Below are positions 1-34,083 of a DNA stretch of 34,083 bases, in pieces; the stretch's first letter is position 1; each line of letters begins with the position of its first letter. The notes beneath the pieces are model-generated. The model did not search any database, had not been told where the DNA came from, and saw nothing but the letters and a program-made list of their open reading frames with translations. The DNA is from Candidatus Alistipes excrementipullorum (lineage in GTDB: Bacteria; Bacteroidota; Bacteroidia; Bacteroidales; Rikenellaceae): the NCBI GenBank assembly GCA_019113665.1, contig DXGW01000006.1, forward strand, positions 1-34,083. The letters are read 5' to 3'. Made by a program: the position numbers and the translations under genes.

Positions 1-35
1 TCTTTTTGGAGGCCGAAGAACAACCAAAACAATAG
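1..35 (+). CDS. 3' end of a further array paralog (truncated by window edge)
   Basis: Frame from position 3 reads FLEAEEQPKQ-TAG(33-35), the same tail as the 42..416 and 894..1307 paralogs, followed by the same CAAGCC-ATG spacer. Confidence 0.8.
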   Translation, partial: FLEAEEQPKQ

Positions 36-41
36 CAAGCC

Positions 42-416
42 ATGAAAAAAGCCATCATCTCCATTGCCGTAATCGTGTTGATTGCAGGAGCCGTCTTTGC
101 CGCAAGGCCGAAAACTGCATATTTCTCGGGATATACCGGATATCTCGTAAAAGAGACTTCGAACTCCAGAAGTTGTATCCGGATACCCGGAGCAGAGATT
201 TCCGTAATCACCTCACAAGGGGATACCCTGCGTACGGTATCGGACGAAATGGCCACTTTCGTATTTCCCAAAATACCGGGAGGACCTGCCACATTTAAAA
301 TCGAAGCCGAAGGCTACAAAACGTCAATTCAGATAATGGAAATAGACGCAGAAAGGGAAAAGCCTTATTTCAAACTTTTTTATCTGGAGAAGGCCGAAGA
401 ACAACCAAAACAATAG
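42..416 (+). CDS. Secreted carboxypeptidase-regulatory-like domain protein, array type A (copy A1)
   Basis: Signal peptide MKKAIISIAVIVLIAGAVFA; core IPGAEISVITSQGDTLRTVSD...IEAEGYKT matches the CarboxypepD_reg-like pattern (GA.V...TD..G.F.F..P.G...I...GY). Confidence 0.8.
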   Translation: MKKAIISIAVIVLIAGAVFAARPKTAYFSGYTGYLVKETSNSRSCIRIPGAEISVITSQGDTLRTVSDEMATFVFPKIPGGPATFKIEAEGYKTSIQIMEIDAEREKPYFKLFYLEKAEEQPKQ

Positions 417-422
417 CAAGCC

Positions 423-821
423 ATGAAGAAAGCCATCATCTCCATTGCCGTAATAGTATTGATTGTCGGTGCCGCCTTTGCAAAAAGGCCAAAGACCGCC
501 GTTTTCGTCGGGGATACCGTTTATGTCTTGAATATAATAGGCACCACAACAAATTGTATACGGATACCCGGAGCAGAGATTTCCGTAATTACTTCCCAAG
601 GGGATACCCTGCGTACCGTATCGGACGAAATGGCATCGTTTGTAATTCCAAAAATGCCCGAAGGTCCCGCCACAATCAAAATCGAGGCCGAAGGCTACAA
701 AACACTTATACAGTTGCTCGACATAAGGGCCAACCGTGCCGGCCGTTATTTCAAGCGGTTCGATATGGAGAAGGCCGAAGCCGCCGCAAACGGAGAGACG
801 GACAAGGCGGAGCAAGAGTAA
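423..821 (+). CDS. Secreted carboxypeptidase-regulatory-like domain protein, type A (copy A2)
   Basis: Near-identical signal peptide and core to A1, with different loop segments and C-terminal tail. Confidence 0.8.
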   Translation: MKKAIISIAVIVLIVGAAFAKRPKTAVFVGDTVYVLNIIGTTTNCIRIPGAEISVITSQGDTLRTVSDEMASFVIPKMPEGPATIKIEAEGYKTLIQLLDIRANRAGRYFKRFDMEKAEAAANGETDKAEQE

Positions 822-832
822 ACGACCATGGC

Positions 833-863
833 CCGGTCCCGCAGCCGCAAATTGCGGGACCGG
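833..863 (+). promoter_or_regulatory. Intergenic GC-rich hairpin upstream of type B gene (copy 1)
   Basis: CCGGTCCCGCAG(833-844)/TTGCGGGACCGG(852-863), 7-nt loop, no U-tract. Confidence 0.6.
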
Positions 864-893
864 AAACCGGTCATAAGAATAAAGAATACGGAT

Positions 894-1307
894 ATGAGAA
901 AGACGTTATTTGCCCTGATTGCGTTGTCGGCGCTGCTTGCGGCCACAAGTCTCCCGGCCAAAGAGCCCCGCAGGCACAAAACACCGAAACCCGGATACGG
1001 TACTGTCACAGGAGACGTTACCCTGCCCGGAGAGTTCGAGGAGATGTCTCCGGGAATTTTCACAAGAGACAAGTTTCCCATAAGAGGAGCTTCGATAACG
1101 GCCATAACTTCGCAGGGCGATACGCTGCGGACCGTATCGGGTCAAATGGGCGAATACGCCTTCGGCCGCGTCCCGGAGGGCAAGCTCGCCATGCGCGTCG
1201 AGGCCAAGGGATACAAGACACAGATAGCAATCAAGGAGGTAATTAAGAACCAGACCACTTGTCAATATTTCGATATGGAAAAGGCCGAAGAACAACCAAA
1301 ACAATAG
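894..1307 (+). CDS. Secreted carboxypeptidase-regulatory-like domain protein, type B (copy B1)
   Basis: Start moved from 828 to ATG 894 to match paralog 1773 (MRKTLFALIALSALLAATSLPAKEP); core GTVTG...PIRGASITAITSQGDTLRT...VEAKGYKT. Confidence 0.8.
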   Translation: MRKTLFALIALSALLAATSLPAKEPRRHKTPKPGYGTVTGDVTLPGEFEEMSPGIFTRDKFPIRGASITAITSQGDTLRTVSGQMGEYAFGRVPEGKLAMRVEAKGYKTQIAIKEVIKNQTTCQYFDMEKAEEQPKQ

Positions 1308-1313
1308 CAAGCC

Positions 1314-1706
1314 ATGAAGAAAGCCATCATTTCCATTGCCATAATAGTGTTGATTGCCGGGGCCGCCTTTGCAGAAAGGCCAAAGACAGCCGTTTTCGTC
1401 GGTTGTACCGGATATCTTATATCAGAGACCCAAAAAATAGCTACTCAAATACACGGAGCAGAGATTTCCGTAATTACTTCCCAAGGGGATACCCTGCGTA
1501 CTGTATCGGACGAAACGGCGTCGTTTGTAATTCCCCAAACGCCCGAAGGTCCTGCAACAGTAAAGGTAGAGGCCGAAGGCTATAAAACACAGATACAGAT
1601 ACTCGATATAAGGGCCAACCGTGCCGGCCGTTATGTCAAAAATTTCTTTTTGGAGAAGGCCGAAGCCGCGGCAAACGGAGAGACGGACAAGCCAAAGCAG
1701 GAATAA
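1314..1706 (+). CDS. Secreted carboxypeptidase-regulatory-like domain protein, type A (copy A3)
   Basis: Paralog of A1 and A2; tail like A2. Confidence 0.8.
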   Translation: MKKAIISIAIIVLIAGAAFAERPKTAVFVGCTGYLISETQKIATQIHGAEISVITSQGDTLRTVSDETASFVIPQTPEGPATVKVEAEGYKTQIQILDIRANRAGRYVKNFFLEKAEAAANGETDKPKQE

Positions 1707-1716
1707 ACGACCAAAG

Positions 1717-1749
1717 TCCGGTCCCGCAGCCGGAAACTGCGGGGCCGGA
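1717..1749 (+). promoter_or_regulatory. Intergenic GC-rich hairpin upstream of type B gene (copy 2)
   Basis: TCCGGTCCCGCAG(1717-1729)/CTGCGGGGCCGGA(1737-1749); homolog of 833-863. Confidence 0.6.
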
Positions 1750-1772
1750 AACCGGTCATAAAGGATACGGAT

Positions 1773-2213
1773 ATGAGAAAGACGTTATTTGCCCTGATTG
1801 CGCTGTCGGCGCTGCTTGCGGCCACAAGTCTCCCGGCCAAAGAGCCCCGCAACCCTAAAACACCAAAACCCGGATACGGTACTGTCACGGGAAGAACCAC
1901 AACGCCACAAGAGTTCAGGCCGGGGGGTTCGCCGTACGAGAGGACATTCACACCGATAAGAGGAGCCTCGATAACGGCCATAACCTCGCAGGGCGACACA
2001 CTGCGGGACATATCCGATCAAATAGGGATATACGCCCTCGGCCGCGTCCCGGAGGGTAAAATTATCATTCGTGTCGAAGCCAAGGGCTACAAGACACAGA
2101 TAGCAATCAAGGAGGTCGTCAAAAACCGTACACTCGGTGCGGATTTCGAGATGGAGAAGGCCGAATCCCCGCAACCGGCAGGCGGAGAGCCGGCAAATGC
2201 AACCGGAAAGTAA
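1773..2213 (+). CDS. Secreted carboxypeptidase-regulatory-like domain protein, type B (copy B2)
   Basis: Paralog of B1 with a unique tail ESPQPAGGEPANATGK. Confidence 0.8.
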   Translation: MRKTLFALIALSALLAATSLPAKEPRNPKTPKPGYGTVTGRTTTPQEFRPGGSPYERTFTPIRGASITAITSQGDTLRDISDQIGIYALGRVPEGKIIIRVEAKGYKTQIAIKEVVKNRTLGADFEMEKAESPQPAGGEPANATGK

Positions 2214-2307
2214 GCACCGGCCAGTTTGCGCCGCATACCGCTGACGGGCAACCGGCAGACCGGGCAAGACCCGAAACAGATACCACGACAATCAACACCC
2301 CGAGAGA

Positions 2308-5202
2308 ATGAAGACCCACACACATGCAATATTGACGGCCGCCCTGCTGCTGACCACGGCCGTCTACGGCGGGACACTGCCCGAACGGCAGCAACAGAGT
2401 CCGCAACGGAATACGTCGCAGAGCACGACGCCGCAACCGTCACCGGCCAGGCCGTCACCGCAGTCCGCACACACGCCGCAGGGCGAATACGGGTCGGTAA
2501 CGGGTCTTGTCGAGTGCCGGAGCGACTCGACGACATACGTATTGGGGCAGGTCAACGTCAAGGGCGTATTCGGCGGGCGCGACACGCTCTACACCTACAC
2601 GCTCAACAACGGAATCTTCACCTTCGAGCGTGCGCTGCCGGGAAAGGCCACCATAACCGTCTCGCACATAGGCTACAAGAGCGTCTCCAAGAGTTTCACG
2701 GTCGAGGCCGGCAAGCGGGCGTCGCTCATCTTCCCGCTGCGCGAGGACCTCACCGGCATCGAGGCGGTGAAGGTCGAGACTCGCGTGCCGTTCTACACCA
2801 CCAAGGGCGATACGGTTGTCTACAATGCCGCCGCCGTAAGCACGCTGGCCGACGACCGCGCCATCGACATACTGAAACAGATGCCCGGAGTGTCGATAAG
2901 CGACAACAAGGTGACTGTCTTCGGCGAAGAGATCGTACGCTCATACGTCAACGACAAGCAGCTCTTCGCCGACGGTGCCGTGAAGGCCCTGAGCACGCTG
3001 ATGGCCGGCGACGTGCTCAACATCGAGGTCTACGACGAGGTGGCCCTCAGCGAACGGCTCAAGGGGCGGACCGACAGCTCAAAGAAGGAGCGCGTGATGA
3101 ACATCAAGACGCGCAAGCCCATGTCGGCCGTAATCGACGCATACCTGGCCGCAAGCATCGGCCGCGACCTCAACGAGACGGCATACGGCGACCCCAAATG
3201 GCGCTATGCCGCAAACGGCTCGTTCGGATTCTACTCCGAGCGGCTCAACAGCGACACCCGCTTCACCGCAAACAACATAAACTTCACGTCGCTGCAGAAC
3301 CTCGACAACATGTCGCCGGACGGCGGCTCGTCACTGCGCAACTTCACGAACATATCCACCAACAACTCCATATTTTTCGGCGAGAGGTGGAAGGAGACGA
3401 GCATCTCGATGAACTACGAGTACAAGAACGACTACCAGCGCGAACTCTCGGGCAACGAAACGGAGTATTTCGCCTCGGAGGATTACCTCTCGCGGTCGAG
3501 TAACGATTCGAGCGAGTCGGTAAACTATCTCTCGTCCCACGAATTCGGTCTCTTCGGCGACGTCAAGACCGGAGCCGCAGGCACCATCCAAGCCAGCATC
3601 TATCTCACACTCGACAACAGCCGCAGCCACCAGTCGTACCTCAGCGAGGAGACAATCTCGACCGCCGAGGGCGACAACCGGATAACCGACGACAACTTCA
3701 CGCGCGACAGCAGGCGCAACTACTCCATACGGCCGCGCCTCACCTATTCGCCGCTGGCACAGCGCAACACGCTCATAAGCCCCTACATCAACGCGTCGTT
3801 CGACTACTCGCACAACGACGGCTCGACACTGCGGCGCGAAGATCTCTCGTCGTCGCCCGACAAGCTGGAACTGCGGTCGTCACCGCTGGGGTACAGCCGC
3901 AACTTCACGGCCGAAGCCGGCGCATCGATGAATGTATCGGGAGCCAAACGCCGCACCTCGGTCAAAGCCTTGTACTCGGTGAACTACCGTTACGACAAGA
4001 CACGGCAGTACACCTACAACTACTTTCCCGATCCCGACAAGCCGCTGATCGACACGGCCAACACCCGCAACTTCACATACGACTACTGGACGCACAGGGC
4101 CTCGCTGATTGTCAACAACTCGTCGCACATGATGAGAGGCCTGTCCATATATGCCGGGCTCGACTTCACCGTGTCCAGTCCCGTGAAGCGCGAGTCGTTC
4201 CCCGAACTGCGCAGTTTCGGCAGCGAGTTCTACGCCATACTGCCGCGCGTACGGATCACGCTGACACCCAAAAAGGACCGTACGCGAACGTACATGCTCG
4301 ATTACAGCACCTCGGCGGCAGCCCCGTCGATCGAGCAGCTGACGCCCCGCATCGACAACAGCAACCAGCTCTCGCTCACGGCCGGAAATCCCGACCTCAA
4401 GCAGTCGTACACGCACAATCTCTCACTCGCGGTCCCGCTGTTCGGGAACAACGAGAAGACGAGGCGGGCGGGCCGCAGCATGGTGTTCATGGCCTCCGCC
4501 GTCCTCACGCAGAACCCCATAGCCAGCCGCAGCCATTTCTTCGCCGAAGCCACGACGCTGCCGCAGTACGACGATTTCGTCGCCCCGCAGTTCAGTACGC
4601 TCTACACCTACGAGAACATCGACATGCTGAACACGAACGTGAGCGCAAGCCTCTCGTTCATGACCAACATACGCAAGATCAACACGCGAATCAGTACCTC
4701 GGCAATATATAACTACTTCCGGTCGGGTTCATATCTGGGCGAACAGCTGAACGTGAACAGCACCAACATGGCGAAAGTGTCGTTGTCGGTGTACACCACC
4801 CTGTTCAAGCAGCTGAAGCTAAGCCTCTCGACGGCGGACTCCTACAACGACTCGCACAACACCCTCAACCGCGACAACCGCTACATGTTGCTGACATGCA
4901 ATGCCGTCATCGCATACCGGCACCCCAAACACTTTTATGCACTCGTCTCCTACAAAGGACAATTCTACCGTTTCATCACCGACACTGGCCGAAACCTCGA
5001 CAACCACGGACTCAACGCCGAGGCGGGCGTGCGGCTGTTCAAGCGCAGGCTCGACCTCAAGGTCGGCGTCTACGACATTCTGAACCGCCAGACCGGCTTC
5101 CAGAGCGTGATGACGCCAGAGTACATGCGCAATTCGTGGAACCCCACATTCGGGCGCTACTGGCTGGTGACGGCCGCCTTCGTCTTCAACGGCTCGAAGT
5201 AA
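2308..5202 (+). CDS. Outer-membrane beta-barrel protein (TonB-dependent receptor-like) with N-terminal carboxypeptidase-regulatory-like domain
   Basis: Signal peptide; Q/P/S/T linker; CarboxypepD_reg-like domain (GIFTFERALPGKATITVSHIGYK); plug-like KGDTVVYNA...LKQMPGV; barrel motifs GNPDLKQSYTH and YDILNRQ; C-terminal amphipathic strand. Confidence 0.85.
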   Translation: MKTHTHAILTAALLLTTAVYGGTLPERQQQSPQRNTSQSTTPQPSPARPSPQSAHTPQGEYGSVTGLVECRSDSTTYVLGQVNVKGVFGGRDTLYTYTLNNGIFTFERALPGKATITVSHIGYKSVSKSFTVEAGKRASLIFPLREDLTGIEAVKVETRVPFYTTKGDTVVYNAAAVSTLADDRAIDILKQMPGVSISDNKVTVFGEEIVRSYVNDKQLFADGAVKALSTLMAGDVLNIEVYDEVALSERLKGRTDSSKKERVMNIKTRKPMSAVIDAYLAASIGRDLNETAYGDPKWRYAANGSFGFYSERLNSDTRFTANNINFTSLQNLDNMSPDGGSSLRNFTNISTNNSIFFGERWKETSISMNYEYKNDYQRELSGNETEYFASEDYLSRSSNDSSESVNYLSSHEFGLFGDVKTGAAGTIQASIYLTLDNSRSHQSYLSEETISTAEGDNRITDDNFTRDSRRNYSIRPRLTYSPLAQRNTLISPYINASFDYSHNDGSTLRREDLSSSPDKLELRSSPLGYSRNFTAEAGASMNVSGAKRRTSVKALYSVNYRYDKTRQYTYNYFPDPDKPLIDTANTRNFTYDYWTHRASLIVNNSSHMMRGLSIYAGLDFTVSSPVKRESFPELRSFGSEFYAILPRVRITLTPKKDRTRTYMLDYSTSAAAPSIEQLTPRIDNSNQLSLTAGNPDLKQSYTHNLSLAVPLFGNNEKTRRAGRSMVFMASAVLTQNPIASRSHFFAEATTLPQYDDFVAPQFSTLYTYENIDMLNTNVSASLSFMTNIRKINTRISTSAIYNYFRSGSYLGEQLNVNSTNMAKVSLSVYTTLFKQLKLSLSTADSYNDSHNTLNRDNRYMLLTCNAVIAYRHPKHFYALVSYKGQFYRFITDTGRNLDNHGLNAEAGVRLFKRRLDLKVGVYDILNRQTGFQSVMTPEYMRNSWNPTFGRYWLVTAAFVFNGSK

Positions 5203-5355
5203 CGGCCTGCCGCCGCAGACAGTCCCGCACGGCACTCCGAGGCGCAGCGGCCGCAGCTCCGCCGGCACGCCGGACAGGCGAACGACGATGACGCACCGCA
5301 GGCCGCAAAAGAGCCCGTACCAGCACCACGGCCGCACCAAAAAGATGCCGAAAAT

Positions 5356-5386
5356 TTTGTTTTCCCGGGAGTTTTGGCTATCTTCG
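5356..5386 (+). promoter_or_regulatory. Bacteroidetes sigma-A-type promoter for rplY
   Basis: TTTG 5356-5359, 19-nt spacer, TATCTTCG 5379-5386 (consensus TAnnTTTG, one mismatch). Confidence 0.55.
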
Positions 5387-5398
5387 CGGCGAAAATCA

Positions 5399-5442
5399 GG
5401 CATTTATGGGGGCCGCCCTGCGGGGGCGGACTGAGTGATGCC
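5399..5442 (+). ncRNA. Candidate structured rplY 5' leader
   Basis: Outer stem GGCAU/AUGCC and inner stem CCGCCC/GGGCGG, with a purine-rich internal loop between them. Confidence 0.4.
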
Positions 5443-5471
5443 GCAGGTAACACATTAAATTACAACAAACT

Positions 5472-6038
5472 ATGAAAACCATTCAAATCAAAACCGTTAA
5501 GCGCGACGACTTCGGCAAGAAGGCCGCAAAATCGGTTCGCCGTGAAGGCATGATCCCCTGCGTACTCTACGGAGGCGAGGCTGCCGAGTCGTTCTCGGTA
5601 AACGTAAAGGACGTTAAGGCCCTTATCTACACTCCCAACTCGTACATCGTCGAGATCGACATCGACGGCAAGGTAGAGAAGGCCGTAATGCGTGACGTTC
5701 AGTTCCACCCCGTACGCGAGGAGATTCTCCACATCGACTTCTACCGTGTACAGGAGGGCAAGCCCGTTGCCATCACGATTCCCGTACGTCTGACCGGTAA
5801 CGCCGAAGGCGTAAAGGTCGGCGGTAAGCTCGTTCTGTCGGCCCGCAAGCTCACAGTCAGCGGCATGCTCGACAAGCTGCCCGACGAACTGCTGGTTGAC
5901 GTTACGCCCCTGCAGGTAGGCCACACGATCTTCGTGGGCGACCTCAAGTTCGAAGGACTCAAGTTCATCACCCCTGCAACGACTGCCGTTTGCGCCGTAC
6001 GCGTAACCCGTGCTTCGCGCGGTGCCGCTCAGGAATAA
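5472..6038 (+). CDS. rplY: 50S ribosomal protein L25/Ctc
   Basis: RREGMIPCVLYGG, DVQFHPVREEILHIDFY, C-terminal Ctc/TL5 domain; adjacent to pth. Confidence 0.97.
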   Translation: MKTIQIKTVKRDDFGKKAAKSVRREGMIPCVLYGGEAAESFSVNVKDVKALIYTPNSYIVEIDIDGKVEKAVMRDVQFHPVREEILHIDFYRVQEGKPVAITIPVRLTGNAEGVKVGGKLVLSARKLTVSGMLDKLPDELLVDVTPLQVGHTIFVGDLKFEGLKFITPATTAVCAVRVTRASRGAAQE

Positions 6039-6049
6039 ACGGTTAATCC

Positions 6050-6613
6050 ATGAAATACCTGATTGTTGGGCTGGGAAACATCGGAGCCGAATACGCCGAA
6101 ACCCGCCACAACATAGGATTCAAAGTGTTGGACGCCTTGGCCGAGGCGTCCAACCTTACATTTACGGCAGGACGTTACGGCTCCACCGCAACGCTGAAAT
6201 ACAAGGGACGTACGCTCATACTGCTCAAGCCGTCGACCTACATGAACCTCTCGGGCAAGGCCGTCAGATACTGGCTCGATGCCGAAAAGATCGACCGCGG
6301 GAACCTGCTGATCATAGTCGACGACATAGCTCTCCCGTTCGGGACCTTCAGAATGAGGCCCAAAGGCAGCGCCGGAGGACACAACGGACTGAAGAACATA
6401 AACGAAATGCTCGGAACCGAGGAGTATGCCCGTATCCGTTTCGGCATAGGCGGCAACTTCGCCCGCGGACAGCAGGTCGACTATGTCCTCGGCCATTGGA
6501 CCGATGAAGAGCAGAAAGCCCTGCCCGAACGACTCAAGACCTTCGGCGACGCCATTCTGTCGTTCGCGACAGTCGGGGCCGAAAGGACGCAGAACCTCTA
6601 CAACAACAAATAA
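6050..6613 (+). CDS. pth: Peptidyl-tRNA hydrolase
   Basis: [39 protein letters not shown]. Confidence 0.98.
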
Positions 6614-6711
6614 TACAGGCCAAACATGAACAAACTGCGACCTCCCGTCAATGGTGAGGCCGCAGTTTCCGTTTTCGGGCAGGCAGGCTGCATGTCCCGC
6701 AAAACACAAGT

Positions 6712-6765
6712 ATTGCGGCGCGGGGGATTGCGGCCGGGGATTGCGGCCGGGGATTGCGGCGCGGG
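6712..6765. repeat. Short G-rich tandem repeat (ATTGCGGC-[C/GC]-G3-5) x4
   Basis: ATTGCGGC starts at 6712, 6727, 6740 and 6753. Confidence 0.8.
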
Positions 6766-6852
6766 ACAACTTCCACAGTCCAAGGCATAAACATCGCCTA
6801 CAGACGCAAAAAAATAGGCGCCCGGGAAGAAGATTCCGACGCCCGAAAGCGC

Positions 6853-6860
6853 TATCTTTG
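6853..6860 (+). promoter_or_regulatory. -7 promoter element for comEC
   Basis: TATCTTTG is a perfect TAnnTTTG match, ending 5 nt before ATG 6866. Confidence 0.6.
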
Positions 6861-6865
6861 CAGTA

Positions 6866-8359
6866 ATGAAGTTCAAACCGGGAAACATATCCGCACGCCT
6901 CTCGCGTCTGCCGATGGTCAAGGCACTAATACCCCTGATCGCCGGCATCGTCTTCTTCGACAGTTTCGAGGCGGACGCTGAGGTCGTCTGGGGCTGTTTC
7001 CTGCTGTCGCTGCTCACGGCGGCAATAACCATACGCCGCAATGTCGGCTCGGCATATATCGTCGCGGCGATATTTTTCCTGGGCGGCGGGGCCGTCTCGC
7101 TCGGACGTTTCACCCCGGCACTGCCCTACGGCGAAATGCTCTTCATGGAGATCGAGGCCGACGAGACGGTCGTACCGCGCAGCAGCGGATACGGATCGAC
7201 TCCTGCGACCGTACGCACGGTCGAGACCCGCGACGGAATCACGGCCGTCGGGGAACGTATCATGTTGTGGTGCGACTCCACATTGACCGTCGGGGCCGGT
7301 GACCGCATCGCGTGCATCGGCCGTATCCGTCCATTCGACACCGGTTACCGCAGCTATGCACGCCTCATGTCACGGCGCGGGTTTGCCGGCACGCTCTTCC
7401 TCAACCGCGACGACGTAACCGGAATAGTGAAGGCCGAAAGCAACACCCTCCACACGTTCGCCGTCGAACGCCTGTCGAGGCTGAATCTCAAGGACGATGC
7501 CCTTGCCTCGGTCGGGGCCATGGCCGTCGGCGACCGGCGCCACCTGACCCCGGAACTGCGCAAGGCATATTCGCGCAGCGGCGCATCGCATGTGCTGGCC
7601 GTGTCGGGACTGCACGTCGGCATAATATTCATGCTGGCCAACACCCTGCTGCGCTGGGTGACGGCCATGCGGCACGGGCAGTCGATACGGGCCGTCGCCG
7701 TAATTATCCCGGTATGGCTCTATGCCGCCGCCTGCGGATTTCCGCCAAGCGTCATACGTGCCGCACTGATGTTCACGGTGCTGCAGGCGGCCGTGGCCTC
7801 GACGTCGACCTACGTCGGACTGAACACACTCGCCGCCGCAGCCTTCGCCATGCTGCTGTACGATGCCGACATGCTCTTCGACATAAGTTTCCAGCTCTCG
7901 TTCGTGGCCGTAGCGGCCATCATGCTGTGGGCCGTGCCCCTAAGCCGGCTGGCCGAAGGCCGCAACCGCGCAATCCGCATGCTCTGGGGCATGACGGCGG
8001 CAGGTGCGGCCGCCACCATAGCAACAGCACCGATAATATCGCACACCTTCGGGACGGTCTCTCTCGTCGGGCTGGCGGCAAACCCGCTGGTGATACTCTG
8101 CGCCAACATCACGGTCATCGCGGCGGCAATATGGATCGTCATGCCGGTGCCGTGGCTCGCCCCGCTCTTCGGCGGCATACTCGACATCACGGCACGCATA
8201 CAGAACGGTGCCGTCGAATGGCTCGCGTCGCTTCCGTGGGCCGCGGCCGAGGTGACCCTCCCGACATGGGCCGTAACCGTCTCCTACACGCTCATGACGG
8301 CGGCAACTCTGGCCGCATGGTGCATCGAACCCGAAAAAAAGGTAACTTTGCCACGATGA
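6866..8359 (+). CDS. comEC: ComEC/Rec2 family competence membrane protein (no C-terminal metallo-beta-lactamase domain)
   Basis: GASHVLAVSGLHVG, PSVIRA, SFQLSFVAV; N-terminal OB-like (DUF4131-type) region. Confidence 0.93.
   Translation: MKFKPGNISARLSRLPMVKALIPLIAGIVFFDSFEADAEVVWGCFLLSLLTAAITIRRNVGSAYIVAAIFFLGGGAVSLGRFTPALPYGEMLFMEIEADETVVPRSSGYGSTPATVRTVETRDGITAVGERIMLWCDSTLTVGAGDRIACIGRIRPFDTGYRSYARLMSRRGFAGTLFLNRDDVTGIVKAESNTLHTFAVERLSRLNLKDDALASVGAMAVGDRRHLTPELRKAYSRSGASHVLAVSGLHVGIIFMLANTLLRWVTAMRHGQSIRAVAVIIPVWLYAAACGFPPSVIRAALMFTVLQAAVASTSTYVGLNTLAAAAFAMLLYDADMLFDISFQLSFVAVAAIMLWAVPLSRLAEGRNRAIRMLWGMTAAGAAATIATAPIISHTFGTVSLVGLAANPLVILCANITVIAAAIWIVMPVPWLAPLFGGILDITARIQNGAVEWLASLPWAAAEVTLPTWAVTVSYTLMTAATLAAWCIEPEKKVTLPR
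8343..8350 (+). promoter_or_regulatory. -7 promoter element inside comEC 3' end
   Basis: TAACTTTG ending 5 nt before ATG 8356, preceded by an A-tract. Confidence 0.5.
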
Positions 8360-9507
8360 TCACACGCGAACAATACGAACTGCTCTGCCGCGACGACGTA
8401 CGCGGCGACATCGACCGCTGCATCGACCGCGACCCGATAGAGACGGCCCTCGACAAACGGCTGCCGCACGCCGCCGAAGTTGCGTCGCAGGTAAAGTACC
8501 TGCAGCGCGCAAGGCGCAAGCTGCCCGAATGGTACAGGGCGCGGTGCATAATACCGGCACTGGCCTTCGAACAGTCGTCGAGCTGCGACTGCGCCGCCCA
8601 CAAGGAGCCCGAAGGCGAAACGGCCCTCGACCTGACATGCGGGCTCGGCGTCGACTCGTTCTACCTGTCGAAACGCTTTGCGCATGTCACGGCCGTCGAG
8701 CGCGACCCCGTGCTGGCCGACGTCGCACGCGAGAATTTCCGACGTCTCGGTGCCGACAACATCGAGGTCGTATGCGCATCGGCCGAGGAGTTCATCGCCC
8801 GCACCGAAGGGCACTACGACTGGTGTTATGCCGATCCCGACCGGCGCGGACCGCACGGCGAGAAGCTGGTGCGGCTGGAGGAGTGTTCGCCCGACATCAC
8901 GGCCCTCATGCCCGCGATACGCATGCGGGCCGACCGCGTCTGCATCAAGGCGTCGCCCATGTTCGACATCGACGAGGCCTTCCGGATCTTCGGGCAGTGC
9001 CGTGTCGAGGCGGTGTCGCTCGGCGACGAGTGCAAGGAGGTGCTCGTCTACATCGACGGCAGCGGTCCGTCGGTCACGGCCACGGCACTGGGCAGGGGTT
9101 CGTTCACGGTGCCGCGCGACGGAAGCCCCGAACCGGCCGCACCCGCCTCATTCCGCCGCGAGGAGTACGTCCGGCTGCTGATTCCCGACGTCGCACTGCA
9201 GAAGACAAGGCTGGCACGGTGCTATCTCGACGGCCGCGCCGACATCTGGAGCGACAACGGATACGGTTTCGCCACCGCCGAAGCCGACACGCCCCTGTGC
9301 CGCCAGGAGGAGATCGCCTCGATCGAACGCTACGACCCGCGAAAGCTGCGGCGCGAGATGAAGGGCCGGGGCATCGAGATCCTCAAACGCGAATTCCCGG
9401 TCGCAACGCATCGCATCGCCGCCGCACTGGGCGTACGCGAAGGGGGCGGCGAACGCGTGGCATTCACCTCGGTCGGAGGCGAATTTTTGGTTATACGGTT
9501 AAAATAA
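8356..9507 (+). CDS. Class I SAM-dependent methyltransferase (Bacteroidetes THUMP-like family)
   Basis: True start is ATG 8356 (ATGA overlap with comEC stop); AFEQSSS, LDLTCGLGVD motif I, YADPDRR, IKASPMFD. Confidence 0.85.
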   Translation: MITREQYELLCRDDVRGDIDRCIDRDPIETALDKRLPHAAEVASQVKYLQRARRKLPEWYRARCIIPALAFEQSSSCDCAAHKEPEGETALDLTCGLGVDSFYLSKRFAHVTAVERDPVLADVARENFRRLGADNIEVVCASAEEFIARTEGHYDWCYADPDRRGPHGEKLVRLEECSPDITALMPAIRMRADRVCIKASPMFDIDEAFRIFGQCRVEAVSLGDECKEVLVYIDGSGPSVTATALGRGSFTVPRDGSPEPAAPASFRREEYVRLLIPDVALQKTRLARCYLDGRADIWSDNGYGFATAEADTPLCRQEEIASIERYDPRKLRREMKGRGIEILKREFPVATHRIAAALGVREGGGERVAFTSVGGEFLVIRLK

Positions 9508-9509
9508 AC

Positions 9510-9517
9510 TACCTTTG
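9510..9517 (+). promoter_or_regulatory. -7 promoter element for the yihY operon
   Basis: TACCTTTG in an AT-rich intergenic gap. Confidence 0.55.
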
Positions 9518-9545
9518 GTAGTCGATTTGCGTTGGTTGGGAAGTC

Positions 9546-10859
9546 ATGGCACTCAAAAAAATAGCAGAATTCTTCACCGATACCGTATTCCACAAGGAGT
9601 TCGGGTCGTCGTGGCTCAACTGGCTCGCACGCCAGTACCGCCTCTTCTTCTACACGGCCCGCGGCCTGCAGGAGCACGGGACGGTCGTGCGCTGCGCAGC
9701 ACTCACCTTCTACACGCTCGTCTCGATAGTCCCCATTCTGGCCGTGGTCTTCGCCATAATGAAGGGCTTCGGGTTCATCGACAAACTTATCGAAAACCTC
9801 TACGCACTCTTCCCGCAGAACCCCGACATCATCGACTATATCGTCCGGTTCGCCGACAAGGCCCTGATGAACACCCGCGGAGGCGTGGTGGCGGCCGTCG
9901 GCGTGGCCACGTTGTTCTGGGCCGTGATACGCGTCTTCGGCTCGATCGAGAACGCCTTCAACAACATCTGGGAAGTCACCTCCTCGCGCAGCATCACGCG
10001 CCGGTACTCGGACTATATCGCCGTCGTGGTGGTCGTGCCGGTGCTCTGGATCGTGGCCAACGGCGTGGGCTCGTATGCACAGGAGCTGCTCGGCCTCGAA
10101 GAATCATCGTGGCTGCAGGCCGTATCGCACATCGTCTCGATCGTGGTGATGTGGGTGATGTTCTCGTTCCTCTACTTCGTGATACCCAACACGACCGTGC
10201 GCTTCGGCAGCGCCTTGACCGCCGGAATCATAGCCGGAACGTCGTTCATGCTCTTCCAGTGGGGTTATGTCTGGCTGCAGAAGTTCATGACCTCGTACAA
10301 CGCCATATACGGCAGTTTCGCAGCCCTGCCGCTCTTCCTGATCTGGGTGCAGATATCGTGGGAGATACTCCTCTTCGGCGGCGAACTCTCGTTCGCATAC
10401 CAGAACATCGACAAGTTCGACGAGGAGCGCGAATCGCTCCACATAAGCTACGACAGCCGCCGCAAGGTGATGATCGCGGCGATGATCGCCGTGGTCCGCA
10501 ACTTCGCCGAAGGCAACGGGGCCATGTCGCTCTCGCAGGTGCGGCAGCGCCTCAACCTGCCCACGCGAATAGTCAACTCGGTGCTCTACTCGCTCGTCGA
10601 CGCCGGGCTGCTCATCGAACTGCCGGCCGAGGGCAAAGGCTACGAAACGAAATTCGTGCCGGCGAAGGATACCGCCTCGTTCACCGTCTACGGGATTCTC
10701 GAAGCGGTCGAGCACACCGGCGACACGGATATGGAGATGCAGTCGAGCGACGAGCTGCGCACGGCGGACCGCGTTCTCGAACAGCTCAAGCGCATAGTCA
10801 GGGAATCGGGCAGCGACCCGCTGCTCTCGGATATGAAAGGAGGCAGACATGACAAATAG
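9546..10859 (+). CDS. YihY/BrkB family membrane protein with C-terminal winged-helix extension
   Basis: AALTFYTLVSIVP, IENAFNNIW, YNAIYGSFAALPLFLIW. Confidence 0.92.
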   Translation: MALKKIAEFFTDTVFHKEFGSSWLNWLARQYRLFFYTARGLQEHGTVVRCAALTFYTLVSIVPILAVVFAIMKGFGFIDKLIENLYALFPQNPDIIDYIVRFADKALMNTRGGVVAAVGVATLFWAVIRVFGSIENAFNNIWEVTSSRSITRRYSDYIAVVVVVPVLWIVANGVGSYAQELLGLEESSWLQAVSHIVSIVVMWVMFSFLYFVIPNTTVRFGSALTAGIIAGTSFMLFQWGYVWLQKFMTSYNAIYGSFAALPLFLIWVQISWEILLFGGELSFAYQNIDKFDEERESLHISYDSRRKVMIAAMIAVVRNFAEGNGAMSLSQVRQRLNLPTRIVNSVLYSLVDAGLLIELPAEGKGYETKFVPAKDTASFTVYGILEAVEHTGDTDMEMQSSDELRTADRVLEQLKRIVRESGSDPLLSDMKGGRHDK

Positions 10860-11631
10860 CGCCGTAATAATAGGGAGCGGAAACGTGGCCGAGGCCTTCG
10901 CCCGCGCACTGCCGGCCTGCGGAATCGAGGTGCGGCAGATCTTCGCCCGCAATGCGGGACGCGGAGAGGCGGTGGCGGCACTGGCCGGCTGCGGGTGGAC
11001 CGACGACCCGGCACACCTGGCCGCAGCCGACATCTACATCACGGCCGTGAGCGACTCGTCGATAGGCAGCGTACTCGACCCGCTCACCATTCCCGCAACC
11101 GCAGTCGTGGTACACACGGCCGGCGCCCAGCCCGTGGAGGCCATACCGGCGCATTTCGCCCGCAGGGGCGTACTCTACCCGCTGCAGACATTCACGGCGG
11201 GACGCAAGGTCGATTTCGGCGCCATACCGTTCTTCATCGAGGCTTCGGACCCGGCGACGCTCGCCGCCATACGCGAAGTGGCCTCGCGCCTGAGTTGCCA
11301 CGTCTTCGACTCGACGTCGGAGAGCCGCGCCGAAGTGCATCTGGCCGGAGTCTTCGCCTGCAACTTCGTCAACGCGCTCTACGGCATAGGCCAGGAGATG
11401 ATGGCACGCGCCGGAGCGCCGTTCGAGGGCCTTGTGCCGCTGATCGTGGAGACCGCACGCAAGGCCGCCGACAGCGGAGACCCCGCTGCCGTGCAGACAG
11501 GGCCCGCACGCCGTCACGACACCACGACCATGCAGCGCCACATAGCCCTGCTCGACGGCAACGGGAGACTGAAAAACATATACGAACTGATGAGTCAAGA
11601 GATATGGGAGAAAACTTCAAGGAGAAATTAG
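10849..11631 (+). CDS. Rossmann-like and DUF2520 domain protein
   Basis: IIGSGNVA, YPLQTF, HLAGVFACNF, QTGPARRHD. Confidence 0.9.
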   Translation: MTNSAVIIGSGNVAEAFARALPACGIEVRQIFARNAGRGEAVAALAGCGWTDDPAHLAAADIYITAVSDSSIGSVLDPLTIPATAVVVHTAGAQPVEAIPAHFARRGVLYPLQTFTAGRKVDFGAIPFFIEASDPATLAAIREVASRLSCHVFDSTSESRAEVHLAGVFACNFVNALYGIGQEMMARAGAPFEGLVPLIVETARKAADSGDPAAVQTGPARRHDTTTMQRHIALLDGNGRLKNIYELMSQEIWEKTSRRN

Positions 11632-12152
11632 CACGCGTCGAGGCCTTCGTCTTCGACGTCGACGGCGTCATGACCGACGGCGGGATAATGCCCCTGCCCG
11701 ACGGTGACTTCGTGCGCCGCTACTACGCCAAGGACGGATACGCCATTTCGTACGCCATAAAGCACGGCTACAAGGTCTGCGTCATAACCGGCGGTTTCGG
11801 GGCCACGCTGCTCTCGCGCATGAAGCGGCTGGGCGTCGAGTACCTCTACCACAACTGCATGGACAAGATCGCCGCCATCGACGACTTCTGCCGGCGTGCG
11901 GGCGTCAACATCGAGAACACGATATACATGGGCGACGACATTCCCGACCTGGAGTGCATGCGCAAGGTCGGCATACCGGTATGTCCGGCCGACGCCTGCG
12001 CCGAGGTGGTCGAGGCCGCCTGCTACGTATCGCAGTTCGGCGGCGGTTACGGCTGCGTGCGCGACATCATCGAGCAGGTGCTGCGCGCCCACGGCACATG
12101 GGCCCTCGACTCGAAAGGAACAATATGCGACGACAGCGTTGCTTCAAGATAA
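11604..12152 (+). CDS. kdsC: KdsC/YrbI family HAD phosphatase
   Basis: FDVDGVMTDG, YMGDDIPD, GGYGCVRDIIE; start ATG 11604. Confidence 0.85.
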   Translation: MGENFKEKLARVEAFVFDVDGVMTDGGIMPLPDGDFVRRYYAKDGYAISYAIKHGYKVCVITGGFGATLLSRMKRLGVEYLYHNCMDKIAAIDDFCRRAGVNIENTIYMGDDIPDLECMRKVGIPVCPADACAEVVEAACYVSQFGGGYGCVRDIIEQVLRAHGTWALDSKGTICDDSVASR

Positions 12153-12186
12153 CACGGAACAACAAACATCAAAAAAACGAACAACC

Positions 12187-13476
12187 ATGTCAGAGAAAAA
12201 ACTGCGTTTCGAAACGCTGCAGATACACGGCGGGTACAGTGTCGACGACACCGGCTCGCGCGGCGCGGCCATCTACCCCACCGCCGCATACCACTTCAAG
12301 ACGTGCGACTATGCCGCACGCCTGTTCGAACTCAAGGAGTTCGGCAACATCTACACGCGCCTGCAGAACCCCACGACCTCGTCGTACGAGGAGCGTATCG
12401 CCGCCCTCGAAGGTGGTGTCGGTGCACTGGCCGTGGCTTCGGGCATGTCGGCACAGCTCATAGCCCTCACGTCGCTGGCAGACTGCGGCGACAACATCGT
12501 GGCGTCGCCCTACCTCTATGGCGGCACCTTCAACCAGTTCAAGATCACGTTCCGCAAGCTGGGCATCGACTGCCGCCTCGGCCATGACGACAGCGTCGCC
12601 GAACTCGAACGGCTCATCGACGACCGCACCAAGGCCATCTACGTCGAAGCCATGAGCAACCCCGGCTGCAGCGTACCCGACCTCGAGGGTCTCGCCGATC
12701 TGGCCCGCCGCTACGACGTGCCCCTTGTCGTGGACAACACATTCGGTGCAGGCGGCTACCTCTGCCGGCCCATCGAATGGGGCGCCAACATCGTCGTGGA
12801 GTCGGCCACCAAGTGGATCAACGGCCACGGCACGGCCATGGGCGGCGTCATAGTCGACGCCGGCAACTACAACTGGAACAACGGCAAGTTCCCCGCAATC
12901 AGCGGCCCCTCGGAGGGTTACCACGGCCTGAACTTCTACGAGACATTCGGCAACATGGCCTATATCGTCAAGTGCCGCGTCGACGGACTGCGCGACCTCG
13001 GCTGCTCGCCCTCGGCCTTCGACTCGTTCCTCATGAAAATAGGTCTGGAGACCCTCTCGATGCGCGTGAAGCACGAAGTAGAGTCGACGAAACGCCTGGC
13101 CGAGTATTTCCGCAGCCACCCGCTCGTCGAGCGCGTAAAATACGTCGGCTTCGAGGACGACCCCTCGCATGCAAATGCAGCCAAATATTTCCGTTTCGGT
13201 GCCGGAGCCGTGCTGAACGTCGAGCTGAAGGGCTCGCTCGAGTCGACCGTACGCTTCGTCGAGGCCCTCAAACTCGTGGGCAACATGACCATGATCGGCG
13301 ACTCGATAACCGTAGTGACGCACCCCGCATCGACAACCCACAAACAACTCAGCGACGAAGACAAGCGCGCCACGGGCATAACCCCGACGCTGCTGCGCAT
13401 ATCGGCCGGACTCGAGAACGTCGAGGACATAATCGACGACTTCGAACAGGCCTTCGCCGTGGCATTCGAGAAGTAA
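12187..13476 (+). CDS. metY: O-acetylhomoserine sulfhydrylase (Cys/Met PLP family)
   Basis: [33 protein letters not shown] (PLP lysine), LRISAGLE; start ATG 12187. Confidence 0.93.
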
Positions 13477-13480
13477 CGGC

Positions 13481-14503
13481 ATGATAAGGTACGAACATTT
13501 CGACGGTCCGCTGCAACTCGAAGGCGGCGGCGTGCTGCCCGAAGTGACGGTGGCATACTCGACATACGGGGAGCTGTCGCCCGCCCGCGACAACGTCATC
13601 TGGGTATGCCACGCCCTGACCGCAAACTCCGAAGTGGCCGAATGGTGGGAACATACGGTCGAAGAGGGCAAGTTCCTCGACCCGGCGAAATATTTCGTCG
13701 TCTGCGCCAACTTCCTCGGCTCGCACTACGGCACGACCGGTCCGCTCAGCATCAACCCCGCCACCGGCGAGAAGTGGTACGGCGACTTCCCGCAGATCAC
13801 CGTGCGCGACATGGTACGCTGCCACCGCATGCTGGCCGAAAGGCTCGGCATCGAGCATGTCGAGCTGCTCATCGGCAGCTCGATCGGCGGTTTCCAGTGT
13901 CTGGAGTGGGCGGTCGAATGCCCCGACTTCGCACGCCGCGCGGCATTCATAGCCACGGCCGTGCGCTCGACACCGTGGATCACCGCCTTCAACGAGTCGC
14001 AGCGCTGGGCCATCGAGATCGACCCAACGTTCGGGCAGCGCAGCGACGAGGCCGGCATCGACGGCATGGCCGTAGCCCGCAGCATAGCCCTGATGAGCTA
14101 TCGCGGGGGACTGGCCTACGACCGCACGCAGCAGGACCCCGACCACGGGAAGCTCTCGGGATTCCGCGTCTGCTCGTACCAGCGCCACCAGGGCGAGAAG
14201 CTCCGCCGGCGGTTCAACGCCTACTCCTACTACCGCATCTCGCAGGCGGTCGACTCGCACGACCTGGCCCGCGGGCGCGGCGGCGACGTCGAGAAGGTGC
14301 TGGCCGGGGTCAAGGCCGACTGCCTGGTCGTGGCCATAACCTCGGACATACTCTTCCCGCCCGAGGGTCACGACGTCATGGTGCGTGCGCTGCCCCGCGT
14401 CGAATACCATCTCATAGATTCGGATTTCGGCCATGACGGCTTCCTGGTCGAACACCGACAACTCAACGACATTATCCAGCGATTCATGAACAAACCACTA
14501 TGA
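13481..14503 (+). CDS. metX: Homoserine O-acetyltransferase
   Basis: VCHALTANS, GSSIGG nucleophile elbow, SDILFP, FGHDGFLVE. Confidence 0.93.
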   Translation: MIRYEHFDGPLQLEGGGVLPEVTVAYSTYGELSPARDNVIWVCHALTANSEVAEWWEHTVEEGKFLDPAKYFVVCANFLGSHYGTTGPLSINPATGEKWYGDFPQITVRDMVRCHRMLAERLGIEHVELLIGSSIGGFQCLEWAVECPDFARRAAFIATAVRSTPWITAFNESQRWAIEIDPTFGQRSDEAGIDGMAVARSIALMSYRGGLAYDRTQQDPDHGKLSGFRVCSYQRHQGEKLRRRFNAYSYYRISQAVDSHDLARGRGGDVEKVLAGVKADCLVVAITSDILFPPEGHDVMVRALPRVEYHLIDSDFGHDGFLVEHRQLNDIIQRFMNKPL

Positions 14504-15687
14504 AACGAGTACTCAACATCGGACTCTTCGGCTTCGGGACGGTCGGTCGCGGCCTCTACGACGTACTTGAGGAGACGCGGCTCAAGGAGGCGCGGATAAA
14601 ACGCATCTGCGTGCGCAACATCAACAAGCAGCGCGGCGTCGAGGCCGACTTCACGGACAACCCCGACGACATCTTCAACGACCCGGACATCAACCTCATC
14701 GTCGAACTCATCGACGACGCCGAAGCGTCGTACACCATCGTCAAACGGGCACTCGAACGCGGCCTGCCGGTGGTCACCGGCAACAAGAAGATGCTCGCCT
14801 ACCACCTCGAGGAGCTCGTCGAAATACAGCGCCGCACATCGGCTCCGCTGCTCTACGACGCCTCGGCATGCGGCAGCATTCCCGTAATCCGCAACCTCGA
14901 GGAGTACTACGACAACGACCTGCTCATATCGGTCAAGGGTATCCTCAACGGCTCGTCGAACTTCATTCTCTCGAAGATATTCAACGAGAACATGTCCTAC
15001 CCCGACGCCCTGCGACTGGCCCAGGAACTCGGCTTCGCCGAATCGGACCCCTCGCTCGACATCGACGGCTTCGACTCGCTCTTCAAGCTGATAATCATCA
15101 CGCTCCACGCCTTCGGACGCTACGTCTCGCCCGAACGCATATTCGTCTACGGAATATCGACCATGAACGACGACGACATACGCTTTGCCACGGAGAAGGA
15201 GCGCCGCATAAAGCTCGTCGCCCATGTCGAGAAACTCGAGAGCGGCAACATCATGATGAGCGTAATACCGCAGCTCATCTCGCGCGACAAGTACATCTAC
15301 AGCGTCGAGGACGAGTTCAACGGCGTGGTAATCAAGGGCAAGTTCTACTACAAGCAGTTCATGTTCGGCCGCGGCGCCGGCGGCTACCCCACGGGGTCGG
15401 CCGTGCTGAGCGACATCATGGCCTGCTTCTACAACTACAAGTACGAATACAAGAAACTCAACGCCGACGTGGTGCCCGAATACACCGACGACTATACGTT
15501 CCGCATCTACCTGCGCTACTCGTCGGACGAGGACCTCGCCCTGTTCAACTTCCTGCGCATACGCGAGAAGTACGTGAGCGAAACCTCGAAATATATCGTC
15601 GGGGACGTGCGTCTTGCCGACCTCTGCCGTGTCAAGGAGCAGTTGCGCGGGCGCAACATCTTCCTGGCGGCATATCCCGAGGATTGA
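14500..15687 (+). CDS. hom: Homoserine dehydrogenase
   Basis: GFGTVG, VVTGNK, GILNGSSNFIL, AQELGFAESDP, GRGAGGYPTGSAV. Confidence 0.93.
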   Translation: MKRVLNIGLFGFGTVGRGLYDVLEETRLKEARIKRICVRNINKQRGVEADFTDNPDDIFNDPDINLIVELIDDAEASYTIVKRALERGLPVVTGNKKMLAYHLEELVEIQRRTSAPLLYDASACGSIPVIRNLEEYYDNDLLISVKGILNGSSNFILSKIFNENMSYPDALRLAQELGFAESDPSLDIDGFDSLFKLIIITLHAFGRYVSPERIFVYGISTMNDDDIRFATEKERRIKLVAHVEKLESGNIMMSVIPQLISRDKYIYSVEDEFNGVVIKGKFYYKQFMFGRGAGGYPTGSAVLSDIMACFYNYKYEYKKLNADVVPEYTDDYTFRIYLRYSSDEDLALFNFLRIREKYVSETSKYIVGDVRLADLCRVKEQLRGRNIFLAAYPED

Positions 15688-15712
15688 TCGATGCCGGCGG
15701 CGGCATGATGTG

Positions 15713-15747
15713 CGGCGGGGCCCTCTTTTCGACAGAGAGCCCCGCCG
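15713..15747. terminator. GC-rich hairpin between convergent genes, likely terminator
   Basis: CGGCGGGGCCCTCT/AGAGAGCCCCGCCG with one mismatch; weak U-tracts. Confidence 0.5.
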
Positions 15748-15847
15748 TTATGCAGGCAGCGCAGGTTTTCGTCCCCGGCGGAGATGCGCCCACGCCCGCA
15801 GAGGCCCGTCTCACGTACTGTGGGGCGCAAGAATCCGCCCCGGCACG

Positions 15848-16762
15848 CTATTCGGCCGTGATATAGCGTGCCCGCAGGTCGGGATAGATGTCGGGAATGG
15901 TGAGCATGATGCCCGTCTCCTCGACACCGCCGAAATCGGGGTTGGCGACCGTGTCGAAGACCCGCATCGTGGGCGACAGACGCATGTAGGAGCTTATCAT
16001 GGGCGGGATACGCTCGTCGTACTCGCGGATCTTGCGCACGAGTATGCGGTAGTTCTCCTCGTAGGTGCTGCCCGAAAAGAGAGCCTCGAAGTCGCAGCCG
16101 CCGCTGCCGTCCTCCAGCGGGCGGCGCGCCGTGACCAGATGCTCGCGGTCGGGGAAAAAGCGCCGCAGGAAATAGAAGAGCATGTCGCGCGCAGCACGCT
16201 TGCACGAGGCGTAGACCGTAACCTTGCCGAAGAGGTAGCGCACCTGAGGATTGCGGCGCACGACGGCCCCGAGGCCGTCCCACAGGTTGTCGAGGGCGCA
16301 GATGCTCTTGGGGTTGTTGCGCACCTGGTACGACACCTGCACGAACGAGCGCCCGAGCTCTATGGTGCGGGGCAGGAAGTTGCGGCGGAAACGCTCGCTG
16401 AAACGGAAATAGTGCTCGGTCGAGAGGTGGCGCGGACGTTCGCCGCGGCAAATTATGTAGCGGTAGCCGCCCACGATCTCACGGGCAGCGGGATCCCACA
16501 CTATGAGCTGGCGGTAACCGCCCACGGCCCTGTCGTCGGCGTCGATGTCGACGCTGCGGCCCGTACCGCCGCCCGCAGCACGGAAAGCCTCCTCGCGCAG
16601 GCGCCCCACCTCGCGCATGAGCCACGGGCATTCGGCAGCGGTGAACGTGTAGACCTCGTTGCCGCCGCGCCGCGTCGTGCACAGCAGCCGTTCGGGCGAG
16701 AGCTCGGCTTCGAGCATCTCTCGCGCCACGGGGTCGATTATCATCTCTCTGCAACCGGTCAT
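15848..16762 (-). CDS. GNAT (Acetyltransf_5) N-acyltransferase, GlsB/OlsB-like
   Basis: EVGRLREEAFRAAGGG, QLIVWD..EIVGGYR, IELGRSFV, LWDGLG, YLFGKV, IPPMISSY. Confidence 0.85.
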   Translation of the reverse strand: MTGCREMIIDPVAREMLEAELSPERLLCTTRRGGNEVYTFTAAECPWLMREVGRLREEAFRAAGGGTGRSVDIDADDRAVGGYRQLIVWDPAAREIVGGYRYIICRGERPRHLSTEHYFRFSERFRRNFLPRTIELGRSFVQVSYQVRNNPKSICALDNLWDGLGAVVRRNPQVRYLFGKVTVYASCKRAARDMLFYFLRRFFPDREHLVTARRPLEDGSGGCDFEALFSGSTYEENYRILVRKIREYDERIPPMISSYMRLSPTMRVFDTVANPDFGGVEETGIMLTIPDIYPDLRARYITAE

Positions 16763-17574
16763 CGCATCATCTTTTCATGCAGGGCGCAGACGCGTTCGCG
16801 TATCTGCAGGCACGCGGCTTCGGCGGACCCGAACGACAGGAGTTCGTCGGGAGCGACGGGACGACCGACCGCGATGCGGACGGTGGTGCCGCGCTGGCGG
16901 AACATCTCGTCGACCAGCAGCAGCGCCTCCAGCCTCGTCCCGATTCCCAGCGCCCGGCGCAGCGAGGCCGCACGGTAGAAACGGTCGGAGAGCCGGCCGT
17001 CGACATGCACCGGCACGACGGCACGCCCCGACTCGATGGCACGGCGCACAAATCTCGGCTTCCAGTCGGGGTCGCTCACGACGCCATGCCGGCGGCGCGA
17101 ACACAATCCCGCAGGGAACATAAGCACCGGCACATTGCCCCGCATCACCTCCCCGAAACGACGCGCCTGGGCAGCCGGCAGCCTTCCTCCGCCGCCCAGC
17201 GGCAGCCAAAGGCCGCGCAGCGGCCCGATCTCCGCCAGCATGCGGTTGACCACGACACGCACGTCGCCGAAGGTCTCGGCCAGCACCTCGGCCACGGCCA
17301 TGCCGTCCAGCCCCCCGAATGGGTGGTTCGACGCGAAGAGGTAGCGCCCGTCGGGACGTATCCCGCCCTCGAACCAGACGCAGCGCCCGATGCGCATGTC
17401 GTCGAGTACGGCGCTCAGGAACCGCTGCGGCGGCAACCCGCCGTAACGTGACAGCAGGTCGTTGATCTCCCGCTCGTGCAGCAGCCGCCGCAGCGCCGCA
17501 ACGGCAAAATGCGGCAGGCGGCCGGCCAGCGCCGGACGGTACTCATGCAAAAGTCGGGCTACGTCTATCTCCAT
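16759..17574 (-). CDS. PlsC-type acyltransferase, GlsA/OlsA-like
   Basis: NHPFGGLDG (HxxxxD) and FPAG motifs; overlaps the start of the GNAT gene; likely start ATG 17574. Confidence 0.85.
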   Translation of the reverse strand: MEIDVARLLHEYRPALAGRLPHFAVAALRRLLHEREINDLLSRYGGLPPQRFLSAVLDDMRIGRCVWFEGGIRPDGRYLFASNHPFGGLDGMAVAEVLAETFGDVRVVVNRMLAEIGPLRGLWLPLGGGGRLPAAQARRFGEVMRGNVPVLMFPAGLCSRRRHGVVSDPDWKPRFVRRAIESGRAVVPVHVDGRLSDRFYRAASLRRALGIGTRLEALLLVDEMFRQRGTTVRIAVGRPVAPDELLSFGSAEAACLQIRERVCALHEKMMR

Positions 17575-17605
17575 CTGCGTACACAAAAAATATTCGTGTT
17601 TCGTC

Positions 17606-17637
17606 TTGCAACTTTTCTGCTAAAATCCGTAACTTTA
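17606..17637 (+). promoter_or_regulatory. Promoter of the dcw operon
   Basis: TTG 17606-17608, 21-nt spacer, TAACTTTA 17630-17637. Confidence 0.5.
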
Positions 17638-17664
17638 CCACCAAATACGCTTTTTGCCACGAAT

Positions 17665-18567
17665 ATGTCCGTATATCATACTCCCGTACTGCTGGAAGAG
17701 TCTGTCAACCTGCTCGATGTGCAGCCCGACGGCACCTACGCCGACCTCACGTTCGGCGGAGGCGGACACTCGCGGCACATACTCTCGAAGCTGGGCGACG
17801 GAGGCTCGCTCTACGGCTTCGACCGCGACGCCGACACGCGCGCGAACATACCCGACGACGGGCGTTTCCACTATGTCGAGAGCAACTTCCGCTTCATGCG
17901 CGGGGCCCTGCGGCTGCGGGGCGTGACGGCGGTGGACGGGGTGCTGGCCGACCTCGGCGTGTCGTCGCACCACTTCGACGCCACCGAACGCGGATTCTCG
18001 TTCCGCGGGGAGGCGCCGCTCGACATGCGCATGAACCGGCGCGGCGGAATAACCGCCGCCGACGTGGTCAACGGCTATGACAACGACAGACTTGCACGGA
18101 TATTGAGCATGTACGGCGAACTCGAAACGACATGGAAGATCGCCGCCTGCATCGACCGCGCACGCAAGGCGCACGCCATCGGGACCACGGCCGAACTTGT
18201 GGCCGCCGTTGCCCCGTGCACCCCGAAAAAGGACGAGGCCAAGTTCCTGACAAAGCTCTTCCAGGCTCTGCGCATCGAGGTGAACGGCGAGATGGAGGCG
18301 CTGAAGATGGCCCTCGAACAGAGCCTCAAGGTCTTGAAACCCGGCGGGCGGCTCGTGGTCATATCGTACCACTCGCTCGAAGACCGGCTGGTCAAGAACT
18401 TCATGCGCAGCGGCAATTTCGAGGGCCGCATCGAGAAGGATTTCTACGGACGGGCCGCCGCTCCATTCGAGGTGCTGACCCGCAAGGCCGTGGTCCCTTC
18501 GGACGAGGAGCTGGCACGCAACCCGCGCTCACGCTCGGCGAAGCTGCGTGCGGCCGTTAAAATTTAA
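17665..18567 (+). CDS. rsmH: 16S rRNA m4C1402 methyltransferase
   Basis: YHTPVLL, DLTFGGGGHS, DLGVSS, RGFSF, PLDMRM, FQALRIEVN, SYHSLEDR, NPRSRSAKLR. Confidence 0.97.
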   Translation: MSVYHTPVLLEESVNLLDVQPDGTYADLTFGGGGHSRHILSKLGDGGSLYGFDRDADTRANIPDDGRFHYVESNFRFMRGALRLRGVTAVDGVLADLGVSSHHFDATERGFSFRGEAPLDMRMNRRGGITAADVVNGYDNDRLARILSMYGELETTWKIAACIDRARKAHAIGTTAELVAAVAPCTPKKDEAKFLTKLFQALRIEVNGEMEALKMALEQSLKVLKPGGRLVVISYHSLEDRLVKNFMRSGNFEGRIEKDFYGRAAAPFEVLTRKAVVPSDEELARNPRSRSAKLRAAVKI

Positions 18568-18580
18568 CGCGACAACCGAG

Positions 18581-19093
18581 ATGTACGAAGATACCGATTT
18601 CAACCCCGACCGCGAACGCGAGGAGCAGGAGGCTGCCCAACGCGAGGAACTTGCGCGCACCATACGCCGCGAGGTCCTGCGCATAAACCGCGGCGAAGCC
18701 GACGACGACATACGCGCCGACCGGGAACAGGAGGAGGCCGAACGCCTCGCCCGCGAGGCCGAGGAGGCAAAACACCGCCGCCGGCGTGCAAGCGCATGGT
18801 GGCAGCTCTTCTCGGGCACGATACTGGTGCGCGACAGCGTCAAGGAGTACTACCGTTACCTGGGATACATAGCCGTGATGTTCTTCGTAAGCATAGCGAT
18901 GCTCTTCTGGAGCCTGCGCCTCGATATACGATACGCACGCCTCGACAGCGAGGTACAGCTGCTGCACGAACGCTCGATACGCCTGCAGGAGCAGTGTTAC
19001 CGCCGCTCGTCGCACTCGGCAGTGGTCGAAAGCCTCAAAAAACGCGGCATCGAACTCTACGATCCCCTTACCCCTAACGAAGTCATCGAATAG
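18581..19093 (+). CDS. ftsL: FtsL-like cell division protein (Bacteroidetes type) with charged N-terminal extension
   Basis: Lies between rsmH and the PBP gene; single TM segment followed by a coiled coil. Confidence 0.75.
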   Translation: MYEDTDFNPDREREEQEAAQREELARTIRREVLRINRGEADDDIRADREQEEAERLAREAEEAKHRRRRASAWWQLFSGTILVRDSVKEYYRYLGYIAVMFFVSIAMLFWSLRLDIRYARLDSEVQLLHERSIRLQEQCYRRSSHSAVVESLKKRGIELYDPLTPNEVIE

Positions 19094-19096
19094 GAC

Positions 19097-21358
19097 ATGG
19101 CCGAGAAGCAGAGAAAAATAAAGGACGACATTCTGTTGAGGGTCAGGGCGCTCTACATGCTCTTCATACTCGTGGGGCTCATCATACTCCTGCGGCTCAT
19201 ATGCGTGCAGTTCTTCAGCCGCGAGACAAGGGTCAACGCCGAGAAACTCGACGGCAAGATCTTCACCGAAAAGACAATTCACGCCCATCGCGGCACGATC
19301 TACTCGCGCACGGGCGACCCGCTGGCCATCTCGATATTCCGCTATACGGTCATGTTCGACTTCGGGTGCGAGGGCTTCGACAACGACCAGACCTTCCGCG
19401 AACAGAGCGACTCGCTCTCCAAGCTGCTGGCCCGCTTCTTCAAGGACCGCACGGCCAGGGAGTACTACGACAAGATGATCTCCGAACGCTCGAAACGGTT
19501 CAAGGTGCGCTACATCAAGGATACCGTCGTCCCGCGCTCCGAGGGCTTCATCGCCCGGCTCTTCGACCGCATGCACGGCGAGGAGTTCAAGACGGTCAAG
19601 CTCTACGACACCATACGCGACCATACGCCCGTCAGGCTCTTCCGCGACGTTGACTACAACGAGTGGCAGACGCTCAAGACATACCCGCTGCTCAACTGGA
19701 ACATGGGCGTCGTCTACGACATGGACAAGCACGACAACCGCGTATTCCCGCGTCAGGACCTCGCCCGCTTCACCATAGGCCGCAGCAGCGAGACGGCCGG
19801 CACATACGGCCTCGAACACGTCTTCCGCGAGGAGCTCAGCGGCAAGGACGGACGCGAGTTGCGCCAGCGCATAGCCCCCGGTTTCTGGGGCCGTGTCGAC
19901 AGCAAGATCAATGTCGATGCCGAAGACGGCATGGACCTCTACACCACACTCGACACCGACATTCAGGAGGTCGCCGACAAGACCCTGCGCGAACAGCTCC
20001 AGCGCAACGGAGCGAAGTGGGGCACGACCATCGTCATGGAGGTCGAAACGGGCGACATTCTGGCCATGGTCAACCTCAGCCGCAACTCACAGGGCGAATA
20101 TGTCGAGAACTTCAACCACGCGATGATGTCGCGCACCGAACCGGGCTCGACATTCAAGCTCGCCTGCCTGCTGGCGCTTGTGGACGAGGCCGGGCTGCCG
20201 CTCTCGACAACATACGACACCGGACACGGCAAGACCGTCGAGGTCGGGGCCGTGCATACCAGGGTGCGCGACTCGCATGACTGCGGCGGCGAGATCGACA
20301 TGAAGACGGCCGTGGCGCAATCGGCCAACGTCTACTTCGCCAAGGCCATCTACCAGACATACTGGCAGGACGCCGACCGTTTCACCGACTACCTGCGCCA
20401 CCTCCACCTCGACCGCAAGGTCATGGTCGGAATGCCAGACATGGGCGAGGCCGTACCCCGCTTCCCGTACCGCGGGTCGAGCATGTGGTATCCCCACACC
20501 ACCCTCGTCAAGCTCGGATACGGTTATGGCATAGAGCTCGCCCCGATACAGATGGCAACGCTCTACAACGCCGTGGCCAACGACGGCCGAATGGTCGCCC
20601 CGCGCCTGGTGACCGAACTGCGCAAGGACGACAAGACCGTGCGCGAATATCCGGTCGAGGTGCTCGAAGACAAAATATGCTCGCGGCAGTCGCTCGAAAA
20701 GGTGCGCGAATGCCTCGAGGAGGTGGCCATAAGCGGTACGGCCAAGGACCAGCTGGGCGCAGGCAAGGTGCCGTGCAGCGTGGGGGCCAAGACCGGTACG
20801 GCCCAGTACGCCCAGGGGGCGATAAAGTACTCGGACCACTACTACGTGGGCTCGATGGCGGCATACTTCCCCGCCGACAAGCCCCGCTATACGATCTACA
20901 CGTCGATCCTTACCAACGGCGCCAACTACTACGGCACGAGCCTCGCCGGCCCCGTGAACCGCAAGGTGGTGACGTTCATATACAACCGCGAGCATGACTG
21001 GTACGGCCGTGTCGAACGGGCCTCCGAGCGGCAATACCCCACGGCCATCAAGGGCGGCGACATAGCCCAGGCCCGCAAGGTTGCCGACCTATTCTCGCCG
21101 CGCACGTCGTTCGACAGGCGCGCAGGCTGGGGGACGGTAAAGGTCGACTCGATGTCGCGCGTCGAGATCACGTCGCTCGACGACGACATGCTGCGCATGC
21201 CCGACGTCGTGGGAATGGGGCTCAAGGACGCCCTCTTCATTCTCGAGAACCGCGGGCTGAAGGTGTCGTTCACGGGCAAGGGCTCCGTGAGGAGCCAGAG
21301 CATCAGGGCAGGCGAACCGCTGCGCCGCGGGTCGACCGTCTACCTCAAGCTCAGATAA
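19097..21358 (+). CDS. ftsI: Class B penicillin-binding protein with PASTA domain
   Basis: RGTIYSR, EPGSTFK (SxxK), SAN (SxN), KTGTAQ, C-terminal MPDVVGM PASTA repeat. Confidence 0.93.
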   Translation: MAEKQRKIKDDILLRVRALYMLFILVGLIILLRLICVQFFSRETRVNAEKLDGKIFTEKTIHAHRGTIYSRTGDPLAISIFRYTVMFDFGCEGFDNDQTFREQSDSLSKLLARFFKDRTAREYYDKMISERSKRFKVRYIKDTVVPRSEGFIARLFDRMHGEEFKTVKLYDTIRDHTPVRLFRDVDYNEWQTLKTYPLLNWNMGVVYDMDKHDNRVFPRQDLARFTIGRSSETAGTYGLEHVFREELSGKDGRELRQRIAPGFWGRVDSKINVDAEDGMDLYTTLDTDIQEVADKTLREQLQRNGAKWGTTIVMEVETGDILAMVNLSRNSQGEYVENFNHAMMSRTEPGSTFKLACLLALVDEAGLPLSTTYDTGHGKTVEVGAVHTRVRDSHDCGGEIDMKTAVAQSANVYFAKAIYQTYWQDADRFTDYLRHLHLDRKVMVGMPDMGEAVPRFPYRGSSMWYPHTTLVKLGYGYGIELAPIQMATLYNAVANDGRMVAPRLVTELRKDDKTVREYPVEVLEDKICSRQSLEKVRECLEEVAISGTAKDQLGAGKVPCSVGAKTGTAQYAQGAIKYSDHYYVGSMAAYFPADKPRYTIYTSILTNGANYYGTSLAGPVNRKVVTFIYNREHDWYGRVERASERQYPTAIKGGDIAQARKVADLFSPRTSFDRRAGWGTVKVDSMSRVEITSLDDDMLRMPDVVGMGLKDALFILENRGLKVSFTGKGSVRSQSIRAGEPLRRGSTVYLKLR

Positions 21359-21436
21359 CGCAAAATGAGATGAAAAGCGACGGCGACGCATACGGCGCCC
21401 GCCGGAGCCTAAGACAAAATATTTCGAAACGCTGAA

Positions 21437-22894
21437 ATGAAAAATGTTGAACAACTGACGGAATCGGTCGGTGTGCGCCGCACGGTCGGCGACATGCATA
21501 CGCCCGTACACGCCCTGACCTACGACTCGCGTACGGTGGGCGACGGCGACTGTTTCTTTGCCGTGGTGGGAAGCGTGAGCGACGGCCATGCCTACATAGG
21601 CCAGGCCATCGAACGCGGCGCACGCACGGTAGTCTGCCAGACGATCCCCGCACAGACGCACGACGGGGTCTGCTACGTCGAGGTGGACGACACCAATGCA
21701 GCCATGGCGGCCATGGCATCGGCCTTCTACGGAGACCCGAGCCGCGAACTGAAACTCGTGGGCGTGACCGGCACCAACGGCAAGACGACGATAGCCACGC
21801 TGCTTTGCGACCTCTTCGAGAGGCTCGGATACAAGGCCGGACTCATATCGACGGTGGTCTACCGCACCGGCGTGCGCGAGATCGAATCGACACACACCAC
21901 GCCCGACACCATACGCCTCAACGCCATGCTGCGCGAGATGGCCGACAACGGCTGCCAGTACTGTTTCATGGAGTGCTCGTCGCACTCGATCGTACAGGAG
22001 CGCATACGCGGGCTGCACTTCGCCGGAGGCCTCTTCACCAACATCACCCACGACCATCTCGACTACCACAAGACCTTCGCCGAGTACATACGGGCCAAGA
22101 AGCTCTTCTTCGACAACCTCCCGGCCGACGCCTTCGCCATAACCAACATCGACGACCGCAACGGCCGCGTCATGGTGCAGAACACGCGGGCCGCGGTGCG
22201 CACGCTCTCGCTGAGGTCGATGGCCGACTTCCGCTGCAAGGTCGTGGAGATGCACCTCGACGGCATGCTGCTCCGCATCGACGGCGACGAGGTGTGGGTC
22301 GACTTTCTCGGCCGCTTCAACGCCAGCAACCTGCTGACGGTCTATGCCGCGGCCATGATGCTCGGGCAGGAGAAGCAGCAGGTGCTTACGGCCATGAGCA
22401 CGCTGCACCCCGTGAGCGGGCGTTTCGAGTACATACGCGCCGCGGACGGCACAACGGCCGTGGTCGACTATGCCCATACGCCCGATGCGCTGGAGAACGT
22501 CATCGAGACCATCGAGGAGATACGCCGTCCCGGACAGAACCTCATCGTACTGTGCGGCTGCGGCGGCGACCGTGACAGGACCAAACGTCCGGAGATGGCG
22601 CAGATAGCCGTCAAGTACGCCACAACGGCGATCTTCACCTCGGACAACCCCCGCACCGAAGATCCCGAGGCCATACTGCGAGACATGACCGACGGTCTGG
22701 CGCCCGAGGCCCGCTACCTGAAGATCGCGGACCGGGCCGAAGCCATCAGGACGGCCGTGATGCTGTCGCGGCCGGGCGACATCATACTGCTGGCCGGCAA
22801 GGGGCACGAGACATATCAGATAATCGGCGCCGAGAAACACCACTTCGACGACCGCGAACAAGTCCGCAAGGAGTTTGCGGCGGCAAAAAGATAA
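21437..22894 (+). CDS. murE: UDP-MurNAc-L-Ala-D-Glu:meso-DAP ligase
   Basis: GVTGTNGKTT, TTPD, MECSSH, DHLDYH, DYAHTPD, DNPR (DAP specificity), AGKGHE. Confidence 0.97.
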   Translation: MKNVEQLTESVGVRRTVGDMHTPVHALTYDSRTVGDGDCFFAVVGSVSDGHAYIGQAIERGARTVVCQTIPAQTHDGVCYVEVDDTNAAMAAMASAFYGDPSRELKLVGVTGTNGKTTIATLLCDLFERLGYKAGLISTVVYRTGVREIESTHTTPDTIRLNAMLREMADNGCQYCFMECSSHSIVQERIRGLHFAGGLFTNITHDHLDYHKTFAEYIRAKKLFFDNLPADAFAITNIDDRNGRVMVQNTRAAVRTLSLRSMADFRCKVVEMHLDGMLLRIDGDEVWVDFLGRFNASNLLTVYAAAMMLGQEKQQVLTAMSTLHPVSGRFEYIRAADGTTAVVDYAHTPDALENVIETIEEIRRPGQNLIVLCGCGGDRDRTKRPEMAQIAVKYATTAIFTSDNPRTEDPEAILRDMTDGLAPEARYLKIADRAEAIRTAVMLSRPGDIILLAGKGHETYQIIGAEKHHFDDREQVRKEFAAAKR

Positions 22895-22926
22895 ACCGAT
22901 AAAAGCAAAGTCACCTACACAGAAAA

Positions 22927-24171
22927 ATGTTATACTCGTTATTCAAATATCTCGACCGGGTCTATGACCTTCCGGGCTCGGGAATGTTCCAGTACATATC
23001 GTTCCGTGCGGCGATGGCCATAATCCTCTCGCTGCTCATCGTCATATTCTTCGGACTTCCGATCATACGCATGCTCCAGCGCCACCAGATAGGCGAGGAG
23101 ATACGCGACCTCGGCCTCGAAGGCCAGCTCGCCAAGCGCGGCACCCCCACGATGGGCGGCATCATCATACTGGTGGCCATACTGGTTCCGATGCTGCTCT
23201 TCGGGCGGCTCGACAACGTCTACATACAGCTGATGCTCGTCTCGACGATCTGGCTGGGCTGCATCGGCTTCCTCGACGACTACATCAAGGTCTTCCGCCA
23301 CCACAAGGACGGCCTGAAGGGGCGTTTCAAGATCGTGGGACAGGTGGGCCTCGGCATCATCGTCGGTACGGTCATGTGGTGCTCGGACGACGTAGTCATA
23401 CGCGAAAAGGCCGCCACGCCCGTCGAGACGGTCTACATCGACGAGCAGGGATATGAGGTCGAGAGCGTCGCCCGCCGCGTGGTCGTAAGCTCCAACCCCG
23501 AGAAGACCACCAAGACCACAATCCCCTTCGTCAAGAACAACGAACTCGACTACGGCTGGCTCACCGGCGGCAACGAGACACTGGCCTGGATACTCTACGT
23601 GCTGGTGGCGATATTCATCGTCACGGCCGTATCGAACGGAGCCAACCTCACCGACGGGCTCGACGGCCTGCTCACGGGCGTCTCGATACCGATAGTGGCC
23701 GTGCTGGGCGTGCTGGCCTACCTCTCGGGCCACATCGTCTACGCCGACTACCTCAACATCATGTACATACCCGACAGCGGCGAACTGGTGGTCTTCGCCG
23801 CGGCGATGGCCGGAGCGCTCATCGGCTTCATGTGGTTCAACAGCTTCCCGGCGCAGATATTCATGGGTGACACTGGCTCGCTCGCCATCGGCGGCATCAT
23901 CGCCGTCTTCGCCCTCTGCATACGCAAGGAGCTGCTGCTGCCCGTAATGTGCGGCGTATTCCTGGCCGAAAGCGTCTCGGTGATGCTGCAGGTCGGATAC
24001 TTCAAGTACACCAAACGCAAATACGGCGAGGGCCGCCGCCTGCTGCTCATGTCGCCGCTGCACCACCATTTCCAGAAAAAGGGGACGTTCGAGACCAAGA
24101 TCGTCGTCCGCTTCATAATCATTTCGCTGCTGTTGGCTGCAATCAGCCTCGTAACACTCAAAATCAGATAG
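22927..24171 (+). CDS. mraY: Phospho-MurNAc-pentapeptide transferase
   Basis: [35 protein letters not shown]. Confidence 0.97.
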
Positions 24172-24176
24172 AAACC

Positions 24177-25529
24177 ATGAAACGAATAGTCGTACTCGGA
24201 GGAGGCATCAGCGGATACGGCTCGGCCATACTCGCAAAAAAGGAGGGCTTCGACGTCTTCCTGTCGGATTCGGGCCGGATAGCCGACCGCTTCAAGGCGC
24301 GGCTCGACGAGTGGCACGTGCCCTATGAGGAGGGCGGCCACACGCCCGAACTCATTCTTTCGGCCACGGAGGTGGTCAAGTCGCCCGGAATACCCGAAAA
24401 GGCACCGATGGTCAAGGCTCTGCGCGAACGCAGCATACCCATCATCTCGGAGATCGAGTTCGCCGGGCGCTACATGGGCAAGGCCCGCACCATATGCATC
24501 ACCGGCTCGAACGGCAAGACCACGACCACGTCGCTCATCTACAAGATCATGTGCGACGCCGGCATGAACGTGGCCCTCGGCGGCAACATCGGCGAGAGCT
24601 TCGCCTACTCGGTGGCCACAGGATCGTACGACTGGTACGTACTCGAACTGAGTTCGTTCCAGCTCGACGGCATGTACCGTTTCCGCGCCGACATCGGGGT
24701 GCTGATGAACATCACGCCCGACCACCTCGACCGCTACGACTACTGTTTCCAGAACTACGTCGACTCGAAGATGCGCATCACGCAGAACCAGAACTCGCGC
24801 AACTGGTTCGTCTATTCGGCCGATGACGAGACCGTCTGGGCCGAGGTCTGCAAACGCGACCTCAGCGTACGCCAACTGCCCTTCATGGCCCGCAACAGCG
24901 TGGCGAGCGGATCGGGCGACGCCTTCCTGATGCCCGACGGCATCTTCACCGCCACGGCCGGCAAACAGTCGGTCGAGATCGATACCGCCAAAATGCAGAT
25001 CAAGGGGCTGCACAACGCCTACAACGCCATGGCCGCAGCCCTGGCGACACTCGCCGCAGGCGTCGATCCCGAATCGGTACGCCGGTCGATATACGATTTC
25101 GCCCCCGTCGAGCACCGGCTCGAACCCGTGCGCGAGGTGGACGGCGTACTCTACATCAACGACTCGAAGGCCACCAACGTCGACTCGGTATGGTATGCCC
25201 TCGAGAGCATGACGCGCCCGGTGGTGTGGATCGCAGGCGGAACCGACAAGGGCAATGACTACGGGCCGCTCAAGGAGTTCGCCCGCCAGAAGGTCAAGGC
25301 CCTCGTATGCCTGGGTCTGGACAACGACAAGCTGGTACGCGAATTTACGGGCGTCGTGCCGAAGGTGGTGTCGACGCAGTCGCTCGACGGAGCCATGCGC
25401 AGCGCCGTAGCTGCCGCCGAAAAGGGCGACGTGGTACTGCTCTCGCCGGCATGTGCAAGTTTCGACCTCTTCAAGAACTACGAAAACCGCGGCGAACTCT
25501 TCAAGGAGTGGGTGCGCACACGCATCTGA
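24177..25529 (+). CDS. murD: UDP-MurNAc-L-Ala:D-Glu ligase
   Basis: ITGSNGKTTT, ELSSFQL, PDHLDRY, NDSKATN, LSPACASFD. Confidence 0.97.
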   Translation: MKRIVVLGGGISGYGSAILAKKEGFDVFLSDSGRIADRFKARLDEWHVPYEEGGHTPELILSATEVVKSPGIPEKAPMVKALRERSIPIISEIEFAGRYMGKARTICITGSNGKTTTTSLIYKIMCDAGMNVALGGNIGESFAYSVATGSYDWYVLELSSFQLDGMYRFRADIGVLMNITPDHLDRYDYCFQNYVDSKMRITQNQNSRNWFVYSADDETVWAEVCKRDLSVRQLPFMARNSVASGSGDAFLMPDGIFTATAGKQSVEIDTAKMQIKGLHNAYNAMAAALATLAAGVDPESVRRSIYDFAPVEHRLEPVREVDGVLYINDSKATNVDSVWYALESMTRPVVWIAGGTDKGNDYGPLKEFARQKVKALVCLGLDNDKLVREFTGVVPKVVSTQSLDGAMRSAVAAAEKGDVVLLSPACASFDLFKNYENRGELFKEWVRTRI

Positions 25530-25533
25530 CACG

Positions 25534-26787
25534 ATGGAGAAGCAGAAACTCCATACAGGCTCGGACTTCAGGATCTTCTCGGGAGACAAGGTGCTGTGGA
25601 TCATCGTGGCGGCACTCGCCTCGATCTCGGTGCTCGTGGTCTACTCGTCGACCGCCAAGATGGGCTACAACACACGGCTCGACCGCACGATGTCGGACTT
25701 CCTGTGGCAGCACATCATCTCGCTCGGCATGGCCACGTTCGTCCTGCTGGTGGTCCACAAGATCAACTGCCGCATATACAACCGTCTGGCGGCGGTGATC
25801 TACGTCCTCAGCCTGCTGCTGACCGTCGGTGTCTACATAATGGGCAGCCAGACCAACGGTGCCGCCCGCTGGTTTTCGCTCTTCGGTTTCCAGTTCCAGC
25901 CATCGGAGGCGCTGAAGATTGCGACAGTGCTCTTCCTGGCACGCCAGCTGGCATCGCGGCAGAGCACGATCGACAAACTGAAGATCATACCGTCGCTCAA
26001 CCCCGTCAAGTGGTTCCGCGACCCGGAACAGAAGAAAATCTGGAAAACGGGCACGCTGCCCGTACTGGCTCCCGTACTTCTCTCGTGCGTGGTCATATTC
26101 CCGGCGCACACCTCGTCGGCCGTGCTGGTATTCTTCGCCTCGCTGATCATGATGTTCATCGGCCGCGTCAGAATGAAGGAGCTCTTCAAGCTCGTGGGAC
26201 TGGCCGTGGCGGCCGTACTTCTCGCCGCACTGCTCGACCTCGGACGCACCGAGACGGCCAGCGGCCGCGTAAGCACATGGATAAACCTGTGGACACACTC
26301 ACAGGTGGACAAGGACGTGCATGACCTCACCGACACCGAACGCTCGATGATAGCCATCTACAACGGCGGCATAATCGGCCGCGGAGCAGGCCGCAGCGCC
26401 GTGCGCGTCGAGATGACACACCCCGAAAGCGACTACATCTTCGCCTTTTTCGTCGAGGAGTACGGACTCATTCTCGCGCTGGCCGTGCTGATGCTCTACC
26501 TGTGGATCTTCTTCCGCGGCATCGAGATCTTCACACGCTGCGAAACGGCATTCCCGGGGCTGCTGGTGCTCGGTCTGACACTGCTGATAACATGTCAGGC
26601 GCTGCTGCACATAATGGTCACCGTAAACCTCATACCCGAAACCGGCCAGAACCTTCCGCTCATCTCGCGCGGAGGTTCGTCGATGCTCTTCACGGCCATA
26701 GCCCTTGGCATGATACTGAGCGTCAGCCGTCAGAACGACGAGAAATCACATGACAAGCCGCGAGGCGAGTCGCTGATGGAGAAATGA
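25534..26787 (+). CDS. ftsW: SEDS peptidoglycan polymerase
   Basis: GAARW, FQPSE, SDYIFA..EEYG, LPLISRGGSS; follows murD. Confidence 0.92.
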   Translation: MEKQKLHTGSDFRIFSGDKVLWIIVAALASISVLVVYSSTAKMGYNTRLDRTMSDFLWQHIISLGMATFVLLVVHKINCRIYNRLAAVIYVLSLLLTVGVYIMGSQTNGAARWFSLFGFQFQPSEALKIATVLFLARQLASRQSTIDKLKIIPSLNPVKWFRDPEQKKIWKTGTLPVLAPVLLSCVVIFPAHTSSAVLVFFASLIMMFIGRVRMKELFKLVGLAVAAVLLAALLDLGRTETASGRVSTWINLWTHSQVDKDVHDLTDTERSMIAIYNGGIIGRGAGRSAVRVEMTHPESDYIFAFFVEEYGLILALAVLMLYLWIFFRGIEIFTRCETAFPGLLVLGLTLLITCQALLHIMVTVNLIPETGQNLPLISRGGSSMLFTAIALGMILSVSRQNDEKSHDKPRGESLMEK

Positions 26788-26788
26788 C

Positions 26789-27187
26789 ATGGACGAAGTA
26801 AGACTCGACAAATATCTGTGGGCCGTGCGCATCTTCAAGACGCGCAGCGACGCCGCCGAAGCCATACGCAACAACAAGGTGCTGGTCAACGACAACACCT
26901 GCAAGCCGTCGCGCGAAGTGCGCATCGGCGACGAGATCACCGTAAAGCGCATGCCGGTTGTCTACCGCTACAAGGTCCTCGACTACGTGTCGAGCCGGCA
27001 GCCCGCACGCAACGTGCCCGCATACTGCCTGAACATCACGCCGCAGGAGGAGCTGGACAAACTCTCGGCGCCGCGTGAGACGATCTTCGTGTTCCGCGAC
27101 CGCGGCACGGGCCGTCCCACCAAAAAAGAGCGCCGCGAGATCGACGCTCTCATGGAGGGTTTCTACGACGACGGTGAGGAGTGGTAG
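26789..27187 (+). CDS. hslR: RNA-binding S4 domain protein (Hsp15)
   Basis: RLDKYLWAVRIFKTRS, GRPTKKERR. Confidence 0.92.
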   Translation: MDEVRLDKYLWAVRIFKTRSDAAEAIRNNKVLVNDNTCKPSREVRIGDEITVKRMPVVYRYKVLDYVSSRQPARNVPAYCLNITPQEELDKLSAPRETIFVFRDRGTGRPTKKERREIDALMEGFYDDGEEW

Positions 27188-27337
27188 CAACCCGCGCCAC
27201 GGGGCGCATGTACTTCCCACCACGGAGAGCCGCGGCTGCGCCCATACGCCGAGGGAAGCAGCACCACGCCAAACCGCACCGTAAATAATGTGTGGGGCCA
27301 TACAGCCCGCTCAGGACCCACATACCGGCCTGCCGCC

Positions 27338-27748
27338 CTACAGGAAATCGGCGGCGAAGAGTTCCCAACCGCGCCCGACATCTGAAAGCCGGGCGCGGAT
27401 TCCGTTTTCGATATGCGACATTGCCGCCACGACGGCCACCATCGTACGCCGGTCGGAGGTATCGACCTGCACGTCGGGCGATATTCCGGCCGACGACGAG
27501 ACGAAACGCAGGTAGCTGCCCGTATCGTTCTCCGAGGGCGGGGCATAGCGGCCTATCATCTTGCGCAGGGTGTCGCAGCCGTTGCGCTTGCGGTAGGTGT
27601 AGAGCAGCACGAACATCGCGCGGTAACCCCACTCCACCGACTCGAACTCCTTGAAGGCCGCATCGCGGCTCGGGCGGATCTCGCCCTTGTAACGGGTACG
27701 CGAACGGCGTATGTTTCCCGGGTTGCGGTTGTCGAGTCCCCTACTCAT
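27338..27748 (-). CDS. 'Structural protein P5'-like lysozyme-fold protein, candidate lysin
   Basis: Start ATG 27748 overlaps the holin stop; RGLDNRNPGNIR, F.EF...WGYRAM, RYAPPSENDT..Y, MSHIENG are motifs of this phage family. Confidence 0.75.
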   Translation of the reverse strand: MSRGLDNRNPGNIRRSRTRYKGEIRPSRDAAFKEFESVEWGYRAMFVLLYTYRKRNGCDTLRKMIGRYAPPSENDTGSYLRFVSSSAGISPDVQVDTSDRRTMVAVVAAMSHIENGIRARLSDVGRGWELFAADFL

Positions 27749-28166
27749 CGCCGGCCTCCCTCTCGATACGGTGATGCACATAGCGCTTGAGCCACGACAA
27801 CAGCGGCGAATCGGAGATCTGCGAGGCGTTTTCGAGGAAAGACCAAAACTCCACGCCGCAGGTGAAGCCCGTGAATATTTTGGCGATGTTGAGCGACATG
27901 AAGTCAAGCACGCACGAGTCAATGAGCCACGCCATGGCTATCGCCGTTATGACGAATCCGGCCTTCAGGACCGTACGCCATGCTTCGCGGCTCTCGAAAT
28001 ACCATTTGCGGCCGTCACGCACGGCACGGGCGCGGCTCGCCGCCACACCCGACACGAAATCGACGGCGATGAACACCAGGGCGCATATCACCAGCGGCGT
28101 GACGGGGGCGAAGAGCGAGGCGACGGCTGCCGCCGCCCCGCTAACGAATCTGAACAATGTTTCCAT
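27741..28166 (-). CDS. Phage holin (holin_4-like)
   Basis: Three hydrophobic segments; DFVSGV; EFWSFLEN motif; charged C-terminus. Confidence 0.85.
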   Translation of the reverse strand: METLFRFVSGAAAAVASLFAPVTPLVICALVFIAVDFVSGVAASRARAVRDGRKWYFESREAWRTVLKAGFVITAIAMAWLIDSCVLDFMSLNIAKIFTGFTCGVEFWSFLENASQISDSPLLSWLKRYVHHRIEREAGDE

Positions 28167-28617
28167 CGGTAGAGCATCTTTTGAGAATGTTTTTTTCGGG
28201 GTCATACTCCGGGAATTCGGCGGCATGGTCGTCGAGGTGGCGGCTCATGCGGTGCAGGAGCGTACGCGCACGGTGGCGAAGCGAACGCGCCGCTATGCGT
28301 GTCCGTTCGACGGGCGCAGCCTCGAAGGTCGACGACGACGGCACCGTCAGTCCGCACTGTCCCGTCTGCACGCCGAGGTCGGGCATCATCAGCAGCCGCG
28401 TGTAGAGGGCCACAACCGGCGCCACATACTCCTCGCGGAAGTCGGCATGGCTGCCCTCGAGCAGCGCCGCGTGCATCTCCCCGCCGATGACCGGTATCAG
28501 CCACCGCTCCTCGGCCACGGCGATGGTGGTTTCGGGCACCGACGCCGGATCGACATAACCGCCGTCGGCAAATGCCAGCGCGACGACGGTCGCGGGATCT
28601 ATCACTGTTTTCATCAT
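28141..28617 (-). CDS. Putative head-tail adaptor/completion protein
   Basis: 158 aa, predicted helical, ATGA-coupled to the portal; I..AE...L.P.IG..M...L pattern resembles proteins downstream of portals in Bacteroidetes phages. Confidence 0.5.
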   Translation of the reverse strand: MMKTVIDPATVVALAFADGGYVDPASVPETTIAVAEERWLIPVIGGEMHAALLEGSHADFREEYVAPVVALYTRLLMMPDLGVQTGQCGLTVPSSSTFEAAPVERTRIAARSLRHRARTLLHRMSRHLDDHAAEFPEYDPEKNILKRCSTDGNIVQIR

Positions 28618-29831
28618 TCGATACTTGTTACGTTGTACTTTGTGATCTGCGAAAGGAAATACTGCTGGCGCTCGTCCTCGGGGTCGTAGTCGAGGCCGTC
28701 GGCCTTGCGGGCCTCCCACACCTTCATGTAGACGGGTTTCGAACGCGTGGGCGGGCGGTTGACTATCTCGAGCGACGAGGCGTCGATACCCGCAACCTCC
28801 TCGATGACCGAGACGATCGGTTCGAGCAGCTCGGCCTGCTCGGCGAGGATCACCGTGTTGAGCGCAATCTCGTACTCGTGGAGTATGCGTTCGGAGTTGA
28901 AACCCGACGTGTAGTCAAGGCCGCTGAGCGAGCGGAACCACGAATGGGCTATCACGATGTCGGAGGTCGCCTGGTCGTGCAGCGACTTCCAGTCGCCGTC
29001 GTTCTGCGAGGCTATGGGTATGAAACGCGAATTGTCGTCCTCGCTGCCCTCGCGCAGCACGAACATCACCTGTCCGGGATTGCCCGCGAACTTCTCCTCG
29101 GCCGTGCGTACGATGCGCTCGGCCTGGGCGTCGTCGTCGACGGCCCCGTCGAGCATCATCACGCCCGAGAGCTGGAACGAGTTGTCGAGACGCGAGATGT
29201 TCCAGCGGTCGGTCTTGTAGGCTATGGCCGAGACGTTGAAACCGGCAATGTAGGGCGGCACGCCGTAGTGTTCGAACATCGGCTCGTAATCCTTGTAGTG
29301 GATAATCGAGCGCAGGGTGCCGTCGCCGCGCTCCTCGAAAAGCGGATAGAGCGGCAGGCTCACGGCTTTCGAAGCCTCGAACGACGACCAGTCGTGGTGG
29401 AGCAATATGTGCATGTCGTCCTTGGCCACGCGGCAGCGCGAGGCGTCCTGATGGTACAGCGCGACGAACGAGTGCGCGGCATCGGTCACCACCTCGAGAA
29501 AGGCATTGCCGAAGAGCGACTTGTCGAACGCGAGCTTGTTGAGCACCTGACGCAGCGACTCGCCTCGGCCGTTGACGCACTCGACGAAACGCCCGAGCAT
29601 CACGGCCTCGGGATCGCACGTGAAGCCCTTGCCGGAGATGTAGTCGGCCTTGTCGTTGATTATGCGACGGTGGGTCGTCGAGCGCCGCGACATCAGCGCC
29701 AGCGCATAGGGGAAGAGGTTGTCATCGCCCCATCGCCAGAACTTGTCGTTTTCGGCACATGGAGTCCCGAGCATCATGCAGGAGTCGGACCTGTTGCCGA
29801 CGGCGGCTATTTTGGTTCTTTTGTTTTCCAT
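28614..29831 (-). CDS. Phage portal protein
   Basis: WGDDNLFP..L....S.TH..II..K...I.G.G, FGNAFLEV, YGVPPY, N.F.LSG, I..AH; 405 aa, typical of Bacteroidetes phage portals. Confidence 0.85.
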   Translation of the reverse strand: MENKRTKIAAVGNRSDSCMMLGTPCAENDKFWRWGDDNLFPYALALMSRRSTTHRRIINDKADYISGKGFTCDPEAVMLGRFVECVNGRGESLRQVLNKLAFDKSLFGNAFLEVVTDAAHSFVALYHQDASRCRVAKDDMHILLHHDWSSFEASKAVSLPLYPLFEERGDGTLRSIIHYKDYEPMFEHYGVPPYIAGFNVSAIAYKTDRWNISRLDNSFQLSGVMMLDGAVDDDAQAERIVRTAEEKFAGNPGQVMFVLREGSEDDNSRFIPIASQNDGDWKSLHDQATSDIVIAHSWFRSLSGLDYTSGFNSERILHEYEIALNTVILAEQAELLEPIVSVIEEVAGIDASSLEIVNRPPTRSKPVYMKVWEARKADGLDYDPEDERQQYFLSQITKYNVTSIE

Positions 29832-29947
29832 GTTGAAATCTCATTTTAGCAATCTTCGGAGCCGGCGGCGGCAGGCGGCAGCGGCGGATACGGAGAGACC
29901 CGCACCCGCCGCCGCACGAACTGCACCCCAAACGCCGTACTCACCAA

Positions 29948-30457
29948 CTATTCGGTTTCGAGCCGGGCGGCAAAGGCCGTGTCGAGGCTCTCCAGCCCGA
30001 GCGTGACGGTCGGGACATCTGCCGGGCGGCGGCCCGACGACACCTCGATGCCGGTTATCCGCAGCGGCTGCTCGCCGGCGAAGAGCGACGAGTATCCGGC
30101 CAGCAGACGGCGGCCGTCGTTGAGTTCGACCACAGCGACGAAACCGCCGCAACGGCTCTCTTCGAGAAATTCGGGTTCGAGCCATGCCTCGGCGCCGTTA
30201 CGGTCCGAAACCACGCGCAGCGTGTGCCTTACGGCAAACGACCCGTCGTCGGCCGTAAGCTTCTCCACGAACTCCGACTCGTCTTCGATCGGGCGGCACT
30301 CCATGACCTGCCCTTCGTCGGCGATCTCGCAGAGGGAGCACACCGCGCCGTTTGCGGTGAATGTCACCGTACCGAGGTTCGAGACGGCCGTAAGCCTCAC
30401 CGACCGCACCCCGCCCGCCGGTTTTCGGCGGACGGGACTCTGTGGATCGTTCTTCAT
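29948..30457 (-). CDS. Putative tail-tube (major tail) protein
   Basis: 169 aa, beta-rich, directly after the capsid gene; GGV.., G...V..TL, VAVVE..DG...L.G, SG....D....TL pattern. Confidence 0.5.
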   Translation of the reverse strand: MKNDPQSPVRRKPAGGVRSVRLTAVSNLGTVTFTANGAVCSLCEIADEGQVMECRPIEDESEFVEKLTADDGSFAVRHTLRVVSDRNGAEAWLEPEFLEESRCGGFVAVVELNDGRRLLAGYSSLFAGEQPLRITGIEVSSGRRPADVPTVTLGLESLDTAFAARLETE

Positions 30458-30466
30458 GGCCGTTTA

Positions 30467-31432
30467 TTAAGGCTCGAAAGCCATTGCGACGAGTTTCGGG
30501 TCAATGATGTCGGCACCGGCAAGGAAGACGGCACGCTGGCGGTTCTCCATCTCGTCGGGGTTGTACCACATGCGCACCTCCGTACCGGGGAAGTCGGCCG
30601 TATTTACGGCCAGCACCAGGTTGCGGCGGTCGGTCAGCATGCAGATGCGTGCCGGATACTCGGCGAACTCCCTGATACCCGACGATATGCACATGTCGAT
30701 GACCGGGATACCGTGATAGTAGAGGTCGTTGCGTCCGTCGACACGCTCGCGGTATGTGACGTCGAGGTCCTTGCTGTCGAGATACTTCTCGTACTCGTTG
30801 TAAAGGTTCGACGTGACGAAATATGCAAGCTGGCCGTCGGCCTTGAGCGCCTTGAGCTCCTCATTTGCTCCACTCCACAGGCTTTCGAGCACCAGGGCTA
30901 TGTCGTCCACGTTGCCGACAAGTGTCGCACCCGTATGGGCGGCGTCGTTTGCAGCCGCCATGGCCGACTTGAGGATACCGTCGAACGTGTTGAACGGGGT
31001 GTCCGAATCCGTATCGCCCAACCACATGGTCATACGGATACTCTCGGCTATCGCCTTCTTGAAGAGTTCGGTCTCGGCGGCCTCGAGCTCGGTGCCCGTG
31101 AGGTCCTCCATGTTGACGTCGGCGCGGTTGGTGATCAGCTCGAATACCATCGAGAAGTAGTCCGAAGCCGAAAAAGCGGTCTCGGCCTTGACCTTCTTCA
31201 TGTCGATGGTCTTCTGCTCCTTGACTGCCGATTCTCCGCCCTGCCAGCCTGTCTGGTACGGTTTCAGCACGTTCGAGGCCGGGCTCCACAGGTGAATAGT
31301 CGTAGGCATGGGCATGTTGTAGAGGACCCTGATGCCGAGGTCCTGCGCCGACTGGCCGGTGAAGGTCGGTCGGAAAAAGATGGTTTCGAGCTCACGGCCC
31401 GAGTAAACCTTGGAACTTTCGATCAATCCCAT
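30467..31432 (-). CDS. Putative major capsid protein (HK97-fold)
   Basis: 321 aa, directly downstream of the protease; WLGDT...FDGILK, Y.GIPVI, LTDRRNLVLAV resemble capsid P-/A-domain motifs. Confidence 0.72.
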   Translation of the reverse strand: MGLIESSKVYSGRELETIFFRPTFTGQSAQDLGIRVLYNMPMPTTIHLWSPASNVLKPYQTGWQGGESAVKEQKTIDMKKVKAETAFSASDYFSMVFELITNRADVNMEDLTGTELEAAETELFKKAIAESIRMTMWLGDTDSDTPFNTFDGILKSAMAAANDAAHTGATLVGNVDDIALVLESLWSGANEELKALKADGQLAYFVTSNLYNEYEKYLDSKDLDVTYRERVDGRNDLYYHGIPVIDMCISSGIREFAEYPARICMLTDRRNLVLAVNTADFPGTEVRMWYNPDEMENRQRAVFLAGADIIDPKLVAMAFEP

Positions 31433-31492
31433 AGTAGAATTTCAGATTAAAGAGTTAATGATAAAGTGTGAATTTGTCGGGTGCCGCCCGCG

Positions 31493-32380
31493 TCAGTAGC
31501 GCATGAAACGGCGGGCGTCGGCCGCATAGGCCTCCTCGTTGGCCGAGCGTCGCGGCTCGCCTATCGACGGATCCTCCTTGGGGGCCGTGGCGGTCGGGGC
31601 TGCGCGCCGCTGCCCCTCCTGCAGGGCTATGAGCGACGCCACCGCCGAACGGTCTCTTTGGGGTTCGCCGAAATGGAGGATATTGCGGTCCGCCTCGTTT
31701 TCGGGCACATCGCGGCGCGAGAGACCTACGGCCGCGAGCAGTTCGCCCCACCGGCGGGCAATGTCCGAGGCGAGGGAACGGCGCTGCGGCGTCTGGGCAT
31801 CGTCGACGATCTCGTCGACAAGCCCGGCGGCCAGAGCCTCCTCGGGCGAGAGCCAGCGGCCGTTGCCGCCGTTCTCGGCCATGAGCGAGGCGAACTCCTC
31901 AGCCCCGCGCCCCGAACGGGCGGCATAGACGCCGGCGATCCGTTCGTCGGTCTTGCGCAGCAGGTCGGCCCTGGCTTCGAGTTCCGAGGCGTTGCCCTCG
32001 GTCGAGCAGAGCGAGTTGTGGATAAGGTAGAGGGCGTTTGCCGAGATGCGGCGGCACCCTTCGGAGGCCGCCTGGGCGATGATCGTGGCCGCCGAGGCCG
32101 TATAGCCGTAACAGCATGTCACGATGTGGGCGTCGAGCGACGCGAGCGCGTCGTAGATGAGCAGTGCGTCGTTCACGTCGCCTCCGGTCGAACGGATATT
32201 GACCACCACCTCCGCAGCCTCGATGTCCGAGATGCGGGCCACGGTGTCCTTGAACTTCTCGTAGGTCGCCACCCGCGACGACGGGTCGTCGAACTGCCAC
32301 TCCTCGGGCACGCCTATGGTGCCGTCGATGTCGATGCGGCACACCTCTGCCGAGTTGCTGATGTTGATTTCGGATTTCAT
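31493..32380 (-). CDS. ClpP-type prohead maturation protease with short C-terminal extension
   Basis: Start ATG 32380; IDGTIG, IRSTGGDV, GYTASAAT (catalytic Ser), YLIHN (His), WLSPEEALAAGLVD. Confidence 0.88.
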   Translation of the reverse strand: MKSEINISNSAEVCRIDIDGTIGVPEEWQFDDPSSRVATYEKFKDTVARISDIEAAEVVVNIRSTGGDVNDALLIYDALASLDAHIVTCCYGYTASAATIIAQAASEGCRRISANALYLIHNSLCSTEGNASELEARADLLRKTDERIAGVYAARSGRGAEEFASLMAENGGNGRWLSPEEALAAGLVDEIVDDAQTPQRRSLASDIARRWGELLAAVGLSRRDVPENEADRNILHFGEPQRDRSAVASLIALQEGQRRAAPTATAPKEDPSIGEPRRSANEEAYAADARRFMRY

Positions 32381-32519
32381 AAAATGGATTTTTGGTTTTT
32401 GGATTGGTTTCCGGCGGTGCCGCGGCTGCGGGCCTGCCGGCATGATGCGCACGCGGCGGGAGTGCCGCACGGGCCGAGGGAGCGGGATTGCATTCGATAC
32501 ATTCGTCACGTTGCGTGCG

Positions 32520-32771
32520 TCATTTCGAGTAGATGAAGCCCCTGATCTTCTCGTACGAACAGCACAGCCTTTCGGCAATCTCCTCCATCGCCCGGCAGCG
32601 CGGCATGCCTTCGCGCGTAAGGCGTTCCATCTCCTCGCGTGCGACCTCGGCTTCGACGCCGCGCCGGTCGAGCAGCCCGCGGTTCCACAGGAACTCGACG
32701 GCCTCGGCCGACGACATGCCGTCGACAGCCCTGACCACATGCGTTACAAGTTCGTCACGGTATGCAGCCAT
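32520..32771 (-). CDS. Small hypothetical protein with C-terminal HTH-like motif
   Basis: 83 aa from ATG 32771 (TGATG coupling); AMEEIAERLCCSYEKIRGFIY looks like a helix-turn-helix. Confidence 0.6.
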   Translation of the reverse strand: MAAYRDELVTHVVRAVDGMSSAEAVEFLWNRGLLDRRGVEAEVAREEMERLTREGMPRCRAMEEIAERLCCSYEKIRGFIYSK

Positions 32772-34083
32772 CACTTGTCGCCGATTTGCAGGAACGTACA
32801 CATGGCCGTGGCCTCCGACGGGTCGTAATCCTCGACGGCTTCGAGAATGAAGAGCGCCAGACGGTCGCCGTACCTCAATCTGAATACCGAGCGTATCGAC
32901 GGCACCCCATCGATGAAAGCGAAGAGCCCTTCATAGTCGGCCGGCGAGAGCCGCATGCGCAGCTTCACCCTGTTGCCGCGGTTTCTGTCGGCGAGTTCAC
33001 GGTCGTAGAACGAGTGGAGGCCCGCCGCGCCGTCGCGGTCCTCGAAACAGAGGGTGAAGGCGGCGCTGTCGGCATCACCGGCGAAATGGAACGCCGCCAG
33101 CGGATATTCGTCTCGGTTGAACGGGTATCCCCATCGTTCGCCGTCATGGAGCGGGTGCAGCCCGGCGTACCGCACGATGCGCGGCGAGAAGTTTGCGGTC
33201 TCGTCGGCGGTGTCGGCACCGGCGTCGCCCACACGCATTATCAGTGCCGATTCGGCATTGGCATACTCTCCGGCGATGTTGACCGTAGGGGCGAAGAGCG
33301 GGTTCACCGACTTGTCGTCGCCCTGGATCGTCGCCCGCGAGGTCATGTCGAAGCTCCACGATGCGAACGGAGCGTCGAGATCCGCCTCGAACTCCGAAAC
33401 CGCCTCGTCGCCTTCGAGATAGCACCACGTACGGCTCTCGTGGTCGGAGCATGCCGTCTCCTCGATGCGCATGTCGGCCGACATGTCGATCCTGTCGCTC
33501 CAGTCGTAGACCTCCGAGCGTATGAAGAAGTCGTCGTACGGTTCGATCAGGACACGTTTCCTGCGCTCGTCGGTGTAGATCCTCAGGTTGAACATCTGCA
33601 CGAGCGCCTCGATCAGCACGGCCTGGCGCACGCTGTGCTGGGCGATGTCCGAAAACTCGATCTGCGAACCGTAACCCACGGCCGACGAGAAGAGCGGCCT
33701 TACGGCCGTCTCCCTGCAGAGGGTGAACGACATGCCCGGGTCGGCGCGGTCGAAATAGATCTCATTGAAGTATTTGGGCGATGCGGGCGTAAGCTCCTCG
33801 GGCGGCGTGCGCACGACGATCTCGATTTCGGTCTGCCCCTTCTCGCCGACAAAACCGTTGTAGAGGGCCCAGTCGCCGCTGTAGTATTCGTAGAGCGTCG
33901 ATCCGGCCTCGGCCCTGAACAGCAGCGGGTTCGTGACGGTGCCGGCCCGGGGCGTCGACACCTGCGACACGCGTCCGGCCACGTCGGCCATCAGCTCCTG
34001 CTGGCCGTCGGCCGTGACCATGAGGCGGTAGACATACTTGTCGGAGTAGTCGAATATGACCAGACTGTACGAGAAGTCGGGCG
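32771..34083 (-). CDS. Putative phage tail (tip/hub) protein, 5'-truncated by window
   Basis: Frame stays open from 34021 to the window edge; L.QMFNL.I..D.....V.IEPY.DF......DWS.RID resembles Bacteroidetes siphovirus tail proteins. Confidence 0.6.
   Translation of the reverse strand, partial: PDFSYSLVIFDYSDKYVYRLMVTADGQQELMADVAGRVSQVSTPRAGTVTNPLLFRAEAGSTLYEYYSGDWALYNGFVGEKGQTEIEIVVRTPPEELTPASPKYFNEIYFDRADPGMSFTLCRETAVRPLFSSAVGYGSQIEFSDIAQHSVRQAVLIEALVQMFNLRIYTDERRKRVLIEPYDDFFIRSEVYDWSDRIDMSADMRIEETACSDHESRTWCYLEGDEAVSEFEADLDAPFASWSFDMTSRATIQGDDKSVNPLFAPTVNIAGEYANAESALIMRVGDAGADTADETANFSPRIVRYAGLHPLHDGERWGYPFNRDEYPLAAFHFAGDADSAAFTLCFEDRDGAAGLHSFYDRELADRNRGNRVKLRMRLSPADYEGLFAFIDGVPSIRSVFRLRYGDRLALFILEAVEDYDPSEATAMCTFLQIGDK

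What the first reader, a model, noticed from the sequence alone, without database searches (positions are those of the whole stretch)
27338..34083. Candidate domesticated gene-transfer-agent (GTA)-like particle operon in a gut Bacteroidota
Seen: a minimal set of virion genes (protease, capsid, tube-like, portal, adaptor, tail) plus holin and lysin. All frames are intact with start/stop overlaps at 32771, 28617, 28166 and 27748, and there are no morons, IS elements or AT-rich accessory ORFs. GC and codon style look the same as the dcw genes, and the operon ends 150 nt from a core gene. No integrase, repressor, replication or terminase gene lies in the visible part. Established: this profile (ameliorated, streamlined, structural-only, with packaging and regulator genes often elsewhere) characterises RcGTA, BaGTA and VSH-1. 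Having a capsid and portal excludes a tailocin or contractile injection system. Inference: a host-maintained particle packaging chromosomal DNA; I know of no characterised GTA in Rikenellaceae. Caveat: the 5' part is off-window, so an ordinary prophage cannot be excluded.
Basis: partly seen in the sequence, partly recalled or inferred. Interest (0 to 1): 0.88.

Follow-up and report, generated by a model that had tools for sequence, protein, structure and literature searches.

The report
Tamed phage-particle genes of Alistipes
This stretch is the head, tail-tip and lysis half of an old set of phage genes that nearly all Alistipes-family gut bacteria inherit and keep under selection, with the DNA-packing motor at a second site, and it likely builds short-tailed particles filled with the host's own DNA, which would be a gene-transfer-agent-like system in a phylum where my searches found none described.

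Summary
Observation confirmed, and the prophage caveat is removed. The operon continues on contig C35 (terminator-like, distal-tail-like, hub genes) up to a host-type promoter. An intact large terminase with a CI-like repressor sits on C93. Capsid and terminase each occur in 35 of 36 Alistipes genomes; the portal occurs in 188 of 200 Rikenellaceae, but in only 2 of 297 other Bacteroidales. Trees follow the host tree, and dN/dS is below 1 for every gene. Related prophages and gut phages show the ancestor: same gene order plus integrase, small terminase, fibres and a 893–1478-aa tape measure. These genes are missing from the domesticated loci. Tube and terminator are also gone in 13 of 27 Alistipes, and two genera keep only head genes. 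So domestication is well supported. Packaging of host DNA is inferred. Delivery is the weak step: no tape measure, two genomes lost the operon, and a faecal virion study listed no Alistipes GTA event among 63. The scan found this system before on three other genomes. New here: the reduction ladder, live phage relatives, a hub fold with a C1q/TNF-like insert, and separate regulation of the two loci.

The parts
32771..34083 (-). C-terminal 436 aa of a ~780-aa baseplate-hub (tail-tip) protein; its N-terminal 332 aa lie on contig C35 (1-998), about 20 codons fall in the assembly gap
   Evidence: AlphaFold model of the G004 orthologue (pLDDT 87) matches phage hubs (Z 11.9, rmsd 5.0, 304 aligned, 9rku; Mu gp44 Z 10.2) with an inserted C1q/TNF-like jelly roll at ~217-485 (Z 9.3)
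32520..32771 (-). 83-aa helical protein, also present before the protease in related phages; function not identified; detected in 33 of 48 operons
31493..32380 (-). ClpP-type prohead protease (295 aa) with conserved Ser and His motifs
30467..31432 (-). putative major capsid protein (321 aa)
   Evidence: position in intact phages; weak Pfam/PHROG hits; 35 of 36 congeners
29948..30457 (-). tail-tube-like protein (169 aa); present in 26 of 48 operons, 14 of 27 Alistipes
28614..29831 (-). portal protein (405 aa)
   Evidence: PF04860, PHROG 11226/12; 188 of 200 family genomes
28141..28617 (-). head-tail adaptor-like protein (DUF6712; role inferred from position after the portal)
   Evidence: 48 of 48 operons
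27741..28166 (-). holin (Phage_holin_4_1)
27338..27748 (-). small lysozyme-like endolysin (136 aa)
   Evidence: PHROG 873 E 8e-41

Best explanation
This is one locus of a phage-derived gene set that Rikenellaceae inherit vertically and keep under purifying selection, and it likely builds DNA-filled heads with a very short tail stub, packing host chromosomal DNA in the manner of a gene transfer agent. Shown: the structural operon (C35 + window), a separate repressor / 94-aa gene / large-terminase module (C93) and a relocated post-lysin gene (C56); no integrase, replication, small terminase, tape measure or fibre genes at these loci, although related phages carry them in the same gene order. Inferred mechanism: (1) protease, capsid and portal make proheads from a conserved sigma-70-type promoter whose leader holds repeated DnaA-like boxes; (2) the large terminase is held off by a CI-like S24 repressor bound to a palindrome over its own promoter and would be released by RecA-stimulated cleavage after DNA damage; (3) with no small terminase in its usual place and no replicating element genome, the motor would fill heads with host DNA; (4) the adaptor closes the head and, where kept, terminator, tube, distal-tail and hub proteins form a stub whose C1q/TNF-like insert would bind a receptor; (5) holin and lysin release the particles from a sub-population. 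Confidence in parts: domesticated and selected about 0.93; packs host DNA about 0.7; delivers it to recipients about 0.45.
For: Distribution: capsid 35 of 36 and terminase 35 of 36 congeners; portal 188 of 200 family genomes in 18 of 23 genera, one match in 182; 2 of 297 genomes outside the family at E<=1e-30; all 38 portal-positive genomes tested have the terminase, and the 8 portal-negative genomes of other genera lack it too. Repressor and 94-aa gene flank the terminase in 29 of 30 loci. Trees (25 genomes): portal+capsid share 14 of 22 splits and terminase 15 of 22 with gyrB+dnaK; shuffled mean 0.27, maximum 3; patristic r 0.76 and 0.80. dN/dS 0.06-0.40 for all 13 genes between G000 and its nearest relative G239, and below 1 wherever estimable in 19 genome pairs. 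Walker A/B and nuclease aspartate motifs of the terminase and the protease Ser/His motifs are kept. An intact prophage (G022:C31) and IMG/VR gut phages keep the same gene order with small terminase, tape measure (893-1478 aa) and fibres; the hub-to-next-gene gap is 4-733 bp in 43 domesticated operons against 2720 bp in the prophage. One ancestral locus is still visible: terminase upstream of the head genes in four head-only genomes and about 5.5 kb upstream of the operon's first gene, with host genes between, in G100. Promoter found in 41 of 43 operons. RcGTA's small terminase lacks a specific DNA-binding domain (PMC7947584, passages) and FpGTA is split over two operons with no visible tail (PMC12946183, section 9).
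Against: No particle, packaged DNA or transfer was observed. No tape measure in any of 27 Alistipes operons, tube and terminator both absent in 13 of 27, and no hub or distal-tail gene at the locus in four genomes of two genera: an injection route is not obvious. G150 has an internal deletion of about 8.3 kb and G130 lacks the operon at its site, yet both keep repressor and terminase with dN/dS 0.17-0.20. In three human donors Rikenellaceae were among the most abundant families, but none of 63 packaging events is a GTA event for this family; two rows that I read as Alistipes are listed as prophage induction (PMC12946183 passages and supplement 3). The repressor's palindrome is absent from this genome's operon promoter (best score -2.8 against 17.1 at the terminase promoter), so joint induction is not shown. 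A single origin is not rejected but not shown (AU p 0.405), and two phage terminases nest among the domesticated ones. Three well-supported splits conflict between host and structural trees.
Confidence: 0.6

Rival explanations
1. Heads that borrow tails: the host makes DNA-filled, tail-deficient heads and completes them with tail parts (tape measure, tube, fibres) from related temperate phages that still infect Alistipes, so transfer or interference happens only during phage infection, as recalled for capsid-forming satellites.
For: The invariant core is adaptor, portal, capsid, protease (48, 48, 48, 47 of 48), while tail genes decay stepwise; cognate phages with full tails and 65-68% identical portals circulate.
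Against: Hub and distal-tail genes are kept in 27 of 27 Alistipes operons under selection, and holin plus lysin are kept in most, which fits autonomous release.
Confidence: 0.12
2. Defence or programmed lysis rather than gene transfer: the repressor gives immunity or senses phage/DNA damage, the terminase cuts DNA, and the structural proteins act as decoys or poison the assembly of related phages.
For: Repressor and terminase persist under selection in genomes that lost the capsid genes, and G150 kept promoter and lysin; related phages are common; the two loci have different control sites.
Against: G150 is very close to an operon-bearing genome (terminase dS 0.21), so its loss may simply be recent; a decoy would not need portal, protease, adaptor, terminase ATPase and lysis genes all to be conserved across 18 genera.
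Confidence: 0.15
3. A PBSX-like particle that packages host DNA but serves to kill or adhere to neighbours and does not transfer genes.
For: PBSX packages 13-kb host fragments without transfer (PMC7667829, passages); the hub carries a predicted receptor-binding insert; distal-tail and hub genes evolve fastest (dN/dS up to 0.4-0.9).
Against: No sheath, tape measure or fibre genes at the loci, so no evident killing apparatus; head-only lineages exist.
Confidence: 0.1
4. An ordinary or decaying prophage.
For: All genes have homologues in true phages, in the same order.
Against: 188 of 200 family genomes, host-congruent trees, dN/dS below 1, host genes on both sides, loci split across the chromosome.
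Confidence: 0.02

Closest known systems
FpGTA of Faecalibacterium (PMC12946183; abstract, passages, section 8 part 1, section 9 and supplement 3 read)
   Same: Gut anaerobe; near-ubiquitous in its genus; split over separate loci; head genes, large terminase, holin and lysin; particles without visible tail.
   Different: Gram-positive host; FpGTA keeps a small-terminase candidate beside the large terminase and was shown to make ~40-nm capsids with ~9-kb DNA. Here the ancestor is a long-tailed Bacteroidales phage, a CI-like repressor is kept, and no particle has been seen. Sequence homology between the two was not tested.
RcGTA-type gene transfer agents of Alphaproteobacteria (PMC7947584, passages; the rest recalled)
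   Same: Vertically inherited phage-derived head-tail cluster, genes at several loci, no replication or integration genes.
   Different: RcGTA keeps a tape measure and a small terminase lacking the specific DNA-binding domain, and (recalled) is controlled by host regulators and GafA. Here the tape measure is lost, no small terminase lies beside the large one in Alistipes, and the terminase sits behind a phage-type CI switch.
Temperate Rikenellaceae phages: prophage G022:C31 and IMG/VR contigs L067-L096
   Same: Same order hub - small gene - protease - capsid - tube - portal - adaptor; portal 49-68% identical.
   Different: They keep a tape measure of 893-1478 aa and fibres; the prophage also has integrase, recombination genes, small terminase, tail chaperone and a diversity-generating retroelement.
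PBSX of Bacillus subtilis (PMC7667829 and PMC12946183, passages)
   Same: Defective, replication-less, host-kept phage element that packages chromosomal DNA; repressor-controlled, damage-inducible (recalled).
   Different: PBSX has a full contractile tail (recalled) and kills rather than transfers; here there is no sheath and the tail is reduced.
Non-canonical CI-like LexA of Bacteroidetes (PMC8565304, passages)
   Same: Chromosomal phage-type HTH + S24 repressor that binds a palindrome at its own promoter.
   Different: Those bind GGA-N5-TCC or CTAA-N5-TTAG, run an SOS regulon and are reported absent from Bacteroidales; this one has a TTCAA-N3-TTGAA palindrome with few strong sites in this genome (18 sites above 9 bits, the best at its own promoter).

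Membership tests
Gene transfer agent | Phage-derived genes fixed in the host chromosome and inherited vertically | tested here: met
Gene transfer agent | Maintained by purifying selection | tested here: met
   dN/dS 0.06-0.40 for 13 genes in the closest pair; below 1 in all estimable cells of 19 pairs
Gene transfer agent | No own integration or replication module | tested here: met
   Host genes flank the operon and the terminase module; DnaD/DnaC-like genes found in 1 of 81 terminase stretches (G022:C9) and not in G000
Gene transfer agent | Head morphogenesis and packaging genes intact | tested here: met
   Protease, portal and large terminase identified with motifs kept; capsid label weaker
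Gene transfer agent | Packaging not specific for its own genes (small terminase absent or lacking DNA-binding domain) | tested here: inconclusive
   No room for a small terminase between the 94-aa gene and terL in G000; the prophage TerS found nothing in 5 genomes, without a positive control; an 88-aa TerS-like gene in G087 gave only E 0.79
Gene transfer agent | [quoted passage not shown] | not testable with these tools
   Needs purified particles; a published faecal virion table lists no such event for this family
Gene transfer agent | Packaged DNA is delivered to and recombines in recipients | not testable with these tools
   Needs a transfer assay; tape measure missing at the locus
Gene transfer agent | Production under host regulatory control | tested here: inconclusive
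   Conserved promoter with DnaA-like boxes, but the boxes are absent upstream of dnaA in 3 of 3 genomes and the terminase is behind a phage-type repressor
RcGTA family (alphaproteobacterial GTA lineage) | Descent from the RcGTA head-tail cluster | not tested
   No RcGTA sequence was compared; the nearest relatives found are Bacteroidales phages
Temperate prophage | Integrase and replication module beside the virion genes; patchy strain distribution | tested here: not met
Tailocin / contractile injection system | Headless tail with tube, tape measure and (contractile types) sheath | tested here: not met
   Portal, protease, capsid and terminase present; no tape measure or sheath gene at the locus
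Capsid-forming phage satellite (features recalled) | Mobile island with integrase and replicase that packages its own genome | tested here: not met
   Fixed, split, host-congruent loci without integrase
Bacteroidetes non-canonical LexA | Binds GGA-N5-TCC or CTAA-N5-TTAG and controls SOS genes | tested here: inconclusive
   A different palindrome is conserved at its promoter; the genes behind the other 17 genomic sites were not annotated

The most novel reading that the evidence does not exclude
A gene transfer agent of Bacteroidota that works without a tape measure: a DNA-filled head docks through an adaptor and a hub with a C1q/TNF-like receptor domain (or through tails taken from cognate phages), and is switched by a two-input gate, with head assembly under an origin-linked, DnaA-like-box promoter and packaging under a DNA-damage-cleaved phage repressor. 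The family would then preserve a complete ladder from live phage to minimal particle.
Probability: 0.2. Interest if true: 0.93.

Novelty: new variant of a known kind. Interest (0 to 1): 0.78.

Why it matters
Few GTA lineages are known, and my five literature searches returned none for Alistipes or Rikenellaceae; the 2026 FpGTA paper calls its element the first from the human gut. A particle system kept by 94% of the sampled Rikenellaceae genomes would be a family-wide route of gene flow or DNA repair in a major gut group with culturable strains, so it can be tested directly. Because live relatives of the ancestral phage still exist and intermediate states survive (chaperone and tape-measure remnant kept, tube lost, tail lost, locus split), it also lets one test how a phage is domesticated and which tail parts DNA delivery really needs. 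A practical point: such operons are filed as viral contigs in IMG/VR.

Tried and rejected
Terminase_3 profile found nothing in G000; Terminase_6N found the terminase. Prophage tape measure and small terminase as queries found nothing in G000, G004, G011, G024, G031, without a positive control. The 94-aa protein folds confidently (pLDDT 97) but has no match above Z 4.8 in PDB and none at E<=0.001 in BFVD; the Atlas gave one 0.81 lead. Complex prediction of the 94-aa protein with the terminase ATPase part gave no answer. Profile searches of PDB sequences with tube, distal-tail, terminator, small-gene and capsid alignments, and with the capsid and terminase alone, gave no phage structure; the Mor-like idea for the 83-aa gene got no Pfam support. 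The tape-measure remnant hit only the prophage tape measure's C-terminus among 189 phage proteins but at E 0.27, so that label rests on position. One shared operator for both loci was rejected for this genome; it holds for G142 and G157. DnaA autoregulation as support for the leader boxes failed (0 of 3). Contigs of three metatranscriptome runs cover most of the operon and part of the terminase locus, but contigs cannot show transcription or level; one DNA contig runs 2883 bases past the window's end. Codon-usage control in G022 did not discriminate. The prophage portal found no close viral contig. Fine mapping of the replication origin near the operon was not done. Trees left out genomes lacking a marker (25 of 31 kept) and 17 near-duplicate rows.
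Full report
Observation. The window is the whole contig G000:C23 of an 82%-complete genome; record titles of its close relatives name Alistipes and Rikenellaceae. Protease, portal, holin and lysin have clear family hits. The capsid, tube and adaptor labels rest on position in intact phages and on weak hits; searches for a solved capsid relative failed.

The missing 5' end. Orthologues from relatives place it on contig C35: a 134-aa terminator-like gene (1989-2393), a 322-aa distal-tail-like gene (995-1963) and the hub's first 332 aa, then a promoter and a divergent host gene. Both labels are positional. In ten congeners read over 40 kb, host genes such as corA, comEC, rplY/pth and prfA flank the operon in varying contexts. 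A large terminase (PHROG 38, E 9e-87) lies on C93 behind a 94-aa gene and a divergent CI-like repressor, among host genes. A phage gene that follows the lysin in four operons of other genera has moved to C56 (4935-5519; PHROG 14010; 23 of 36 congeners; spanin-like role is my inference).

Distribution and inheritance. Capsid: 35 of 36 congeners and 0 of 24 genomes of other families. Terminase: 35 of 36, with repressor and 94-aa gene beside it in 29 of 30 loci. Portal: 188 of 200 family genomes at least 90% complete, 18 of 23 genera, one match in 182; 2 of 297 outside the family at E<=1e-30. The terminase was found in 38 of 38 portal-positive genomes, 0 of 8 portal-negative genomes of other genera, and 4 of 4 portal-negative Alistipes. 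Of those four, G192 and G203 keep the start of the operon, G150 has an internal deletion of about 8.3 kb that spares promoter and lysin, and G130 lacks the operon at its site. On 25 genomes, portal+capsid and terminase trees share 14 and 15 of 22 splits with gyrB+dnaK (shuffles: mean 0.27, maximum 3), with 3 and 1 well-supported conflicts. Nei-Gojobori dN/dS is 0.06-0.40 for all 13 genes between G000 and G239 and below 1 wherever estimable in 19 pairs, highest 0.90; gyrB and dnaK give 0.01-0.07.

The ancestor. G022:C31 is an intact-looking prophage with integrase, recombination genes, small and large terminase, tail chaperone, the same structural order, an 893-aa tape measure and fibre-like genes. 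IMG/VR holds gut phage contigs with that order and portals 65-68% identical; tape measures checked in three contigs are 1013-1478 aa. In 43 domesticated operons the gap after the hub is 4-733 bp, against 2720 bp in the prophage. Among 48 operons: adaptor, capsid and portal 48, protease 47, hub and distal-tail 43, terminator 29, tube 26, tape-measure remnant 5, chaperone 2; 13 of 27 Alistipes have neither tube nor terminator. Four genomes of two genera have terminase directly upstream of head genes and no hub found; G100 shows the split in progress, with host genes between terminase and operon. One origin is not rejected (AU p 0.405) and not shown; two phage terminases nest inside the domesticated group.

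Structure and control. The hub model matches phage baseplate hubs and has an inserted C1q/TNF-like domain; receptor binding is inferred. Terminase motor and nuclease motifs and protease motifs are kept. The repressor keeps a candidate Ala-Gly site and Ser/Lys motifs in 32, 35 and 34 of 40 sequences (roles recalled from CI/LexA). A TTCAA-N3-TTGAA palindrome overlaps the terminase-side promoter in 63 of 64 intergenic regions (the matrix was built from these regions). It is strong at the operon promoter in G142 and G157 but absent in G000; 10 of 43 operons score above 9 bits. The operon promoter (TTGACA ... TAnnTTTG) is found in 41 of 43 operons; its leader holds 82 DnaA-like boxes against 0.6 expected, 70 on the sense strand, but such boxes are absent upstream of dnaA in 3 of 3 genomes.

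Mechanism and rivals. Conserved protease, capsid, portal, terminase, adaptor and lysis genes with no genome of their own to replicate point to heads filled with host DNA. How that DNA would be delivered without a tape measure, and often without a tube, is unexplained. This leaves tail borrowing from cognate phages, defence or programmed lysis, and PBSX-like use as live rivals. Published data do not show activity: in PMC12946183 (abstract, passages, section 8 part 1, section 9, supplement 3 in full; supplement 1 cut, figures not seen) none of 63 events is a Rikenellaceae GTA; two rows abbreviated 'A. megaguti' and 'A. avistercoris', which I read as Alistipes from recall, are prophage inductions. 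That study covers three uninduced donors, so it does not exclude inducible production.

Novelty. Searches for a GTA in Alistipes, Rikenellaceae or Bacteroidota returned none (listings only, except papers named here). Passages were read in PMC7947584, PMC8565304, PMC7667829 and bioRxiv 10.64898/2026.06.25.734096, whose supplements are closed and could list these loci among its 902 prophage calls. The scan reported the same system on three other genomes; my distribution results came before that look-up and the tree and selection tests after it. It works like a GTA on every genomic criterion, but membership needs packaging and transfer, which were not testable. Verdict: real, domesticated, probably GTA-like; new variant of a known kind; interest 0.78.

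Noticed in passing
G011 complete genome, 26 held stretches (L033, L034, L135-L137, L140, L360-L379): GC skew turns from negative to mostly positive between about 1.73 and 1.9 Mb, where the operon lies (1.81 Mb), while dnaA is at position 34; in five complete genomes the operon is 0.42-0.48 of the chromosome from dnaA. The operon may lie near the replication origin.
   Followed up: partly
G000:C50 near 11572: A second cluster of three DnaA-like boxes in an AT-rich stretch beside an Mrp/ApbC-like gene (label recalled); a possible origin or co-regulated promoter.
   Followed up: no
L148:4235-5444 (G022:C9): This terminase module keeps DnaD-like and DnaC-like replication genes between the 94-aa gene and terL; 1 of 81 terminase stretches examined.
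   Followed up: partly
L131-L132 (G022:C31): The related prophage carries a diversity-generating retroelement (Avd + reverse transcriptase).
   Followed up: no
L183:4011-12018 (G087): Head-only single-locus form: repressor, two small genes, terminase, protease, capsid, portal and an adaptor with a long low-complexity insertion (382 aa), no tail genes.
   Followed up: partly
L138 (G032:C231) and L429: Phage terminases with the WHDAPD nuclease motif typical of the domesticated clade, next to a small terminase, nest inside that clade: possible recapture by phages or a second domestication.
   Followed up: partly
L051-L066, L068, L089, L094: Many IMG/VR 'viral' contigs are this chromosomal operon rather than phages; two group with genome copies at zero branch length.
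   Followed up: partly
window 15825-17253: Contigs of two RNA-library runs of one study skip 1044 and 252 bases here, pointing to a strain with deletions in the two minus-strand genes.
   Followed up: no
window 1-1706: Lower GC (0.49-0.52) with several tandem ORFs of 124-159 aa on the plus strand; not annotated.
   Followed up: no
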